Shown: in pieces, positions 1-64,000 of the stretch
Layout: the number at the start of each line of letters is the position of its first letter
How positions within the stretch are numbered: the stretch's first letter is position 1
Assembly (NCBI GenBank): GCA_943372645.1
Contig: CALRZN010000007.1
Span: 8,687 to 72,686 of the forward strand
Reading direction: 5' to 3'
From: Chitinophaga pinensis
GTDB taxonomy: Bacteria > Bacteroidota > Bacteroidia > Palsa-965
DNA length: 64,000 bases
The notes under the pieces: model-generated
Told to the model about the DNA's origin: nothing
The model's database searches: none
What the model saw: the letters and a program-made list of their open reading frames with translations, nothing else
Position numbers and translations under genes: made by a program

Positions 1-1473
1 CCGCAGAAGTTCGGCATTGACAAACGTAAAGCACACCTTTCAACACTCATCTGCTCCGGACAACTGTCGCGGGAAGAAGCGCTGCGCGAAATGGAAAAAC
101 CGATCATTGATCCGCAGCAGCTGGCCGATGACAAGGCCTACGTTATAAAAAAATTAGGGTTCACGCCCGAAACCTTTGAAGCGGTGATGCAACTGCCGCC
201 GAAAAAACATACCGATTATCCCTCGTACCTCACCAGCAATTACGTTTACCAGCAGCGGTTTTCGCGTTTCACCCGCATCATCAAAAAAATAGTGGGCCGC
301 AAAACACCGGTAAACGCTGCCGGTCCGCTGCATGTGCTGCACATTGCCGCATGGTATCCGCATCCTGACAGTCCGCACAGCGGTATCTTCATCAAGGAAC
401 ATGTAGATGCACTCAACCGGTTTTGCATCAATGATGTGATTCATGTAGACATCAGACGCGACGGTAAAAATTTCTGGGAAGAAAAACACACGCAACTTTC
501 TGCTTCGGAAGAACAATGGACCTGCAACACCAGCGCGCGTCACTGGCTTACATTTGAGCTGCTGGCTTTGCGCCTGCTGTTCCGCGAACTCATCCGCAAA
601 GGCAAGGCCAAAAAGTATGATGTGGTTAACCTGTACATTGCCTACCCGTTTGCAACAGGTTTACGCACGCTCCGTTTTTTCTCGGGCAAACCGTTTACGA
701 TAACCGAACAATGGACGGCATATAATTTCTGGCTTGGCCAGGATAAGATACGACACAACCTGCGCCGGGTAAAAAATATGTTTCACAAAGGGGCGCATGT
801 CATTACCGTTTCCGAAGCACTGGCCGAAGACATCCGCGAATTTGCCGAACTGCCTAAACTCCATTACACCGTGGTACCGAATGTGGTTTCCCCGGAACTG
901 TTTCGCATGCGCAGCAGCATACCGGATAAACCGGTTTTCTTTATGCTCAATGTGTGGCACGCGCTGAAGAAACCGCTGGTTGCCATCAATGCGTTTGCCG
1001 TATTTCTGAAAAAACACCCGGATGCAATTTTACGTATCGGCGGCGATGGTCCGCTGATGGACGAAATGAAAGCCTGCATCGCGGCACACGGTATCGGCGG
1101 CAATGTGGTATTGCTCGGCGCGTTATCAAAAACAGCGGTTGCAGCAGAACTGGCCGCAGCCACCGCCCTGCTGCATGCATCGCGGTACGAAACATTTTCG
1201 GTAATCTGTGCAGAAGCACTTTGCTGCGGCACGCCGGTAATTGCTTCAAAGGTGGGCGCACTGCATGCACTCATCGGTGATGAACAAGGCATACTGGTGA
1301 ACGACGACGATCCGGCCAACTGGGCAAACGCCATGGAGACCATTTATAACAACCGCGCCCGTTTTTCACCTGCACAGGTTGCAGCAGGTGCTGCAGAAAA
1401 ATTTGCGCCGGAAGCCATCGGTCAAAAACTGTACAGTACCTTCCGCATGATCAGGGATAAAAACAACAGCTGA
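1..1473 (+). CDS. 5'-truncated ORF: C-terminus of an N-acetyl sugar amidotransferase (WbpG/WbuX-like) in frame with a GT4 glycosyltransferase
   Basis: Frame 1 is open from base 1 (PQKFGIDKRKAHLSTLICSGQLSREEALRE...KKLGFTPETFEAVMQLPPKKHTDYPSY, a typical amidotransferase C-terminus). It continues without a stop into HVLHIAAWYP...GIFIKEH and the GT4 signature ETFSVICAEALCCGTPVI. Confidence 0.8.
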   Translation, partial: PQKFGIDKRKAHLSTLICSGQLSREEALREMEKPIIDPQQLADDKAYVIKKLGFTPETFEAVMQLPPKKHTDYPSYLTSNYVYQQRFSRFTRIIKKIVGRKTPVNAAGPLHVLHIAAWYPHPDSPHSGIFIKEHVDALNRFCINDVIHVDIRRDGKNFWEEKHTQLSASEEQWTCNTSARHWLTFELLALRLLFRELIRKGKAKKYDVVNLYIAYPFATGLRTLRFFSGKPFTITEQWTAYNFWLGQDKIRHNLRRVKNMFHKGAHVITVSEALAEDIREFAELPKLHYTVVPNVVSPELFRMRSSIPDKPVFFMLNVWHALKKPLVAINAFAVFLKKHPDAILRIGGDGPLMDEMKACIAAHGIGGNVVLLGALSKTAVAAELAAATALLHASRYETFSVICAEALCCGTPVIASKVGALHALIGDEQGILVNDDDPANWANAMETIYNNRARFSPAQVAAGAAEKFAPEAIGQKLYSTFRMIRDKNNS

Positions 1474-1474
1474 G

Positions 1475-2572
1475 GTGGAACTGCGCGGACAACATATCGT
1501 CATCATTTCAAACGAAGCCTGGGGCACCACGTGGTATTCCAAACACAATTATGCGTTTGAATTATCGCGTAACAACCGCGTGCTTTTTATTGATCCGGTA
1601 AGCGGCTGGTCATTCCGAGACTTGTTCCGCAGCCGCATCACAAGCGAAACGGTTGCCGAAAACCTGGACGTAATCCGTTACAACAACCGGTTGCCAATCC
1701 GTTCAAAGCTGCTGTTCAACCTGAACAACCGATGGGTTTCTGCCGCGCTGAAAAACTATTTTTCAGGAAATGGTTTTGGCAACATGCTTTTCTGGAGTTT
1801 CGATCCGTACCGCCTGCATAAACCGGCCGCGCTGGGGGCAAAACAGGCCATTTACCAGTGCATGGACAATTATGCGTTTAAAGCGATGGGCGAAAAAACA
1901 CTCGCATTAAATTGTGCACATATAATTTGTGTGGGCGAACGCCTTGCCGATTATTTCCGCCCGTTTCACCGTTCCGTGCATGTGCTTCCGCACGCTATTC
2001 CGTCACGCGCATTCGGCCGCGATGAAAGCTTCCGAAACGCGTTGCCGGTGCGCAAAGGGTACGGTCTTTTTTTCGGCAACATCAACAAACGCCTCGACTA
2101 CGATCGCCTGGAAAAAATGGTAACTGCGCTTCCCGAACGCGATTTTGTGCTTATGGGCAACCTGCACGACCTTTCGGGCGATGCAGCGGCAAACCGCCTG
2201 TTCACTGAAAAAAAATACAGCAACGTGTACGTTACACCCGCAGTACCGTATAATGCGCTGCGCAATTACATTGCTGAAGCCGGCTTCGGATTTTTATTCC
2301 CGAAACCGGAACCGGGCAACCTGATATCGAGCCAGAAAATGATGCAGTACCTTGCACAGGGCAAACCGGTGTTCGGGCCGCATTTTGAAGAATGGAAAAA
2401 CGAAGAACACCTGCTTCATCCCGAGGATGATATTGACCGGCTGATCGGTCGTATGCGTACCGTGCTGCAGGAAAACGAACCGGCATCGCTGGCGGATGAA
2501 CGCATTGCACATGCACAGCAGTATAGTTTTGCTGCTATACTGAAAAAGATCGAACACATTTTACAACACTGA
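1475..2572 (+). CDS. Glycosyltransferase (GT-B fold, TuaH-like)
   Basis: WGTTWYSKHNYA N-terminus, FFGNINKRLD and KMMQYLAQGKPV motifs; tightly packed in the polysaccharide operon; GTG start. Confidence 0.8.
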   Translation: MELRGQHIVIISNEAWGTTWYSKHNYAFELSRNNRVLFIDPVSGWSFRDLFRSRITSETVAENLDVIRYNNRLPIRSKLLFNLNNRWVSAALKNYFSGNGFGNMLFWSFDPYRLHKPAALGAKQAIYQCMDNYAFKAMGEKTLALNCAHIICVGERLADYFRPFHRSVHVLPHAIPSRAFGRDESFRNALPVRKGYGLFFGNINKRLDYDRLEKMVTALPERDFVLMGNLHDLSGDAAANRLFTEKKYSNVYVTPAVPYNALRNYIAEAGFGFLFPKPEPGNLISSQKMMQYLAQGKPVFGPHFEEWKNEEHLLHPEDDIDRLIGRMRTVLQENEPASLADERIAHAQQYSFAAILKKIEHILQH

Positions 2573-2576
2573 TACG

Positions 2577-3707
2577 ATGCACGTAGTTTGGGTAATCGCC
2601 AACGAGCCTTCTGTTCCGTACTTCAACTGGTTTGCTGCAAAAGCACGCGAAACCGGTGCGGTAACATTTACATTTGTTGCGCTGTATCACGAACGCCCGA
2701 AGATGATTGACGAGATGCGCGAAAAGGGATTCGATTGTTACTGGATTCCGTTTGATGCATCCAAACGCAAACGTTCGATGGTTCGGGCGTTGTTTGCATT
2801 ATACAAGCTGTTCCGCAAACTGAAACCGGACATTGTACACACACACCTTTTTGACGATTCGCTGCCCGGCCTGCTGGCTGCGCGCCTGGCCGGTGTAAAG
2901 GGGCGTGTGATAACCAAACAGGATACCACCTATCATTGGTATTATGCCCCGGCGTATGTGCGTTTCGACCGGATGAATAACCGCAACGCCACGCACATCC
3001 AGGCCATTGCCACGCGCAACCGCGAATTTATAATTGAAAAAGAAAAAGCGCCTGCAGCAAAAGTGCACCTCATCCGCCACGGTTCACCGCCCGAAATAAT
3101 GACTGCTGCAACGGATGAAGCCATTGCACGGCTGAAAAAACAATACGGTATGGAAGGCCGCATTGTGGCTGGTACCGTGGCGCGGCTCATCCGCTGGAAA
3201 GGCCATCACCTGCTGATTGAAGCTGCAGCTGAAGCCGTAAAAAAATATCCGCAGCTGTTGTTTGTTTGGGCCGGCCGCGGAACACCGGAATTTAAAGCAG
3301 GGCTCGAAGCCGCCATCAAAGCGAAAGGACTGGAAAACAACGTATGCTTTACGGGCTGGATTGAACGGAAAGACATTCCTTCGTTTTACCGCTGTATGGA
3401 TATGTACCTGCACCCGGCCATTGAAGAACCGTATGGCTTTGCAATTACCGAAGCGCTGATGAACGGGGTGCCTACCGCTTCCACGCTGACCGGTGCTACC
3501 GACCTGCTGGTGAATTACCAAAGCGGTATAATTCTTCCTGAAAATGACAGCGCTGCAATTGGTTCTGCAATTGATTATTTCTGCAGCGATCCGGAACGCG
3601 CAAAACGCATCGGGGAAGCCGGAAAAAAAAGCGCATTACACGAAAACAGTTTTGAACGGATGTGGGCGGAACAAATTGCCCTTTACCACCGTATGAAGAA
3701 CTTCTGA
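2577..3707 (+). CDS. GT4 glycosyltransferase
   Basis: PDIVHTH, GTVARLIRWKGH and EPYGFAITEALMNGVP motifs. Confidence 0.9.
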   Translation: MHVVWVIANEPSVPYFNWFAAKARETGAVTFTFVALYHERPKMIDEMREKGFDCYWIPFDASKRKRSMVRALFALYKLFRKLKPDIVHTHLFDDSLPGLLAARLAGVKGRVITKQDTTYHWYYAPAYVRFDRMNNRNATHIQAIATRNREFIIEKEKAPAAKVHLIRHGSPPEIMTAATDEAIARLKKQYGMEGRIVAGTVARLIRWKGHHLLIEAAAEAVKKYPQLLFVWAGRGTPEFKAGLEAAIKAKGLENNVCFTGWIERKDIPSFYRCMDMYLHPAIEEPYGFAITEALMNGVPTASTLTGATDLLVNYQSGIILPENDSAAIGSAIDYFCSDPERAKRIGEAGKKSALHENSFERMWAEQIALYHRMKNF

Positions 3708-3708
3708 C

Positions 3709-4662
3709 GTGAAGAAACTGCTTAAATACCTGCGAAAACAATACATCGTCGGCCGCCCTGCAGGAGCGGCTGTGCGGGGTTTTCTGCGCTTTTCGGATAA
3801 AATACGGCGCACGTTTCACAAACACTGGCCGGTTTCAGGAACCGTGCACGTGCTGCTTCCGGGTAATGAAAAGCTGCTGCTCTGGTCGAAAGGCGATGAC
3901 TATATCACCACGCAGGCCTACTGGAAAGGTTTTAAAGGATACGAAGACACATCCGTATGGTTGTTTTACCAGCTCGCAAAACACAGCCACTGCATTATTG
4001 ATGCCGGTGCAAACATCGGTTACTTTTCACTCATCGCCGCAAAGGCCAATCCGGATGCATCCGTTTTTGCATTTGAACCCATGCCCGATATCGTGGAACG
4101 CTTCGAAAAAAACAGGCAGCTCAACAACCTGCAAAACATCCACATTCAAACGATGGCCGTCGGTGAAACCGATGGTGAACTTACGCTCTACACCCCCGTG
4201 GCTGCACCGGGCGTGGCTCTTGCCGTTTCGGCCAAAGAAGGCTGGCTGAGTAACACGACTGCTTCCCGGGTAAAAGCCACCACCCTCGACACCTGGTGCA
4301 GGACGAATACTACCGGCAAAACAGATCTTGTAAAAATAGATTGTGAATTACTCGAAGATGCTGTGCTGCGCGGCATGACCAACATCCTGGAAAATGACAA
4401 ACCGGTGCTGCTGGTGGAAATTTTATTCCCGGAATCGGAAGAAGTAGGCGATACCGGCAAGTTCAGTAACTACCGGGAAATTGAATCGCTGCTGAAAAAA
4501 TACGGTTATACGTTTTACCTCATCAACAATACCGCACTTGTACAGGTAGATCACCTCATTTATAATCCGGATTGCAGGAACTATCTTTTTTCAGCAAAAC
4601 CACCTGAAAAACGCTACCTTCCCTATTCCAATCTGCCCGACCTGGTGAAGCAGTTATGTTGA
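3709..4662 (+). CDS. FkbM family SAM-dependent methyltransferase
   Basis: IIDAGANIGYFS, AFEP, TLD and LVKIDCE motifs. Confidence 0.9.
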   Translation: MKKLLKYLRKQYIVGRPAGAAVRGFLRFSDKIRRTFHKHWPVSGTVHVLLPGNEKLLLWSKGDDYITTQAYWKGFKGYEDTSVWLFYQLAKHSHCIIDAGANIGYFSLIAAKANPDASVFAFEPMPDIVERFEKNRQLNNLQNIHIQTMAVGETDGELTLYTPVAAPGVALAVSAKEGWLSNTTASRVKATTLDTWCRTNTTGKTDLVKIDCELLEDAVLRGMTNILENDKPVLLVEILFPESEEVGDTGKFSNYREIESLLKKYGYTFYLINNTALVQVDHLIYNPDCRNYLFSAKPPEKRYLPYSNLPDLVKQLC

Positions 4663-5537
4663 ACACGCCTTTAGTCAGTATTATTATTCCTGCCTGCAAT
4701 GCAGCACCGTACATCGGCGATGCCATCCGTTCAGTGCAACAGCAAACGTTTACGGACTGGGAGTTACTGCTTACCGATGACGGTTCAACCGATGATACAG
4801 CTGATATTGTAAAACCATTTCTTGCGGATGAACGTATCCGTTACACAAAGCAAACCAACAGCGGCGTAAGTGCGGCACGCAACACCGGTATTGCCGCGGC
4901 AAAGGGAGCCTACATCGGTTTCCTCGATGCCGATGATGCACTGCTTCCGGAAAGTATTGCCGAAAAAATAAAGGTGCTCGAAGCCGACCCAAAAACAGAT
5001 TTTGTATTTGGTGATGTGATTTACTGCGATGCAGCACTGCAACCTTCCACAAGCATTTTAACCGGGAGCGATAAGCAACTGCTGGATGAACTGCTGCGCT
5101 GGAAAGCCACGCCCCTGCCTCTTTCGTGCGGCAACGTACTTGCGCGGCGAAAAATATTCGATGCGGGTTTCCGCTTTGATACGGAACTGTCAACGGCTGC
5201 CGACCAGGATTTTTCGTTTCATATTGCAAACAAATACTCCGGTAAACACCTTGCTGTGCGTTCTACGTTATACCGTGTGCTTCCGGGCAGCATGAGCCGG
5301 AATATTGCGGTGATGGAAAAAGACCATTTGCGGGTTTACCGCAAAGCCGTGCAGGCCGGGCTGTTCCGCAGTGCCGCTTTTCGCCGCGAATGTTTCGGGC
5401 GCCTGTACCTCACACTTGCCGGAAGCTGGCGCGTGAACGGAAACAATACCGGGCGTGCCATCCGGTTTACATTGCTCGCCCTGTTCACCTGGCGCGGCGC
5501 GTGGCCTGTTGTATTTCAAAAACTGATGCGGCGATGA
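4656..5537 (+). CDS. GT2 glycosyltransferase
   Basis: VSIIIPACN, DDGSTD, NSGVSAARNTG and FLDADD motifs. Confidence 0.92.
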   Translation: MLNTPLVSIIIPACNAAPYIGDAIRSVQQQTFTDWELLLTDDGSTDDTADIVKPFLADERIRYTKQTNSGVSAARNTGIAAAKGAYIGFLDADDALLPESIAEKIKVLEADPKTDFVFGDVIYCDAALQPSTSILTGSDKQLLDELLRWKATPLPLSCGNVLARRKIFDAGFRFDTELSTAADQDFSFHIANKYSGKHLAVRSTLYRVLPGSMSRNIAVMEKDHLRVYRKAVQAGLFRSAAFRRECFGRLYLTLAGSWRVNGNNTGRAIRFTLLALFTWRGAWPVVFQKLMRR

Positions 5538-6754
5538 AACACAACGGACCGGTGCTCGTGATTACTTACTGGAGCTGGAAAGATGCGCTCATCCAGACGT
5601 ACACGCTGCCGTATGTGGAACTGATTCAGCGCTACAGCAACAGCAATGTATGGATTGTAACACTTGAACAGTTACCGCGCGGAACATCAGCAGCAGAGCG
5701 CGAAGCAATTACCCGGGAATATGCAGCCAAAAAAATAATACCGGTTTTCTTTACTTATAACCGGTTCGGTATGGCGGCCATTTTCCAGGCATTGCTGATG
5801 ATCATAAAACTGCGCCGCCTTATCCGCCGCGAAAAAATCGGGGCCATACACACCTGGTGTACACCCGCCGGCGCGCTCGGTTACATGCTTTCTCGCCTCA
5901 CCGGGAAACCGCTGATTATTGACAGTTTTGAACCGCACGCTGAATCCATGGTGGAAAACGGAACCTGGACACATCGCAGCCTGGCGTTCCGCATTTTGTT
6001 TTATTTTGAAAAGAAACAGGCACGCAGGGCAAAAACAGCCATTGCACTTGCAGAAAAAATGCGCGACTATTGCCGTGAAAAATACCAGGCACAGCCGGAA
6101 ACATTTTATATCAAACCTGCTTTGATTGACATAAAAAACATGCAGCATCCCACCCCGGAAACCGTTGCTGCTTTAAAAGCAGACCTCGGGCTCACTGGTG
6201 CAATTACCTGTGTGTATGCAGGCAAAGCCGGCGGTATTTATCTTGAAAAAGAAATTACCGACCTGCTTGTTGCCGGAACAGCAACATTCGGCCCGGCATT
6301 CCGCGCGCTGATTCTGAGCCCTTCCGATCATGAACAATGGCTGAAACTTGCTGCTGCAAGCGGTTTTCCGGAATCGCAGCTGATCCTCAAATTTGTTCCG
6401 CAAACCGAAATCTACAGTTATCTTGCCGTTGCCGATTTTGCTATTACCCCTGTCAAACCGGTTCCCAGCAAACGTTGCTGCACGTCTATCAAAAACGGGG
6501 AATATTGGGTGGCAGGTCTGCCTGTAATTATCACACCGGAAATTTCCGACGATTCCGGGATCATTGAAAAAAATAACACAGGCGTAATATGGCGCGATTT
6601 TTCGCCGGAAGGTTGCCGCAAAGCCATGCAGCAGATGCAGCAGTTACTGGCCGGCGACCGGCAGCAACTGAAATTACGCGTGAAACAACAGGCTACTGAC
6701 TATCGTGACATGGCAATTGCAGACGCGATATATCGGGCTATTTACGGGAATTAA
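5534..6754 (+). CDS. Glycosyltransferase (GT4-like)
   Basis: Start placed at ATG 5534 (ATGA overlap with the upstream stop). Motifs VYAGKAGGIY and SIKNGEYWVAGLPVII. Confidence 0.8.
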   Translation: MKHNGPVLVITYWSWKDALIQTYTLPYVELIQRYSNSNVWIVTLEQLPRGTSAAEREAITREYAAKKIIPVFFTYNRFGMAAIFQALLMIIKLRRLIRREKIGAIHTWCTPAGALGYMLSRLTGKPLIIDSFEPHAESMVENGTWTHRSLAFRILFYFEKKQARRAKTAIALAEKMRDYCREKYQAQPETFYIKPALIDIKNMQHPTPETVAALKADLGLTGAITCVYAGKAGGIYLEKEITDLLVAGTATFGPAFRALILSPSDHEQWLKLAAASGFPESQLILKFVPQTEIYSYLAVADFAITPVKPVPSKRCCTSIKNGEYWVAGLPVIITPEISDDSGIIEKNNTGVIWRDFSPEGCRKAMQQMQQLLAGDRQQLKLRVKQQATDYRDMAIADAIYRAIYGN

Positions 6755-6769
6755 TATCTTTGCCCACGT

Positions 6770-7813
6770 ATGCAGGAGGGAACAAAAATTCTGGTTACAG
6801 GCGGCGCGGGCTACATCGGTTCGCATACCATCATCAGTTTACTGAACCAGGGTTATGAAGTAGTATCGCTTGATAATTACTCCAACTCCGTTCCTGAAAC
6901 CTACCGCCGTATTACAACCATCACCGGCAAAACACTTACTGCCGTGGAAGGCGACTGCTGCGATAAAGCAACGCTTGAAAAACTGTTCCGGGAGCACCGC
7001 ATCGGTGGCATCATTCATTTTGCCGCGTACAAATCGGTTCCCGAATCGGTGGACAAACCGCTGCTGTATTACCGCAATAATATTCTTTCACTTGCAACAC
7101 TGCTTGAAGTAAGTACCAAAGCCGGGGTGCGTGAATTTATTTTTTCCTCCTCCTGCTCGGTGTATGGTAACATCGGTATACTTCCGGTTTCGGAAGAAAC
7201 GCCGCTGGGCGAATTACAATCGCCGTATGCCGAATCGAAACTGATCGGTGAAAACCTGCTTCAGTATTTTGCCGTGCAAACGCCCGGACTGAAAACCATT
7301 GCGTTGCGTTATTTCAACCCGGTGGGTGCGCATCCGACCGGTTTCAACGGCGAACTGCCCCGCAACCGGCCGAATAACCTGGTTCCGTTTATCACGCAGG
7401 TGGCCATCGGAAAATTTCCGGAGCTGGCTGTTTACGGCGATGATTACGATACCCGCGATGGTTCGTGTATCCGCGACTATGTGCATGTGTGCGACATTGC
7501 TGATGCGCATGTGGCTGCATTGCAATACCTGGCTGCGCGTAAAAATGAAAACTATTTCGACATCATCAACCTGGGAACAGGAACCGGTGTAACCGTTTTT
7601 GAAGCCATACGCGCTTTTGAAAATGAAAACGGGCAAAAGCTGAATTACAATGTCGTGCCGCGCCGTACCGGTGATGTGGCCGCCATTTATGCCGACAGCC
7701 GCAAAGCAGAAACATTGCTGCACTGGAAGCCAAAACATGGTATCGGTGAAATGATGCGCAGCGCGTGGAAATGGGAACAGCACCTGCACGATGAACAGGC
7801 AGCTTCTCATTAA
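6770..7813 (+). CDS. galE: UDP-glucose 4-epimerase
   Basis: GGAGYIGSHT, HFAAYKSVPESV, YAESK (YxxxK), LRYFNPVGAH and DGSCIRDYVHV motifs. Confidence 0.96.
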   Translation: MQEGTKILVTGGAGYIGSHTIISLLNQGYEVVSLDNYSNSVPETYRRITTITGKTLTAVEGDCCDKATLEKLFREHRIGGIIHFAAYKSVPESVDKPLLYYRNNILSLATLLEVSTKAGVREFIFSSSCSVYGNIGILPVSEETPLGELQSPYAESKLIGENLLQYFAVQTPGLKTIALRYFNPVGAHPTGFNGELPRNRPNNLVPFITQVAIGKFPELAVYGDDYDTRDGSCIRDYVHVCDIADAHVAALQYLAARKNENYFDIINLGTGTGVTVFEAIRAFENENGQKLNYNVVPRRTGDVAAIYADSRKAETLLHWKPKHGIGEMMRSAWKWEQHLHDEQAASH

Positions 7814-7827
7814 ACTAAAGGGAATCT

Positions 7828-8598
7828 CTAAAACTTTATTTTCAGTTTCGCCAGCACTTCGTGTTTTTTCCGCCGCGGAATTTCGAATGCCTGTCCTGAT
7901 TTGAGCGAAACAAAACACGGTTCTCCTTTCGAATATTCTTTTACAAAATTCAGGTTCAGGATTATGGTTTTGCTGATGCGGATAAACGCCTCGTTGTCGG
8001 CCAGGAACTCTTCAAATTCACGCAACGTTTTCGTAAGCAGGTGCTTTTCACCGCTTTCGGTATAGAGGTACGAATAGCGGTCGGCGGCTTCAATGTGTGT
8101 AACCGTTGACATACGTACAAAAACCACCTGCTCGTTTTCGTGTACCGTAATGCTTTTTTCAATGGCGTTTGAATCAAGATTCTGCAGCAGGTTGATGATC
8201 TGTTTTCCCGCGGTGCCGGTAGCTTCCAGGTTTTCCACGGCCCGCTGTACTGCGCGCTGCAGGTCGGCCACTTCTACCGGTTTCAGCAGGTAATCAAGCG
8301 CACTGAATTTGATGGCGGTAAGTGCATAATGGCTGTAACTGGTTACAAAAACAATCTGGAACGGCAGTTTCGTTCCGAAGCGGCGCAACAGGTCAAAGGC
8401 TGTTCCCTCGGGCATCTGGATATCGAGGAACACGAGGTCGGGCTGGTGTTCGCGGATGAGTTTTTCTGCGCTGTCAATGCCGTCACCCATAGCCACTACG
8501 TTTACTTCCGGGCAGAATTTTTCAAGTAACGTACGGAGCAGTTTCAGGCTGCGCTCCTCATCATCTACAAGAATTACATTCAGCTTAGTGTTCGTCAT
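7828..8598 (-). CDS. LytTR-family response regulator (copy 1)
   Basis: Receiver domain DDE / FLDIQMP / VTSY / YLLKP, plus LytTR domain (HIEAADRYS, FIRISKTIILN). Start placed at MTNTKL, overlapping the kinase stop. Confidence 0.93.
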   Translation of the reverse strand: MTNTKLNVILVDDEERSLKLLRTLLEKFCPEVNVVAMGDGIDSAEKLIREHQPDLVFLDIQMPEGTAFDLLRRFGTKLPFQIVFVTSYSHYALTAIKFSALDYLLKPVEVADLQRAVQRAVENLEATGTAGKQIINLLQNLDSNAIEKSITVHENEQVVFVRMSTVTHIEAADRYSYLYTESGEKHLLTKTLREFEEFLADNEAFIRISKTIILNLNFVKEYSKGEPCFVSLKSGQAFEIPRRKKHEVLAKLKIKF

Positions 8599-11581
8599 AA
8601 AACAGCGTATCAAAATTAAATGTTATCTGCACCCGTGTACCGCACACATTACCCGCATCATCGAGCAGATCGGTAATCAGGATTTCCGCATGATCGGCAT
8701 CTGGAATCAGGTTCAGAATCTGCAGGCGTTCTTTATTCAGGCTCATGGCTACAGGCTGGTGGCGTACACCTTCTATACGTATTGCAGCCGAACGGGTTCG
8801 CCCGATACCGTTATCTTCAATTACGGCAATGATGTTATCGGCGGAACGTTTCACCTCAATTTTCAGTTTCCCGCTGCGTTCATTTTTCAGCGGCAGCAGG
8901 CCATGCCATATTGCATTTTCAACATACGGCTGAAACAGCATGGGCAATACACGCACCTCGTTCATTTTCAGACCGGGATCAATATTGATTTCATACGTAA
9001 ACCGTTTGTCAAACCGCAGCTGCTCCAGGTCGAGGTACATGCGCAGCATTTCGAGTTCACTTTCCAGCGTGTGTGTTTTTTCCCGGGCGTGATTGAGTAC
9101 AAGACGCATCAGCTTCGAAAACTTGGCGAGGTAATCATACGCAATCTGCGTTTCCTGTTCGAGAATGTAGGTCTGTATGGAGTTGATCACATTAAAAATA
9201 AAATGCGGGTTCATCTGCGCCTGCAGGGCCGAAAGGCGGTATTCGGCAATCATGGCATTGATGCGGGTCTGTTCTTTTTCTTTCCGCCGCACCCTGCGCA
9301 GTACGATGCGGAAACCGAAGAAAATCAGAAGCGTTACGGCCACAGAAAGCAACACAAGAAACCACTCCCGTTTCCAGAATGGCTTGTGAATGGTAAACGA
9401 AAACACAAGCGGCACACCTTTGCTCATGCGGTCACCGTGCTGCACAGTAACTTCCAGTTCGTAATTACCGGGAGCCAGGTTGTTCAGTTCAATCACATCC
9501 GAAAGCTGCCTGCGCACTAAGCTGTCTTCACCAATCAGTTTGTATTTCAGCCACACATTTTTCCGGTCTTTGAATGTGAGCAGGTCAAACTGCAGGCTGA
9601 GGTGGTTATCGGAATAATCCAGCTCAATCGGGCTTCCGGCACGGAGCGGTAAAATTTTATCACCGCTGTTGGCCTGGCGCAGGTAAAATCGCACCGGTGT
9701 TTCATTGCGCAGTTCATAACCCACCGGGAAACGGAAAAGTCCTTCCGTGGAGTTGCCGTAAATAAACTCCCCGTCGCTTTGCAGTTGAGTTATTTTATTA
9801 GCCGGCAGCCCGTTACTTGTAGTGTAAGTTGCAAACGGTGTACGCCCGTCGGGTTCGGTAATGCGGATCAGCCCGTTTTGTGTGCTGAGCCAGATGTTGT
9901 GCATGTTATCTTCGAGTATATCCAGCACTTCATCGGTACCGAGTGCAGACGGATCGTACAGGTGCTCCACACTGTCGCCTTTCAGTTCGAGCAGGCCTTC
10001 CAGTTTGGATGCGATAAGTATGCGGCCCGAAGATGTACGTACAATTTTACCGGTTCCACTGCGGATTCCGGGCATCCACGACCAGGCCCCGGTACCGGTA
10101 TTAATTTTCAGTAATCCTTTGCGGCCACTATAAAGCAACATATCCGGCGAAAACGGGTAAATAAAACTGCCTGTATTCGGCAGGTTCTCCGCAAAACCGG
10201 AAACCGTGTTGCCGTCAATTTTATTTACCGCTCCAAATTGCGCAGCCCAGGTGGTGCCGTCAGCTGCAGGAGCAAAACATGAAGCGCCGGGCAGATCGCG
10301 CTGCTTGTCGGCATACTCCAGGAAATGTATTTCTGAAAATGTGGAATCGGTACGGAGCACTGCATCGCGGCCGCCGATATACCAGTTACTTCCGCTCACC
10401 AGGAGGTCGCTGAACACATACGGACGTTTCAGTGCAAATGTTTTGCGGGTTATCCCGTTGCGCCCGATGCGGCAGATTTCGTTCGGGTGCGATGAAACAT
10501 ACAGTTTCCCGTTTACCACTTTTACAAGGTCAGCCACTTTGCCAAGCCCGGGCTGGTTTGCATACCCAACAATGTATTTTGACTGGGAATAAAAAACACC
10601 GTTTTCGAGCGTGGTGCACCACAGCCCGCCTTCGTGGTCTTCACAAATGCCGGCAACGGAATATCCGGCAAGAGAATGAATACAATAGGATGTATCTGCC
10701 GGATCGGGATAATAATACAAACCGCTTTTATAACTGCCCACCCACAGGCTGTTTGCAGCATCTACGCGCAGTGCAAGTGTTACCTGCGGCATTTTCATGA
10801 TGGTGTATTGCATATCTGCTTTTAAACAGATGATGTAATTGTGTACACTCAGGTACGTGGTGCCGTTTGCATCGGAAGCCGAAAGCACGCGCCAGTCGGG
10901 TGTTGCATTTTCCATGTACGGCAGGCTGATCTGCAGGTCTTTTTTGCCGTTGCGTATGCGCACACCGATATGGCCGGTGCTTTGGATAAGTGCTTTGCCC
11001 GGAGCCGAATTGTAAAGCACGGTTTTCAGGTGCCGGTATTCACTGCCGGTGCGTTCAAAATAATACATCGTTTGCCCGTCGGAAGGCCCCGTGAGTGTAT
11101 CGCAGGTGCCATTGCTCTGCACACGCGTGATGCGTTTATTGCCGTGCAGCAGCAAGGCGGAATCACCAAGAAATTCAAGTCCGTAAGTCAGGTCAATTTT
11201 TGCACGTTGCATTTCCACAAACGGTTTGCTGAATACCGTTTCAACAAGTGAGTCACCTTTAATGGTCAGGATGCGGTTATCCGTAGTAACAAGCCAGATG
11301 CGGTTTTTATTGTCCCTCGTAATTACATAACATCCTTTTTCCGGAAGTCCGTTCTGCCTGCTGTATACTTTCAGCGAAGCACCGTTGTAGCGGCAGAGTC
11401 CGCTTTCGGTACTGATCCACATGTACCCCTGCTGATCCTGGATAGCGTTATAACACTCCATCGAGGGAAACGGAATACTGTTACCGATATTTTCAAAAAA
11501 GAGTTGCTGCGCTGTTAACCGGTTTACCGTAACCAGTAAAAACAAAAACAGGAAAATCGGGTTACGGTTAATTTTCAGCAT
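8585..11581 (-). CDS. LytS/YehU-type sensor histidine kinase with periplasmic beta-propeller and Y_Y_Y domains (copy 1)
   Basis: Signal peptide, repeated D-x-x-G-x-x-W propeller blades, LNNLAPGNYEL (Y_Y_Y), TM helix, ALQAQMNPHFIFN, LFQPYVENAIWHG and EDNGIG. TATTTTTG box (minus strand) at 11594-11601 supports the ATG at 11581. Confidence 0.93.
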   Translation of the reverse strand: MLKINRNPIFLFLFLLVTVNRLTAQQLFFENIGNSIPFPSMECYNAIQDQQGYMWISTESGLCRYNGASLKVYSRQNGLPEKGCYVITRDNKNRIWLVTTDNRILTIKGDSLVETVFSKPFVEMQRAKIDLTYGLEFLGDSALLLHGNKRITRVQSNGTCDTLTGPSDGQTMYYFERTGSEYRHLKTVLYNSAPGKALIQSTGHIGVRIRNGKKDLQISLPYMENATPDWRVLSASDANGTTYLSVHNYIICLKADMQYTIMKMPQVTLALRVDAANSLWVGSYKSGLYYYPDPADTSYCIHSLAGYSVAGICEDHEGGLWCTTLENGVFYSQSKYIVGYANQPGLGKVADLVKVVNGKLYVSSHPNEICRIGRNGITRKTFALKRPYVFSDLLVSGSNWYIGGRDAVLRTDSTFSEIHFLEYADKQRDLPGASCFAPAADGTTWAAQFGAVNKIDGNTVSGFAENLPNTGSFIYPFSPDMLLYSGRKGLLKINTGTGAWSWMPGIRSGTGKIVRTSSGRILIASKLEGLLELKGDSVEHLYDPSALGTDEVLDILEDNMHNIWLSTQNGLIRITEPDGRTPFATYTTSNGLPANKITQLQSDGEFIYGNSTEGLFRFPVGYELRNETPVRFYLRQANSGDKILPLRAGSPIELDYSDNHLSLQFDLLTFKDRKNVWLKYKLIGEDSLVRRQLSDVIELNNLAPGNYELEVTVQHGDRMSKGVPLVFSFTIHKPFWKREWFLVLLSVAVTLLIFFGFRIVLRRVRRKEKEQTRINAMIAEYRLSALQAQMNPHFIFNVINSIQTYILEQETQIAYDYLAKFSKLMRLVLNHAREKTHTLESELEMLRMYLDLEQLRFDKRFTYEINIDPGLKMNEVRVLPMLFQPYVENAIWHGLLPLKNERSGKLKIEVKRSADNIIAVIEDNGIGRTRSAAIRIEGVRHQPVAMSLNKERLQILNLIPDADHAEILITDLLDDAGNVCGTRVQITFNFDTLFYDEH

Positions 11582-11831
11582 AAGCAGATGAAACAAAAAT
11601 AAGGGGATTTTTCAATTCGCACCGGAAACATTTTATTTTAAGTATTTCATCCGTTACACGATTATCAAAAATAAAATCGAAGCAATAAACGAAGCAAAAT
11701 GAATACAGCACCGGGCATGTTGATTAAAAATGATACTGTGCGAACGGTTTAACGTTACACACCTTATAAATAGTTACGTGAACGGCCTGCATTTCCATTT
11801 ACCCCGAAAATATGCAGCACTATAAACGCAA

Positions 11832-11887
11832 TGTGCAAAAAATGTAACCAGTGGTAATAATGAATCCTGCAATTCAAAATAGCTTTG
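11832..11887 (+). promoter_or_regulatory. 26-bp conserved operator plus -7 promoter box (copy A)
   Basis: TGTGCAAAAAATGTAACCAGTGGTAA at 11832-11857, 22-nt gap, TAGCTTTG at 11880-11887. Confidence 0.7.
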
Positions 11888-11947
11888 TTAAAGCGATTAT
11901 ACCTTTATCGCAAACCGAACTGGAACATTTAAATACTGCCTGGAACT

Positions 11948-12082
11948 ATGAACTGTGCTACACCGGTTTTCATAGCATCGCCGAATAATCTTCTCCCCGG
12001 ATTTATTTCGTGTTGCAGCAAATGTACATGCAAAATGCGTGTAGCAGGCATTCCCGGACCCGTTAAAAACATTACCCCATGA
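11948..12082 (+). CDS. Possible 44-aa Cys-rich small ORF
   Basis: MNCATPVFIASPNNLLPGFISCCSKCTCKMRVAGIPGPVKNITP. First ATG after promoter A; its stop overlaps the next ATG (ATGA). No homology evidence. Confidence 0.25.
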   Translation: MNCATPVFIASPNNLLPGFISCCSKCTCKMRVAGIPGPVKNITP

Positions 12083-13032
12083 ATATTCATCTGAAGGTTA
12101 AACAAATGTACCTGGACTGGAACTATACCAGTACAGTTACGCATCCGCCGGGAGATGCGATGACCTGGCACGGCAACTGGAAAAGCCCGGCCGGCAAAGC
12201 GGAAACAACAACTGTACGCGCAAAAAACAAAACATCGCGTGCTGCCCGCAAAGCGCGCTACAAAAACTGGATCAATACCATTTTCTTTCTCACACCGGAA
12301 CAAACAGACCATACGATTACTTTGTTCAGCGATGCGGACAACGCAACAACAACTGTTTATCCGCCGGCTTCAGCAAAACAATCCAAAACGATACGTTCTT
12401 TTTTCAAAGGGCTTCTCCTCAACCGGATGTTTATTTACTGTGTGGCAGCAGGCCTGCTTGGTATGGTGATCAGTTCATTCGGCTGTAACCCGCAGCAGCT
12501 CGCCCCGGATGCTTACACCCGCTGGGTTGAATCGGAAAGTAACGGGCTGCACCTGAAGCATACGGTTAACGGCATCACGTTCCGGCTGCAGTATAAACCG
12601 CACTTGTATATTTTGCTGAAACAACACCAGGGCCACATTCCCGATGTGCAGAACGAACTTCAGCAACTTGCGGGTCTGCAGTATTATGATTTTTCGGTGA
12701 GCAGTACCACCGGTGAAACGTTGCTTGAAGGTGGTGATCCCGATGATCAGAAATCGAATTCACAGGTAGAATATTTCACATCAAATATCAAAAAGAATAT
12801 CTGCCTGGTAGAAAACGGCGACACACTGCCCTGCGAACTCAGTTATTTCGAACGCAATTACGGTGCCTCCGAAGGCAACCTGCTGGTGCTCGGTTTCCGC
12901 GAAAATTCACCGGCATCTGAACCAGCCGACCGCACATTTATTTACCAGGACGATGTTTTTAATTCGGGACAGATTAAACTCATGATAAAAGGCAATTCCA
13001 TCGCTTCCGTTCCACAGCCCCGCCTGAATTAA
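12079..13032 (+). CDS. Hypothetical lipoprotein-like protein; true start may be 12427
   Basis: Hydrophobic stretch and lipobox-like SFGC follow Met117. The C-terminal region (LQYKP, GDTLPCELSYFERNYG) resembles conserved Bacteroidota hypothetical lipoproteins. Confidence 0.7.
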   Translation: MNIHLKVKQMYLDWNYTSTVTHPPGDAMTWHGNWKSPAGKAETTTVRAKNKTSRAARKARYKNWINTIFFLTPEQTDHTITLFSDADNATTTVYPPASAKQSKTIRSFFKGLLLNRMFIYCVAAGLLGMVISSFGCNPQQLAPDAYTRWVESESNGLHLKHTVNGITFRLQYKPHLYILLKQHQGHIPDVQNELQQLAGLQYYDFSVSSTTGETLLEGGDPDDQKSNSQVEYFTSNIKKNICLVENGDTLPCELSYFERNYGASEGNLLVLGFRENSPASEPADRTFIYQDDVFNSGQIKLMIKGNSIASVPQPRLN

Positions 13033-13109
13033 GCTGCGGAACTGCCTCTGAAAACAAAAAAAGCCCATTTAACACAATTAAAATATTGAATATCAATAAA
13101 TTACAATAA

Positions 13110-13165
13110 TGTGCTTTTTTTGTAGCCTGTGGTAAGCCGGGATATTCCAAAAGCATCTAATTTTA
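13110..13165 (+). promoter_or_regulatory. 26-bp conserved operator plus -7 promoter box (copy B)
   Basis: TGTGCTTTTTTTGTAGCCTGTGGTAA at 13110-13135, 22-nt gap, TAATTTTA (one mismatch to TAnnTTTG) at 13158-13165. Confidence 0.7.
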
Positions 13166-13233
13166 GGTAATCGGAAAAAAGTACAATTCCGATTCAACAA
13201 TCGAAGAAGCTGAAACGTGAAAAACGAAATACA

Positions 13234-13521
13234 ATGAAAACGAAACTCCTTAGTACCCTCTTGTTACTTGTTTTCGGAGCGGTGCTTATGACAAGCAGTT
13301 GCCGTAAGTTCGAAACAGACGATATTATTGATCCGATAGTTGCCGACACACCAACTGACGGCGGTAACCGCAGCGCTGTTCCGATGACTGATCAGATTGA
13401 ACAGCCGGTACTGCGTGGTTCCGAAAATGGTGCAGAAGAAAAACCGATTATTGCCGATACGCCTGCAGAAGGTAATCGCACCGTAGTTATTCCGGAAGTA
13501 ATACGGAATAACCAGAAATAA
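13234..13521 (+). CDS. Small lipoprotein (95 aa) with a duplicated ADTP-x-x-G-NR motif
   Basis: MKTK, hydrophobic core, TSSC lipobox; PIVADTPTDGGNR and PIIADTPAEGNR; A-rich leader with its own promoter and a downstream terminator. Confidence 0.8.
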   Translation: MKTKLLSTLLLLVFGAVLMTSSCRKFETDDIIDPIVADTPTDGGNRSAVPMTDQIEQPVLRGSENGAEEKPIIADTPAEGNRTVVIPEVIRNNQK

Positions 13522-13656
13522 AATTATCAGCCGGCTAAAGGCAGCCCCGTAAGCTGCCCGGTTTCTTACCTGCCCCCAAAACTGCAGGTAAAAACACCAC
13601 CGGTTTTACTTTACAGTGCCGCACGAACACTGCTGCTGTAAATTTTTAACCACCGA

Positions 13657-13687
13657 TAAAAAAGGCAGCCCATGGCTGCTTTTTTTA
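13657..13687. terminator. Bidirectional intrinsic terminator
   Basis: A-run, GGCAGCC-cat-GGCTGCT hairpin, T-run, between convergent genes. Confidence 0.8.
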
Positions 13688-13691
13688 TGTT

Positions 13692-14456
13692 TCAGAATTT
13701 CATTTTCAGGCGGTTCAGTATTTCCTGCTTTTTGCGGCGGGCTATTTCGTAAGATTGCCCTGTTTTGAGTGTTACAATGGACGGATCGCCTTTGGAATAT
13801 TCTTTAATGTGATTGATGTTGAGTATGGTGTTTTTGCTGATCCGCATAAACAGTTCAATATCCTGCAGGAACAGTTCAAACTCTTTCAGCGTGCGCGATA
13901 CCATGTATTTTGCATTGTCAACTGTATGCACATACGAATACCGGTCGAACGCTTCAATGCAGGTAATCTGCGCCAGGCTGATGAACACCACGGTTTCGTT
14001 ATGGTGTACTGAAATTTTCTGTTCCACGGCATCTGAATCCAGGTTATGCAGCAGGTTTACGATATGTTTATCGTTGCTTACCCGGTCGCGCGCTTTCTGC
14101 AGTGCGCGGCTGACGGCGTTCCGCAGTTCATTCAGATCAACCGGTTTCAGCAGGTAATCAACTGCACTGAAACGGATGGCATTAATGGCATAATGATCGT
14201 AGCTGGTAACAAAAATAATATCAAACGGAATGTTTTCAAACCGCCGCAGCAGGTCAAACGCATTGCCGTCGGGCATCTGGATATCCAGGAATACGAGATC
14301 CGGATGATGGGTATTAATCAGTGTAAATGCATTGTTAATATCTTCCGCTGTAGCAACAATTTTCAGCTGCGGGCAGATTTTTTCAACCAGGTTCTGCAAC
14401 ACCCGGATACTTTTTTCTTCATCATCAACAATAATGGCGTTCAATGTTTCAATCAT
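13692..14456 (-). CDS. LytTR-family response regulator (copy 2)
   Basis: DDEE, FLDIQMP, VTSY, YLLKP and FMRISKNTILN; clear paralog of 7828-8598. Confidence 0.93.
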   Translation of the reverse strand: MIETLNAIIVDDEEKSIRVLQNLVEKICPQLKIVATAEDINNAFTLINTHHPDLVFLDIQMPDGNAFDLLRRFENIPFDIIFVTSYDHYAINAIRFSAVDYLLKPVDLNELRNAVSRALQKARDRVSNDKHIVNLLHNLDSDAVEQKISVHHNETVVFISLAQITCIEAFDRYSYVHTVDNAKYMVSRTLKEFELFLQDIELFMRISKNTILNINHIKEYSKGDPSIVTLKTGQSYEIARRKKQEILNRLKMKF

Positions 14457-17439
14457 ACGAATCGGTTAAAGCAGTTAATGTAATTTCAACACGAGTGCCG
14501 CAGGCGTTTCCTGCAGCATCTTTTAGGTCAATAATATGGATGCCGGATGAATCGAAACCGGGAACCTGCGAAAGAATCTGCAGGCGTTCCTGGTTGAGGC
14601 TTACGGCAACGGAGTGGTGTGACTTGTGACGTGAAATCCGTCCTGCCGCTTCGCGCCCGATGCCGTTATCTTCAATGATTACGAAAACCGAATCAGTACC
14701 GTTTTTCCGGAACGCGATTTTCAGTTTACCCGGACGGATGTTTTTGAGCGGCAACAGTCCATGCCAGATGGCATTTTCCACGAACGGCTGAAACAGCATG
14801 GGCAGCACGCGGAAATCATGCGTATTCAATTCGGGATCAACATCTATTTCACATATAAACCGTTTTTCAAAACGAAGTTGTTCCAGGTCAATGTACATGG
14901 TAAGCAGTTCCAGTTCGCTTTCGAGTGTATGTGTTTTCTGCCGCGCCATGTTCAGCACAATGCGCATCAGTTTGGAAAAACGGGCCAGGTAATCATACGC
15001 CACCAGGGTATCGTTTTCAAGAATATACACCTGTATGGAGTTGATGACATTAAAAATAAAATGCGGGTTGATCTGCGTTTGCAGAGCCGAAAGCCGGTAT
15101 TCTGCAATCATGGTATTGATGCGTGCTTTTTCTGTTTCTTTCCGGCGGATGCGAATTAAAAAATAACGAAACAGCAGGTAGATAATGCAGGCAAGTAAAA
15201 ACCCGGAAAGAAAATAGAACCACGATGACTGCCAGAAAGCCGGCCTGATTTCAAAAACAAACCGTATGGAACGCTCCCTGAATGAACGGCCACCTGCCTG
15301 GGGCCATACAAGCAGTTCGTAACTCCCCGGGGGCAAATTGTAAAACATTAATTTTCCATCCGGGCTTTTGCCGGAAAGCTGGTCTTCACCCATAAGCTGG
15401 TATTCCAGCTGCGCCGGATTTTTTCCCCGGTAACTCAGGACATCGCAATCGAAACTGATCGTTCGCGTACCTGATTCAAAAACATAGGATGATTTCGTTT
15501 GCGAAACGCTCAGGCCATTTCCTGAAACCTGAACAACTTTCAGCAGCGGGTTGGTGTTTGATGTAAAATCAATATTCCGGTTGAACCGGTAAAGTCCACC
15601 TGATGAATTACAATACAGGTAATTTTCATCACAAACGAGATCGGTCATATCTCCGCGCGGAAAACCATCTTCGATATGAAATACTTTATACGAGTAGCCT
15701 TTTGCAGACCGGGTTATTTTAAAGATCGTATTATAATTGCATACCCAGATATTGGAATTTTTATCTTCAGTAATATCTACGGCCGATCCGCCAAAATCAA
15801 AATCGGAAAAAGGTTCGAGGTGCATTCCATCGGCTGCAATCCGGTACAATCCCAGTTCAGAACACGCAATAAGTACCTGCCCGTTTTTTAATCTGCAGAT
15901 ATCTGAAATAGCAGGATTTTCAGGACAGGTAATGGCCCGATGCACTCCAGTCAAAACGTTGTACCGGGCAAGTCCTTTTCTGCCCCCGTAAATCAGCCAG
16001 TTCCCGGTATCTGCAATAATTGCCAAAGCGCGGTTTGATTTAGGTTCCAGTTTTTCTTCGACATTGTTCGTATTGAAACGCATGAGTAGGTCATACTGTA
16101 TTGCCCATAACGAACCGTTACCTGCAGTTGCAGTTGCAATTAGTGTTGCAGGGATATTACTGTTTTTCTCATCGTAAATGGTATTCTGAAGTTTAAACGC
16201 CGAATCAGTAAATACACTGCCTCCCACACCACCCAGTATCCATCCATTATCATATTTCATGATAGTTTTAAAATCAAATACGGGCGGTGCCGCTATTGTG
16301 ACCTCACGAGGTTTCCCGTTTTTTATTACAAACAATTGATTTTTTTGATTTCCAGCAAAAACAGTACTCCCTTCATTGGTAAGCATAGCTGCGCCCTTTT
16401 CCAGGTCGTGAATATCTGCATACGATACGATGTATTTGCTTTTCGAATAAGCCACCGAATTATTAAGTGTAAAACACCATATCCCGTTTTCATGATCCTC
16501 CAGTACACCTCCGACAGCCTGGTCGCGTAACGACCAGACGACTTCATCCGGTTTATCCGGGCTGGGATAGTAATAAAGTCCGCTCTTGTATGTGCTTACC
16601 CATAAGCCATTGTCTTTATCGCAAAACAGCGACAACACCCTGTTCCCGATCGGGTATAAACGATAGGAAAGATCAGATGCTACCTGGACAACATAATTAT
16701 TGGCGGCAAAATAGGTGTTTCCGATATTATCGTTTGCAGTAACAAAACGCCAGTCGGCTGCAAACTTATCTGTAAAAGGAATGCGTATGGTTATCTTCCT
16801 GTTTCCTTTCATGACATTTACCAGAAAATAACCCTTCTGAGAAGGGAACTTTCGGGAAACCGAAGCCCTGTTTTCTGACGACTTATAATGAATAAACCGG
16901 TCGTTTTCCCATTGCAGGTAGTAATATACCGAATCCGACTCGGCAGCGCCATAACGTTTATGTGAACCGGTTTTTAAGTTAATCACCTTTGTATTGATAT
17001 TACCGGTAAGTAACAGCGCTGTGTCACCTAAAAAATCAAGTGCATAGTAAATTTCATAGACATTTTTTTTCGCATCAGTAAATGCTTTGCTGCAGGGTAA
17101 CTGAATAAAACTGTCATTCTGAAGCTGCATAATACGGGAAGCCGATGTGAGTGCCAGTAATTTCCCGTCACGGGTTTCTGCCAGGTCATAAACTGAAATA
17201 TCATTAAGCCCGTTATGCTTACCGTAGGAAACGGTCTCCCTGCCATTGTAACGGCTGATTCCACGTTCTGTCGCGATCCAGATATATCCGTTTTTGTCCT
17301 GAAGCATGTGATAACATTCGTCTGTAGGCAACTCCAGGCGCGATTCCATACTTTCAAAAAGGAGATGCTGTCCGGTGAGTTTTACCGGTAACAAAATCAG
17401 TAAACAAATAATTGCCTGGAGGCTGGAAAAAAGTCGCAT
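14449..17439 (-). CDS. LytS/YehU-type sensor histidine kinase with beta-propeller and Y_Y_Y domains (copy 2)
   Basis: ALQTQINPHFIFN, LFQPFVENAIWHG, EDNGIG and FYNLPPGSYEL. Start placed at MRLFSS (17439), with a minus-strand TATATTTG box at 17453-17460. Confidence 0.93.
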   Translation of the reverse strand: MRLFSSLQAIICLLILLPVKLTGQHLLFESMESRLELPTDECYHMLQDKNGYIWIATERGISRYNGRETVSYGKHNGLNDISVYDLAETRDGKLLALTSASRIMQLQNDSFIQLPCSKAFTDAKKNVYEIYYALDFLGDTALLLTGNINTKVINLKTGSHKRYGAAESDSVYYYLQWENDRFIHYKSSENRASVSRKFPSQKGYFLVNVMKGNRKITIRIPFTDKFAADWRFVTANDNIGNTYFAANNYVVQVASDLSYRLYPIGNRVLSLFCDKDNGLWVSTYKSGLYYYPSPDKPDEVVWSLRDQAVGGVLEDHENGIWCFTLNNSVAYSKSKYIVSYADIHDLEKGAAMLTNEGSTVFAGNQKNQLFVIKNGKPREVTIAAPPVFDFKTIMKYDNGWILGGVGGSVFTDSAFKLQNTIYDEKNSNIPATLIATATAGNGSLWAIQYDLLMRFNTNNVEEKLEPKSNRALAIIADTGNWLIYGGRKGLARYNVLTGVHRAITCPENPAISDICRLKNGQVLIACSELGLYRIAADGMHLEPFSDFDFGGSAVDITEDKNSNIWVCNYNTIFKITRSAKGYSYKVFHIEDGFPRGDMTDLVCDENYLYCNSSGGLYRFNRNIDFTSNTNPLLKVVQVSGNGLSVSQTKSSYVFESGTRTISFDCDVLSYRGKNPAQLEYQLMGEDQLSGKSPDGKLMFYNLPPGSYELLVWPQAGGRSFRERSIRFVFEIRPAFWQSSWFYFLSGFLLACIIYLLFRYFLIRIRRKETEKARINTMIAEYRLSALQTQINPHFIFNVINSIQVYILENDTLVAYDYLARFSKLMRIVLNMARQKTHTLESELELLTMYIDLEQLRFEKRFICEIDVDPELNTHDFRVLPMLFQPFVENAIWHGLLPLKNIRPGKLKIAFRKNGTDSVFVIIEDNGIGREAAGRISRHKSHHSVAVSLNQERLQILSQVPGFDSSGIHIIDLKDAAGNACGTRVEITLTALTDSYD

Positions 17440-17488
17440 AGGATCACCAAACCAAATATAAGGACATTTTCGGGCGGCAAAAGCAGCA

Positions 17489-17544
17489 TGTACATTTTTC
17501 GTAGTGAACGGTAAGTATATCCGGTTAATGTGCACGTAGATTTG
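17489..17544 (+). promoter_or_regulatory. 26-bp conserved operator plus -7 promoter box (copy C)
   Basis: TGTACATTTTTCGTAGTGAACGGTAA at 17489-17514, 22-nt gap, TAGATTTG at 17537-17544. Confidence 0.72.
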
Positions 17545-17550
17545 CTGTAC

Positions 17551-17625
17551 AGATTGCAACAACTATCAAGCAGGTATGAATCCCGTCATGCTGCTCTCCT
17601 AGATACTGATTAATGTCAGTTTTTT
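17551..17625 (+). ncRNA. Candidate small RNA or mini-ORF transcript
   Basis: Lies downstream of promoter C; hairpin at 17569-17595; weak terminator ACTGA-ttaatg-TCAGT-TTTTT at 17605-17625. Confidence 0.3.
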
Positions 17626-17715
17626 ATTATTAACCTGGCCGTTAATGAACACATCGTTGTCTGTGTGGTCAATAACAGAAGGTGAAATGAATTTGAAAAA
17701 TGGATCCAATGAGTG

Positions 17716-17771
17716 TGTACATTTTTCGTAGTAAACGGTAATAAGAATACATATAAGCAAATCTAATTTTG
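17716..17771 (+). promoter_or_regulatory. 26-bp conserved operator plus -7 promoter box (copy D)
   Basis: TGTACATTTTTCGTAGTAAACGGTAA at 17716-17741 (25/26 identical to copy C), 22-nt gap, TAATTTTG at 17764-17771. Confidence 0.75.
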
Positions 17772-17797
17772 AAAACACTAACTCAAACTCTTTTAAC

Positions 17798-18946
17798 ATG
17801 AAAACGTACAAAAAAAAGGCATTGACAATTACGCTAGGTCTATTTGGTATAACAAGCCTGAGCGCACAGCAGTGGGTGGATATTCCATCTACCACACATA
17901 TCCGAAATAATAATGCCGGAAGCACTGTTATCGGAGCAACTACATTGCCTGCGGGATTATCATACACTCCCAAACTTTATGTATATAGCGGCAACACAAC
18001 CGGATATGGTGGTGTATTGTTTGATGTTCCTACTGCCCCGTTTTACCAGGGAGATGGAAAGGCCCGGTTTCATTTTAATCGGGCAAATACAAATTTTGAA
18101 AACTTTATTTCATTTGAAAGCGGCAACACATACAAATGGCTAATGGGTATGGACAATGAAGTTGGTGACAACTTTTACATATTCAGAAACAGCAATAAGA
18201 TACTCACGATGAAACAGGATGGAACTACTATTTTTTCGTCAAACAATACAACAGATAGGCTTACAATTAAAAATGATGGTGTAATTCATTTCAATGGCGC
18301 TGGTGGATCTACCAGTACGAGTACAGGCCCGGCTAACGGATTACCGTATGGCACTTCGTATCTTGGTTTTAACACAACAAGGGATCCCGCCAATGGAAAC
18401 TGGACAAAATATACGGATGGGGCAAATAATGGCAGTAGCGTAATCTGGGGAACGATTGGCGGATGGCTTTGTTTTTCTCCAATGTCTTCAGTTAATGGTT
18501 CATCTAACGGAACAACTACTGACGCAGCAGTAAGTGCGAATACAACAATGAAGATGCGCTGGAACGACAATCTTACCGGTACCCATAAAGGCCAGGTAAT
18601 GATCGGAGAAAAGAGCATTACAAGTGGTGCCCATACTGATTTCAAATTAAGTGTTGATGGAAAAATTCTTGCAACTGAAATTTATGTTACTCAACAGAAT
18701 TGGGCGGATTATGTTTTCGAAAAAGATTATAAAATGCTGAGTCTCCCTGAACTGGAAAAATACATCAGTATCAATAAACATCTGCCTAATGTTCCTTCTA
18801 CTGCTGAAATGAAGTCTGACGGAAATAATGTTGCTAATACCGATCAGATTCTGCTCGAAAAAATTGAAGAGCTGACCCTTTATTTGATTGAGCAGCAGAA
18901 AAAAATTGATGCTCTTGAGAAAAACTTAAAAACCAACCAGCAATGA
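17798..18946 (+). CDS. Secreted tail-fibre-like protein with a C-terminal chaperone-like/coiled-coil domain
   Basis: Signal peptide; G/T/N-rich beta repeats; C-terminus KLSVDGKILATEI..WADYVF..HLPNVPS..LLEKIEELTLYLIEQQKKI, typical of this widespread Bacteroidota family. Confidence 0.75.
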   Translation: MKTYKKKALTITLGLFGITSLSAQQWVDIPSTTHIRNNNAGSTVIGATTLPAGLSYTPKLYVYSGNTTGYGGVLFDVPTAPFYQGDGKARFHFNRANTNFENFISFESGNTYKWLMGMDNEVGDNFYIFRNSNKILTMKQDGTTIFSSNNTTDRLTIKNDGVIHFNGAGGSTSTSTGPANGLPYGTSYLGFNTTRDPANGNWTKYTDGANNGSSVIWGTIGGWLCFSPMSSVNGSSNGTTTDAAVSANTTMKMRWNDNLTGTHKGQVMIGEKSITSGAHTDFKLSVDGKILATEIYVTQQNWADYVFEKDYKMLSLPELEKYISINKHLPNVPSTAEMKSDGNNVANTDQILLEKIEELTLYLIEQQKKIDALEKNLKTNQQ

Positions 18947-20586
18947 GGACCGTTTCATTTATTTTCCGATCATCACTTACTATCTGTTTGTTGATGATTC
19001 TATTTTCAACGACCTATGCACAGGTAACAGTACAATGCAATAGCTGCGCCGGAACCGGAACTTATGCAGGTTCAACCGCATACTGTAATACGATTCAAAT
19101 ACCTGGTCAGTTTATACCGGTTAACTCCAATGCACCCTGGGAACTAATATATGAAGAGGAGTTTGACGATCCTGACCTTCATTTCGATGTTGAATGGGAT
19201 TCTCCATATAATATGACTCAAGAGCCAACAGCATACAATAATTATGATGATGCTTATTTATACAGTTGCATCAGACGGAATAATCTAGAATTTGGCAGCT
19301 CTGTTATTGGGACAAATACTGAAACCTGGGTTAATCTAAAAACAAAATATGAGCCCGGTTCTGTTTGTGATTGGGTCGAATTTGATGCGAATTTACAACC
19401 AATCGTTCATCAAACCACAAGAGATTACACATTGCCTCAACTTAACACCAAAGCAATATATGGTCCGGGGAAATTTGAAATTCATTGCAAAGTACCACAG
19501 ATATCTGGTCAATGGCCCGCATTTTGGTTATATGAAAATGACGGGGGAGTGCATACTGGACAAGAAATTGATGTGTTCGAAATCAAACAGGATGCAATGC
19601 ATGCAAATTGCTCAATTGATCCAAATTGTACTAACCCAGAATACACAACTGTAAGTCAAGCAGGCAAACGCATGATGATGACTACTCATTCAAATCCGCT
19701 TCTTCTCGCTGAACCCTGTACTCCTCAAATGTGTTATATCAATAGCGAGCCTTTCAGTAATGGATGGCATACATTCACATTAGTTTGGGATGAAAACTAC
19801 ATGCAATGGTTTATGGATGGGAATTTAGTTTTCGAAAGGACTAGGATGTCTTATTATTCTCCAGGTAATTATACTTACAAAGAGTTAACCTTTCCTTCAC
19901 CCAAAATAGGAATGGAAATTAAAATTGGAAGTATTGTTTGGACTGATGAGAATATGTTATACATCAATGGTTCAGGGCAAAATATTTGTGGTTCCCCTAT
20001 CGCACCAAATGATTTTCTTGTTGACTATGTAAGGGTGTGGAAAAGAGGCTGCAACAATCAGCCCCGAACCTTAAAATATGATTATGACCCAATTACATTT
20101 TATGATGCAAATGATGCTATTGTGCAGGCAGGAACTATTGATTTTTCCGCAACAAGTCCCGCCTGGGAAGTCAATTCAAACCAGGTATTGAAAGTCGGCG
20201 CAATAAACGAAATCAAGATTGTAAATTTTGAAGCAAAACTGGGTTGTGACTTTACAGCAACGATAAACAATTGTGATGAATTGGTTTACGGCAGAAAGGC
20301 TGAAGCGGGTGATGAATCAAGTGAAATTAAGCAAGAAAAAACAACCCCGCTATTCAGTATCAGCCCAAATCCGAGTAGCACAACTATCAAGTTAAAATCT
20401 CAAAGTATTGTCCGGAAAGCAAATATTGAGATATTTGATATGCTTGGGAAACGAGTTTTTTTTGTCAATCAGGAAATATTAAAAGATACAGAATTAAATA
20501 TTACGTCATTAAATCAGGGAGTTTATCTTTTGCGAATTTCAAACGATGCAGGCTTCCTGGAAACACATCAAATCGTAAAAAACTAG
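18943..20586 (+). CDS. GH16 glycoside hydrolase with a T9SS type A sorting domain
   Basis: WPAFWL, catalytic EIDVFE (ExDxxE), WHTFTLVW and VDYVRVW; C-terminal ISPNPS...IFDMLGK...GVYLLRI. Confidence 0.88.
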   Translation: MRTVSFIFRSSLTICLLMILFSTTYAQVTVQCNSCAGTGTYAGSTAYCNTIQIPGQFIPVNSNAPWELIYEEEFDDPDLHFDVEWDSPYNMTQEPTAYNNYDDAYLYSCIRRNNLEFGSSVIGTNTETWVNLKTKYEPGSVCDWVEFDANLQPIVHQTTRDYTLPQLNTKAIYGPGKFEIHCKVPQISGQWPAFWLYENDGGVHTGQEIDVFEIKQDAMHANCSIDPNCTNPEYTTVSQAGKRMMMTTHSNPLLLAEPCTPQMCYINSEPFSNGWHTFTLVWDENYMQWFMDGNLVFERTRMSYYSPGNYTYKELTFPSPKIGMEIKIGSIVWTDENMLYINGSGQNICGSPIAPNDFLVDYVRVWKRGCNNQPRTLKYDYDPITFYDANDAIVQAGTIDFSATSPAWEVNSNQVLKVGAINEIKIVNFEAKLGCDFTATINNCDELVYGRKAEAGDESSEIKQEKTTPLFSISPNPSSTTIKLKSQSIVRKANIEIFDMLGKRVFFVNQEILKDTELNITSLNQGVYLLRISNDAGFLETHQIVKN

Positions 20587-20605
20587 TATTAATCTTATGC
20601 TAACC

Positions 20606-20640
20606 AGCGGTTGCCCCAAAAAGGCAGCCGCTATTTTTTT
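20606..20640 (+). terminator. Intrinsic terminator overlapping the convergent stop codon
   Basis: AGCGGTTGCC-loop-GGCAGCCGCT followed by a T-run. Confidence 0.7.
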
Positions 20641-21761
20641 ACCCCGGTAAAAGCAAACCTCCCCTTCCACCCTAAAAACCACCCCTCAAAATACCGGTAA
20701 CTCAGTTTGCTGATAACAACCGTAATCCCCAGCGCCAGCAAGGTATCCACCAGCAGCACCTGCCACAGTTCGGTGTTGATACCCAGCTTACGCGTTAGCG
20801 TAGTGGCAATGAGAATTCCAATGAAATGCGTACAGTACAACCCGTAAGTAATGAGTCCTAGTTTTGAAATGATTTTAAAACTACCGGTTTTAAACAGCGA
20901 GTGCTGCGCGTAACATTGCTCGAGGATGAGGAATGCGATGAGTATGGCGATAAACAGGCGTTCGAATATGCGGATGCCGGCGTTTGCGAATAACACTTCG
21001 TCGCGGAAAAAGAAAATGAGTACAAAAAGCAGCCAGGCCGTGGCGATAAGGTACTTCGGTGTGGCGGCGACGCGTGCGCGGAATGCAGGAACCGTTTGAA
21101 TGAACCACGCCGCAAATGCGCCCACGGTCATGTCGCCGATGCACGACAGCGTATGGAATTCGTGCATTACCGGTGTATCGGACAGCGCGCGGAAAACAAG
21201 ACTTCCGGTGATGATGATTGAAAACGGAATCCAAAGTTTTTTCACCGGGACAAAAAAGATAACGAGCGGCCACACGAGGTAAAACTGTTCTTCAATGGCC
21301 ACGCTCCACAGCACACCGAGTACCGATGAATCGGGCGGACCGTTTGCGATAAAATCAAAGTTGTTGGTAAAAGTGAGGTACGATAACAGGTGGGCTGTTT
21401 CTGCCGGTGTTTGTCCGAAAGCCTGTTTGATCAGCGGAAACGCCACAAAACCAAACAGCACCATGAGGTAAAACAAGGGCCAGATACGCAAAATGCGCCG
21501 CATCCAGAATTTACCCAGGCTGATTTGTCCGTTTGCTTTTTTTTCTTCCAGCAGCAGGTACGTGATGAGAAAACCGCTGAGCACAAAAAAGAAATTTACG
21601 CCGAGGTTGCCGTTGCCGAACACATCGTTTTTTACAAAATGATACGCCGGGTTTGTTTTGATCGTTTCGGAAGCGGTGTAAAAGCTGTGATAGAAAAACA
21701 CCGAAAGAAACGACAGGAACCGCAACCCGTCGAGGTTTTCAAAATACAGCGTCTTTTTCAT
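20631..21761 (-). CDS. Acyltransferase family 3 (OafA-like O-acyltransferase)
   Basis: LDGLR, GVNFFFVLSGFLIT, RRILRIWPL and WSVAIEEQFY motifs. Confidence 0.93.
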   Translation of the reverse strand: MKKTLYFENLDGLRFLSFLSVFFYHSFYTASETIKTNPAYHFVKNDVFGNGNLGVNFFFVLSGFLITYLLLEEKKANGQISLGKFWMRRILRIWPLFYLMVLFGFVAFPLIKQAFGQTPAETAHLLSYLTFTNNFDFIANGPPDSSVLGVLWSVAIEEQFYLVWPLVIFFVPVKKLWIPFSIIITGSLVFRALSDTPVMHEFHTLSCIGDMTVGAFAAWFIQTVPAFRARVAATPKYLIATAWLLFVLIFFFRDEVLFANAGIRIFERLFIAILIAFLILEQCYAQHSLFKTGSFKIISKLGLITYGLYCTHFIGILIATTLTRKLGINTELWQVLLVDTLLALGITVVISKLSYRYFEGWFLGWKGRFAFTGVKK

Positions 21762-23158
21762 CGCGGCGTTTTAGGTTGTGGTGCCGGCATTTCCAGCGTG
21801 GTTCCTTTTCCGCCCTGGATGATGAAGTAACCGAGAATGATGAGGAAACTCGTATAAAACGGCTGGAACGGAATTTTAAAACGCACCAGCGCACCGAAGT
21901 TTGCCGTAGTTAAGCCAACCGAAAACGAAAACAGGAGCACAAAAATAAAACAGAACAGCAGCAGCGGGTTCGTGGAAATAATCCGGTACAACCGCAGCGG
22001 CCTGATCAGTATAAGTATCACCAGCGAAAGCAGCAGGATAAAAAAGTTTTCGATGCCCGAGAGGTACATCACAATGTTGTTGCATTCCCACAGGTATGGC
22101 CTGAACAGCCCGGCTTCAATGGCCAGCGGCGCTTTGCTGAGTATGCCCGCAAGCGTAGGTTCAAATGTACCGATGTTGAAGGAATTGGAACCGTAAGCCG
22201 CCGTGTTCGATAAATCCTGCTGTGTAACCGCTGCGGTCTGCAGCACTTTGTCTACCGAAAACTTGGACATGCTCGATGAAAAAAGCGTGATCACCCCGTA
22301 ACAGGCCAGGATGCAGGCAACAAGAATAACCGGTACCGTAATCCGTCGCAGAAAGCGGTTGCGTATACGCAGAATGCGGTAATAAAACACCCAGATGAGC
22401 GAACCCGGAAACAACGTGAGGAAAATATACGGTTTGATTTCAAGAATAATCAGCGCGGTAACTACAAGAACAAATGCATACGTGAGCCGCCGTTTCGGAA
22501 CAATAAACAGCCGGAACACCGCATACATGTACCAGCACGCCGCCGAAAGTGTAATCGTATCTTTCAGCAAACCCGATCCCCAGAAAATAACCGAAGGAAA
22601 AAACAAAATGCCCCAGGCCAGTGGTTTGTAAAGCGAAGGATAATAATGACAGAACAACTGGTACAAACGCCACAAACCAAAAAACGAAATCCACGCCACG
22701 AGAATATTTTCAATCAGGTAACTCTTCAGCGAGAGCAGCAGCAGCGGCGTGGTAAGCCGAACCACGGCATACGCCTGGTCATCAAAATAAATATAACGCA
22801 GCGGGTAACCGGTGGACTGGTTGAAGAGCACAAAATTCGATTCGTTGTTTTCACCGAACAGGATGCGCACGGCTGCCACCATATCTTTTGAAAACAGGTT
22901 GGAAATGGCAAGACTGGTTTCGTAATAACTGGTGGTATCGCCGCCGTGGTAATAATACATATAGATGGCGCAGAGTGCAATGCCTCCCCCTATTTTCAGC
23001 ACCAGCGCCCGAACATAGTATTTGTAAATCGGCTGGTCTTCTATTTTGCGGGCTTTCACCGCGTAGCCAACTACAAGAATCAGTAAAATGTAAAACACAG
23101 CCAGCAACCATTCCCAGGGCTGTATCGAAATATTACCAAAGTATTCGGTTTTAACCAT
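21758..23158 (-). CDS. Polytopic membrane protein, possibly a polysaccharide polymerase or GT-C fold protein
   Basis: About 11 TM segments; YYHGGDT, FWGSGLLKD, LFRPYLWE and NFGALVRFK; coupled to the acyltransferase. Confidence 0.6.
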   Translation of the reverse strand: MVKTEYFGNISIQPWEWLLAVFYILLILVVGYAVKARKIEDQPIYKYYVRALVLKIGGGIALCAIYMYYYHGGDTTSYYETSLAISNLFSKDMVAAVRILFGENNESNFVLFNQSTGYPLRYIYFDDQAYAVVRLTTPLLLLSLKSYLIENILVAWISFFGLWRLYQLFCHYYPSLYKPLAWGILFFPSVIFWGSGLLKDTITLSAACWYMYAVFRLFIVPKRRLTYAFVLVVTALIILEIKPYIFLTLFPGSLIWVFYYRILRIRNRFLRRITVPVILVACILACYGVITLFSSSMSKFSVDKVLQTAAVTQQDLSNTAAYGSNSFNIGTFEPTLAGILSKAPLAIEAGLFRPYLWECNNIVMYLSGIENFFILLLSLVILILIRPLRLYRIISTNPLLLFCFIFVLLFSFSVGLTTANFGALVRFKIPFQPFYTSFLIILGYFIIQGGKGTTLEMPAPQPKTPR

Positions 23159-23215
23159 GGCTACGTTTCCCAAAAGTAAGCATCCGCACCTGAACAGATG
23201 CACCGGTACTTAAAA

Positions 23216-24211
23216 TTAACCGGCTGCCGGCGATTCTGCATCCTCTTCACCATCCTCTTCACCATCCTCGTCCGCTGTTTCCGTTTCGGCATGTTCCAGC
23301 AGCGACATTTTTTTGATACGCGCAGCATAAATTCCGGCATTCAGTTCGAAGCCGATGAGCAGCATCAGGGAATTGTAATAAATCCAAAGCAGGATTACGA
23401 TCAGCGTACCGATAGAGCCATACAGCTTGTTGTAGTTGCCGAAATTATTGACGTACCACGCAAATAAAATGGAGGTAACAATAATCAGCGAGGTTGCCAG
23501 TATGGCCCCGGGGCTGATGAAATTACCGTGCATCCGTTTAGCCGGACCGAGGTAATAAAAACAGGAAATAACAATCAGGCACAGCAGCGCCAGCAACAGC
23601 CAGCGGCCGATTTCAAGCATAAAACCAAGTGCACCGCTTTTATCAATCATCGTATTCATCAGCGTGGTGGTCCAGCCGATGAGTGCAATGCCTGCAATTA
23701 CAAGCACGGCCAGTATAAAACCCATCACTACTGCAACGAGCCGCTGTTTCCAGAACGAACGTGTTTCCACCACGTGAATGCTCCGGTTAAACGCACCGAA
23801 CATGGCATTAAAACCGCTCGTTGAAAAATAAATGGTGGCAAGAAAACCCACCGACAACAGTTTGCTGTTGTGCCTGCGGATAATTTCATCCAGCGTGTCT
23901 TCGGCAGTGGCAAATGCGTTGGCCGGCATCATTTCCTGCAGCAGTTCCATCAACCGGTCCTGGAAATGATCAATCGGGATGTACGGAATAAGCGTAAACA
24001 GGAACAGGATGCCCGGAAAAATCGCAAGAAAAAAACTGAACGACATCGACGAAGCCCGGTTCTGTATCGCGCCTTTCTGCACGCCCCTGAAAAAAAACGC
24101 GCCCACTTCATACATCGAAAGGCCATGAAAAGCAGGCAACGAATGGTTCCGCAGAAACCCGCTGAGTTTGCGGGCCGGGCGGCTTGCACGAAGACGTTGT
24201 ATAATTCCCAT
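23216..24211 (-). CDS. YihY/virulence factor BrkB family membrane protein
   Basis: ASSMSFSFFLAIFP and NYNKLYGSIGTLIVILLWIY...GFELN motifs. Confidence 0.92.
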   Translation of the reverse strand: MGIIQRLRASRPARKLSGFLRNHSLPAFHGLSMYEVGAFFFRGVQKGAIQNRASSMSFSFFLAIFPGILFLFTLIPYIPIDHFQDRLMELLQEMMPANAFATAEDTLDEIIRRHNSKLLSVGFLATIYFSTSGFNAMFGAFNRSIHVVETRSFWKQRLVAVVMGFILAVLVIAGIALIGWTTTLMNTMIDKSGALGFMLEIGRWLLLALLCLIVISCFYYLGPAKRMHGNFISPGAILATSLIIVTSILFAWYVNNFGNYNKLYGSIGTLIVILLWIYYNSLMLLIGFELNAGIYAARIKKMSLLEHAETETADEDGEEDGEEDAESPAAG

Positions 24212-25089
24212 CAGCTGCGAACGGCTTTTAAACTGAGATCAAGACTGCGGAAATGATGCGTAATGGCACCCACCGAAATAAAATCAACACCCGTTTCGGC
24301 AAATGCACGGATCGTATTTTCATTTATGCCTCCGGATGCTTCCGTTTCAAAACGACCACCGATGCGCGTTACGGCAGTCTTCAGCAACTCCGGTGTAAAA
24401 TTATCAAGCATAATGCGTTGCATGCCGCCCGCATCCAGCGCCTGCTCCAGCTCGTCCAGGTTGCGCACTTCCAGTTCAACGGGCAGCTGCAGTTTGTTTT
24501 TTTCAAGGTACGCGTGTGTGCGCTCCAGCGCGGCTTTTATTCCGCCGGCGTAGTCCACGTGATTGTCTTTGATCATCACCATGTCGTACAATCCAAACCG
24601 GTGATTGGTACCACCGCCGATACGCACCGCCCACTTTTCGAAGTAACGGAAGCCGGGCGTGGTTTTGCGTGTGTCGAGCACGCGGGTATGCAAACCGTCG
24701 AGCAGCTGAACAAGATGCTGTGTTGCGGTTGCAATGCCGCTCATGCGTTGCATACAGTTAAGCACCAGCCGCTCCGCAGTAAGTATGGAACGGGCGGGGC
24801 CTTTCACTTCAAAGGCCACATCGCCGGGTTTTACAAATGTACCGTCAGTAAGAAAAACGGTCATTTCCAGTTCCGGATCAACCTGCTCAAAAATGAAACC
24901 GGCCAGTTCCACACCGGCCAGCACACCCGTATCTTTTACCAGCAGGCGCGCGGTGTTCTGCACATCAGCCGGTATGGTTGCGCGTGACGTATGATCGCCG
25001 CTCCCTACATCTTCATGCAGCGAAGCGGCGATAAAAGCACTTATAATCGTATGATCGGGGGATAATGCCTCGTATGCTGTTTTATTCAT
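24211..25089 (-). CDS. nadC: Quinolinate phosphoribosyltransferase
   Basis: EDVGSGDHTS, ERLVLN, MSGIAT, DTRKTTPG, NHRFGLYDMVMIKDNH, MLDN and EASGG motifs. Confidence 0.96.
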   Translation of the reverse strand: MNKTAYEALSPDHTIISAFIAASLHEDVGSGDHTSRATIPADVQNTARLLVKDTGVLAGVELAGFIFEQVDPELEMTVFLTDGTFVKPGDVAFEVKGPARSILTAERLVLNCMQRMSGIATATQHLVQLLDGLHTRVLDTRKTTPGFRYFEKWAVRIGGGTNHRFGLYDMVMIKDNHVDYAGGIKAALERTHAYLEKNKLQLPVELEVRNLDELEQALDAGGMQRIMLDNFTPELLKTAVTRIGGRFETEASGGINENTIRAFAETGVDFISVGAITHHFRSLDLSLKAVRS

Positions 25090-25462
25090 CGCTCGTTTCG
25101 ATACGGAACTGGTGCACACTGGCGCTGTTACCGGTCTTCTTCATCAGAAAATGAACCCGGTAGGTCCCGTTGGCAGTGGTCAGCTTTCCGATCGCAAACT
25201 GCGAATCATTCCGCTCGGCACTTTTATGCACTACGGTAAACGCCTTTACCGGATGCTTTGCGAAAAAATCTTTGAGAATGGACTCCGCCTGTGCCTTGCT
25301 GTAAATATTCTCCTGGTCAAGCACCTTCATGTCCACCTTGTCGGCAAAATAAGCCGACACGGAATTGGCGTTCCCGCTGCGGATCGCAACAGCGATATCA
25401 TCCGACAGGTCGAGAAACAGGCATTGCGCACTCACCAGTAAAAGCACCACCATCGTTTTCAT
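25082..25462 (-). CDS. DUF4783 domain protein
   Basis: Signal peptide; AIRSGNA and YSKAQAESILKDFF motifs; adjacent to nadC. Confidence 0.8.
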   Translation of the reverse strand: MKTMVVLLLVSAQCLFLDLSDDIAVAIRSGNANSVSAYFADKVDMKVLDQENIYSKAQAESILKDFFAKHPVKAFTVVHKSAERNDSQFAIGKLTTANGTYRVHFLMKKTGNSASVHQFRIETSDE

Positions 25463-25572
25463 TGCTCAGTTATTTTTCAGTCAATTTTGCAACAATCGAG
25501 CCAAAATATCCGGTAATTTTGAACTTCAGTTCCTTTGTACAAAAGTACACATTTGTCCGTAATGCTAAAACC

Positions 25573-26046
25573 ATGAAAATCAAGTGCTTATTTATTGCAA
25601 AAACCGATGATTCGTGGATACGCGAAGGCACTGCGGTGTACCTGAAACGGCTCAAACATTATGCCCCGCTCGAATGGGTGGAACTGCCCGCACTTAAACA
25701 GGCCGGCAAACTTACTGAAGCCCTGCAGAAAAAACAGGAAGGCGAATTGCTGCTGAAACAACTTGCACCCGGCGATAAACTGCTGCTGCTCGATGAACGC
25801 GGAAAATCATATTCGTCTGAAGCCTTTGCCGGTTTTATCCAGCAACAGATGAACAGCGGCATCAAACAACTCGTTATTGCCACCGGCGGCCCGTTCGGAT
25901 TTTCAGAAGAACTGTATGCCCGCGCAAACGGTCTCATTTCGCTTTCGGAAATGACATTTTCACACCAGATGATCCGCGTAATTATCGCCGAACAACTCTA
26001 CCGCGCTTTTACGATTATAAAAGGAGAACCGTATCACCACCGCTAA
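25573..26046 (+). CDS. rlmH: 23S rRNA pseudouridine-1915 N3-methyltransferase
   Basis: LLDERGK, GGPFGFS, SLSEMTFSHQMIR, EQLYRAFTI and GEPYHH motifs. Confidence 0.96.
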   Translation: MKIKCLFIAKTDDSWIREGTAVYLKRLKHYAPLEWVELPALKQAGKLTEALQKKQEGELLLKQLAPGDKLLLLDERGKSYSSEAFAGFIQQQMNSGIKQLVIATGGPFGFSEELYARANGLISLSEMTFSHQMIRVIIAEQLYRAFTIIKGEPYHHR

Positions 26047-27407
26047 CGCGGATTTGCAGCCTGCCAGGACCTGTATTCCACCAACGCCTTATCAAACTCC
26101 TCCACCAGCGCCTCCCGTTTCTTAATCAGATCGGCCACCAAATCGGCACGTTTATAAAACAGTGCGATGTAAAACCAGCGTTTGCCGAGGCGGCGTGCGC
26201 GGATGTAATAATAGTATGCCCACATACCCGCCGGGAGCAGGCTCAGCGTAAGTGCAATTGCTTTCCAGTTCGGAAACAGGTAATGCCAGCATAAAATACC
26301 GATTGCAATATACCAGATCAGGTAAAGCACCATGCCGCCGGCCATGGCCACCGCGCCGCGGAACTCGTATTGTTTTACCTGGCTGCGCACAAACCGGTCG
26401 ATGAGAAAAAACGGCAGGATATTTCCGATGAATCCGAAAATAAAAAGCGGCAGCCCGAGCAGCAGGAATAAAAAATCAAGCGCATTGGAACCGAACATCG
26501 ACTGGCGCGGCTGTTCCTGGTTCAGCAGTTTGTCGTTCAGGCGCAGGCGTTCGAGCAAACCGAAATACGTATTAATCTGGTTGCGTATCGCTTCCACCCG
26601 GTCGGGCTCACGGTCCTGGAAATAATACAACGCCTCGGCCATGCGCCGGGTGAGCTGCAAATCTTCGTACGCATCTTCTTCGGGCAGACCCTGTTCGCGC
26701 ACCTGTTTGTCTTTATAAAGTGTTTCAATACGCGCCAGCAGTTCATCCGAATCATCATCGCGCAGCGCCACAATCTGGCCCGCCAGCTGATCGCGGATGC
26801 GGCCGGTGAGTTGCTCCACGGCTTTTAATTCGTCGGCCTGGTAGGTGGTGTAATAATCCGAAACCGCAATCGGTTCATCGGCATTGGCAAATACTTCCTG
26901 GCGGAACCGGTGCGGATCGGAATAATTGAGCCCGATGGTGACCACTTTAATGTTCAGTTTGTAACCGTATTTTTTTTCTGCGCCCAGCACAATGCGCGCT
27001 GCACCCGATTTAATGTCGCGCAGTTTGCGTTCGGTAATGCTGGTGCCTTCCGGAAAAATAATGAGCACGCCGCCTTTCGCCAGGTGATCGTAACACTTCT
27101 CAAATGTCTGCTCGTTTTTGTGCATCTGCGCCGGATCGTCCTGCTTCCGGTAAATCGGAATCATGTTCAGTTTCGGCAGCAGCCATTGCGACAGCTTCGA
27201 TTTAAACACCGCCGCTTTCGCGAGAAAATAAATCGGCCGCCTGGTCAGCGCCGCTATCACAATCGGATCCATAAACGCACTCGGATGGTTGGCGCAGATC
27301 AGCAGCGGGCCTTTTGCCGGAATCTTGTCAAAATTGCGCAGGTGTACTTTATTAAAAAACACACGCAGCGTAATGCGGAGCAGGAATTTGAGGGTGTAGT
27401 ATAACAT
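26043..27407 (-). CDS. Lysophospholipid/glycerol acyltransferase (PlsC domain with C-terminal TM region)
   Basis: NHPSAFMD (HxxxxD), FLAK and IFPEGTS motifs. Confidence 0.9.
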   Translation of the reverse strand: MLYYTLKFLLRITLRVFFNKVHLRNFDKIPAKGPLLICANHPSAFMDPIVIAALTRRPIYFLAKAAVFKSKLSQWLLPKLNMIPIYRKQDDPAQMHKNEQTFEKCYDHLAKGGVLIIFPEGTSITERKLRDIKSGAARIVLGAEKKYGYKLNIKVVTIGLNYSDPHRFRQEVFANADEPIAVSDYYTTYQADELKAVEQLTGRIRDQLAGQIVALRDDDSDELLARIETLYKDKQVREQGLPEEDAYEDLQLTRRMAEALYYFQDREPDRVEAIRNQINTYFGLLERLRLNDKLLNQEQPRQSMFGSNALDFLFLLLGLPLFIFGFIGNILPFFLIDRFVRSQVKQYEFRGAVAMAGGMVLYLIWYIAIGILCWHYLFPNWKAIALTLSLLPAGMWAYYYYIRARRLGKRWFYIALFYKRADLVADLIKKREALVEEFDKALVEYRSWQAANPR

Positions 27408-27430
27408 CGTGAATAGCAAACATAGCAATT

Positions 27431-27560
27431 AGTTTGCAGTTTTTCAGTTTGCAGTTCGCTGCAAATCCGGGACACATGGAAATAACACGAAAGGAATAAT
27501 TGATGATACATCGTTCTTCCTGGTCAACAATCAAAACTGCAAACTGAAAAACTGCAAACT
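27431..27560. repeat. 26-bp perfect inverted repeat built from heptamer units
   Basis: AGTTTGCAGTTTTTCAGTTTGCAGTT (27431-27456) and AACTGCAAACTGAAAAACTGCAAACT (27535-27560). Confidence 0.85.
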
Positions 27561-27605
27561 GTTCCGCGGATTATTCGGAACGAATTTTATACGAACTTTA
27601 CCCCC

Positions 27606-28799
27606 ATGATCACACCTCGCCATATCTTCCTCCAGCACCTCGCGCAAACCAGCGACAGCCCGCTTGCACTTGAGATTGTAAAAGCCGAAGGTTCAACCAT
27701 GACCGATGTGAACGGCAAAACCTACATTGATCTTATTTCCGGAATCGGTGTAAGCAACATCGGGCACCGCCATCCGGCCGTGGTCGAAGCCGTTAAAAAA
27801 CAGGTGGATGAATACATGCACCTCATGGTGTATGGCGAATATGTGCAGAGTCCGCAGGTGATGCTCGCACGCCGCCTGGCCGATGTTTTCCCGGCATCTA
27901 TTGATTGCACCTACTTTGTAAATTCCGGTGCCGAAGCCATCGAAGGCGCCATGAAACTCGCCAAACGCCACACCGGCCGCACCGAACTGGTATCTTTCCG
28001 CAACGCCTATCATGGCAGCACACACGGCGCACTCAGCCTCATGGGCGATGAGTTTTTCAAACAGGCCTTCCGCCCGCTCCTGCCCGACATCCGCCACCTT
28101 AATTATAACGACACTGCTGCGCTCAAAGAAATTACTGAACGCACCGCAGCCGTTATTATTGAACCGGTTCAGGGCGAAGCCGGTGCCGTTGTTCCCAACG
28201 AAGGTTTTTTAAAAGCACTGCGCAAACGATGCAACGCTACGGATACGCTGCTCATTTTTGATGAAATACAAACCGGTTTCGGACGCACAGGCACCTTTTT
28301 CGCGTGCGAACACGACAACGTGGTTCCTGATATTATTGTGGTGGCCAAAGGCATGGGTGGCGGCATGCCCATCGGTGCGTTTGCTGCGCCGCGAAACATT
28401 ATGGCAAGCCTCATGGAAAACCCGGTGCTGGGTCACATCACCACATTCGGCGGTCATCCCGTAAACTGTGCGGCGGCCCTCGCCTGCCTCGATGTGTTAC
28501 TTACTGAACAACTTATAACTGGTGTTGCAGAGCGCGAACAACTCATACGCACCCAACTCACGCATCCTGCCATCAGCGCCATCCGCGGACGCGGACTGCT
28601 GCTCGCCGTGCTCCTGCCCGATGCCGCATTTGCGCGCGAAGTAATCAAACGCTGTGTGGAAAAAGGGGTAGTCACCGACTGGTTCCTCTTCTGCGACAAC
28701 GCCCTGCGCATTGCCCCGCCGCTCAACATCCGCATGTACGAACTTGAACAGGCCTGTGCGGTTATTCAAAACGCCATCAGCGAAGTAGCAGGCAATTGA
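27606..28799 (+). CDS. Class III PLP aminotransferase (acetylornithine aminotransferase-like)
   Basis: NSGAEAIEGA, YHGST, EPVQGEAG, DEIQTGFGRTG, AKGMGGG and TTFGG motifs. Confidence 0.9.
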   Translation: MITPRHIFLQHLAQTSDSPLALEIVKAEGSTMTDVNGKTYIDLISGIGVSNIGHRHPAVVEAVKKQVDEYMHLMVYGEYVQSPQVMLARRLADVFPASIDCTYFVNSGAEAIEGAMKLAKRHTGRTELVSFRNAYHGSTHGALSLMGDEFFKQAFRPLLPDIRHLNYNDTAALKEITERTAAVIIEPVQGEAGAVVPNEGFLKALRKRCNATDTLLIFDEIQTGFGRTGTFFACEHDNVVPDIIVVAKGMGGGMPIGAFAAPRNIMASLMENPVLGHITTFGGHPVNCAAALACLDVLLTEQLITGVAEREQLIRTQLTHPAISAIRGRGLLLAVLLPDAAFAREVIKRCVEKGVVTDWFLFCDNALRIAPPLNIRMYELEQACAVIQNAISEVAGN

Positions 28800-28816
28800 T
28801 TTTAACTTTTTTTCTT

Positions 28817-28910
28817 GGGGCGTGTCTCGGCTGAACCGAGACCGGGCTTTCCGCTGCAAGTCCTCCTTCGCATCCGCTCGTCCGGGCTTTCCACTCCAAT
28901 CCCTCACGCA
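28817..28910 (+). ncRNA. Structured intergenic repeat resembling the Flavo-1-type RNA motif
   Basis: Closing pair GCGTG/CACGC, hairpin GTCTCGG-ctgaa-CCGAGAC and internal direct repeat CCGGGCTTTCCRCT (2 copies). The family name is from recall and needs an Rfam check. Confidence 0.5.
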
Positions 28911-28975
28911 AAGTGAATCGTTGTTCGATTTCTCCCCGATTTTTCTATTTTTGTTTTAGAACACACATCCACACC

Positions 28976-29872
28976 ATGAAAAAAATCTACGTTCTCCTCG
29001 CGCTGCTTGGCAGCAGCAATTTACTTGTTGCACAAAACGCAGCCACACCCAATGCCGGTTTCGAAGCCTGGACGCATGTTTCCGGTTTCACAGCGTATGA
29101 TAATCCGGACAACTGGAGCACGCTCAACAGCACCACGGCTCCCTTCGGTGTAATCACCTGCTACAAAGCCACCGCCGGCGGAGAATTTCACAACGGCGCG
29201 GCCGCACTGAAACTGATTACCAAAAACGCGGTGATACAAACCGCAAACGGTGTAGCCACCACCGGCACCATCAACACATCAAACCAAACCATCACCGGCG
29301 GCATCGCCTTCACCGCACGGCCTGACAGCATAGTTGGCTGGTACAAATGTTCACCGGTAAGTAACGATGCCGGCTTTGTGCAGTTCATGCTGCTCGATGC
29401 CAACAGCGACACCATCGGTTACGCCAAGTTTTTTGCACCCACCACACCTACCACAACATTTACCCGTTTTGCGGTTGCCATCACGTATTACAATGCACAA
29501 ACGCCGGTAACGTCGCAGTGGATCTGTTCATCCAGCGCAGGCAGCACCAACCAGCAGATCAACGCCACCATCTGGGTAGATGACCTTGACCTCACGTATA
29601 TGCCGAACAGCATAACCGAAGCCGGAAAACAATCCGGAATTAAAGTTGGTCCCGTGCCGGCAGCAAACGAACTGCTCATCACCAACCGCGATCAGCGCAA
29701 AGCAACGCTGGTGTTGTACAACACACTTGGACAAACCTGCGGCACCTACACACTCGAAGGCGCTTCGCAGAAAATTGACATCAGCGCCATCGCGCAGGGC
29801 AGTTATGTATACAGCGTACTCGGCGAAAACCGCGAGCTGCTCGTAAACGGCAAACTGCTCATCCAGCGCTGA
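28976..29872 (+). CDS. T9SS type A cargo protein with a PCMD-like carbohydrate-binding domain
   Basis: Signal peptide MKKIYVLL; PNAGFEAW and RPDSIVGWYK; C-terminal VGPVPA..LYNTLGQ..GSYVY..KLLIQR. Confidence 0.8.
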   Translation: MKKIYVLLALLGSSNLLVAQNAATPNAGFEAWTHVSGFTAYDNPDNWSTLNSTTAPFGVITCYKATAGGEFHNGAAALKLITKNAVIQTANGVATTGTINTSNQTITGGIAFTARPDSIVGWYKCSPVSNDAGFVQFMLLDANSDTIGYAKFFAPTTPTTTFTRFAVAITYYNAQTPVTSQWICSSSAGSTNQQINATIWVDDLDLTYMPNSITEAGKQSGIKVGPVPAANELLITNRDQRKATLVLYNTLGQTCGTYTLEGASQKIDISAIAQGSYVYSVLGENRELLVNGKLLIQR

Positions 29873-29880
29873 GTTTCGCA

Positions 29881-32277
29881 ATGAATCTGCTGCGCGCCCT
29901 GCTCCTGCTCTGCTGGAGTTCCTGTTTCTTTTCTGTTGCGCTTCGTGCGCAGCCCAAACCCGGCACCGGTGAGCTGAAAGGCATGGTGCTCGATTCCGCC
30001 AGCCGTGAACCGGTGATTGGTGCAGTTATTTTTTTGGAACAGGAAAAATCTCGGGGCACATCGGCAAACATCAACGGACAATACAGCCTGCGTTTGCCTG
30101 CGGGAAGACAGCGCCTCATCTGCACCATGGTGGGCATGCGGCCGGATACGTTTACCGTGTTTATTGATTCCGGTGCGGTAAACAATTACACCATCCTGCT
30201 GCACGAATTAGTCAACACCTATAATGTAGTGGTTGTTTCTGCAGGCAAATACGAACAGAAACTGGAAGACATCACCGTTTCGATGGAGGTGCTAAAACCC
30301 GCACTCATCGAATCGCGCAACAACATTTCCATTGACAAGGCGCTGGAACAGGTGCCCGGTTTAACCATTCTCGATAACGAACCGCAGATACGCGGCGGCA
30401 GCGGGTTCGGCTTTGGTGTAGGCAGCCGCGTGTCCACACTCATTGATGGTATTCCCGTGATGCAGGGCGATGTGGGCCGCACCGAGTGGCAGTTCATCCC
30501 GATTGAAAACGCCGAACAGGTGGAAGTCATCAAAGGCGCGTCATCCGTGCTCTACGGCTCGTCTGCGCTCAGCGGCGTCATCAACATCCGCACCGCTTAT
30601 CCGCGTGAAAAACCACAAACCAAAGTGGCTGTTTATTCCGGCGTGTACAGTCCGCCGCAAAACGATTCGGCCAAATGGTGGACCGGCAACGCCATGCAGT
30701 ACGGACTTACCGCGCTGCACTCACGGCAGATCGGGCGCTGCGATGTGGTGGCCACCGTGGCAGGTATTTACGATCACAACTACATCGGGCCACCGGTAAA
30801 AATTGCGTTCTTCCCTACCACCGATACCATCAACGAACAGGATGTGGAAAACCGCGCGGCGCGTTTCAGTTACCAGTTCCGCTGGCGTCCGAAAAAAAAC
30901 GACCGCCTCAACCTCGGCATGAACGGCAGTTTTATGCAGGCGCACAATAATTTTACGCTCGTGTGGGGCAACGACAGCAGCGGCATTTACCGCGCCTATC
31001 CCGGCACGATGACGATACAGGACCAGGTGATTTATTTTATTGATCCGTTCATCAACTACTACACCCGCGGCGGTTTCCGGCATGCACTGCGTTCGCGCTT
31101 TTTTTCTACGGTAAACGAAAACAGCAACAACCAGTCGAACAGCAGCCGCATTTATTACGCCGAATACCAGTTTGCAAAAACACTGAACGTAATTGAAAAC
31201 CTGAACCTCACGGGAGGAGTAGTCATGAACCTCACGCACAGCAACGCCACGCTGTTTATGGCTGGCGGCTCGCCTGATAATCGCCTGCAGAACTGGTCGG
31301 GTTACACGCAGCTCGATAAAAAATTCTGGAAGGTACTCAACTTCTCGCTCGGTTTCCGCGGCGAATATTTTACCATCAACGGCAGCGAAAGTGTGCTCCG
31401 TCCCATCGTGCGTTCGGGGCTCAACCTGAAACTGGGGCAGGCCACGTTTCTGCGTTATTCGTATGGACAGGGTTACCGTTATCCGACCATCGCCGAGAAA
31501 TTTATTTTTACAAACGCGGGCGGCATCACCATTTTCCCGAATCCCGGCATTCAGCCCGAAACGAGCTGGAACACCGAAGCCGGACTGAAACAAGGTTTCA
31601 AAATCGGCAAGTTCATGGGCTTTGCTGATGCCGCTGTGTTCTGGCAGGAATACACGAACACCATCGAATACATTTATGCGGTGTGGAAACCCGATACCGT
31701 TGGTTTTAAATTCGTGAACACCGGCGATACCCGCGTGCGCGGTGTGGAATTTTCGGTGATGGGCGAAGGATTTCTTTACAAAAAATGGAAAGCCACGCTG
31801 CTCGGCGGTTACACGTACACGCTGCCCCAGGCCATGAATCCGCAGCTGGTGTTTGCCCAAGACAATCCCGCCGTTGGTATTACACCCAACCAGCTTTCGT
31901 ATTCCACCACCAGCACCGACACAACCGATTACATTTTAAAATACCGGTTTCAGCACCTCGCCAAATGCGATCTCGAAATCAGCCGCACCTGGCTGGCGTT
32001 CGGGGCAAGCTGGCGGTATTACAGCCACATGCAAAACATTGACAAAGCGTTTTACATTCTCGATGCGCCCAACCTGCCCGGCTCCGGCATCAGCAAATAC
32101 CGCGAAAAGCACAGCACCGGCATACATGTGATGGATGCGCGCATTGCGGCCACCATCAAAGGAAAATACAAAGCGGCGTTTATCGTAAACAACCTGCTGA
32201 ATCTGGAATATTCGCTGCGCCCGCTGAAGATCGAATCGCCGCGCACGTTCCAGGTGCGGTTTTCGGTGAGTATTTAA
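29881..32277 (+). CDS. TonB-dependent receptor
   Basis: N-terminal carboxypeptidase-regulatory-like domain; plug motifs IRGGSG and VEVIKGASSVLYGSSALSGVINI; beta-barrel C-terminus. Confidence 0.93.
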   Translation: MNLLRALLLLCWSSCFFSVALRAQPKPGTGELKGMVLDSASREPVIGAVIFLEQEKSRGTSANINGQYSLRLPAGRQRLICTMVGMRPDTFTVFIDSGAVNNYTILLHELVNTYNVVVVSAGKYEQKLEDITVSMEVLKPALIESRNNISIDKALEQVPGLTILDNEPQIRGGSGFGFGVGSRVSTLIDGIPVMQGDVGRTEWQFIPIENAEQVEVIKGASSVLYGSSALSGVINIRTAYPREKPQTKVAVYSGVYSPPQNDSAKWWTGNAMQYGLTALHSRQIGRCDVVATVAGIYDHNYIGPPVKIAFFPTTDTINEQDVENRAARFSYQFRWRPKKNDRLNLGMNGSFMQAHNNFTLVWGNDSSGIYRAYPGTMTIQDQVIYFIDPFINYYTRGGFRHALRSRFFSTVNENSNNQSNSSRIYYAEYQFAKTLNVIENLNLTGGVVMNLTHSNATLFMAGGSPDNRLQNWSGYTQLDKKFWKVLNFSLGFRGEYFTINGSESVLRPIVRSGLNLKLGQATFLRYSYGQGYRYPTIAEKFIFTNAGGITIFPNPGIQPETSWNTEAGLKQGFKIGKFMGFADAAVFWQEYTNTIEYIYAVWKPDTVGFKFVNTGDTRVRGVEFSVMGEGFLYKKWKATLLGGYTYTLPQAMNPQLVFAQDNPAVGITPNQLSYSTTSTDTTDYILKYRFQHLAKCDLEISRTWLAFGASWRYYSHMQNIDKAFYILDAPNLPGSGISKYREKHSTGIHVMDARIAATIKGKYKAAFIVNNLLNLEYSLRPLKIESPRTFQVRFSVSI

Positions 32278-32292
32278 ATATATTTTTGATAA

Positions 32293-32459
32293 GACGTTAG
32301 CGCGGATTTTGTGCGTTGTAGCGCGGTTGCTAATCCGTGCTGGACCACGCCCTTAAGCGGAGAATTTTACACAAACAGGGATCGTAGTAATCCGCAAATT
32401 GTATAAAGTCACGGATTACCCGCCTTCATTCCCCGCCGCACAAAATCCGCGACAACATC
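32293..32459. repeat. REP/MITE-like element with nested inverted repeats (copy 1)
   Basis: Outer arms GACGTTAGCGCGGATTTTGTGCG / CGCACAAAATCCGCGACAACATC, inner arms TAATCCGTG / CACGGATTA; homologous to 54511-54678 in reverse orientation. Confidence 0.85.
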
Positions 32460-32560
32460 AAAAAGAAAAGCCCAACCGGCTCTAACGCCCAAAGCCCGAA
32501 AATATTGTGTTACCGTAACTCATCAATTCCGCTAACTTTGTGCCGCATTCCCGAAACGAC

Positions 32561-34516
32561 GTGAAGCTCTCCGTTATTATCGTTAACTACAATGTGCAGC
32601 ACTTCCTTGAGCAGTGCCTGTATTCGGTGCGCCACGCATCGAAGGCGCTGGCCGTGGAAACATTTGTGGTGGACAACAACTCCGTTGACGGTTCGGTGGA
32701 AATGGTGCGGGAGAAATTTCCGGAAGTAAAACTCATCGCCAATACCGAAAACCTTGGGTTCTCCAAAGCCAACAACCAGGCCATGCACATTGCCACCGGC
32801 GAATATGTGCTGCTGCTGAACCCGGATACGCTTGTTGAAGAATCAACCTTTGAAAAAGTAGTCGCTTTTATGGATGCGCACCCCGATGCGGGCGGACTGG
32901 GTGTGATGATGCTTGACGGCAAAGGCAATTTTCTCCCTGAATCGAAACGCGGGCTGCCTACACCGGCTGTGGCGTTTTACAAAATATTCGGCCTTTCGAA
33001 ATTATTTCCGCGTTCGAAACGGTTCGGGCGCTACCACCTCGGCTTTCTCGACAAAAACGAAACACACGAAATAGACATCCTCTCCGGCGCCTTCATGCTC
33101 ATGCGCAAAACCGCGCTCGACAAAGTGGGCCTGCTGGATGAAGCGTTTTTTATGTACGGCGAAGACATTGATTTGTCGTACCGCATACAGCTCGGCGGGT
33201 TTAAAAACTATTATTTCCCCGAAACGCGCATCATTCATTACAAAGGCGAGAGCACGAAAAAAAGCAGCGTCAATTACGTGTTCGTGTTTTACAACGCGAT
33301 GGTCATTTTTGCGAAGAAACATTTTTCGCAAAAAAACGCACAACTGTTTTCGTTCCTCATCAACCTCGCCATCTGGCTGCGCGCGGGTGCGGCGGTGGCT
33401 GCGCGGTTTCTCAAAAAATCAATATTGCCGCTTTTTGATGCGTCGCTGCTGCTGGGCGGTTATTATTTCATCAAATATTATTACGAACAGAATTTCCGTT
33501 TCGTTGATGGCGGCTCGTTCACCGAATCGCTGGTGAATGTGGCGCTGCCGGTTTATACCATCATCTGGCTGCTCGCGGTGTTTTTCAGCGGGGGTTACGA
33601 CCGGCCGGTGCGCCTCATCAAAATTGTGCGCGGCGTGGTGGCGGGAACAGCCATCATCCTCATCGGGTATGCGCTGCTGCCGGAGATGTACCGTTTCTCG
33701 CGCATTCTTATCCTGTTCGGTTCGGGGTGGGCACTCATCAGCCTGCTGCTTTCGCGCAGTTTATTTCACTTTGTGCGTTTCGGAAACCTGCGTATTGACA
33801 GCGGCAAAGCCAAGCGCGTGGCCATCGTAGGCAAAACCGACGAATGTGTGCGCGTGCACGGACTGCTGCGCCAGACCCTGGTGAATACCGGTTTCGTAGG
33901 CTATGTAAACACCGATGAACACGTTGCACACACGCCCACCCACATCGGCAGCTTCGCGCAGCTCGGCGAAATCGTGCAGATTTATACGATTGACGAACTC
34001 ATCTTCTGCGCCCGCGATCTTTCTGCCCAGGTGATTATTGATCGCATGGCGCAGCTCGGTAACCCGAACCTGGAATATAAAATTGCGCCGCCCGAAAGCC
34101 TTTCCATCATCGGCAGCAACAGCATTGACACGGCCGGCGATCTGTATGTGATTGACATCAATTCCATCAGCAAACCGGTGAACCGCCGCAACAAACGCGT
34201 GCTGGATGTGGGCGTGGCGTTGGTATTCCTCGCGCTTTTCCCGATACTGATGTGGTTTACCAAAAGTCCGTTCGGTTTTGTCGGCAATATTTTCAAAGTG
34301 CTGTTCGGCCTCCGCTCGTGGATCGGTTATTCCGACAGCACCGACAGTCACCTGCCCCGCATCCGCAAAGGCGTGGTATGCCCGTCAGACACACTGCCCG
34401 CCGCACAGCAAACGGAACTTACCGTTTCGCGCCTGGATATGATTTATGCGAAGGATTATAAGATTGAGAATGATCTGACGATTATCCGGAAAGCGTTTCG
34501 GTTGCTGGGGAAATAA
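32561..34516 (+). CDS. GT2 glycosyltransferase with C-terminal membrane and sugar-transferase-like region
   Basis: LSVIIVNYN, VDNNSVDGS, NLGFSKANN, LLNPDT and FFMYGEDIDL; GTG start at 32561 after TAACTTTG (32533-32540). Confidence 0.88.
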   Translation: MKLSVIIVNYNVQHFLEQCLYSVRHASKALAVETFVVDNNSVDGSVEMVREKFPEVKLIANTENLGFSKANNQAMHIATGEYVLLLNPDTLVEESTFEKVVAFMDAHPDAGGLGVMMLDGKGNFLPESKRGLPTPAVAFYKIFGLSKLFPRSKRFGRYHLGFLDKNETHEIDILSGAFMLMRKTALDKVGLLDEAFFMYGEDIDLSYRIQLGGFKNYYFPETRIIHYKGESTKKSSVNYVFVFYNAMVIFAKKHFSQKNAQLFSFLINLAIWLRAGAAVAARFLKKSILPLFDASLLLGGYYFIKYYYEQNFRFVDGGSFTESLVNVALPVYTIIWLLAVFFSGGYDRPVRLIKIVRGVVAGTAIILIGYALLPEMYRFSRILILFGSGWALISLLLSRSLFHFVRFGNLRIDSGKAKRVAIVGKTDECVRVHGLLRQTLVNTGFVGYVNTDEHVAHTPTHIGSFAQLGEIVQIYTIDELIFCARDLSAQVIIDRMAQLGNPNLEYKIAPPESLSIIGSNSIDTAGDLYVIDINSISKPVNRRNKRVLDVGVALVFLALFPILMWFTKSPFGFVGNIFKVLFGLRSWIGYSDSTDSHLPRIRKGVVCPSDTLPAAQQTELTVSRLDMIYAKDYKIENDLTIIRKAFRLLGK

Positions 34517-34520
34517 AACC

Positions 34521-35075
34521 CTACAACTGCACCGTCTTCTGCAATTTCGCTAAATCAAACCCCTTGGCCTGCAGGCGGGCAATGATTTGCTGATAAACGG
34601 CATCATCCATTTTCGGGGTGCGGCTAAGTATCCACAAATATTTTTTACCGGGGTGGCTCACTACGGCATAACTGTAATCGGCGGCCAGGTCAATAATCCA
34701 GTATTTCGCTTTAAACGGCCAGAAAAACTGCACCTTCAGTTTTGCATTGCCCGAACCTTTTTCAACAAAGGCTTTTCCTTTGATGTACGATTGTTTGCCG
34801 TTTACACTGTCGCGATTACAGCGGTTTTCCACAATCACATAGCCTTTATCGCTTAATGTATATTCGGCCGTGGTGCAGTGGCAGCCTTTCTGGAACGATT
34901 GCGGAAATGAAGCGATTTCATACCATTTGCCGGCATATTTTTTCAGGTCAACTTCGGGAACGGTTTCTAATTTTTGCGGATGATTGCCGGCTGCTGTCAT
35001 AAAAACGAAAAGTGTTAAAAAAAACATGGGCAGCAAAGGCTTTATCAGCGATTGCCGCGAAAATAAATTATTCAT
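34521..35075 (-). CDS. Lipocalin family protein (Blc-like)
   Basis: VDLKKYAGKWYEIA, LKVQFFWPF, DYSYAVV and YLWILSRTP motifs. Confidence 0.92.
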   Translation of the reverse strand: MNNLFSRQSLIKPLLPMFFLTLFVFMTAAGNHPQKLETVPEVDLKKYAGKWYEIASFPQSFQKGCHCTTAEYTLSDKGYVIVENRCNRDSVNGKQSYIKGKAFVEKGSGNAKLKVQFFWPFKAKYWIIDLAADYSYAVVSHPGKKYLWILSRTPKMDDAVYQQIIARLQAKGFDLAKLQKTVQL

Positions 35076-35076
35076 G

Positions 35077-35979
35077 CTATAGAAATTTTGCACCAGTGAG
35101 TAATTCGCTTCCCTGCCAGAGCGCCTTTGCTTTCGCTTCGTCATAACTGTCGACCGACGACCGGATCACTTTTGTTTTATCGTAATACAGTCCCGTTGTG
35201 GTAACCTCATCAATTAACCGCACAACCGCTTTAGCCGATCGTTCCGGATTATCGGACAGCCCGATCAGTTTGAAAAACAAATCCAACAGTTTCCGGTACA
35301 ACTTTTCGCCGGGTTTATAAGTCCGGCCCAGGTTGGTTAATAACATCAGCCCGGGATTAATGCCGTTCACCAGCGTCTGCGGCGTATGGTTGTTCGCTTT
35401 CAGCCGGCGGTCGAGTTCGTAGGCAAACAGCAGCATACACAGCTTTGACGTTGCATAAAAAGATTGCCCCTGCTTTTTTAACGTCGAATTTTTATCTACC
35501 GCCGGGTGCGCAAGTTCATCAACCGGTTTGAATTCCGCTTTTGCAAATGGCGATTTGTTTTTGGGGTTATGAAGCTCGCTCGAAACCATTACAATGCGTT
35601 CGAGGTTGTACTTTTCAAGCAATAAATTCGTCAGTAAAAAATGCCCCAGGTAATTTGTCCCGAACGTTTCTTCAATACCGTTTTTGGTGTAACGGAATTC
35701 GCCTTCGTACGACATGCCTGCATTGCAGTCGAGCGCATAAATGGATTTGAAATCGCTGATATCATCAACAAACTTCCGGATGCTGGCAAAATCAGCGAGG
35801 TCTAATTTTTTTATGATATACGGTTTGGCCGTATCAAAATCCGGAAATGCATCAATGGCTTTTTGTGTTTTTTCAATATCGCGGCAGGCCATAATTACCC
35901 GGTAATCCTTATCAAGCAGGAATTTGGCTGTCCATAAACCAAGTCCGCTGTTAGCACCGGTAACGATTACGTTTTTCAC
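35077..35979 (-). CDS. Short-chain dehydrogenase/reductase (retinol dehydrogenase / protochlorophyllide reductase-like)
   Basis: TGANSGLG, MACRD, LDLAD, NAG, TNYLGHFLL and YATSK motifs. Confidence 0.9.
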   Translation of the reverse strand: MKNVIVTGANSGLGLWTAKFLLDKDYRVIMACRDIEKTQKAIDAFPDFDTAKPYIIKKLDLADFASIRKFVDDISDFKSIYALDCNAGMSYEGEFRYTKNGIEETFGTNYLGHFLLTNLLLEKYNLERIVMVSSELHNPKNKSPFAKAEFKPVDELAHPAVDKNSTLKKQGQSFYATSKLCMLLFAYELDRRLKANNHTPQTLVNGINPGLMLLTNLGRTYKPGEKLYRKLLDLFFKLIGLSDNPERSAKAVVRLIDEVTTTGLYYDKTKVIRSSVDSYDEAKAKALWQGSELLTGAKFL

Positions 35980-36129
35980 ATTGCTGTTGTTAACACCTGT
36001 TTTCGCCCGCCTCGATTGTTGTCACGTATATGCTGGAACAACAACACTCCGCTTTTGTTGCGGGGAATTATGAATAGTTTCCACCGGCTCTTCCTCCAGC
36101 AGTTTTATGAACGCTTATTCAGACAACCT

Positions 36130-36717
36130 TCATTTCTCAAAATCAAGATTGGTCGGCTCTTCCTGTGTAGCGCGTTTTTTTTCGGCACCGTCCGTTTGGG
36201 GTTTATATTCGCCGGTTATTTCAAAGGTTACTTTATCAAACCAGATTTGCCCGGTACCACTCAGCATTGCACCGTACGCGATGAGCGATGCATTGGGCGG
36301 AACATCCAATTCGATTTCATATTTGGTCCAGCCGGTAGTGCCTTTAATCGGCCGGTTGTGCATGTTGTCAAAAGCCAGCGATTGTTTTGATTCCGCCTGG
36401 TCAACACGCATCCAGAGCGCGGCCCACGCTGCAACATTTTCTGATTTTACAAAGGCCGACATTTTTACGCGTTTGCCGAGATACTTCCCCGGTTTGCATT
36501 GCTGCATCAGCGTTCCGAATCCGGAGTTCTGATTTTCAATTGATTTGATCGTGGCCGCGTTATTGCCGTCCTGCCCGGCACCAGGTGCAATGCCCATGTC
36601 ATAACTCCCGGGCTTGTTTCCTGCTTTGAACCAACCGGCCGGCAGATCAAATGCAAACAATATCGCTAATGCCCCAACGAACATTACACTTTTAAGAACA
36701 ATTCCAGTCGTTTTCAT
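36130..36717 (-). CDS. Secreted hypothetical protein (galactose-binding-like fold)
   Basis: Signal peptide; FGTLMQ..YLGKRV..WAALWMRVD..AFDNM..GTTGW..GTGQIWFD..PTNLDFE. Confidence 0.7.
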   Translation of the reverse strand: MKTTGIVLKSVMFVGALAILFAFDLPAGWFKAGNKPGSYDMGIAPGAGQDGNNAATIKSIENQNSGFGTLMQQCKPGKYLGKRVKMSAFVKSENVAAWAALWMRVDQAESKQSLAFDNMHNRPIKGTTGWTKYEIELDVPPNASLIAYGAMLSGTGQIWFDKVTFEITGEYKPQTDGAEKKRATQEEPTNLDFEK

Positions 36718-36791
36718 TTTATGCCCGGATTTTGATAATTGTTCAATTTACAAAAATTCCAGAAAAAAAAGGGATTAACACCCGAACATAT

Positions 36792-37092
36792 CAGGGCAAT
36801 CGCGTCTGAAAAATGCCATCTGCTATATCCCCATAATCAGGACTTTCGGGCAGACCTCTTACTTTTGATAGTGTTAGCGGGCAGTCAGTTCGAGTGTTTC
36901 TTGCTGATTTTTCATCAGCAAGAAATGTATCGGGAACGTGGGTCGGGATCCCCTCGCACGTTCTCGATACACCTTCCATTTCGCCGCCCTGCGCGCCCGG
37001 CACTCGAACTGACTGCCCGCTTTTGTTTTGATTCAATACTATTTTGGAAAACCGCTAAATCAGTATAAAAATTTTCAGACGCGATTGCCCTG
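36792..37092. repeat. Nested palindromic element (two 21-bp perfect inverted repeat pairs and two internal hairpins)
   Basis: Pairs 36792-36812/37072-37092 and 36876-36896/37001-37021; hairpins 36897-36925 and 36926-36971. Confidence 0.88.
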
Positions 37093-37214
37093 CCGGACAT
37101 ATGCAGCCCGTGTGCCGATCCCCAATGTAAAATAAACGCCGTCCTTCTGCCCCCGCCTGTATGCCGTGGCGCATGAAATGTGCGTTGGCAGGCAGGCGGA
37201 GTCGAAGAAGACGA

Positions 37215-39830
37215 TTAAACCACCTCTTCCTCCAGCAGCTTCCGGAACACCAGTTCTTTCTCAAACATATCGAGCATAATCGGTTCGTCTTTGGAAACTT
37301 TACCGGCGAGAATCTGTTTCGATAACTCGTTCAGTATTTTTTTCTGGATCACGCGTTTCACCGGGCGTGCACCAAACTGCGGATCGTAACCCAGTTCAGC
37401 CAGCCATTCAATGGCATCGTCGGTGGCGCGCAGTGTAACATCGTTTTCGGCCAGTTTATCCACGAGCTGCTTAAACTGCATGCGTACCACGGCAAGAATA
37501 TCGTTGCGCGTGAGCGGGCTGAACATGATGATTTCATCAATGCGGTTCAGGAACTCGGGGCGGATGGTTGCTTTCAGCAACTCAAACACCTGGTTCTTTG
37601 TTTTCGCAATCAGCTGTTCGCGGTTGTTGTCGTCCATCTTGTCAAAATTCTCCTGGATCACCGGCGAACCGATGTTGGAGGTCATGATTACAATGGTGTT
37701 TTTAAAATTCACCACGCGTCCTTTGTTATCGGTCAGTCGGCCATCGTCGAGCACCTGCAGCAGGATGTTAAACACATCCGGGTGTGCTTTTTCAATTTCA
37801 TCGAGCAGGATTACACTGTAAGGTTTGCGGCGCACGGCTTCAGTAAGTTGTCCGCCTTCTTCGTAGCCCACGTACCCGGGAGGCGCACCCACCAGGCGCG
37901 ACACGCTGTGCTGTTCCTGGTACTCGCTCATGTCAATGCGCGTCATTGCATTATCATTGCTGAACAGGAATTCCGCAAGTGCTTTGGCGAGTTCGGTTTT
38001 ACCCACGCCGGTTGTACCGAGAAAGATAAACGAACCGATGGGTCGTTTCGCATCCTGCAACCCGGCGCGGCTGCGGCGCACAGCATCAGCAATGGCAATT
38101 ATTGCTTCTTCCTGGCCCACCACGCGTTTGTGCAGTTCTTCTTCCAGGTGCAGCAGCTTTTCGCGTTCGCTCTGCAGCATGCGCGAAACCGGTATGCCGG
38201 TCCAGCTGCTTACCACGGCCGCGATATCGTCGCTGTCCACTTCTTCTTTAATAAGTGCGCTGCCTTTGCTGTGCGTTGCGTTCAGTTCCGCCATTGCTTT
38301 TTCCAGGCGGTCTTCGGCTTCTTTTATGCGGCCGTAACGTATTTCAGCTACTTTGCCGTAATCGCCTGCACGTTCGGCCTGATCGGCTTCGTGTTTCAGG
38401 TTTTCAATCAGCTCTTTTTCTTTCTGTATACCTTCGGCCTGCGCTTTTTCGGCCTGCCAGCGTGCGCGTATTTCGTTTCGTTTATCGCTCAGTTCGGCAA
38501 TTTCTTTCGAAAGCTCTTCTACTTTTTCGGTATCGTTTTCACGTTTAATGGCTTCGCGTTCGATTTCGAGCTGGCGTATTTTCCGTTCCAGTTCATCGAG
38601 CTCGGCCGGCATGCTGTTTATTTCCATGCGCAGCTTCGAAGCCGCTTCGTCAATCAGGTCAATTGCCTTATCCGGCAGGAAACGTTCGGTAATGTAGCGC
38701 TGCGAAAGTTCAACAGCTGCGATGATTGCATCGTCTTTGATACGCACCTTGTGATGCGTTTCGTATTTTTCCTTGATGCCGCGCAGGATGGAAATGGCGT
38801 CTTCGGCCGACGGTTCATCCACCATCACTTTCTGAAAGCGGCGTTCAAGTGCTTTGTCTTTTTCAAAATACTTCTGGTACTCGTTCAGCGTTGTTGCACC
38901 CACTGCGCGCAGTTCACCGCGGGCCAGGGCCGGTTTCAGGATGTTGGCGGCATCCATTGCGCCTTCGCCACCGCCTGCACCAACGAGTGTATGAATTTCA
39001 TCAATGAAGAGAATGATTTCGCCATCGGCAGAAATTACTTCCTTCACCACCGATTTCAACCGTTCTTCAAATTCGCCCTTGTATTTTGCACCGGCAATGA
39101 GCGCGCCCATGTCGAGGGAATAAATCTGTTTGGTTTTCAGGTTCTCCGGCACATCACCGGCAATAATGCGGTGAGCCAGTCCTTCGGCGATGGCGGTTTT
39201 ACCCACACCGGGTTCACCCACAAGGATCGGGTTGTTTTTGGTGCGGCGCGTAAGAATCTGCAGCACGCGGCGAATTTCATCATCGCGCCCGATTACCGGG
39301 TCGAGCTTGCCGCTGCGCGCCTGCGCATTCAGGTTAATCGCAAATTTATTGAGTGCGTTGTATGTTTCTTCCTGCGACTGGCTGGTTACTTTCTGGCCTT
39401 TGCGCAGTTCTTTAATGGCTGCACGCAGGTCTTTGGTAATTACACCGCTGTCTTTCATCAGCTGCGAAACCTGGTCGCCCACTTCCACCAGTCCGAACAG
39501 CAGGTGTTCCACCGAAAGGTATTCGTCACCGGTTCCTTTCACGGCATTCATTGCCTTTGCAATGGCCTGGTTTGCGGTATTGCCGAGGTACTGCCCGCCT
39601 GCACCGCTTACCTTCGGGTAGCTGTCAATAATTTTTTCCGTTGCTGTTTCCAGCAGGCTGGTATTCACGTTCAGTTTCTTAAGCAGGAACGGAGCCACAT
39701 TCTCGTCCACTTCAAGAATCGCTTTCAGGATGTGACCGGTTTCAACGGCCTGGTGGCTTTTCATCATGGCAATCTGTTGTGCCTGCTGAATTACTTCCTG
39801 CGATTTGATTGTAAAATTGTTCAGGTTCAT
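37215..39830 (-). CDS. clpB: ATP-dependent chaperone ClpB
   Basis: Two AAA modules ([16 protein letters not shown]), middle coiled-coil domain and GAPPGYVGY; 871 aa. Confidence 0.97.
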
Positions 39831-39993
39831 ACGTTCTAAAAATAAATAAAAGTTAGCATAACTAAAACGTGATCTCCATCACGCAACGCAGGTATGGCCT
39901 CAAATGCCATTCCATCGGCATAATGCTTTCAAAAACCGGTTATTCTGTCATTTCCGTTCAAAACAATACGCCGTTTTGTCGGTAATATACGCC

Positions 39994-40031
39994 AAAAAAA
40001 AGGCCGCCACGCGCAATGCGTGGCGGCCTTT
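39994..40031 (-). terminator. Intrinsic terminator of the 40053-41945 gene
   Basis: AAAGGCCGCCACGC-gcaat-GCGTGGCGGCCTTT with an A8 run on the left side. Confidence 0.85.
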
Positions 40032-40052
40032 CCGTGTTCAGTAATCGGAATG

Positions 40053-41945
40053 TTATTCTTTTACCAGTTTGGTAGTTACTTTGGCATCGCCCGAACCTAC
40101 TGTTACGAAGTAGATACCCGAAGCAAGTGCTGCAGTGTTCAGATCAACACGGTTTGCACCGCTGTTCATCTGCTGCTGGAAGTTGATGAGTGTCTGGCCA
40201 ACCAGGTTGCTTACAGTTACGTTATATGCTGCAGCTTTTTCAAGCGTTACAGTCATTACTACGTCGTCAGCAGTCGGGTTCGGGAACAGGTTTACGTTGT
40301 TGATGTTTGCAGTCTGCTCCTGTACGCCGATGATGGTAGCAACCGGGATTTCAACGTAAACGATTTCGTTGAGTCCGCCCGAGTTGTCGCCCGCATCCGG
40401 GTTGTTGGTACCTACACCGTGTCCCGGCTGTGCATCACGCTGGTAGATGAGGCGGATGATACCACCACCTACGTTACGTGAAAGCGAAGGGTAGCAACGC
40501 TCGAAGTAATCGAAGTTGTTCGGATCAGGTCCGAGCAGGTACGGAGCAGTCCAGGTCTGACCACCGTCAGCTGAGCCTACAACGTAAATGGTACGGTATG
40601 ATTTGCCGCTTCCGTTGTCGGTTGATTCGAGGATACACGAATAGGCAACATAGATGTTACCGTTTGCATCAATACCGGCAGAAGGCTGCGAAAGCAGGCC
40701 GGTACCGTAAGTACCCCAGTCTGTAACATCCAGTGCCTGGTTTGCATTGTAATCCATTGCGCCGGCAATCTCAACCGGAGCCGCATTACCCATGCCTTCG
40801 TTCCAGTACATCAGCGCAGCTACTCCCGGGAAATAGCTTACCGAGTCAGCAGAACCGTTGGTATTGATGGTACGCATATAACCATACCATACGTGTGCCT
40901 GGCCAGCATTATCGATAAGTACATCAACGGTTTCGTCGTTGGTGTCAATGGTGTCTGCAACGTTATCGTTGTTCACGTCTGTGATTCCGCTTGAATACAG
41001 CGGAATCGGGAACTGGTTCACGCGGGTTTTGGTCCAGGTAGCACCGTCGTCGGTAGATTTCAGCAGTACAACGTCTGTAATAAGATCACCCACTACGATA
41101 GCAACAGTAGAACCTTTTGCATCAATAGCATATTCGTCAGCGCTGAAAGCAACGTACTGCGATGAGTCAATCAGTGCAATTACATCCGGAACGCTCCAGG
41201 TTGCACCGCCGTCGGTTGAACGGGAATAAACGAGTGCACCATCCTGGCCGCGGTAAACAGCACCGGGAGGGCTGGCGTTGGTCGGGGTGGTAAGTGCAAT
41301 CTGGTGTACAACGTTACCGTTGGTACCGCTAACTGCGATACGCGACCAGAGGCGGCCCGAAGCGTAACCATAACCCATAGCAGGCTGCAGGTTGAAGTTT
41401 TCGGTCCAGGTGCCGGTGCCTTTTACAGCACGGGTGCTGAAGTGCATGGCGTTGCCCTGGTTGGTGTTGTGTGCAACGATCATTTCGCTGTTGTTACCGA
41501 GTACAGCAAGATCACCGAATCCGGTACGGTCGGTTTCTACGCGGTTCATGGCAACACCACCGGTCCAGGCGGTTCCGTCGAAATAGTTATAGCCGGTTCC
41601 GCGGTCAGCCCAGGCATTCCACGATCCCTGTGAAATGGTGAGACCTGCCAGTACGGTTCCGTCTGCGTTATAGATACAACGGTTCATTGTGGCGCGGTTG
41701 GTCTGCAGCGGGTACAGTGTATTTGCAATCACTGTTTCTGTTACAGCTGCAGTTGAAACCGGGTTGCCCTGTGAACGGGCGGGTTGGCTGGTGGCAGCAA
41801 CGGCCATGTCATAAAACGACATATCAACATTGGTTGCCGGTTTGGGTGCTTTTGCGTTCAGGTTTGTTTTCATCAGCATGGTAGGCTGCTGTGCAAAAAC
41901 AGATACTGAGCCAATTAAAGCGATTGACAGTATTGATTTTTTCAT
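40053..41945 (-). CDS. T9SS type A cargo protein with Asp-box (BNR) repeats
   Basis: Signal peptide; SRSTDGGATW, KSTDDGATW and SADGGQTW; C-terminal LFPNPT..NLVGQ..ASGIYFV..KLVKE. Confidence 0.85.
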   Translation of the reverse strand: MKKSILSIALIGSVSVFAQQPTMLMKTNLNAKAPKPATNVDMSFYDMAVAATSQPARSQGNPVSTAAVTETVIANTLYPLQTNRATMNRCIYNADGTVLAGLTISQGSWNAWADRGTGYNYFDGTAWTGGVAMNRVETDRTGFGDLAVLGNNSEMIVAHNTNQGNAMHFSTRAVKGTGTWTENFNLQPAMGYGYASGRLWSRIAVSGTNGNVVHQIALTTPTNASPPGAVYRGQDGALVYSRSTDGGATWSVPDVIALIDSSQYVAFSADEYAIDAKGSTVAIVVGDLITDVVLLKSTDDGATWTKTRVNQFPIPLYSSGITDVNNDNVADTIDTNDETVDVLIDNAGQAHVWYGYMRTINTNGSADSVSYFPGVAALMYWNEGMGNAAPVEIAGAMDYNANQALDVTDWGTYGTGLLSQPSAGIDANGNIYVAYSCILESTDNGSGKSYRTIYVVGSADGGQTWTAPYLLGPDPNNFDYFERCYPSLSRNVGGGIIRLIYQRDAQPGHGVGTNNPDAGDNSGGLNEIVYVEIPVATIIGVQEQTANINNVNLFPNPTADDVVMTVTLEKAAAYNVTVSNLVGQTLINFQQQMNSGANRVDLNTAALASGIYFVTVGSGDAKVTTKLVKE

Positions 41946-42316
41946 TTGTTAAAGGATAAATAGTTAGTTAGACTTCAGGCATGCTTCGTACTGGCAAATA
42001 TAACAAAGGAAATTTAACATCTGCGCAACCTGCTTTAGAATTCGGATATATAGACTGGTATTTTGCGCGTATTTGATTGTTTTTCAATCGGCTCATTTTA
42101 TGGGGCGTTTCAGGTGCAAACCCAGATAAAGGGGTGCAAAATCTAATACGGACACCTATCAGCCTTTGCGATTTAGAACCAAAGCACTGATTTTCAGCTA
42201 CTTAAAAATAAAAATCAGAAAAAGCGGTTCAAAAAAATCGGATTTGGAAATCAGGCACTTGGGCAGAAAAAAGCTGAAAATTTTACCCGGACGGCTCCCG
42301 AAAAGCAGAAATGCCG

Positions 42317-42324
42317 TACCTTTG
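42317..42324 (+). promoter_or_regulatory. Bacteroidota -7 promoter box for rpsA
   Basis: TACCTTTG about 100 nt upstream of the ATG. Confidence 0.6.
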
Positions 42325-42422
42325 TCGCCCTTCCGAAGGAGAAGGAAACGCTGTCCGGTTGCAGCGATGTTTCACCCGCATAACGAATCCGGTCGTAATG
42401 CATCATTTTAATTTTGCCACTC

Positions 42423-44234
42423 ATGGCTGATACACAAACAGTACCGGTTGACAATTTCGACTGGAATTCTATCGGTAAAAAGCAGGACGTATATTCGAAA
42501 GACGAAATTGCGCGCCTCGAATCCCTTTACGAGCAGACACTGCGCTCGGTAACTGATCACGAAGTAGTTGAAGGGACCGTTGTTGCAAAAAACAACAAAG
42601 AAGTAGTAGTAAATATCGGTTTCAAATCAGACGGCGTAGTGCCCCTGTCCGAATTCCGTTACAATCCCGATCTGCGTGTCGGCGAAAAAGTAGAAGTGTA
42701 CATTGAAAGCCAGGAAGACAAAACCGGGCAGCTTGTACTTTCGCACAAAAAAGCCCGCGCCATGAAGTCGTGGGAGCGTGTGAACAGCGCGCTTACCAGC
42801 GATGAAGTGATCAAAGGTTACGTAAAATGCCGCACCAAAGGCGGTCTTATCGTTGACGTATTCGGAATCGAAGCATTCCTTCCGGGTTCACAGATCGACG
42901 TTAAGCCGATCCGCGACTACGATGTTTACGTGGGCAAGACCATGGAATTCAAAGTAGTAAAAATCAACAACGAATTCAAAAACGTGGTGGTATCGCACAA
43001 AGCGCTTATCGAGGAAGAACTCGAAGCACAGAAACGCGAAATCATCGGCAAACTTGAAAAAGGCCAGGTACTGGAAGGTACCGTTAAAAACATCACGTCG
43101 TACGGTGTATTCATCGACCTCGGCGGTGTTGACGGTCTTATCCACATCACCGATCTCAGCTGGGGCCGCATTTCGCACCCGGAAGAAATCGTTAAACTGG
43201 ATCAGAAACTCAACGTGGTTATTCTTGATTTCGACGATCAGAAAAAACGCATTGCACTCGGTCTCAAACAGCTTACCTCGCACCCGTGGGAATCGCTCAG
43301 CAGCGAAATCAAGGTGGGCGACAAAATCAAAGGCCGCGTAGTGGTTATTGCCGACTACGGTGCGTTTGTTGAAGTTGCTGCAGGCGTTGAAGGCCTCATT
43401 CACGTTTCGGAAATGTCGTGGTCGCAGCACCTGCGCAGCGCACAGGACTTCCTGAAAGTGGGCGACGATGTGGAAGCAGTAGTTCTTACACTCGACCGCG
43501 ACGAGAAGAAAATGTCGCTGGGTGTGAAACAACTCACTCCTGATCCGTGGGCAAACATCCTGGATAAATATCCGCAGAACTCACGTCATACTGCTACCGT
43601 ACGTAACTTTACCAACTACGGTATCTTCGTTGAACTCGAAGAAGGTATTGACGGCCTCATCCACATTTCTGACCTCAGCTGGTCGAAAAAGATCAAACAT
43701 CCGTCAGAGTTCACCAAAATCGGCGAACAGATTGACGTTGTTGTACTTGATGTGGACGTTGAAAACCGCCGCGTAAGCCTCGGTCACAAACAGCTTGAAG
43801 AAAACCCGTGGGATGTATTCGAAACCGTGTTCACACTCGGTTCGGTTCACCGCGGTACCATCATCAGCGTGAACGACAAAGGTGCTGTGATTTCCCTCCC
43901 GTACGGTGTTGAAGGCTTCTGCCCGAAAAAACACCTGCTGAAGTCGGAAGGCGGCGACGGAGCTGTTGATGATAACATCGACTTCAAAGTGATCGAATTC
44001 AATAAAGAAGCGAAAAAGATCATTGTTTCACACCGCAATACAGACGAATCAATCGCAATTGAGGAGAAAGAACCGCGTGGTGGAGCCAAAAAAGAGAAAA
44101 ACAGCGGAAACAAAGAAACCAAAGACGCCGTTAAAAAGGTAAAAGACAACCTGGAGAAAACTACCCTGGGTGATATTTCGGCCCTTTCGGATCTGAAATC
44201 GGAGATGGAAAAATCCGAGAAGTCGAAAGACTAA
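42423..44234 (+). CDS. rpsA: 30S ribosomal protein S1
   Basis: Six S1 repeats (AFLPGSQID, GVDGLIHITDLSW, EGLIHVSEMSW, DGLIHISDLSW). Confidence 0.97.
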   Translation: MADTQTVPVDNFDWNSIGKKQDVYSKDEIARLESLYEQTLRSVTDHEVVEGTVVAKNNKEVVVNIGFKSDGVVPLSEFRYNPDLRVGEKVEVYIESQEDKTGQLVLSHKKARAMKSWERVNSALTSDEVIKGYVKCRTKGGLIVDVFGIEAFLPGSQIDVKPIRDYDVYVGKTMEFKVVKINNEFKNVVVSHKALIEEELEAQKREIIGKLEKGQVLEGTVKNITSYGVFIDLGGVDGLIHITDLSWGRISHPEEIVKLDQKLNVVILDFDDQKKRIALGLKQLTSHPWESLSSEIKVGDKIKGRVVVIADYGAFVEVAAGVEGLIHVSEMSWSQHLRSAQDFLKVGDDVEAVVLTLDRDEKKMSLGVKQLTPDPWANILDKYPQNSRHTATVRNFTNYGIFVELEEGIDGLIHISDLSWSKKIKHPSEFTKIGEQIDVVVLDVDVENRRVSLGHKQLEENPWDVFETVFTLGSVHRGTIISVNDKGAVISLPYGVEGFCPKKHLLKSEGGDGAVDDNIDFKVIEFNKEAKKIIVSHRNTDESIAIEEKEPRGGAKKEKNSGNKETKDAVKKVKDNLEKTTLGDISALSDLKSEMEKSEKSKD

Positions 44235-44295
44235 TCCGCTACTGATACCGCTGCGGAAACGCAGCGTTCTAAAAACTACGCCATGGTTTTTAGTT

Positions 44296-44352
44296 AAACG
44301 CCCCGTTCCGGTCCCGATAGCTATCGGGAAGCCGGGACGGGCGTTTTTTTTT
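44296..44352 (+). terminator. rpsA terminator with an 18-bp perfect palindrome in its apex
   Basis: AAACGCCC..CCGG-[TCCCGATAGCTATCGGGA]-..CCGGGACGGGCGTTTTTTTTT. Confidence 0.8.
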
Positions 44353-44495
44353 ACCCCAATTCATAACTGCGCATCGGGTTCGTTTTCAAATAAATACTTG
44401 TTTTCAGGTATTCTTTTTGATATTACAATATATTTATATAATTTGCTTTTTAATTATATACGTGTATTTTTGAATATATGCTTTTGGAAAAACCT

Positions 44496-44852
44496 ATGGA
44501 ACGGCGATGCACAGAATGCGGTGAAACCGTTACGGGCCGCATTGACAAACGGTTCTGTTCGGATCAGTGCCGGAACAGTTTCAACAATAAAAACAACAGC
44601 GACAGCAGTAACCTGATGCGCAACATCAATCACGCGCTGCGCAAAAACCGGCGTATCCTTGCCGAACTGAATCCCGAAGGCAAAATAACGCTGCACCGCG
44701 ACAAACTGGTCGCCAAAGGGTTTAACTTCAATTACCACACCCATATTTACACCACGCGCAAGGGCGATCATTACCATTTTGTGTATGATATGGGGTTTTT
44801 AGAACTGGCGAATAATTTCTACATGCTCGTCAAACGCAATCCCGACGAATAA
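44496..44852 (+). CDS. Small Zn-ribbon protein (conserved Bacteroidota hypothetical)
   Basis: CTECG..GRIDKRFCSDQCRN, INHALRKNRRIL and GFNFNYHTH motifs. Confidence 0.8.
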   Translation: MERRCTECGETVTGRIDKRFCSDQCRNSFNNKNNSDSSNLMRNINHALRKNRRILAELNPEGKITLHRDKLVAKGFNFNYHTHIYTTRKGDHYHFVYDMGFLELANNFYMLVKRNPDE

Positions 44853-45020
44853 CCTGCAGCCCTTTTCCCACGGGTAATGCAACTTCCGCTTACACTTATC
44901 CGTTTATAATAGAATACCGCTAATTAACTTTCAGCAGTTAATAACGCATATTTGCTGATACCGTTTATGGCGGGTATATTGCAGTATCTTTCGAAAATCA
45001 ACTCAATTGTGCTGTTGCTT

Positions 45021-45953
45021 ATGAACCGGATTCTTGCTTGTATTACGGGCCTCTGCCTCACTGCGTTTACCGCATTTTCCCAGGAAACGGTGCGCCAGGA
45101 CTGGGGCATTTTAAAAATGCCGGGTAAACTGGATACTTCAACCATTGTGAGCACCTGGCAGATTTATGCCGAGGGCCTGGATACGCTGCCGCACATGGTG
45201 TACTGGCGCAAAGTGATTACGCTGCCGCCTGACAGCGGTGTACTCAGCATCGGTTCGAACCGGCAGATGCTGGCTACCATGGCCTGCAAAGACTGGGACA
45301 AAAAAACCGATCCGGAAAAAGAAGTATATCGCGACAGTGTTCGGAAACAACACGGCTTAACCGATTCAACGAGCATTTTCTTTGCAACCGGTAAGAATGA
45401 TTTTTTTAATATTCCGCTCTCTGTTCCTGAAATTGACAGGGGCGTACGTGCCTTTGCCAACGAAGGTGTTGATCCCTTTTATGCACAGGCCATACTGCTG
45501 ATTGAAAGTCCCGGAAAAGTGCGCAAATCGCATGTAGGCGCCTACGGTTCGTTTCAGCTGATGCCTGCTGTGGCGCGCAAAATGGGACTGAAAGTTACCA
45601 AAACCGTTGATGAACGCGCCGACTTTGATAAATCGGCAAAAGCGGCCGCCAGACTGCTGAACACCGTGTGTATTCCGTACACCAACGCGATGCTGGATAA
45701 ACGCGGCATTGCATACAAACCGACTGATCTGTGGTACCGCCTGCTCGTGATGCACGTATATCACGCAGGGGCCGGCAACGTTGAAAAAGCACTGGCTTCG
45801 TTTGAACCTTGCGAAGGCAACATCGAAATCATTAAAACGCTGTGGCATACCAAAGCCGGGCAGTTCGGCAAAGCATCGCAGAATTACTCGCAGGTAGCGG
45901 TGGCTGCGCTGCTCGAAATGGACGCCTACCTGAAGGCGAAAAGCCAGCCGTAG
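45021..45953 (+). CDS. Lytic transglycosylase (SLT domain)
   Basis: Signal peptide; ILLIES (catalytic Glu), SHVGAYGSFQLMP, DER and YHAGAGNV. Confidence 0.85.
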   Translation: MNRILACITGLCLTAFTAFSQETVRQDWGILKMPGKLDTSTIVSTWQIYAEGLDTLPHMVYWRKVITLPPDSGVLSIGSNRQMLATMACKDWDKKTDPEKEVYRDSVRKQHGLTDSTSIFFATGKNDFFNIPLSVPEIDRGVRAFANEGVDPFYAQAILLIESPGKVRKSHVGAYGSFQLMPAVARKMGLKVTKTVDERADFDKSAKAAARLLNTVCIPYTNAMLDKRGIAYKPTDLWYRLLVMHVYHAGAGNVEKALASFEPCEGNIEIIKTLWHTKAGQFGKASQNYSQVAVAALLEMDAYLKAKSQP

Positions 45954-45988
45954 CGATTAACAGAAATACAATAAAACAAAAATTCTGG

Positions 45989-46013
45989 AAAGCACCCTTC
46001 GGGGTGCTTTTTT
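45989..46013 (+). terminator. Intrinsic terminator
   Basis: AAAGCACCC-ttcg-GGGTGCTTTTTT. Confidence 0.85.
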
Positions 46014-46168
46014 AGCATTAAAACACACTGATTATCAGAAGATTATCGCATTGTTAACACCTTGACGTAATACTAACCCATTGATACTCTTGTTTTTGTA
46101 TTGCTGAATGTGTAACTTTCCCATTCGAAAAGCTGTAAACTCTCCCGATCAGCGTAATTCAGTATAAC

Positions 46169-48664
46169 ATGAAAAAAATATTACTTGCCGCCAGCCTGTT
46201 ACTTTCTGCTGAATGGGGTATGGCGCAGTTAAAAATAAACGAGTATTCCTGCGCCAACCTCAGTTCTGTTGCAGATAACTTTGGTGAATTTGAAGACTGG
46301 GTAGAAGTTTTTAATCCGGGTTCATCCGCAGTTCCGCTGAGTGGTTTTTACCTCAGCGATGATGCAGGCGATCCGACGAAATACCAGTTTCCGTCAACCG
46401 CTCCGTCTGTTCCGGCCGGTGGTGTGGTACGCATCTGGTGTTCGTCACGCAATATTGTTTTCGGAAGCAACGTACACACCAATTTTAAACTCACGCAATG
46501 TAAACCCGAAGAAATCGTACTCTCGAACAGCTCGGGAAATATGATTGATTCGGTGCAACTGCGCCGCAACCAGGAGTCGCACTCGTGGGGACGCAACCCC
46601 GACGGCACCGGCAGCTGGTCGGTTTACACTTCGCCGACACCTGCCGCACTCAACAGCACCGGCACCGCTATGCTGCCTTATGCTTCTACACCGGTATGCA
46701 GCGTGGGCGAAGGTTTTTATTCCGGCGCACAGAACGTTACCATCACTTCACCTGATCCGGGTGTTACAATTTATTACACGCTTGACGGTTCGGAACCGAC
46801 GACTACTTCAACGGTTTACAGTTCGCCTGTCAACATTGCAGCAGTGAAAGTACTGCGTGCCCGTGCATTCAGTTCCAACACCAGTGTGCCAGCGAGCTTT
46901 ATCCAGAGCAATACATATTTCATCGGCGTAACACATACAACCGCCACACTTTCTGTTTTCGGTGATGAAACCGACGACCTGCTGAACGGAGGCTGGGCCA
47001 CTTCCAATCCGCGCACCGGGTTCGAGTGGTTTGACAAAACAGGTGCCATCAAGGCCGAAGTAACCGGTGATGCAAACGAACACGGCAACGACTCGTGGGC
47101 GTATGATCAGCGTGGTTTCGATTTTGTTTCGCGCGATCAGATGGGGTACAACGATGCGATCAAATACAAACTGTTCCGCACGAAGAGCCGCCAGAAGTTT
47201 CAGCGCATCATTTTAAAAGCGGCCGCAAACGACAACTACCCGTTTGCACCGGGCAGCGGCGCGCACATCCGCGATTCGTATGTACACCACATGTCGGACC
47301 GCGGTGATCTGCACCTGGACGAGCGCAGCTGGGAATCGTGCGTGCTGTATGTGAACGGCCAGTACTGGGGCGTTTACGATGCGCGTGAAAAAGTGGACGA
47401 TGCCGACTACACCGATTACTACTACGATCAGCCCGATGTGAACAACCAGCTGCAGTTTATCAAAACCTGGGGCGGCACATGGAATGAATACGGCGGGCCG
47501 CAGGCTTCGGCAGACTGGAATACACTGCTGGCGTATATCAACGCCAACAACATGGCGGTGCAGGCCAATTACGATCACGTGGACAGCATTCTGAATGTGA
47601 AAAGTCTTGCTGATTATTTCATCATCAACTCGTGGGCGGTTACGTCTGACTGGCTGAACTGGAACACCGGCTGGTGGCGCGGACTTGATCCGGCAGGAAA
47701 AGCAAACAAGTGGCGTTACATCCTGTGGGACAACGATGCCTGTTTCGGACATTACATCAACTACACCGGTATTCCGGATACTTCACCGAACGCAGATCCC
47801 TGCGATCCGGAATCGCTGCCCGATCCGGGCGGACAGGGACACACCACCATCCTGAACAAACTGATGGATAATCCCGGTTTCAAACAGTATTACATCAACC
47901 GTTACGCAGACCTGATGAACACCACCCTGAAATGCGATTCGGCCATTGCATTGCTGAACAGTATGATCGGTGAAATTGATCCGGAAATGACCGGGCAGTG
48001 CACACGCTGGAGCGGAACCTACAGCACCTGGCAGAACAACGTTACCATCCTGCGCAATTTTATCCAGGCACGTTGCGTGGCCCTTGAGCAAGGGATGATT
48101 GACTGTTACAACCTCACCGGCCCGTACGACATTACCATTGATGTGGCCCCGGCAGGTGCAGGAACTGTGGATGTAAACTCCATTACACTGGATACCTATC
48201 CGTGGTCAGGAACATACTACGGCGGTATTGACATCATTCTGAAAGCAACACCAGCCAACAATACGTTTACGTTTGATTACTGGGAAATGGTTAACACTCC
48301 AGTTCCGTCAGCGAATGACGACAGCATAACCGTAAACCTGACCTCCAACGACAACATTATTGCGCACTTCAAAACAAATGATGTGCTGCTGAATACATTT
48401 ATGCCAACGGCATTTTCACCAAACGGTGATGGTAACAACGAGTACCTGACCATACACGGCCTCGAAAATGTGAAAAGCATTGACTTTGTTGTTTACAACC
48501 GCTGGGGGCAGCGTGTATTTACCAGTAATGAATACAACTTCCAGTGGGACGGTACCATGAACGGACAGAAATTAGATGCAGGTGTGTATGCCTACAAACT
48601 GACTGTAGTGGCTCCTGACGGACTGGAGTCGATGAAAACCGGCAATATCACCATCATGCGCTAA
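46169..48664 (+). CDS. CotH kinase family protein with lamin-tail and FN3-like domains and a T9SS type B (gliding-motility) C-terminal domain
   Basis: INEY..DWVEVFN..YLSDD (lamin tail), IYYTLDGSEPT, LYVNGQYWGVY..REK, DW..N and KWRYILWDND; C-terminal PTAFSPNGDGNNE..YNRWG..WDG. Confidence 0.88.
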   Translation: MKKILLAASLLLSAEWGMAQLKINEYSCANLSSVADNFGEFEDWVEVFNPGSSAVPLSGFYLSDDAGDPTKYQFPSTAPSVPAGGVVRIWCSSRNIVFGSNVHTNFKLTQCKPEEIVLSNSSGNMIDSVQLRRNQESHSWGRNPDGTGSWSVYTSPTPAALNSTGTAMLPYASTPVCSVGEGFYSGAQNVTITSPDPGVTIYYTLDGSEPTTTSTVYSSPVNIAAVKVLRARAFSSNTSVPASFIQSNTYFIGVTHTTATLSVFGDETDDLLNGGWATSNPRTGFEWFDKTGAIKAEVTGDANEHGNDSWAYDQRGFDFVSRDQMGYNDAIKYKLFRTKSRQKFQRIILKAAANDNYPFAPGSGAHIRDSYVHHMSDRGDLHLDERSWESCVLYVNGQYWGVYDAREKVDDADYTDYYYDQPDVNNQLQFIKTWGGTWNEYGGPQASADWNTLLAYINANNMAVQANYDHVDSILNVKSLADYFIINSWAVTSDWLNWNTGWWRGLDPAGKANKWRYILWDNDACFGHYINYTGIPDTSPNADPCDPESLPDPGGQGHTTILNKLMDNPGFKQYYINRYADLMNTTLKCDSAIALLNSMIGEIDPEMTGQCTRWSGTYSTWQNNVTILRNFIQARCVALEQGMIDCYNLTGPYDITIDVAPAGAGTVDVNSITLDTYPWSGTYYGGIDIILKATPANNTFTFDYWEMVNTPVPSANDDSITVNLTSNDNIIAHFKTNDVLLNTFMPTAFSPNGDGNNEYLTIHGLENVKSIDFVVYNRWGQRVFTSNEYNFQWDGTMNGQKLDAGVYAYKLTVVAPDGLESMKTGNITIMR

Positions 48665-48682
48665 GCGCAAAAAATCAGCGGG

Positions 48683-49714
48683 ATGAAAAAGCGGATACGG
48701 ATTTTTACGTGGTTGTTATTTGCAGCAGGCATTTCCATGCAGGCGCAGGACATTCATTTTTCGATGTTCAGTGAAACGCCCATGCACCTAAACCCGGCTT
48801 ATACCGGTTTGTTCAACGGGGTTTACCGCGTTTCGGCCAACTACCGCAACCAGTGGAAATCAATGGGGCATCCGTACACCACCATGGCCGCATCGTTTGA
48901 CATGCCAATTCCCGTGGGATTCGGGCAGCTGGGTGTGGGTGCTTTCCTGTACCAGGATAAAGCCGGTGATTCCAAATTCGGAACGTTCCAGGGATTGCTG
49001 TCCGCTTCGGCCTTGGTGCCGGTGAGCAGCAACGCAACGTTTTCGGCCGGGCTGCAGGGCGGCATCGGGCAGCGTTCGGCCACCATTGCTGATCTGCAAT
49101 GGGAAAGCCAGTACCAGAACGGTGCGTACGATCCTACTTTACCGGCGAATGAAGCCAACCTGCTTACGTCGTTTATCTATCCTGATTTTTCTGCCGGACT
49201 GGCCTATCATTACAAAAGCGTTGCTGAAAACATCCAGAGCCGCGAATACTGGAAGATTGATATCGGCGCTGCCTACATGCACGCCAACCGCCCGACGATG
49301 AAATTTTACAGCGGCAGCGAAAAACTGAATGCGCGCATTGTTGGTCATGTGAAAGCGCATTATGATTTTCCGGGAACCAAATGGGCGCTGCAACCTTCGG
49401 CTGTGTATATGATGCAGGGACCCGCCCAGGAAATTACCGTTGGCACCATGCTGCGTTACAAACTGAAAAACGGAACCAAAGTAACCAGCCTGCTCATGGA
49501 ATCGGGTGTGGCCGCCGGTGTGCATTACCGTGTGGGAGATGCCATTATACCGCAGCTGTATTACGACCTGGGTGATATGTTTATCGGCCTCGGGTACGAC
49601 CTGAATGTGTCATCGTACAAAGATGCAACCCGCATGAACGGTGGTTTTGAAATCTGTCTGCGGTATTCGAACCTGAACAGCGCGCTGTTTAAGAACAAGC
49701 GGCCGATCCGGTAA
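48683..49714 (+). CDS. PorP/SprF family T9SS membrane protein
   Basis: QDIHFSMF, LNPAYTG, NYRNQW and GYDLNVS..GGFEI; directly follows a type B cargo gene. Confidence 0.92.
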   Translation: MKKRIRIFTWLLFAAGISMQAQDIHFSMFSETPMHLNPAYTGLFNGVYRVSANYRNQWKSMGHPYTTMAASFDMPIPVGFGQLGVGAFLYQDKAGDSKFGTFQGLLSASALVPVSSNATFSAGLQGGIGQRSATIADLQWESQYQNGAYDPTLPANEANLLTSFIYPDFSAGLAYHYKSVAENIQSREYWKIDIGAAYMHANRPTMKFYSGSEKLNARIVGHVKAHYDFPGTKWALQPSAVYMMQGPAQEITVGTMLRYKLKNGTKVTSLLMESGVAAGVHYRVGDAIIPQLYYDLGDMFIGLGYDLNVSSYKDATRMNGGFEICLRYSNLNSALFKNKRPIR

Positions 49715-49722
49715 AACGGATA

Positions 49723-50574
49723 TCATCCCTTCATAATCCGCTCATTCAGCCAGTCCTGGAATTTTTTGGCCGTTGTGTTGAAGTACCGTTTCCCCTTGTA
49801 AGCGCCTACCCACTGCACGCCTTTGATGGCGTTGGTTAAAAACACCTCATCCGAGTTAAACATCACACTCATGGGCATGGGCACTTCATAAACGGCTACG
49901 CGGTTTTCGGCGGCCAGTTCAATCACCACGCTGCGCATGATGCCTTCCACACAGCCTTCGCTTACGGGGCAGGTGTACAGCACCCCGTTTTTTACGGCAA
50001 ACAGGTTGGACGAAGTGGTTTCCACCACGTTCATGGTTTGATTGATGATTACACAATCATCCATGTTTTCTTTGCGTGCATGTTCGGCGGCAAGCACATA
50101 AAACAGCGCGCTGGCCGATTTGATGTTGGAGAGTTTATGCAGCGGTTTGCGGAAATCCTGGTATATATCTACTGTAAGTCCTTTGGTCGAAAACGCGTAA
50201 TCTTCATCGGGCATGTGAACGGCTTCCAGCACCCAGCTTACGGTGTTCACGGCCGGCATATACAGTCCGCCGTCGTTTCGGTAAACCGTTAGGCGGATGC
50301 GTGCGCTGGTAGCAATGCCGTTGGCAAGCAGCAGCGTCTGGATCTGTTCTTCGAAATACGGTGCGTTGAAGGTGTCGGGGATTTCCATCCGCATCAGTTT
50401 CATGGTGCCGAGCAGTCGGCTGATGTGTTTTTCCAGGAAACAGACGCGGCCTTTTGCAAAACGGATGCTTTCGAAAACGGCATCGCCATAGCGGAACGCA
50501 CGGTTCGCTACCGAAACAAACGGCGCATCGGCCGGCTGCAGAAACCCATTTATGTTTATTGATCCTAACGACAC
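49723..50574 (-). CDS. Aminotransferase class IV (PabC/IlvE-like)
   Basis: NRAFRYGDAVFES, ETTSSNLF, GCVEGIMR and DEVFLTNA motifs. Confidence 0.9.
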   Translation of the reverse strand: MSLGSININGFLQPADAPFVSVANRAFRYGDAVFESIRFAKGRVCFLEKHISRLLGTMKLMRMEIPDTFNAPYFEEQIQTLLLANGIATSARIRLTVYRNDGGLYMPAVNTVSWVLEAVHMPDEDYAFSTKGLTVDIYQDFRKPLHKLSNIKSASALFYVLAAEHARKENMDDCVIINQTMNVVETTSSNLFAVKNGVLYTCPVSEGCVEGIMRSVVIELAAENRVAVYEVPMPMSVMFNSDEVFLTNAIKGVQWVGAYKGKRYFNTTAKKFQDWLNERIMKG

Positions 50575-50598
50575 CAGTACAATAATAAGAAGAAAAAG

Positions 50599-51087
50599 TC
50601 AGAGAATCAGTGAACCGAAGGGTCGCAGGGATGAATTGACTGCAATGCGGAAACCCCTCACCCCTGCCCCCGCACCCGCCTGCACGTCCTGCTCCTTGTC
50701 GCCGATAAAAAATGATTTTGCAGGATCAACCCCGAAACGGGCGATGGCCTTTTCCACCAACAACGAAGCGGGTTTCCGGCAGAGGCACTTCCCGGTATCG
50801 GGATGGTGCACGCAGTAATAAATGGCATCGAAAAACACACCTTCGCGGTGCAGCTGTGTATTCATAAACGCATGCACATCCTCCACATCCTGGCGGGTGT
50901 AAAAACCTTTGCCGATGCCGGTCTGGTTGGTAATAAGTATTAGCAGGTAACCACGTTCACGGAAGAGGCGCAGCATTTCAACAACATCGGGAAGCAGTTC
51001 GAAATCGGCCGTGCGGCATACAAATCCTTTATCGCGGTTTATTACCCCATCGCGGTCGAGGAAAACAGCTTTGTTTTTTTCCATCAC
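50599..51087 (-). CDS. gmhB: D,D-heptose 1,7-bisphosphate phosphatase (HAD-IIIA)
   Basis: FLDRDGVIN, ITNQTGI, CVHHP..CLCRKP and FIGD motifs. Confidence 0.85.
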   Translation of the reverse strand: MMEKNKAVFLDRDGVINRDKGFVCRTADFELLPDVVEMLRLFRERGYLLILITNQTGIGKGFYTRQDVEDVHAFMNTQLHREGVFFDAIYYCVHHPDTGKCLCRKPASLLVEKAIARFGVDPAKSFFIGDKEQDVQAGAGAGVRGFRIAVNSSLRPFGSLIL

Positions 51088-51704
51088 ATGCCGCTTTTTA
51101 TGCGGAGAATGAAGGTGCTCACCAGTTCAAACGAAATGGCTCCTGTAAACACAAGCCCGTATATCGCGCCCCAGAAATGTGCACTGTGGCCGATGTTATC
51201 GCGGCCCGAACGGGCCATAACCGTGGAATAAACCAGGTAAACGATTCCAAAAATCCAGAGCGGCAACCCGTAAAAAACTTTTGCAGTCGGGGCAATCAGT
51301 ATGGCGGCAAACATAACGGCCGAAATGGCACCCGAAGCACCGAGGGAATTAAAAAGCGAATTGTCTTTGTGTTCGAAAAAATCCCAGAGCGACGAAGCAG
51401 CAATAGCGGTAAGGTAAAACACCAGGAAAATGATGTGCCCGAAAGGCTGAAACTCCATCACCATGTAGACTTCCACAAACCGGCCCACGGAGTACATTGT
51501 AAGCATATTAAACAGCAGGTGAATCCAGTCGGCATGTAAAACACCATTCGTGAAAAAGCGCCACCACTCGCCGCGGTGACGGATGGCGTAGGCATTGAAC
51601 ATAAACTTGCGTTTGGCGTTCATATCAAACATGGTTTGATACGACAACAGCGAAGTCATTATTATAATCCCGATGGTGATGATATATAATTTCAGTCCTT
51701 CCAT
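51084..51704 (-). CDS. Rhomboid intramembrane serine protease
   Basis: WWRF, HADWIHLLFNM, GASG and AHFWG motifs. Confidence 0.93.
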   Translation of the reverse strand: MEGLKLYIITIGIIIMTSLLSYQTMFDMNAKRKFMFNAYAIRHRGEWWRFFTNGVLHADWIHLLFNMLTMYSVGRFVEVYMVMEFQPFGHIIFLVFYLTAIAASSLWDFFEHKDNSLFNSLGASGAISAVMFAAILIAPTAKVFYGLPLWIFGIVYLVYSTVMARSGRDNIGHSAHFWGAIYGLVFTGAISFELVSTFILRIKSGM

Positions 51705-51709
51705 CGCGA

Positions 51710-52228
51710 TCAGGGTTTAAGATATGTACCGGTCTGATGGCCGGCTGATTGTCCTTTCGGAATCGAAAGCGATTTCCAGTTTGCACCGCAATGCAGGCGC
51801 GCTACAAATACCAGCTGACCGGTGTGGTAACTGTAATGTGCCACCTGGCGGAAAATGGCCTGGAGCGCGGTAAGCGGTTCGTTGCGGATGGTAACCGTTT
51901 TTGCAAGGTCTTCTTCGGTAAGGCTGCGCAGCGTGGTGAGAAACACATTCCAGCCCTGCTCCCAGTATGCCAGCAGTGCAGCTTTGTCAGTAATGGTGGC
52001 TTCAAATTCCGCATCGCGGTTGCGCCATGCCTTTTCACCGTCGCTGGTCAGGAAATCGGTCCAGCGCGAAATCATATTTCCGGCAAGGTGCTGCATGATG
52101 ATGGCGATGCTGTTGGATTCCGTGCCCGGCGATAGAAAAAGTTGTTCGTCCGTAACCTGGGCGATGGCGCCATCGCACTGTTTTTTCATGCGCTCAAATT
52201 CGAAGATAAAAGCCGGAAGGAGATTCAT
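51710..52228 (-). CDS. DUF1572 / DinB superfamily protein
   Basis: NSIAIIMQHLAGNMISRWTDFLTSDGEK, RNRDAEF and HYSYHTGQ motifs. Confidence 0.9.
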   Translation of the reverse strand: MNLLPAFIFEFERMKKQCDGAIAQVTDEQLFLSPGTESNSIAIIMQHLAGNMISRWTDFLTSDGEKAWRNRDAEFEATITDKAALLAYWEQGWNVFLTTLRSLTEEDLAKTVTIRNEPLTALQAIFRQVAHYSYHTGQLVFVARLHCGANWKSLSIPKGQSAGHQTGTYLKP

Positions 52229-52359
52229 GCTTCAAATTTACGAGAATTTAATGATTGGCGGGATTTACTATTTGAGATGGAATGGGTGTGTGATTCAAAA
52301 AAATGGTATAAGCTCCTGTGGTGTTTGTTTTCCGGGCTGTATTCTTGTTTCGTTCGTGT

Positions 52360-52439
52360 TTTTGCGACTTTTGTGGCATTATATTATTTAGCCACGAAGA
52401 CGCAAAGGCACGAAGGGTTTCTGGAATGATTAATGCGTT
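52360..52439. repeat. Hairpin-containing direct repeat (copy 1)
   Basis: TTTTGCGACTTTTGTGGCATTA..TATT..GCCAC..AAAGGC.CGAAGGGTTT..AATGATTAATG.GTT, shared with 52771-52843. Confidence 0.85.
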
Positions 52440-52448
52440 AAGTAATCC

Positions 52449-52628
52449 TCAATTGTTTTGCAGCCACTCCTTATCATCCTTGTCAAGTTGTTCCTGGCTT
52501 ACCACCCGGTTATTCAGAATATCATCTTCACTCAATTCCAGTAACTGCTTTTGCGGCTCTGACAATGAAACAACATCGTCACGCTGCGTGCTGTCTTTCT
52601 TCGGTTTATCGTGGGAAGGATTAGTCAT
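52449..52628 (-). CDS. 59-aa orphan antitoxin-like protein (missing from the ORF track)
   Basis: MTNPSHDKPKKDSTQRDDVVSLSEPQKQLLELSEDDILNNRVVSQEQLDKDDKEWLQNN. The C-terminal pattern resembles addiction-module components that usually precede RelE/ParE toxins. Confidence 0.6.
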   Translation of the reverse strand: MTNPSHDKPKKDSTQRDDVVSLSEPQKQLLELSEDDILNNRVVSQEQLDKDDKEWLQNN

Positions 52629-52770
52629 TGGTTTTCTGAAAAATCAGTTTTGGGTAAATTTTATATTCGTGTTATTCAGTTCTAATTTCAGCAAAAAAAC
52701 GTAATCCGCAAAAAATGGTACGCTGTTCAACAGGTAAATATTCCTGTTTGTACTTATTGACTCATCTTGA

Positions 52771-52843
52771 TTTTGCGACTTTTGTGGCATTACACTATTT
52801 TGCCACAAAGGCTCGAAGGGTTTTATAAAATGATTAATGTGTT
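52771..52843. repeat. Hairpin-containing direct repeat (copy 2)
   Basis: CTTTTGTGGCA-ttacactattt-TGCCACAAAG hairpin; matches 52360-52439. Confidence 0.85.
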
Positions 52844-52870
52844 TACTCCGTTGAAATACAGAACGTACGT

Positions 52871-53434
52871 TCAAATCCCTGCCAGCAGCAACTTCACCTT
52901 CAGGATGCCGGTAACACTGAGGCTGTCGCGTATTTTTCCTTCGCGCACCCACTGGTAGGCCTGCTCAAACGGAACTTTCATTACACGCAGGTCTTCGGTG
53001 TCTTCGGGCTGGGCTTCGCCGAAGGTGAGTTCTTCTGCAAGGTACAGGATGCAATATTCATCGGTTGCCGAATTGCTCAGGTGCATGTCCTGGATCACCG
53101 TCCATTTTGCGGCCGTGATGCCGGTTTCTTCCAGCAGTTCGCGTTGGGCGGAAACGAGCGGATCAACACCGATTTTGCCGCCGCCTTCAGGAATTTCCCA
53201 GGTGTATTCTTCAATCGGGTAACGGTACTGCCCCACCAGCCACGTGTTTTGTTCCGCATCAAGCACGATTACCCCGATAGCGATGTTTTTAAAATGCACC
53301 ACGGAATAGGTTCCGGGATTGCCGTTCGGATTCAGCACATCGTGTTTGGTAACTTTAATCCACGGCGATTCATACACTTCTTCGCTGGTAAGCGTTTTCC
53401 AGGGATTGCCGCCGGTGTATTCAGGTAAGTTCAT
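52871..53434 (-). CDS. NUDIX hydrolase (ADP-ribose pyrophosphatase-like)
   Basis: QYRYP and the Nudix box WEIPEGG..SAQRELLEETG. Confidence 0.92.
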   Translation of the reverse strand: MNLPEYTGGNPWKTLTSEEVYESPWIKVTKHDVLNPNGNPGTYSVVHFKNIAIGVIVLDAEQNTWLVGQYRYPIEEYTWEIPEGGGKIGVDPLVSAQRELLEETGITAAKWTVIQDMHLSNSATDEYCILYLAEELTFGEAQPEDTEDLRVMKVPFEQAYQWVREGKIRDSLSVTGILKVKLLLAGI

Positions 53435-53439
53435 ACGGT

Positions 53440-54411
53440 TCAGATGTTGGGCAGGATGGCGGGGCGTTGTGTAATTTCATGGTAACACACCACATCACCT
53501 TTGCAGAAATAATGCGCCACGAGGCTCTTGCGCGAAAGCTGATCATTTACAACCGGCTCGCCACCGTGCAGCAGGTTGGCGTGCCAGATGAGCAGGTCAC
53601 CTTTGCGGGGCGTGAATACTTTTTTCTGCAGTTGTTTTTCAGCAACGAGCGCCGCGATTTTCTTTTCGTAGTTGCCGTACAAATCATCGCCCACAAACAG
53701 CGCGCTGCTGCTGTGATCAAAATCTTCACCGAGAATGTAAGGCAGTTTGTGGCTGCCGGGATAATAATGCAGCGGGCCCGAATCGGGTGAAATATCCTCC
53801 AGCGCAACCCAGATGGCGATGAGGTACCCTTCCGGTTCGGTGGTCATGTGAATAAAATCGGAATGCGTTTTCTGCCGGCTGCCTTTTAAAAAACTGATGG
53901 TCTGAAACGGCAACGTTTCGCGGTTGAGTGTGAAACTGAGCAGATCGAGCAGGCGTTTGTCGCTGATCACGGAACGGATGGTGGCGTTGTGTTTCCACGC
54001 ATTCATCACGCGCGAGTTGGTGTAATCAAAATCAACGGTTTTGGAATCAATCAGTTCCTGCAACTCGTTTGAAATGCGGTCGCAGGTTTCGGGTGCGACA
54101 AAACCATCAAGAATCATGTAACCGTTATCGGGCCAGCTGCTGATTTGTTCCTGCATCGCCTGCGGGAAGGCCGCGAAACGGGCATCGGCTTTGGCTTTTG
54201 CTAGTCCGCCCGGCATATCGAGCCAGGGATGTTCGGTGCTGTGGTTTTTAAAATCCTTGTGTGTAATGGATGACACCACACTTTTGGCAGCGCCGAATTT
54301 TTTATACAGGTTTTTATTCCGTTTCAGCTGGCTGTAATGCCCCATGTTGTACAGCACATGCAGCAGGCGCATGCGGCGCAGGGTTCCCCAGTATTTTTTC
54401 AGCAGGCTCAT
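53440..54411 (-). CDS. Phytanoyl-CoA dioxygenase (PhyH) family Fe/2-OG oxygenase
   Basis: HSD (HxD), WVALEDI, GPLHYYPGSHK, GDLLIWHANLLHGG and RKS; start placed at MSLLKK. Confidence 0.9.
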   Translation of the reverse strand: MSLLKKYWGTLRRMRLLHVLYNMGHYSQLKRNKNLYKKFGAAKSVVSSITHKDFKNHSTEHPWLDMPGGLAKAKADARFAAFPQAMQEQISSWPDNGYMILDGFVAPETCDRISNELQELIDSKTVDFDYTNSRVMNAWKHNATIRSVISDKRLLDLLSFTLNRETLPFQTISFLKGSRQKTHSDFIHMTTEPEGYLIAIWVALEDISPDSGPLHYYPGSHKLPYILGEDFDHSSSALFVGDDLYGNYEKKIAALVAEKQLQKKVFTPRKGDLLIWHANLLHGGEPVVNDQLSRKSLVAHYFCKGDVVCYHEITQRPAILPNI

Positions 54412-54510
54412 GGTGTAAAGATAGGATGAGAAACGGGATTCTGTATTCAAAAAAAGCAAGGCAATTACATCTGAAAAAGAAAAGCAATCCGTTTCATTAT
54501 TCCCTTTTTT

Positions 54511-54678
54511 GATGTTGTCGCGGATTTTGTTGGTTGCAGGTAAGCGGGGTAATCCGTAACAGCATACGATTTGCGCGTGTGTAATAACCCGCCTGTTCAC
54601 GATTCCACGCGCTTAAGCCTGTAGTTCAGCACGGATTAGCATCCGCAGTGAACTACACACAAAATCCGCGCTAACATC
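54511..54678. repeat. REP/MITE-like element with nested inverted repeats (copy 2)
   Basis: Outer arms GATGTTGTCGCGGATTTTGT / ACAAAATCCGCGCTAACATC, inner arms TAATCCGT / ACGGATTA. Confidence 0.85.
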
Positions 54679-54779
54679 ATTTTTATACGATTTCGGGCTG
54701 GTTTATTTTAGATGCGATTGCCCTGCAAAACCCGGCGCACATTTTAAAATCCTTTTAGCTTTGCATAAAATAACCTGTA

Positions 54780-56861
54780 ATGAGAACTTTTATTTGCGCG
54801 CTGCTGACCCTTCACAGCGCTGTACTTTTTGCCCAGCAGGACAGCGTAACCCTGTTGACACAACCCTTTATATTTAGAGGACAGTACAGCGATACTATCA
54901 AAACCGTTTATCAACTTTCTGAAGTTGCAGTCCAGGCCAACCGCTTTTCAAACAGCTACTCGCCGAACAGTTTCAGCAATATTGATGTGGCCACGCTGCA
55001 AAACCAGCACGGGCAGGAAGCATCCTATATTTTCCGCAACCTGCCTTCGGTTACCAATACGTCCGATGCAGGCAACGCACTCGGCTATTCGTATTTCCGC
55101 ATCCGCGGCATTGACCAGACGCGCATCAACGTAACGCTGAACGGTGTGCCGATGAATGAACCGGAAGACCAGGGCGTGTATTTTTCCAATTATCCCGACC
55201 TGCTCGAATCCGTTTCACAGCTGCAGGTGCAGCGCGGCGTGGGCGTTTCCACAAACGGTACTGCAAGTTACGGCGGCAGCATACAAATGAGCGGGCCGAT
55301 GCTCACCGATTCTGCTGCAAAAACCTTTGGCGGTGGATACGGCTCGTTTAATTCGTACCGCCTGTTTGGTGAAATAAATACCGGTGTAAAAAACAGAACC
55401 GGGTTGTATGTGCGTGCGTCGAGCCTGCATTCAGACGGGTACAAAGACCATTCGGGAAATACCTCGCATTCCGCATACCTGAGTACTGGATACTTCGGCA
55501 AAAAGAACACGTTCCGTTTCACCGCATTTGCAGGCGACCAGCGCAACGGCATGGCCTGGCTCGGCACACCAAAAGACTCGCTGAAAACAAACCCCACGTA
55601 CAATGCCAACAGCGAACAGGAAGACGATCATTTCACGCAGGCGCACACCCAACTGCACCACAGCGTTCGATTAAAAAACAATAACAGTTTTACGCAGGCT
55701 GTTTTTTACAATTACCTGCAGGGCAATTACGATTTTGACTTTAATAATTTTCTTGGATTTGCGCCCACTGCTGAATTGTACAACTATGCGTTTCAGTCGC
55801 ATTTCGCAGGTTACCTGAACAAGCTGAATCTGGTAAAAGAAAACCATCATTTCCAGGCGGGCCTGCATGCAAACATGTATCAGCGCAAACATACCGGTGC
55901 CGAAAAATCGCTGGGGCAATTGTACACCAACACCGGTTTTAAAAACGAAGCATCGGCTTTTGCGAAATATGAATATTACGGACAACTGAAAAAAGGACTG
56001 CTTATTCCGTCCGCGGATATCCAGGTGCGTTACACCGATTTTGTGTACAAAGGCTGGACGGAAACGCAGCCCCTGCAATGGTTCCTGTTAAACCCGAAAG
56101 CGGGCATCAGTTATTCGCCGATGACGCAACTGATACAAACATTTTATTACAGCATCGGGGCTTCGCAGCGCGAACCGACACGCACCGATTTGTTTTTCGG
56201 ATCGGATGAACTGCTGGCCGATTCGGCCGGTAATCCGCTGATGCTGCAGGATTTTAACTTTGAGCAGGTAATTGACCAGGAACTCGGCTGGCGTGTTAAC
56301 CGCAAAGCGGTGCAGGTAAAACTCAACCTGTTTTATATGCAGTTCAAAAACGAACTCGTGTTAAACGGACAGCTTGGTCCCAATGCGTTACCACTCACAT
56401 TCAACGCGGCGCGCAGTTTCCGCAGCGGTGTTGAATCGGAATTGAACTGGATACTGCATGACCGCCTTACAATAACGCATTCCGGATCGTATTCGTTTAA
56501 CCGCATTACACAGGATAACACCACGCTGCAGCCGGTGCTTACGCCGGACCTGTTGCTCAACCTGGGCGCAATGACTTCGTTTAAATATCCGAAAGGCGAT
56601 GTGCTTTTATTTGCAGCCCAAATGCGTTACCAGTCGGAATGTTTTATTGACTACGCGAATACCTACACGCTGCCTGCGTTTTTTACCGCCGATGCGTCCA
56701 TCACCTGGCAGCACCGCGTACTCGAACTTTCGCTGCGCGGCATGAACCTGACGAATGCAAAATACTACGGCAGCGGGGCACTCAGTCCGGCCACGGGGCT
56801 TCCCGCCTACTTCATCCAGGCGCCGCTGAACTTTTTTCTCAGTGCCAAAATCCGTTTGTGA
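54780..56861 (+). CDS. TonB-dependent receptor (vitamin-uptake type)
   Basis: Plug SDAGNALGYSYFRIRGIDQTRINVTLNGVP and VQRGVGVSTNG; TAGCTTTG promoter box at 54756-54763. Confidence 0.9.
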   Translation: MRTFICALLTLHSAVLFAQQDSVTLLTQPFIFRGQYSDTIKTVYQLSEVAVQANRFSNSYSPNSFSNIDVATLQNQHGQEASYIFRNLPSVTNTSDAGNALGYSYFRIRGIDQTRINVTLNGVPMNEPEDQGVYFSNYPDLLESVSQLQVQRGVGVSTNGTASYGGSIQMSGPMLTDSAAKTFGGGYGSFNSYRLFGEINTGVKNRTGLYVRASSLHSDGYKDHSGNTSHSAYLSTGYFGKKNTFRFTAFAGDQRNGMAWLGTPKDSLKTNPTYNANSEQEDDHFTQAHTQLHHSVRLKNNNSFTQAVFYNYLQGNYDFDFNNFLGFAPTAELYNYAFQSHFAGYLNKLNLVKENHHFQAGLHANMYQRKHTGAEKSLGQLYTNTGFKNEASAFAKYEYYGQLKKGLLIPSADIQVRYTDFVYKGWTETQPLQWFLLNPKAGISYSPMTQLIQTFYYSIGASQREPTRTDLFFGSDELLADSAGNPLMLQDFNFEQVIDQELGWRVNRKAVQVKLNLFYMQFKNELVLNGQLGPNALPLTFNAARSFRSGVESELNWILHDRLTITHSGSYSFNRITQDNTTLQPVLTPDLLLNLGAMTSFKYPKGDVLLFAAQMRYQSECFIDYANTYTLPAFFTADASITWQHRVLELSLRGMNLTNAKYYGSGALSPATGLPAYFIQAPLNFFLSAKIRL

Positions 56862-57511
56862 TGTTGCGCGACCTGTTTGATGCAAGTGTTTATCTTTTTC
56901 ACATCGGTTCGTATGGCGTAAGTTTCATCGAACTGCTTGCAACAGGTACAGGCATCATTTCGGTGTGGTACGCCGCACGCACGCACCTGCTCACCTGGCC
57001 CACCGGCATGATTAACGCGGTGTTCCTGTTCGTATTTTTCTTCCAGCTCAACCTGTATGCGGATATGTTTCTGCAGATGTATTTTTTCACCGTGTGCGCT
57101 TATGGCTGGTGGAAATGGAAAGATAATTCGCAGCAGAACGACGACCGTGTAATCACCTGGATGAAACGCAAAACCCAGTTGCTGTGGCTTGCCGGACTTG
57201 CAGCGGCCACTGTGCTTTTCGGCTGGTGCATGATGCAGCTGCACACCTGGTTTCCGGTACTATTTACTGAACCAGCCGCGTTTCCGTTTGCCGACGGCGC
57301 CATTGCCATGATGAGTGTGGCCGCGCAGCTGCTGATGGCGCGCAAAAAAACAGAATCGTGGTTGCTGTGGATTGCCATTGATGTACTCGCCATCGTGGTG
57401 TATGCCCTGAAAGGTGCGTACGTACTTTCGGGCGAATACGTTTTATTTCTCGGACTCGCTTCTTACGGATTTTACAAATGGAACAAAGCCGCACAACCGG
57501 TCTCGTCTTAG
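56858..57511 (+). CDS. pnuC: Nicotinamide riboside transporter
   Basis: WPTG, LYADMFLQ, YGWWKW, D..IAMMSVAAQLLMARKKTESWLLWIAID and GFYKW motifs. Confidence 0.92.
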   Translation: MMLRDLFDASVYLFHIGSYGVSFIELLATGTGIISVWYAARTHLLTWPTGMINAVFLFVFFFQLNLYADMFLQMYFFTVCAYGWWKWKDNSQQNDDRVITWMKRKTQLLWLAGLAAATVLFGWCMMQLHTWFPVLFTEPAAFPFADGAIAMMSVAAQLLMARKKTESWLLWIAIDVLAIVVYALKGAYVLSGEYVLFLGLASYGFYKWNKAAQPVSS

Positions 57512-58476
57512 GCAAATTTATGCCCGTGCATACCGGCCACCTCGCGCTCATCCGTTTTGCAGCGGCGCAGGTGGACGAGTTGCTGGTGCTCGTGTGTGCG
57601 AATGCTGCAGAACCTATTCCCGGTGATGTGCGGATGCAATGGATGGAGCAATCGCTTCACGAAATTCCGAATGCGAAAGCCATTTACTGCGACGATGAAC
57701 TGCCCGATGCGCCGTATTCATCGCGCGATGTTTCAGCAGTGTGGGCGGAATATCTGAAAAACCGTTTTCCGCAACTCACACACATTTTTGGTTCGGAACA
57801 ATACGTTGCATTTGTGGCGGAATATGCCGGACTGCACTACGCACTGTTTGATGCGGAGCGCAAAACCGTTCCTGTTGCGGCCACACTCATCCGCGAAAAC
57901 CCGGTAAAATACTGGAACTACATCGCGCCTGCCGCACAACCGTATTTCGTTCGTAAAATTGCAATCGTCGGGGCTGAATCAACCGGCAAAACCACGCTGG
58001 CGGAAAACCTGGCGGCGCATTACCACACTGTTTTTGTAACCGAAGCCGCGCGCCGCATTGTACTTACCACGGCATCGTGTACGTGGGACGACCTGTTTAC
58101 GGTGGCTTCCACACACGCGGCCGATATCTGCAATGCCATTCCGCAGGCCAGCCGTTTTTTATTTGTGGATACGGAAATGTACACCACGCAGGTGTTCGGG
58201 CAGTACCTGTTCGGCCGCATGCCTGAATTTGACGAAACCGTTATGGCGGCCAATACATTTGACACCTACATTTTACTGGAGGCCGACATCCCGTTTGTAC
58301 AGGACGGCACCCGCCTCGAAGACCGCGACCGGCAGGAGATGAATGCGCTGCTGAAAAACCACCTTGCAAACAAAGGCATTGATTTCCAGTTATTCACCGG
58401 CACACCGGGCGAAAAACAGGCGGCTGTAATTGTTTTCCTCAATAAAAAATACGGCTGGATTCCGGGCGAAAAATAA
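57478..58476 (+). CDS. nadR: NadR-type bifunctional NMN adenylyltransferase / ribosylnicotinamide kinase (no HTH)
   Basis: GKFMPVHTGH (HxGH), Walker A GAESTGKT, DTE and PFVQDGTR; overlaps pnuC. Confidence 0.88.
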   Translation: MEQSRTTGLVLGKFMPVHTGHLALIRFAAAQVDELLVLVCANAAEPIPGDVRMQWMEQSLHEIPNAKAIYCDDELPDAPYSSRDVSAVWAEYLKNRFPQLTHIFGSEQYVAFVAEYAGLHYALFDAERKTVPVAATLIRENPVKYWNYIAPAAQPYFVRKIAIVGAESTGKTTLAENLAAHYHTVFVTEAARRIVLTTASCTWDDLFTVASTHAADICNAIPQASRFLFVDTEMYTTQVFGQYLFGRMPEFDETVMAANTFDTYILLEADIPFVQDGTRLEDRDRQEMNALLKNHLANKGIDFQLFTGTPGEKQAAVIVFLNKKYGWIPGEK

Positions 58477-58554
58477 TCGTAAAAAATCCGAATCCTATTC
58501 CTATTTTTGTGCCCGGATAAATCGCATAGTACAAACTGCTTAAAGATATACAGT

Positions 58555-59895
58555 ATGGCACAGGTCGAACTGATTATGCCGAAAATGGGCGAAAGCGTTA
58601 ATGAAGCCACCATCATCAAATGGCTGAAAAACGAAGGGGATAAAATTGCCCTGGACGAGCCGGTTCTCGAAATTGCTACGGACAAAGTGGATTCGGAAAT
58701 TCCTTCGCCTTTTGAAGGATTCCTGGCCAAGCGCCTGTTTAACGAAGGCGACGTGGTGCAGGTAGGCAAAGCCATCGCGCTTATTTCTACCGAAGCCGTT
58801 GCTACAGGTACTTCTACCCCGCAAACCACGGCTCCTGCTGCTGAAACCAAAACCGTTACGGCTGCAACTACCGTTTCAACTGCTGCTGCTGTTACAACGG
58901 ATATTCCGAAAACATCGGCAGGCGGTAAATTCTATTCGCCGCTGGTGCGCAACATTGCCAAACAGGAAGGTGTTACCGTGGCCGAACTGGAAACCATCCA
59001 GGGCACCGGTTCGCAGGGCCGTGTTACCAAAAACGACATTCTCGCTTACCTGCCGAACAAAGGCAAAACCACCGTGCAGGAACAGGTTGTTACTGCTCCC
59101 GCTGAAGTAAAAACGGCTGCTGTTTCGTCAAACGGCACCGCCGCACCGGCTGTGCAGCACAAAGCGCCGACAGTTACCATGATGGCCGGCGACGAAATTG
59201 TGGAAATGGACCGTATGCGTAAACTCATTGCCGAACACATGGTGATGAGCAAACATGTTTCGCCGCACGTTACTTCGTTTGTGGAAGCCGATGTAACCAA
59301 CATCGTAATGTGGCGCGACAAAAACAAAAACGCATTCGAGAAACGCGAAAAAGAAAAACTCACATTTACGCCGATCTTTATTGATGCGGTGGTGCGTGCC
59401 ATCAAGGATTTCCCGATGATCAACATTTCGGTTGACGGCAACAACCTCGTGGTGCGTAAAAACATCAACATCGGTATGGCTGCGGCGCTGCCTTCGGGCA
59501 ACCTGATTGTGCCGGTAATCAAAAACGCGGACCGCATGAATATGTTCGGGCTCACGAAAGCCGTGAACGACCTGGCCAGCCGCGCCCGCACCAATAAACT
59601 TACGCCGGATGAAATACAGGGCGGCACCTACACCATTTCAAACGTGGGTACGTTCGGAAACGTAATGGGAACACCCATCATCAACCAGCCGCAGGTAGCA
59701 ATTCTTGCGGTAGGTGCAATCCGTAAAAAACCGGCAGTAATTGAAACTCCTTATGGCGATACCATCGGCATCCGCCACATGATGTTCCTCTCGCATTCGT
59801 ACGATCACCGCGTGGTGGATGGTTCGCTGGGCGGGCAGTTTGTGCGCCGTGTAGCAGATTACCTCGAGCAGTGGGACATTAACCGGGAGATTTAA
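58555..59895 (+). CDS. 2-oxo-acid dehydrogenase E2 (dihydrolipoamide acyltransferase)
   Basis: Lipoyl domain ATDKVDSEIPSP, E3-binding SPLVRNIA..GTGSQGRVTK and catalytic YDHRVVDG. Confidence 0.93.
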   Translation: MAQVELIMPKMGESVNEATIIKWLKNEGDKIALDEPVLEIATDKVDSEIPSPFEGFLAKRLFNEGDVVQVGKAIALISTEAVATGTSTPQTTAPAAETKTVTAATTVSTAAAVTTDIPKTSAGGKFYSPLVRNIAKQEGVTVAELETIQGTGSQGRVTKNDILAYLPNKGKTTVQEQVVTAPAEVKTAAVSSNGTAAPAVQHKAPTVTMMAGDEIVEMDRMRKLIAEHMVMSKHVSPHVTSFVEADVTNIVMWRDKNKNAFEKREKEKLTFTPIFIDAVVRAIKDFPMINISVDGNNLVVRKNINIGMAAALPSGNLIVPVIKNADRMNMFGLTKAVNDLASRARTNKLTPDEIQGGTYTISNVGTFGNVMGTPIINQPQVAILAVGAIRKKPAVIETPYGDTIGIRHMMFLSHSYDHRVVDGSLGGQFVRRVADYLEQWDINREI

Positions 59896-60020
59896 CGGAA
59901 CCTCTAAAAATCTCAATCTCTTCGTTGGACTCATTTCGAAAATGCTCATTTACGCAAGTAAACTCCGCTTTTCGAAAGTTTCGTCCGCCTCAATCTTGAG
60001 GTTTTTAGAGGCTCCGTTAA
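59892..60020. mobile_element. MITE-like element (129 bp)
   Basis: Terminal inverted repeats TTAACGGAACCTCTAAAAATCTCAA / TTGAGGTTTTTAGAGGCTCCGTTAA (2 mismatches), TTAA at both ends, inner palindromic core GCTCATTTAC..GTAAACTCCGC. Confidence 0.75.
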
Positions 60021-60043
60021 TTGATTTGCCTTTAAACAGCCAG

Positions 60044-60079
60044 CGTCCGGGTGCAAATGCATCCGGACGTTCTTTTTTT
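60044..60079 (+). terminator. Intrinsic terminator
   Basis: CGTCCGGGTGCA-aa-TGCATCCGGACG followed by a T-run. Confidence 0.8.
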
Positions 60080-60136
60080 AGGGCCCGCGCGGTTCACTTT
60101 CTTATATTTGCATGTAATTTAAAGTTACCTATCCGA

Positions 60137-62185
60137 ATGAAAAATACATTCCTGTTCCTGCTCCTGCTCGGCATACTGTCGGGCGGTACCGCAACTGCCA
60201 AAGGAAACGAAACCAAAAAGAAACTCGCACAGGCTGACGAAGCCTTTGTACTGGATAATTACGACAAGGCGCTTCCGCTGTACCTGGAAGTGATTGCAGC
60301 TGATCCGGCAAACGACAACGTGCGTTATAAAATCGGGATGTGTTACCTCAATTCGTCGGTTGAAAAAACCAAAGCCGAATCGTTTCTCGAAGCCGCTTCG
60401 AAAAACACGACCCCGAAATACCGCGAAACCTCGCTGAAAGAAAAACGCGCCCCGTTGCAGACGTGGTACCTGCTCGGGCAGGCCTATCACTTCAACTACA
60501 AGTTCGACCAGGCCATACAGGCGTTTGAAACCTTCCGTGCATTTCTCGGCGAAGGCGATTCCATCATGGTTCGCGACCTCAACCACTACATTGCAGTATG
60601 CAACAACGGCAAGGAATTAACAGCAAGCCCGGTAAACATTAAAATAGAACACCTCGGCAGCGGCATTAACTCGCCCTACTCCGACCACTCGCCGGTGGTT
60701 TCTGCTGACGAATCTGTAATGGTTTTCACCTCGCGCCGCCCGAACACCACCGGCGGTAAAACCGATCCGAATGACGGCAAATACTTTGAAGACGTATACA
60801 TCAGCTACCGCAACGGCGACAGCTGGAGTGCGGCGCAGAGCATCGGTACATCCATCAACAGCAACGGACACGAAGCATCCATCGGCCTGAGCGTGGATGG
60901 CCAGGAACTGTTCATCTATAAAGACGATGCCGGCGACGGTAACATTTATGTGAGCAAACTGAACGGTAAAGAATGGTCGGTGCCGCGCAAACTCACCGAT
61001 TTTGTAAACAGCAAAAAACACGAAGCCAGCGCAAGCATCAGCCCTGACGGCAACACGCTTTATTTCTCAAGTGAACGTGAAGGCGGACTCGGCGGCCACG
61101 ATATTTACCGCAGTGTAAAACTGCCGAACGGCGAATGGAGCAAACCGACCAACCTCGGACCGACCATCAATACGCCGTATGATGACGATGCGCCTTCCAT
61201 CCAGGCCGACGGAGTTACACTTTATTTCTCGTCGAAAGGACACAACACCATTGGCGGATATGACATTTTCTTCAGCACGTTTGTAGAAGAATTCGGCTGG
61301 ACCAAACCCATTAACGTGGGTTACCCGGTAAACACCACCGATGACGATACCTATTATGTGCCTACGGCTGATAACAAACACGCGTATTATTCGTCGTTTA
61401 AAAACGAAGGCGGCATGGGCGAAAAAGACATTTACCGCCTGACCTTCCCCGACCGTTCGGAAACGCCGCTTACCGTTTACACCGGTGAAATCACCAGCAT
61501 TTACGGCGGTGTTCCGGAAGACGCATTTATTACCGTTACCGATGTGGAAACCGGCGAAGTAATCGGCACCTACAAACCGAACACCGAAACCGGTAAATAC
61601 GTGATCGTACTGCAGTCGGGCCGCAACTACAGCCTTACCTACGAAGCGACCAACTACCTGTACCAGTCAGACAACATGAACGTGGCCGACACTACAGCAT
61701 ACATGGTGATCAACCGCCCGGTGCAACTGGAGCCGCTGAAAGTGGGCCAGAAACTGACCGTGCGCAACATCTTCTTCGCCAGCGGCAAATCAGAGCTGCA
61801 GCCCGAATCGAAAAAAGAGCTGGATAAACTGACGCAGCTGATGAAACAATTCCCCGGCCTGATTGTAGAAATCTCCGGCCACACCGACGCCAGCGGCAGC
61901 GATGAACTGAACCAGCGCCTTTCGCAGAAACGCGCCGAAGCCGTTGCAGCGTACCTGGTAACAAGCGGCATTGAAAAAACACGCCTGCGCACCATCGGCT
62001 TTGGCGAAAGCAAACCGATTGCGGTGAACTACAACCCCGACGGCAAAGCCAACAAACAAGGCATGGCGCTCAACCGCCGCTTTGAGTTTACCATCCTGAG
62101 TGTGGATGGACAACTGAAAGATGTGGTGGAACAGATTAAAGTTCCGGATCAGCTGAAGAATAACGGGGAGAAGGATAAAAAATAA
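60137..62185 (+). CDS. OmpA-family protein with TPR and PD40 repeats (PorE-like)
   Basis: Signal peptide, TPR helices, PD40 repeats (SPDGNTLYFSSER, GGHDIY, NLGPTINT) and OmpA domain ISGHTD..NQRLSQKRAEAV..NRR. Confidence 0.92.
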   Translation: MKNTFLFLLLLGILSGGTATAKGNETKKKLAQADEAFVLDNYDKALPLYLEVIAADPANDNVRYKIGMCYLNSSVEKTKAESFLEAASKNTTPKYRETSLKEKRAPLQTWYLLGQAYHFNYKFDQAIQAFETFRAFLGEGDSIMVRDLNHYIAVCNNGKELTASPVNIKIEHLGSGINSPYSDHSPVVSADESVMVFTSRRPNTTGGKTDPNDGKYFEDVYISYRNGDSWSAAQSIGTSINSNGHEASIGLSVDGQELFIYKDDAGDGNIYVSKLNGKEWSVPRKLTDFVNSKKHEASASISPDGNTLYFSSEREGGLGGHDIYRSVKLPNGEWSKPTNLGPTINTPYDDDAPSIQADGVTLYFSSKGHNTIGGYDIFFSTFVEEFGWTKPINVGYPVNTTDDDTYYVPTADNKHAYYSSFKNEGGMGEKDIYRLTFPDRSETPLTVYTGEITSIYGGVPEDAFITVTDVETGEVIGTYKPNTETGKYVIVLQSGRNYSLTYEATNYLYQSDNMNVADTTAYMVINRPVQLEPLKVGQKLTVRNIFFASGKSELQPESKKELDKLTQLMKQFPGLIVEISGHTDASGSDELNQRLSQKRAEAVAAYLVTSGIEKTRLRTIGFGESKPIAVNYNPDGKANKQGMALNRRFEFTILSVDGQLKDVVEQIKVPDQLKNNGEKDKK

Positions 62186-62203
62186 GTTTCCTGCATAATA
62201 CAG

Positions 62204-62237
62204 AAAGCCCGGGTGATTGATCATCCGGGCTTTTTTT
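62204..62237. terminator. Bidirectional intrinsic terminator
   Basis: AAAGCCCGGGTGAT-tg-ATCATCCGGGCTTTTTTT between convergent genes. Confidence 0.82.
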
Positions 62238-62242
62238 CTGAA

Positions 62243-64000
62243 TCACACCACCTTAAACCCAATCACCAGCACATCATCCACCTGTTCCAGGTTGCCTTTC
62301 CAGGCGCGGAATTCGTGCTCCAGTGTTTTGCATAAATCGGCCGGCGGAAGTGCGGCGTTGCGGAGCAACAGTTCATTCAATGCTTTGTAGCGGAACTTTT
62401 TGCCGTTTGCTCCGCCAAACTGATCGGCGTATCCGTCGGTATAGGCAATCACCACATCACCCGGGCGCAGCGTGTAACGGAATGTGGTGAATGACTCATC
62501 GTGGTAATGTGATTTGCCGATGGGCATGCGGTCTTTTTCGAGTTCAATGAGTTGCCCGTCGCGGATAATTACCGGGACATTATTTGCGGCCGCATACTCC
62601 AGTTCATACGGGCGCTGCGGATGCACGCGGAACAGGATGCCGTCCATACCGTCCTGCGACTCGTATTCACCCAACTGGCTGATCAGTTTTTCGCGCACAT
62701 AATTAAACACGTCGCCGGGTGCCGAAATGTTTTTTTCATTGATGGCTTCGTTGAGGTAACTGATGTTGAGCAGGCTCACAAAAGCACCCGGTACGCCGTG
62801 ACCGGTGGAGTCGCATACGGCCAGGTAATTCCCGTTTTGTGCGGAAGAAGACGTCCAGAAAAAATCGCCGCTCACAATATCGCGGGGCAGGAAAAGGATA
62901 AACGATTCTGTGAATTTTTCGCGGATTTTTTCTGTGGCCGGTAAAAGCGCCTGCTGGATGCGCCGGGCATACTGGATGGAATCGAGTACTTCGCGGTTTT
63001 TCTCTTCCACAATTTTTTTCTGCGCGCTGATGACGTGGTTCGCTTTCTTTTTGGTGTTGTAACTGCGGAATGCAATGTACAGCAGGGCCAGCAACAGCAG
63101 CACCCCGCCGAGCGAAGCATACGTGATGATGGAACTGCGTTTCAGTTTCTCCTGCGTGATGGCATCCTCTTTTTCACGTTCTGCTTTATCCGCATTCAGT
63201 TTCGCTTCCATGTCGGCGCGGAGTTGTTCACGCACCACCAGGCGGGTAACATCGCCCGAGCGCAGTGAATCGCTCATCTGCCGGAATACCTGCTGATACT
63301 GCCAAGCACTGTCGAACTGGTTGTTTTTCGCAAACTGGTTACTCAGCAGTTCCGCCGCATTCCGCAGCGCAAGCGGAAACCCCACCGCCCTGCCGGCCGC
63401 ATACGCCGCACGTGCAAAATAAAGCGCCGAGTCGTTGCCCCGCGTTTGCATCACCCGGGCCATTTCGGTGTACACGTCGGACATATCAGACAGGTAGTTT
63501 TCTTTTTTAATATGCCCCAGCGCAAGGCGGAACTGGCGCATTGCTTCATCCGGATTATTTTTCCGCAGGTAGGCCAGTCCGAAAAGGTAGTAGGTTCGTC
63601 CGCAGCCGATGTTGTTTCCCATCTCTGCATAGGTTTTAAGTGCCTCGCTGCAGATTTTTATGGTTTCTGCTGTGCGCCCTTCGCCCAGGTAAATTTTACC
63701 GATGGCCATCTGCGCATTGGCCATCACCGTTTTGTTTTTTCCGGAAGCCTCTTCTGCCGCCTTGCGCAGGTATTTTTCGGCCAGTTCATTTTCACCCAGT
63801 TCGCGGTAAAGTATGCCGAGGTTCAGTTGGGTTATACCGTCGCGCTGGTTGGGACGGGCATACTTTATTTCGTCAATGCTGCGTGTGTACAACTGGATCG
63901 CTTCATAAATTTTGCCCTGCTTCTGGCTGATGAATGCCGCATTGTTGAGCAGGGGCAGGTACGCTTCAAAGTACATGGAGTCGCGGTGCGCCGAATCGGT
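62243..64000 (-). CDS. TPR-containing membrane SpoIIE/PP2C-family phosphatase (5' end outside the window)
   Basis: TPR repeats, TM helix, DSIQYARRIQ, PRDIVSGDFFW, DSTGHGVPGA, DGMD, TDGYADQFGG and QVDD; frame is open to base 64000. Confidence 0.92.
   Translation of the reverse strand, partial: TDSAHRDSMYFEAYLPLLNNAAFISQKQGKIYEAIQLYTRSIDEIKYARPNQRDGITQLNLGILYRELGENELAEKYLRKAAEEASGKNKTVMANAQMAIGKIYLGEGRTAETIKICSEALKTYAEMGNNIGCGRTYYLFGLAYLRKNNPDEAMRQFRLALGHIKKENYLSDMSDVYTEMARVMQTRGNDSALYFARAAYAAGRAVGFPLALRNAAELLSNQFAKNNQFDSAWQYQQVFRQMSDSLRSGDVTRLVVREQLRADMEAKLNADKAEREKEDAITQEKLKRSSIITYASLGGVLLLLALLYIAFRSYNTKKKANHVISAQKKIVEEKNREVLDSIQYARRIQQALLPATEKIREKFTESFILFLPRDIVSGDFFWTSSSAQNGNYLAVCDSTGHGVPGAFVSLLNISYLNEAINEKNISAPGDVFNYVREKLISQLGEYESQDGMDGILFRVHPQRPYELEYAAANNVPVIIRDGQLIELEKDRMPIGKSHYHDESFTTFRYTLRPGDVVIAYTDGYADQFGGANGKKFRYKALNELLLRNAALPPADLCKTLEHEFRAWKGNLEQVDDVLVIGFKVV

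What the first reader, a model, noticed from the sequence alone, without database searches (positions are those of the whole stretch)
11832..17771. One 26-bp operator, four copies, always 22 nt upstream of a promoter: a candidate self-contained LytTR regulon
Seen: TGTGCAAAAAATGTAACCAGTGGTAA (11832), TGTGCTTTTTTTGTAGCCTGTGGTAA (13110), TGTACATTTTTCGTAGTGAACGGTAA (17489) and TGTACATTTTTCGTAGTAAACGGTAA (17716), consensus TGTRCWWWWWWYGTARYNWRYGGTAA. Each is followed after exactly 22 nt by a TAnnTTTG-type box (11880, 13158, 17537, 17764). Sub-sites TGTR, YGTA and GGTA recur at 11 and 10 bp, about one helical turn. Copies A/B and C/D form two sub-types. Established: TAnnTTTG is the Bacteroidota -7 element, and LytTR domains bind phased direct repeats near the -35-equivalent region. 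Inference: the two neighbouring LytTR regulators activate all oppositely oriented secreted genes in this block, possibly one sub-type per regulator.
Basis: partly seen in the sequence, partly recalled or inferred. Interest (0 to 1): 0.85.

Follow-up and report, generated by a model that had tools for sequence, protein, structure and literature searches.

The report
Conserved operator of Bacteroidota LytTR regulators
A 26-base DNA motif that sits a fixed 21-22 bases in front of several promoters is very probably the docking site of two neighbouring LytTR response regulators, and the same regulator-and-site pair recurs in many related bacteria, often in front of genes for secreted proteins.

Summary
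The 26-bp motif occurs at 11832, 13110, 17489 and 17716 (+); 0.05 copies are expected by chance. Each copy lies 22 nt before a TAnnTTTG-type -7 box; the second box ends in A. A fifth copy with the same spacing lies on another contig, so the regulon is not self-contained.

The LytTR reading now has comparative support. A motif-plus-box scan of about 185,000 species genomes gave 3 hits, and 2 of them lie beside or on the same contig as a homologous kinase/LytTR pair. In an RR tree, 19 of the 28 loci of one well-supported clade carry the motif. No locus of the 40 RRs outside that clade was counted as carrying it; one hit there I judged chance. A matrix built only from 20 foreign sites ranks window sites A, C and D and the off-window site E as 1-4 of the whole genome.

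In related genomes the operator stays the same while the spacer diverges.

Binding, activation and transcription starts are inferred, not shown. "One sub-type per regulator" is not supported. This is a new variant of a known kind. I found no paper on it.

The parts
11832..11857 (+). Operator copy A
   Evidence: Exact match to the consensus. Rank 1 of the whole genome with a matrix built from 20 foreign sites.
11880..11887 (+). -7 box of promoter A (TAnnTTTG), 22 nt after operator A; predicted start near 11892
   Evidence: The box spans -12 to -5 in a mapped flavobacterium (PMC9723704, passages). The start itself is inferred.
11948..12082 (+). 44-aa Cys-rich small ORF in the leader of promoter A; its stop overlaps the ATG at 12079
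   Evidence: Not known to be expressed.
12079..13032 (+). Target gene T_A (317-aa ORF, no Pfam or NCBIfam family). Only residues from about 111 to 317 are conserved, and relatives are lipoprotein-like ORFs of about 200-258 aa.
13110..13135 (+). Operator copy B (T-tract version)
   Evidence: Rank 15 with the foreign matrix.
13158..13165 (+). -7 box of promoter B (last base A), 22 nt after operator B
13234..13521 (+). Target gene T_B, 95-aa lipoprotein-like protein. A terminator-like hairpin follows at 13540-13558.
17489..17514 (+). Operator copy C. It begins 29 nt from the HK2 -7 box, which lies on the other strand.
   Evidence: Rank 2.
17537..17544 (+). -7 box of promoter C. No ORF of 30 aa or more before site D, so this is probably an upstream tandem promoter of D1-D2.
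17716..17741 (+). Operator copy D
   Evidence: Rank 3.
17764..17771 (+). -7 box of promoter D, 26 nt before the ATG of D1
17798..18946 (+). Target D1, a secreted protein with no Pfam family. A homologue is the operator-driven gene in genome G368.
18943..20586 (+). Target D2: GH16 glycoside hydrolase with a type IX secretion sorting domain. A terminator follows at 20606-20632.
13692..14456 (-). RR2, response regulator with receiver and LytTR domains
14449..17439 (-). HK2, Reg_prop propeller sensor plus LytS-type His_kinase. Its own -7 box lies at 17453-17460 on the minus strand.
7828..8598 (-). RR1, receiver plus LytTR, 57% identical to RR2
8585..11581 (-). HK1, Reg_prop plus His_kinase, 39% identical to HK2. 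Its -7 box lies at 11594-11601 on the minus strand.

Best explanation
The 26-bp motif (consensus YGTGC, an A/T tract, a weaker GTAG-like centre, then YGGTAA) is the operator of one clade of LytTR-type response regulators. In this genome that clade is RR1 and RR2. Each operator ends 21-22 bp before the sigma-A -7 box, which puts it at about -60 to -35 and next to or over the -33/-35-equivalent region. On a signal sensed by the propeller kinases HK1 and HK2, the phosphorylated regulator would bind there and help RNA polymerase start at five promoters. Four are in the window: A before T_A, B before a small lipoprotein, and C and D in tandem before D1 and the GH16/T9SS protein D2. One is on contig C12. 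SHOWN: the motif, its spacing, its rarity, and its co-occurrence with the regulator clade across genomes. INFERRED: binding by RR1 and/or RR2, activation rather than repression, the transcription starts, and the signal.
For: (1) Rarity and geometry. There are 4 window copies against 0.05 expected. There are 5 genome copies at 2 mismatches or fewer, all 22 nt before a -7 box. The next best matrix hits have no box at that place.

(2) A motif-only scan of GTDB species genomes gave 3 hits. L048 lies 64 nt from, and divergent to, a Reg_prop kinase plus a LytTR RR that is 45% identical to RR2. L049/L169 lies on the same contig and strand as such a pair, and two more sites are in that genome. The third hit, L050, is in a MAG labelled Clostridium; no kinase or RR match was found on it, and I read it as chance.

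(3) RR tree. A 10-row clade has support 100/98. With more genomes it becomes a 28-row clade with SH-aLRT 98, and 19 of its loci carry the motif. I counted 0 of the 40 RRs outside it; one hit there was left uncounted (see the Against line). The label needs 8 changes against a shuffled mean of 16.7, and 0 of 500 shuffles were as low.

(4) Out-of-sample test. The relaxed box-anchored definition was fixed. It was then applied to 20 new loci chosen by RR similarity alone and gave 13 hits in 12 loci over 361 kb. Backgrounds were 1 hit in 949 kb of other RR loci and 1 extra hit in the 5.5-Mb genome.

(5) A matrix from the 20 foreign sites ranks G000 sites A, C, D and E 1-4 and site B 15th of 127 hits at 12 bits or more over both strands.

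(6) Footprints. In pairs of related genomes the operator is kept while the 21-22-nt spacer differs. In G327/G188 the operator is 26 of 26 identical. G022/G023, G420/G446 and G276/G164 show the same pattern.

(7) The operator occurs with either of two sensor types, propeller or TPR kinases, so it tracks the regulator.

(8) In G183, G276, G164 and G015 it precedes the kinase or regulator gene itself. Self-activation is usual for LytTR systems (recalled).

(9) The -7 box is enriched just before ORF starts in this genome: 304 of the 536 boxes found within 150 nt lie within 30 nt.
Against: No binding, expression or start-site data exist; no RNA run could be listed. The motif shows no clear pair of 9-11-nt repeats, which is the usual LytTR site form (PMC4847170). 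9 of 28 clade loci had no hit in the 10-20 kb fetched. The relaxed definition was shaped after seeing three hits, although the second batch was tested with it unchanged. L048 and L169 were found through the motif, so they cannot be counted as independent in the tree tally. One hit in a non-clade locus (L212) was left unlabelled on my judgement that it was chance. Sites A, C and E have long leaders and no clear first gene. I did not screen the fetched loci for other DNA-binding proteins that might co-occur.
Confidence: 0.75

Rival explanations
1. The regulators bind the motif but repress, or act differently at different promoters, rather than activate.
For: Nothing here shows the direction of control. 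Site C also lies just upstream of the divergent HK2 promoter, where binding could interfere.
Against: The operator ends upstream of the -7 box at a constant 21-22 nt in 25 of 25 sites and does not cover the box or the start. That position is typical of activators (established knowledge). Characterised LytTR regulators mostly activate from upstream sites (PMC4227749, passages).
Confidence: 0.1
2. The motif is bound by another transcription factor that merely co-occurs with these two-component systems.
For: I did not screen the fetched loci for other DNA-binding genes.
Against: The motif tracks the RR clade in a tree. It stays with the RR when the kinase type changes. Its neighbours differ from genome to genome apart from the kinase and RR. 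In L048 the 8-kb contig holds only the target, the kinase and the RR.
Confidence: 0.08
3. The 26-mer is part of an extended promoter read by an alternative (for example ECF) sigma factor.
For: The distance to the downstream element is fixed. The proximal GGTAA lies where a -35-like element would sit.
Against: The downstream element is the sigma-A type TAnnTTTG box (PMC9723704). 26 bp with three phased sub-sites is far longer than a -35 element. No sigma gene was seen among the ORFs of the window block that I ran through Pfam. I did not search the other loci for one.
Confidence: 0.04
4. Chance similarity, or remnants of a repeated or mobile element.
For: None found.
Against: 0.05 copies are expected. 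Flanks and spacers are unrelated. The motif recurs in 16 other genomes next to homologous regulators.
Confidence: 0.01

Closest known systems
LytS/LytTR two-component systems with mapped operators (E. coli YpdA/YpdB and BtsS/BtsR; S. aureus AgrC/AgrA)
   Same: The RR has receiver and LytTR domains, and the kinase has the LytS-type His_kinase domain. The best NCBIfam models are BtsR and LytR, both below their cut-offs. The operator lies just upstream of the target promoter, next to the system's own genes. In several genomes it precedes the system's own genes.
   Different: Known sites are two 9-11-nt repeats separated by 11-13 nt (PMC4847170, passages). Here a compact 26-bp unit has three short sub-sites 11 and 10 bp apart and an A/T tract, with no evident long repeat. 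The sensor is a large propeller or TPR domain instead of a membrane-embedded LytS or peptide sensor. The promoter is of the Bacteroidota -7 type.
Bacteroidota hybrid two-component systems (HTCS) of polysaccharide utilisation loci
   Same: There is a Reg_prop / Y_Y_Y sensor domain. The system sits next to genes for secreted proteins, including a GH16 glycanase.
   Different: An HTCS fuses kinase, receiver and an AraC-type DNA-binding domain in one protein (recalled). Here the kinase has none of these, and a separate LytTR regulator is used. I did not look for SusC/SusD genes.
PorX/PorY-SigP control of type IX secretion genes
   Same: A two-component system linked to type IX secretion in the same phylum. 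I saw this paper only as a reference-list entry in PMC9723704.
   Different: That system acts on secretion-machinery genes through an ECF sigma factor (title of the cited paper; the rest is recalled). Here a LytTR regulator would act directly on sigma-A promoters of cargo genes.

Membership tests
LytTR-type response regulator two-component system | Regulator with an N-terminal receiver and a C-terminal LytTR DNA-binding domain | tested here: met
   RR1: Response_reg 5.1e-18, LytTR 5.8e-12. RR2: 6.4e-21 and 4.4e-13. All are above Pfam cut-offs.
LytTR-type response regulator two-component system | Adjacent kinase with the LytS-type His_kinase domain (PF06580), co-oriented with the regulator | tested here: met
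   HK1 2.1e-22, HK2 2.7e-21. The kinase and RR genes overlap by 8 and 14 nt.
LytTR-type response regulator two-component system | The regulator binds the proposed operator | not testable with these tools
   Only co-occurrence is shown.
Classical LytTR operator architecture | Two direct or inverted repeats of 9-11 nt separated by 11-13 nt (PMC4847170) | tested here: inconclusive
   No shift from 6 to 25 nt gives enriched self-identity. The two best conserved sub-sites (positions 1-5 and 21-26) are 21 bp apart, the usual repeat period, but share only a GT core.
Classical LytTR operator architecture | Site lies just upstream of, or abuts, the -35-equivalent region of the regulated promoter | tested here: met
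   The operator ends 21-22 nt before the -7 box in 25 of 25 sites. With the box at -12 to -5 (PMC9723704) this is about -60 to -35. Starts were not mapped here.
Bacteroidota sigma-A promoter | TAnnTTTG -7 box | tested here: met
   3 of 4 window sites and site E are exact; B ends in A. The box is enriched 0-30 nt before long ORFs: 304 of the 536 boxes found.
Bacteroidota sigma-A promoter | Transcription starts a few nt after the box | not testable with these tools
   No RNA holder was listed.
Hybrid two-component system (HTCS) | Kinase, receiver and AraC DNA-binding domains fused in one polypeptide (recalled definition) | tested here: not met
   HK1 and HK2 match only Reg_prop and His_kinase.

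The most novel reading that the evidence does not exclude
One clade of LytTR regulators and its 26-bp operator, locked 21-22 bp from the -7 box, form a portable activator cassette across the class. It has been wired again and again to different type IX secretion cargo genes and to two unrelated sensor types. The regulator would read three successive major grooves plus an A/T-tract minor groove. That would be a LytTR-DNA recognition mode different from the two-repeat mode of AgrA, YpdB or ComE.
Probability: 0.35. Interest if true: 0.7.

Novelty: new variant of a known kind. Interest (0 to 1): 0.58.

Why it matters
Bacteroidota genomes carry dozens of LytTR regulators; about 25 tblastn matches turned up in this genome alone. 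In the searched literature I found no operator or regulon described for any of them (listings and abstracts only). This work gives a concrete regulator-operator pair that is conserved across genomes, with exact promoter geometry. Position 1 of the motif is T in 19 of 25 sites. Positions 2, 22 and 23 are G in all 25, which gives three bases to mutate. There is also a list of targets. Five of the six target proteins I tested in other genomes carry a type IX secretion sorting domain, and so does D2 in the window. This makes the regulation of secreted cargo proteins in environmental Bacteroidota directly testable. It also offers a compact inducible promoter part for a phylum with few genetic tools.

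Tried and rejected
Close orthologues for classical footprinting of the window itself. None were found: the best RR was 48% identical in 40 relatives and 42% in metagenome contigs. The strict motif was not found above control level in 40 relatives of G000 or in 80 relatives of G061 (3 genomes with hits against 6 control hits).

RNA evidence. No RNA holder was listed.

Other LytTR systems of this genome. I looked for analogous repeated, box-anchored operators beside six paralogous propeller-kinase systems and genome-wide among local box pairs. Nothing comparable turned up. The C/D pair (25 of 26) was the top non-duplicate local pair.

A -33 TTTG element. It is only weakly positioned in this genome. 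I therefore dropped the argument that its absence marks activator dependence.

Structured RNA or a riboswitch in the leaders. Rfam gave one sub-threshold hit inside RR2. The folds of the C and A leaders had z-scores of -0.83 and -0.79.

Small peptides after sites A, E and L033. A loose Cys-rich likeness was seen, but it is not convincing.

PDB sequence search with RR2. It matched receiver domains only. No structure was predicted, because a fold would not test the operator.

Supplementary files were not consulted, so TSS tables of PMC9723704 were not seen.

The claim about the length of T_A relatives rests on 34 hits. Two of them are from the unpublished genome G046.
Full report
OBSERVATION. 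The expectation is 0.05, and none of 100 shuffles reached four. Each is followed after exactly 22 nt by a box at 11880, 13158, 17537 and 17764. Three boxes are TAnnTTTG; the one at 13158 ends in A. Outside the 26-mer and the box the sequences are unrelated, so this is not duplicated DNA. Pairwise identities are A/B 18, C/D 25 and A/C 14 of 26.

GENES. The block holds two paralogous two-component pairs on the minus strand.
- HK1 (8585-11581) and RR1 (7828-8598).
- HK2 (14449-17439) and RR2 (13692-14456).

Both kinases match Reg_prop and the LytS-type His_kinase domain. Both regulators match Response_reg and LytTR (starts). RR1 and RR2 are 57% identical. HK1 and HK2 are 39% identical.

The operators all point the other way.
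- A precedes a 44-aa small ORF and the 317-aa ORF T_A.
- B precedes a 95-aa lipoprotein-like ORF.
- D precedes D1 and D2. D1 has no family. D2 is a GH16 hydrolase with a type IX secretion sorting domain.
- C has no ORF of 30 aa or more before D, so it looks like an upstream tandem promoter for D1-D2.

Relatives of T_A are ORFs of 199-258 aa that match only from residue 98-198 onward (34 hits, two from the unpublished genome G046). The true start of T_A is therefore uncertain. Terminator-like hairpins follow T_B, RR2 and D2.

WHOLE GENOME. The window is G000:C7:8687-72686. At 2 mismatches or fewer the 5.5-Mb genome holds five copies. The fifth (site E) is on C12 at 132863, minus strand, again 22 nt before a TAnnTTTG box. 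It lies just after the stop of a 583-aa secreted-protein gene and about 2 kb from another, distantly related, kinase/LytTR pair. A matrix from the five sites separates them cleanly from everything else, 30.7-35.3 bits against 22.9 for the next hit, but that test is circular. The TAnnTTTG box behaves as a promoter element in this genome. Of 2327 ORFs of 300 aa or more, 536 have one within 150 nt upstream, and 304 of those boxes lie within 30 nt. A -33 TTTG is only weakly positioned there, so I make no argument from its absence.

COMPARATIVE TEST. No close orthologue of the regulators exists in what I could search: best 48% in 40 relatives and 42% in metagenome contigs. The strict motif is not above control level in those relatives. 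The turning point was a scan of the species-representative genome collection for the motif plus spacer plus box. It gave three hits.

- L048 is an 8-kb contig. The site lies 28 nt before the ATG of a 973-aa fibronectin-repeat protein with a type IX sorting domain. It is 64 nt from, and divergent to, a propeller kinase followed by a LytTR regulator 45% identical to RR2.
- The second hit is in a Flavobacteriales MAG (G061). It heads a 16-kb same-strand gene array that ends in such a kinase and regulator. Two more sites with a box or near-box at 21-22 nt lie on another contig of that genome.
- The third hit (L050) is in a MAG labelled Clostridium. No kinase or RR match was found on it, and I read it as chance.

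I then asked the reverse question: do loci chosen only by regulator similarity carry the motif? A tree of 57 regulators puts RR1, RR2, the two motif-found regulators and six others in one clade with support 100/98. I defined a relaxed, box-anchored form of the motif: first sub-site with 1 mismatch or fewer, at least 5 of 6 A/T, last sub-site with 2 mismatches or fewer, spacer 21-22. It hits as follows:
- 4 of the 6 clade loci that had been found by homology;
- 0 of 14 non-clade loci from the same relatives;
- 1 of 80 metagenome regulator loci (949 kb);
- one place in G000 besides the five known sites.

Because that definition was shaped after seeing three of the hits, I tested it unchanged on a new sample. 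A search of 400 genomes of the class gave 20 further loci at E of 1e-62 or better. Those loci hold 13 hits in 12 loci over 361 kb. In a 68-regulator tree, a 28-row clade (SH-aLRT 98) holds all 19 motif-bearing loci. I labelled none of the 40 rows outside it. The label needs 8 changes against 16.7 for shuffles, and 0 of 500 shuffles were as low. I left one hit (L212) unlabelled because it looked like chance. Its regulator indeed falls outside the clade, but this was my judgement. Two of the 19 labelled loci (L048, L169) were found through the motif and are not independent.

The 25 sites come from 17 genomes. They share G at positions 2, 22 and 23 in all 25. T is at positions 3 and 24 in 24 of 25, and at position 14 in 23 of 25. 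An A/T tract fills positions 7-11, mostly A but T-rich in some, and the centre is weaker. A matrix built from the 20 sites outside G000 and run over both strands of the whole G000 genome ranks sites A, C, D and E first to fourth. Site B, whose tract is T-rich, ranks 15th of 127 hits at 12 bits or more.

FOOTPRINTS AND CONTEXT. Where two related genomes can be compared, the operator is kept while the spacer between operator and box differs. G327 and G188 have 26 of 26 identical operator bases and unlike spacers. G022/G023, G420/G446, G276/G164 and the two G384 sites show the same.

The operator is found in several positions:
- divergent from the kinase start (G000 C and D, L048, G368, G446, G327, G188, G022, G023);
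- directly before the kinase or regulator gene (G183, G276, G164, G015);
- just after the regulator gene (G458, G384).

The partner kinase is either a propeller type of about 980 aa or a TPR type of about 645 aa. The operator therefore follows the regulator, not the sensor. In G368, whose regulator is the closest to RR2 (54%), the operator-driven gene is a D1 homologue, 41% identical over 213 residues. Five of six target proteins tested in other genomes carry the type IX sorting domain.

MECHANISM. In a flavobacterium with mapped starts the TAnnTTTG box spans -12 to -5 (PMC9723704, passages). With a 21-22-nt spacer the operator then spans about -60 to -35, and its best conserved YGGTAA end abuts the -33/-35-equivalent region. 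That is an activator position. LytTR regulators with known sites also bind just upstream of their promoters (PMC4227749 and PMC4847170, passages). I therefore propose that phosphorylated RR1 and/or RR2 bind the 26-mer and recruit sigma-A RNA polymerase.

The tract between sub-sites 1 and 2 can be A-rich or T-rich. To me this suggests shape rather than base readout there. That is inference, as is a recalled likeness to the AgrA complex, which contacts successive major grooves.

The site form differs from the usual LytTR description of two 9-11-nt repeats separated by 11-13 nt (PMC4847170). I found no enriched internal repeat. The two strongest sub-sites are, however, 21 bp apart.

WHAT DOES NOT HOLD. 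The regulon is not self-contained, because of site E. 'One sub-type per regulator' is not supported. The three positions that distinguish A/B/E from C/D are degenerate across the family. G061, with one clear clade regulator, has both bases at position 21. I cannot exclude a preference. Neither HK1 nor HK2 has a same-orientation operator, so self-activation is not indicated in this genome. Site C does sit 29 nt from the HK2 box on the other strand.

NOVELTY. My searches were LytTR with Bacteroidetes, Flavobacterium, type IX secretion and the propeller domain name (I read listings and abstracts only). They returned no paper that describes an operator or regulon of a Bacteroidota LytTR regulator. 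The system is an ordinary kind of thing, a response regulator and its operator. The conserved site, its fixed promoter geometry, its non-classical form and its link to type IX cargo genes appear to be new. I rate it a new variant of a known kind, with interest 0.58. It is a well-supported and directly testable prediction, not a surprise in principle.

LIMITS. There are no binding, expression or start-site data. Supplementary files were not seen. Nine clade loci showed no hit in the stretch fetched. I did not screen the loci for other DNA-binding genes.

Noticed in passing
window about 36800-36870 (G000:C7:45546): An 11-copy, near-identical repeat is spread over 9 contigs, and one copy lies in the window. 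It was seen as identical 60-nt stretches before a TAnnTTTG box. It is probably an insertion sequence or other mobile element.
   Followed up: no
L048 (contig of a MAG labelled Pseudanabaena): This 8-kb contig carries a type IX secretion sorting-domain protein, a Bacteroidota-type -7 box and a propeller kinase/LytTR pair. It is probably a Bacteroidota contig binned into a cyanobacterial MAG.
   Followed up: partly
window 11948-12082: A 44-aa Cys-rich small ORF starts 60 nt after the -7 box of promoter A. Its stop codon overlaps the ATG of the 317-aa ORF. Loosely similar Cys-rich small ORFs follow site E and the L033 site. The likeness is weak.
   Followed up: partly
G000:C21:94437 (minus strand): This is the only other relaxed box-anchored hit in the genome. 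It lies 4.3 kb from a further, distant LytTR regulator gene (C21:98766-99458). It could be chance or a diverged operator.
   Followed up: no
G000:C1:397560-397610 and C5:78170-78225: D1-like genes sit beside two paralogous propeller-kinase/LytTR systems. Upstream of the C1 copy a short direct repeat ends 22 nt before a -7-like box. It is a candidate operator of a different regulator.
   Followed up: no
L002 (G022:C61:27008): A 2-mismatch copy of the motif lies 22 nt before a near-box with one base off. It is in a genome that has two regulators of the clade, so it may be a further regulon member there.
   Followed up: no
window 17798-18946 (D1), residues about 175-380: The C-terminal region has no Pfam or NCBIfam model. 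It recurs in many secreted proteins of 36 of 61 related genomes, often 590-630 aa long. It is an undescribed domain.
   Followed up: partly
L029 13600-13720 (G022:C73): The operator-driven Spo0M-like gene is cut short after 40 codons here but is intact (156 aa) in the orthologous G023 locus. It is a probable pseudogene behind a still conserved operator.
   Followed up: no

Follow-up and report, generated by a model that had tools for sequence, protein, structure and literature searches.

The locus described here raises a simple question: what is the role of a lipoprotein of 95 residues, carrying two copies of a short peptide motif, that is encoded between two pairs of sensor kinase and response regulator genes? 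An earlier note on this DNA proposed that it is the precursor of a peptide signal, in two variants, for the two kinases beside it. From the analysis of the window (the whole stretch of 64,000 nucleotides) and of related sequences elsewhere, it seems that this mini-lipoprotein is probably a regulated part or helper of the two-sensor system, and less probably a secreted pheromone.

The location between two LytS/LytTR pairs stands as the note had it, a kinase with Reg_prop and PF06580 domains and a Response_reg/LytTR regulator being found on both sides of the gene:

7828..8598, minus strand: response regulator 1, Response_reg and LytTR (domain search; 57% identical to regulator 2)
8585..11581, minus strand: kinase 1, Reg_prop and His_kinase PF06580 (domain search, comparison with kinase 2)
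13692..14456, minus strand: response regulator 2, Response_reg and LytTR (best NCBIfam models BtsR and LytR, both below their cut-offs)
14449..17439, minus strand: kinase 2, signal or TM segment, periplasmic Reg_prop sensor of ~710 aa, TM segment, His_kinase PF06580 core (domain search)

Both kinases consist of a signal or membrane segment, a periplasmic Reg_prop part of ~710 residues, a second membrane segment and a PF06580 core, and the domain matches of the two pairs are strong (His_kinase E 2.7e-21 and 2.1e-22; LytTR E 4.4e-13 and 5.8e-12). The match of regulator 2 to the BtsR model (E 8.1e-30) lies below the equivalog cut-off. Both pairs belong to the LytS/BtsS class and not to the AgrC/ComD class, whose members sense peptide pheromones. 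The two kinases are each other's closest relatives, with 39% identity overall against 30% for the next best match in 20 other genomes; the identity is unevenly spread, being 30% in the sensor and 62.8% in the TM and cytoplasmic part. Between 10.5 and 21 kb the G+C content drops to 0.39-0.46, from about 0.50 to either side, and in the one other genome of the genus the homologues of the flanking genes are 1.1 kb apart with no island between them. The segment thus behaves as a low-GC accessory island around two paralogous kinase/regulator pairs. Two further units in it are needed for what follows:

12424..13032, plus strand: 202-aa lipoprotein ('lipo200'), downstream of promoter P1 (homologues in relatives)
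17798..20586, plus strand: cargo cassette, encoding a 382-aa secreted protein and a GH16 glycanase that carries a T9SS sorting domain (domain searches)

The note had also claimed that the mini-lipoprotein gene has an operator copy and a terminator of its own, and both are present, as a 26-nt element upstream of the gene and as a hairpin with a weak T-tail behind it, followed by a stronger stem common with the convergent regulator gene:

13110..13135, plus strand: P2 operator-like element, 26 nt, TGTGC-N7-GTAG-N5-GGTAA, TGTGCTTTTTTTGTAGCCTGTGGTAA (one of five genome copies, four of them in the island)
13158..13165, plus strand: P2 -7 box-like TAATTTTA, 22 nt past the operator (spacing common to all five copies)
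11832..11887, plus strand: P1, operator 11832-11857 and -7 box TAGCTTTG at 11880-11887 (pattern match; the 202-aa lipoprotein follows after a 530-nt leader)
17489..17544, plus strand: P3, operator 17489-17514 and -7 box TAGATTTG at 17537-17544 (followed by a short stretch without a convincing gene)
17716..17771, plus strand: P4, operator 17716-17741 (25/26 identical to P3) and -7 box TAATTTTG (followed by the 382-aa secreted protein and the GH16 enzyme)
13540..13558, plus strand: hairpin past the stop codon with a weak T-tail, a weak terminator
13660..13690, unstranded: stronger GC stem between an A-run and a T-run, likely a two-way terminator common with the convergent regulator gene

A repeat finder had tied 13110-13135 to 17489-17514 and 17716-17741. 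The pattern TGTRC-N7-GTA-N6-GGTAA has five perfect copies in the 5.5-Mb genome, four of them in the island (11832, 13110, 17489 and 17716, all on the plus strand and within 6 kb) and the fifth on contig C12, far from any of these genes. TAnnTTT(G) follows exactly 22 nt past all five, and TAnnTTTG is what we take to be the -7 box consensus of Bacteroidota promoters; when up to one mismatch is allowed there are 19 operator-like sites in the genome, with the box only at the five perfect ones. The window contains four matches where 0.10 would be expected, and none of 100 shuffles reached four, although the pattern was derived from these very sites, so that it is their clustering and not their count that constitutes the evidence. 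A TTTG -33 element is missing from every one of the 22-nt spacers, and beyond the 26 nt the flanking sequence is not conserved; spacers without TTTG fit promoters that depend on an activator, whose site would be at about -35 to -60.

The location of the 26-nt element suggests that the island's LytTR regulators bind it. The usual LytTR site, as PMC4847170 describes it, consists of two 9-11-nt repeats lying 11-13 nt apart, without a consensus common to all. In the present element the starts of TGTRC and GGTAA are 21 nt apart and GTA lies between the two, a geometry compatible with a LytTR site in which the repeat pair is not obvious. It seems rather likely, on balance, that the mini-lipoprotein gene is a member of the island's regulon. 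The operator copies face away from the kinase operons, and autoinduction of the kinase genes is therefore not evident. A possible exception is a shared site at kinase 2: a -7 box on the minus strand (17453-17460) is separated by 28 nt from the P3 operator and precedes the start codon of kinase 2 by 13 nt, and one may speculate that the P3 operator also serves that operon. Two operator subtypes for the two regulators were considered and rejected, as P2 matches P1 and P3 equally (18/26 each, hand count). Rfam gave a single weak, sub-threshold match over 11400-18000, inside a coding region.

The island is found in other organisms. We compared the contigs of four public runs with positions 7000-21000 of the window. 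One organism (organism A), represented in two runs by one contig of 43,237 bases, is about 90% identical to the window and colinear with 7000-11634 (434 differences) and 11832-17593, and this contig includes both kinase/regulator pairs, both lipoprotein genes and P3. Between the two colinear blocks, 189 other bases replace 11634-11832, homology restarting with the very first base of the P1 operator; further on, 2297 other bases stand in place of 17594-20613 (P4, the 382-aa gene and the GH16 gene). This colinearity, together with the replaced cassette, indicates that the kinases, the regulators and both lipoproteins form a stable core and that the secreted-enzyme cassette is exchangeable. A contig of organism B likewise regains its homology precisely at 11832, the base with which the P1 operator opens, and pieces of most of the core are present in this organism on short contigs. 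Near-identical fragments also occur in a drinking-water metagenome, one of them covering 13252-13577 with one difference. The mini-lipoprotein gene is thus physically linked to both pairs, in the window and, on the single contig at about 90% identity, in organism A.

The gene and its product can be divided as follows:

13234..13521, plus strand: gene for the 95-aa mini-lipoprotein (P0001) (translation; homologues with the frame kept)
13234..13302, plus strand: signal peptide with lipobox MTSSC, Cys23 (codon 13300-13302) (read from the translation)
13303-13323, plus strand: invariant RKFETDD directly after the lipobox (alignment)
13333..13383, plus strand: motif copy 1 PIVADTPTDGGNRSAVP, residues 34-50 (14/17 identical to distant homologues)
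13384..13443, plus strand: variable acidic linker (2-3/19 identical to distant homologues over residues 51-69)
13444..13494, plus strand: motif copy 2 PIIADTPAEGNRTVVIP, residues 71-87 (alignment, repeat comparison)

The N-terminus runs from MKTK through the hydrophobic LLSTLLLLVFGAVLM to MTSSC, and by eye and by a simple pattern it has the charged start, hydrophobic core and lipobox cysteine of a lipoprotein. The TSSC signal named in the note is thus present, with the cysteine at position 23 and T20-C23 invariant in all nine aligned sequences; position -3 of the lipobox is Thr and not Leu, as it is in a SusD-like protein. With such a leader the protein should remain lipid-anchored unless it is cut. 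The mature part counts 72 residues (7 Pro, 14 Asp+Glu, 8 Lys+Arg), a composition that agrees with the acidic, Pro-rich and unstructured tail that had been proposed. AlphaFold2 (9-row alignment) gave a mean pLDDT of 56.6 and placed the sole secondary structure, a helix at residues 2-20, in the signal peptide, with nothing beyond it, and the mature tail is accordingly predicted to be disordered.

Both motif copies fit P-[IV]-x-A-D-T-P-x-[DE]-G-(x)-N-R-x-x-[IV]-P. With a one-residue gap, 10/15 residues and 32/45 nt are identical between them, and six of the ten identical residues are written with different codons; the synonymous differences reported earlier (GCC GAC ACA CCA vs GCC GAT ACG CCT) were confirmed. 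The best ungapped 10-mer self-match within the mature part is 7/10, which was equalled by one of 2000 shuffles. Two possible meanings of the motif were set aside. One O-glycosylation site of Bacteroidota is D-(S/T)-(A/I/L/V/M/T), which D-T-P does not match, and a likeness to calcium loops or dockerins is unconvincing by eye.

To what extent this protein is conserved could be examined through its homologues. In a search of 5.8 billion clustered proteins it was matched by six clusters, whose members amount to 16 sequences including this one, 57-91% identical; a profile search of all 1.84 billion 50%-identity representatives matched two proteins. Full-length homologues are 95-96 aa long, other lengths reflecting start choice only, except for the 66-aa P0007, which has a single motif copy. 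The stretch T20-D30 (TSSCRKFETDD) is invariant in 9/9 aligned sequences. Against the most distant full-length group (P0015-17, 57-58% identical), 19/23 signal residues, 9/10 residues after the cysteine and 14/17 residues of motif 1 are identical, compared with only 2-3/19 in the linker; by hand count, motif 2 keeps about 10/17 between the groups, to set beside the 14/17 of motif 1. In P0015-17 the two copies have the same 10-residue core, ADTPTDGENR, and are identical to each other at 13/17 positions (hand count). Frame, lipobox and motifs are thus retained across homologues while the linker between the motifs has diverged, and the motifs are conserved at the peptide level, in line with the selection for which the note had pointed to the codons. 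Judged from sequence, two conserved motifs with a drifting linker are the pattern of short linear binding or processing motifs, and not that of a chance frame.

The ORF at 13234-13521 is almost certainly a real gene. Pfam has nothing for P0001 and NCBIfam one chance-level match (E 0.03, 13 bits vs a cut-off of 712), as might be the case for a chance open frame in an intergenic spacer, but this explanation is very improbable, as even homologues of 57% identity retain the frame, the lipobox and the motifs, the conservation is patterned by region, and a promoter-like element and a terminator accompany the frame. Among the 1- and 2-base indels listed for organism A, those at 13064, 13545, 13594, 13609, 13643 and 13668 lie in the flanking spacers and none lies inside the ORF, with five further indels outside this listing. 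The family is tiny and restricted to one narrow lineage. No match to it was found in 60 other genomes, of which one belongs to the same genus, 33 belong to the same family and 26 to the same class, and scans of genome and metagenome contig collections with peptide patterns gave no true relative: the three loci that they returned, one of them SusD-like, have the lipobox alone in common with the mini-lipoprotein. An unrelated SusD-like lipoprotein from a metagenome begins with the same TSSCRKFE. PDB sequences gave one chance-level match to P0001 (E 0.16), and the ESM Atlas only unnamed Bacteroidota clusters (<=0.90) with no named relative. The gene is unannotated and lineage-specific.

Co-occurrence with propeller-LytS kinases, which the note had suggested as a check, was not seen outside the island at the loci examined. 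Matches to kinase 2 are common (14 in this genome, 1 to 14 in relatives, in 19/21 genomes searched), and a small acidic lipoprotein was found near none of nine other propeller-kinase loci of this genome and near none of 15 loci from relatives. It follows that such a helper is not a general need of the propeller-kinase class. In relatives, the nearest paralogous loci lack both the operator and a mini-lipoprotein-like gene; in this genome, large secreted proteins flank other propeller-kinase loci, where a mini-lipoprotein is missing. A complex predicted between the periplasmic domain of kinase 2 (residues 25-734, 10-row alignment) and the mature protein (residues 24-95, 9-row alignment) scored 0.10 and 0.15, against a mark of 0.32, in a comparison without controls that weighs neither for nor against contact.

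Three readings of the function have to be weighed: helper, plain output and pheromone. The last, in which the protein is the precursor of one or two ADTP..G.NR peptides that are released and sensed by both propeller sensors, with the LytTR regulators raising expression of the gene itself, is the least likely of the three and seems improbable to us. The gene does lie between two pairs with the island operator before it, which makes a positive loop possible; its motifs are conserved and its linker is not, as in multi-copy peptide precursors; and the sensors have diverged far more than the cores (30% vs 62.8% identity). There are also precedents: the sex pheromones of enterococci come from lipoprotein precursors, and for Phr peptides general secretion and proteases are enough. 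However, a PF06580 core joined to a large periplasmic propeller is not a membrane sensor of AgrC/ComD type, regulator 2 scores best against BtsR and LytR, and the E. coli members of the BtsS/LytS class respond to pyruvate, as described in PMC4847170. Between 7.8 and 20.6 kb we found no peptidase, AgrB-like, C39/ABC exporter or other processing gene, the ORFs of at least 200 aa there being the two kinases, the two regulators, the lipoprotein, the 382-aa protein, the GH16 enzyme and two antisense frames that lie within coding genes. The leader is a lipobox and not a double-glycine leader, a released peptide of ~17 residues would presumably reach a periplasmic sensor only by passing back through the outer membrane, and the operators are oriented away from the kinase operons. 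The idea of two peptide variants for two sensors fares no better: with the same core in both copies of P0015-17 and only one copy in P0007, copy-specific variants are not a conserved feature. The analogy with Agr and Com reaches as far as the LytTR domain, the kinases being of LytS/BtsS type and the regulator BtsR/LytR-like, with no processing gene; in PMC8895600, Agr and Com are not among the pathways listed for Bacteroidetes.

In a quite different reading the mini-lipoprotein is simply a further product that the regulon secretes or sends to the surface, possibly surface-exposed or in vesicles; it would have no effect on the kinases, and its motifs would bind something outside the pathway (a cargo protein, a glycan-handling partner, a metal or another cell). 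We give this about the same probability as a role as helper. The promoter element of the island also stands before the genes of other exported proteins, namely the 202-aa lipoprotein and the 382-aa protein with the GH16/T9SS enzyme; the other propeller-kinase loci, as noted above, adjoin large secreted proteins without a mini-lipoprotein; and a crude lipobox scan of the genome found other small repeat-bearing lipoproteins elsewhere, such as two on contig C23. The residues after the cysteine, moreover, resemble the signal for surface export of lipoproteins in Bacteroidota, which according to PMC5080379 has K at +3 followed by acidic residues, with C-X-K-(D/E)2-X as the optimum. C-R-K-F-E-T-D-D has K at +3 and acidic residues at +5, +7 and +8, a comparison made with the published signal and not with a host-derived consensus: SusD homologues are absent from this genome (PF14322, PF07980 search), so that its own export-signal consensus is not derivable. 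Against a plain output it can be said that organism A keeps the gene with the kinases while its cargo cassette is swapped, that the family occurs, as far as visible, only where the island does (0/60 other genomes), and that no outside partner is known.

The reading that we put forward, with a probability of roughly 0.3, is that the mini-lipoprotein is a cell-bound helper of the kinases or a feedback on them. One or both LytTR regulators would switch the gene on through the 26-nt element, located at the -33 position, and the same element would drive the neighbouring lipoprotein gene and the swappable secreted-protein cassette. The product would be exported by Sec, lipidated at Cys23 and remain cell-bound, and its two motifs, kept apart by the acidic linker, may form a two-pronged short binding site for a partner in the envelope. 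The likeliest partner would be the periplasmic propeller domain, in a kinase dimer or in the two paralogues, which is the most speculative step. The mini-lipoprotein might then act as a regulated helper or feedback ligand, as PorA does for PorY or SaeP for SaeS, and not as a diffusible signal. This is consistent with a gene that sits in the conserved core and is retained with the kinases in organism A, and a two-motif protein suits a dimeric or paired receptor. The gene is linked to the system and has the promoter element common to the island, from which we infer the control itself. The phylum offers a precedent, PorA, which binds PorY in the periplasm as described in PMC12152298. Several observations pull the other way: the operator was assigned to the LytTR regulators by proximity, with no obvious 9-11-nt repeat pair; a small acidic lipoprotein is found at 0/9 own-genome and 0/15 relatives' propeller-kinase loci; a fifth operator copy lies on another contig, far from these genes; and the invariant C-R-K-F-E-T-D-D resembles the surface-export signal of Bacteroidota and the N-terminus of a SusD-like protein. 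If flipped to the cell surface, the mini-lipoprotein cannot touch a periplasmic sensor.

The closest parallel to a cell-bound helper is PorA/PorY of P. gingivalis, also a member of this phylum, where, as PMC12152298 describes it, a small exported envelope protein acts on the kinase in the periplasm within its own regulated system; PorA, however, is a T9SS cargo that acts through a folded C-terminal domain, whereas here we have a lipoprotein, predicted to be disordered, with two motifs. PorXY is also not a LytS/LytTR system, and contact with the kinase is, in our case, a proposal from the genes. Small envelope modulators that act on their own two-component system include SaeP, a lipoprotein, for SaeS, MgrB for PhoQ and CpxP for CpxA. 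The mini-lipoprotein resembles these in its small size, its envelope location, a gene adjoining or controlled by the system and the proposed feedback logic; there is, however, no sequence relation, their kinases are of other classes, and we know of no counterpart among them to the disordered two-motif design or to the propeller sensor. With AgrD/AgrC/AgrA and ComC/ComD/ComE the locus has in common a small gene next to those for a kinase and a LytTR regulator, and an activator site just upstream of the core promoter, but differs in kinase class and sensor, in the lack of AgrB or ComAB, in the lipobox leader and in its BtsR/LytR-like regulators. The PF06580 core and LytTR output of the island pairs are those of BtsS/BtsR (YehU/YehT), YpdA/YpdB and LytS/LytR, for which, to our knowledge, no small lipoprotein partner has been described. 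Those systems have multi-pass membrane sensors for small metabolites, as described in PMC4847170, in contrast to the ~710-residue periplasmic Reg_prop part of the island kinases. The likeness to the surface lipoproteins of Bacteroidota in PMC5080379 (lipobox, K at +3, several acidic residues) is incomplete in that the optimal C-X-K-(D/E)2-X is not exactly matched by C-R-K-F-E-T-D-D.

This group is rich in propeller-sensor LytS-type kinases paired with LytTR regulators, and our literature search found no functional study of them or of such a locus; a search for peptide pheromones in Bacteroidota likewise found no study of such a locus. The island offers a compact handle on them, with two paralogous sensors, a five-copy promoter element, an exchangeable enzyme cassette and a tiny two-motif protein. 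Should the mini-lipoprotein act on the sensors, carbohydrate-sensor-like domains would be seen to take a protein or peptide ligand, and small envelope proteins that modulate their own two-component system would gain a new instance. A milder form of the peptide reading would make it an anchored, two-pronged tether that bridges two sensors or a sensor dimer and sets their activity. If the pheromone reading were true, Bacteroidota would have their first circuit of peptide autoinduction, and Reg_prop-type sensors their first peptide ligand. Without action on the sensors, the mini-lipoprotein would be one more lineage-specific envelope protein, of modest interest.

The neighbouring lipo200 gene has a history of relocation, which says nothing direct about the mini-lipoprotein. 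Its homologues (23-37% identical) occur in 21/35 genomes of the family, a count that includes G000 itself as well as G030, a genome flagged as unpublished, on which both the count and locus L027 partly rest. They align from residues 5-27 in 26/27 matches, the last aligning from residue 83, and their open frames are 199-258 aa long. In 19 loci examined with simple sequence tags no kinase or regulator was flagged. The lipo200 homologue lies behind a protein of ~175 aa in 18/19 loci, the one example scanned being OmpH-like (E 2e-21), and directly upstream of a large ...TGGPSQPE... protein in 18/19, the 19th ending at a contig edge; this large neighbour has only a weak, sub-threshold match to the SpvB N-terminal domain. 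Given so conserved a context, it seems that the copy in the window was removed from that operon and placed behind P1.

The entire segment carrying the two kinase/regulator pairs (window 7828-20613) looks, from its composition and gene context, like an accessory island. Its G+C content is 0.39-0.46 across 10.5-21 kb of the window, against about 0.50 outside, and in the genus's sole other genome the genes homologous to those on either side lie 1.1 kb apart, with the island absent between them. Two features of the island lie at its operator-bearing promoter P3:

Window 17453-17460, minus strand: TAnnTTTG box.
Window 17594-20613: cassette behind P3, consisting of promoter P4, a 382-amino-acid secreted protein and a GH16 protein with a sorting domain of the T9SS secretion system.

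In an organism about 90% identical, this cassette is swapped for 2297 unrelated bases. As the P4 operator is moreover a copy of the P3 operator at 25 of its 26 positions, this replacement suggests that cassettes are exchanged behind a conserved regulated promoter. The 382-amino-acid protein carried by the present cassette has no family match. The minus-strand box is 28 nt away from the P3 operator and precedes the start codon of kinase 2 by 13 nt; given this position, the operator may act in both directions.

Two further features lie elsewhere in the source genome, on other contigs:

Contig C12, about 132809-132863, minus strand: fifth operator with its -7 box.
Contig C23, 24405-25141, minus strand: a neighbouring pair of small ORFs (86 and 108 amino acids) that resemble lipoproteins, from a crude lipobox scan.

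The fifth operator copy directly follows a gene ending in a T9SS-type tail, and downstream of it are small ORFs of 49 and 77 amino acids and a 243-amino-acid membrane protein bearing histidine-rich motifs. The 5 kb read at this copy showed no kinase or regulator.

Promoter P1 is separated from the start of the 202-amino-acid lipoprotein by about 530 nt (window 11888-12423). This stretch may serve as an RNA leader, encode an N-terminal extension or hold a small gene. The lipoprotein's reading frame is already open from an ATG at 12079 (317 amino acids), and this ATG shares an ATGA overlap with a Cys-rich ORF of 44 amino acids (11948-12082); in the organism of about 90% identity, AAA is inserted in frame at 12201. 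In relatives (loci L022-L040, among which L027 is from the unpublished genome G030), homologues of the lipoprotein belong to an operon of conserved order: a protein of about 245 amino acids, an OmpH-like protein, the lipoprotein homologue and a large protein starting ...TGGPSQPE..., for which the SpvB N-terminal match is weak and below threshold. The window copy (12424-13032) is separated from this operon.

The source genome (5.5 Mb, 100% complete) is of Bacteroidota type and has T9SS cargo; the SusD family (PF14322, PF07980) has no match in the whole of it. The propeller-kinase query gave 14 matches there. The ORFs on C23, which bear repeated KDS(M/L)M motifs, form a further mini-lipoprotein pair with repeats, besides the 95-amino-acid one of the window.
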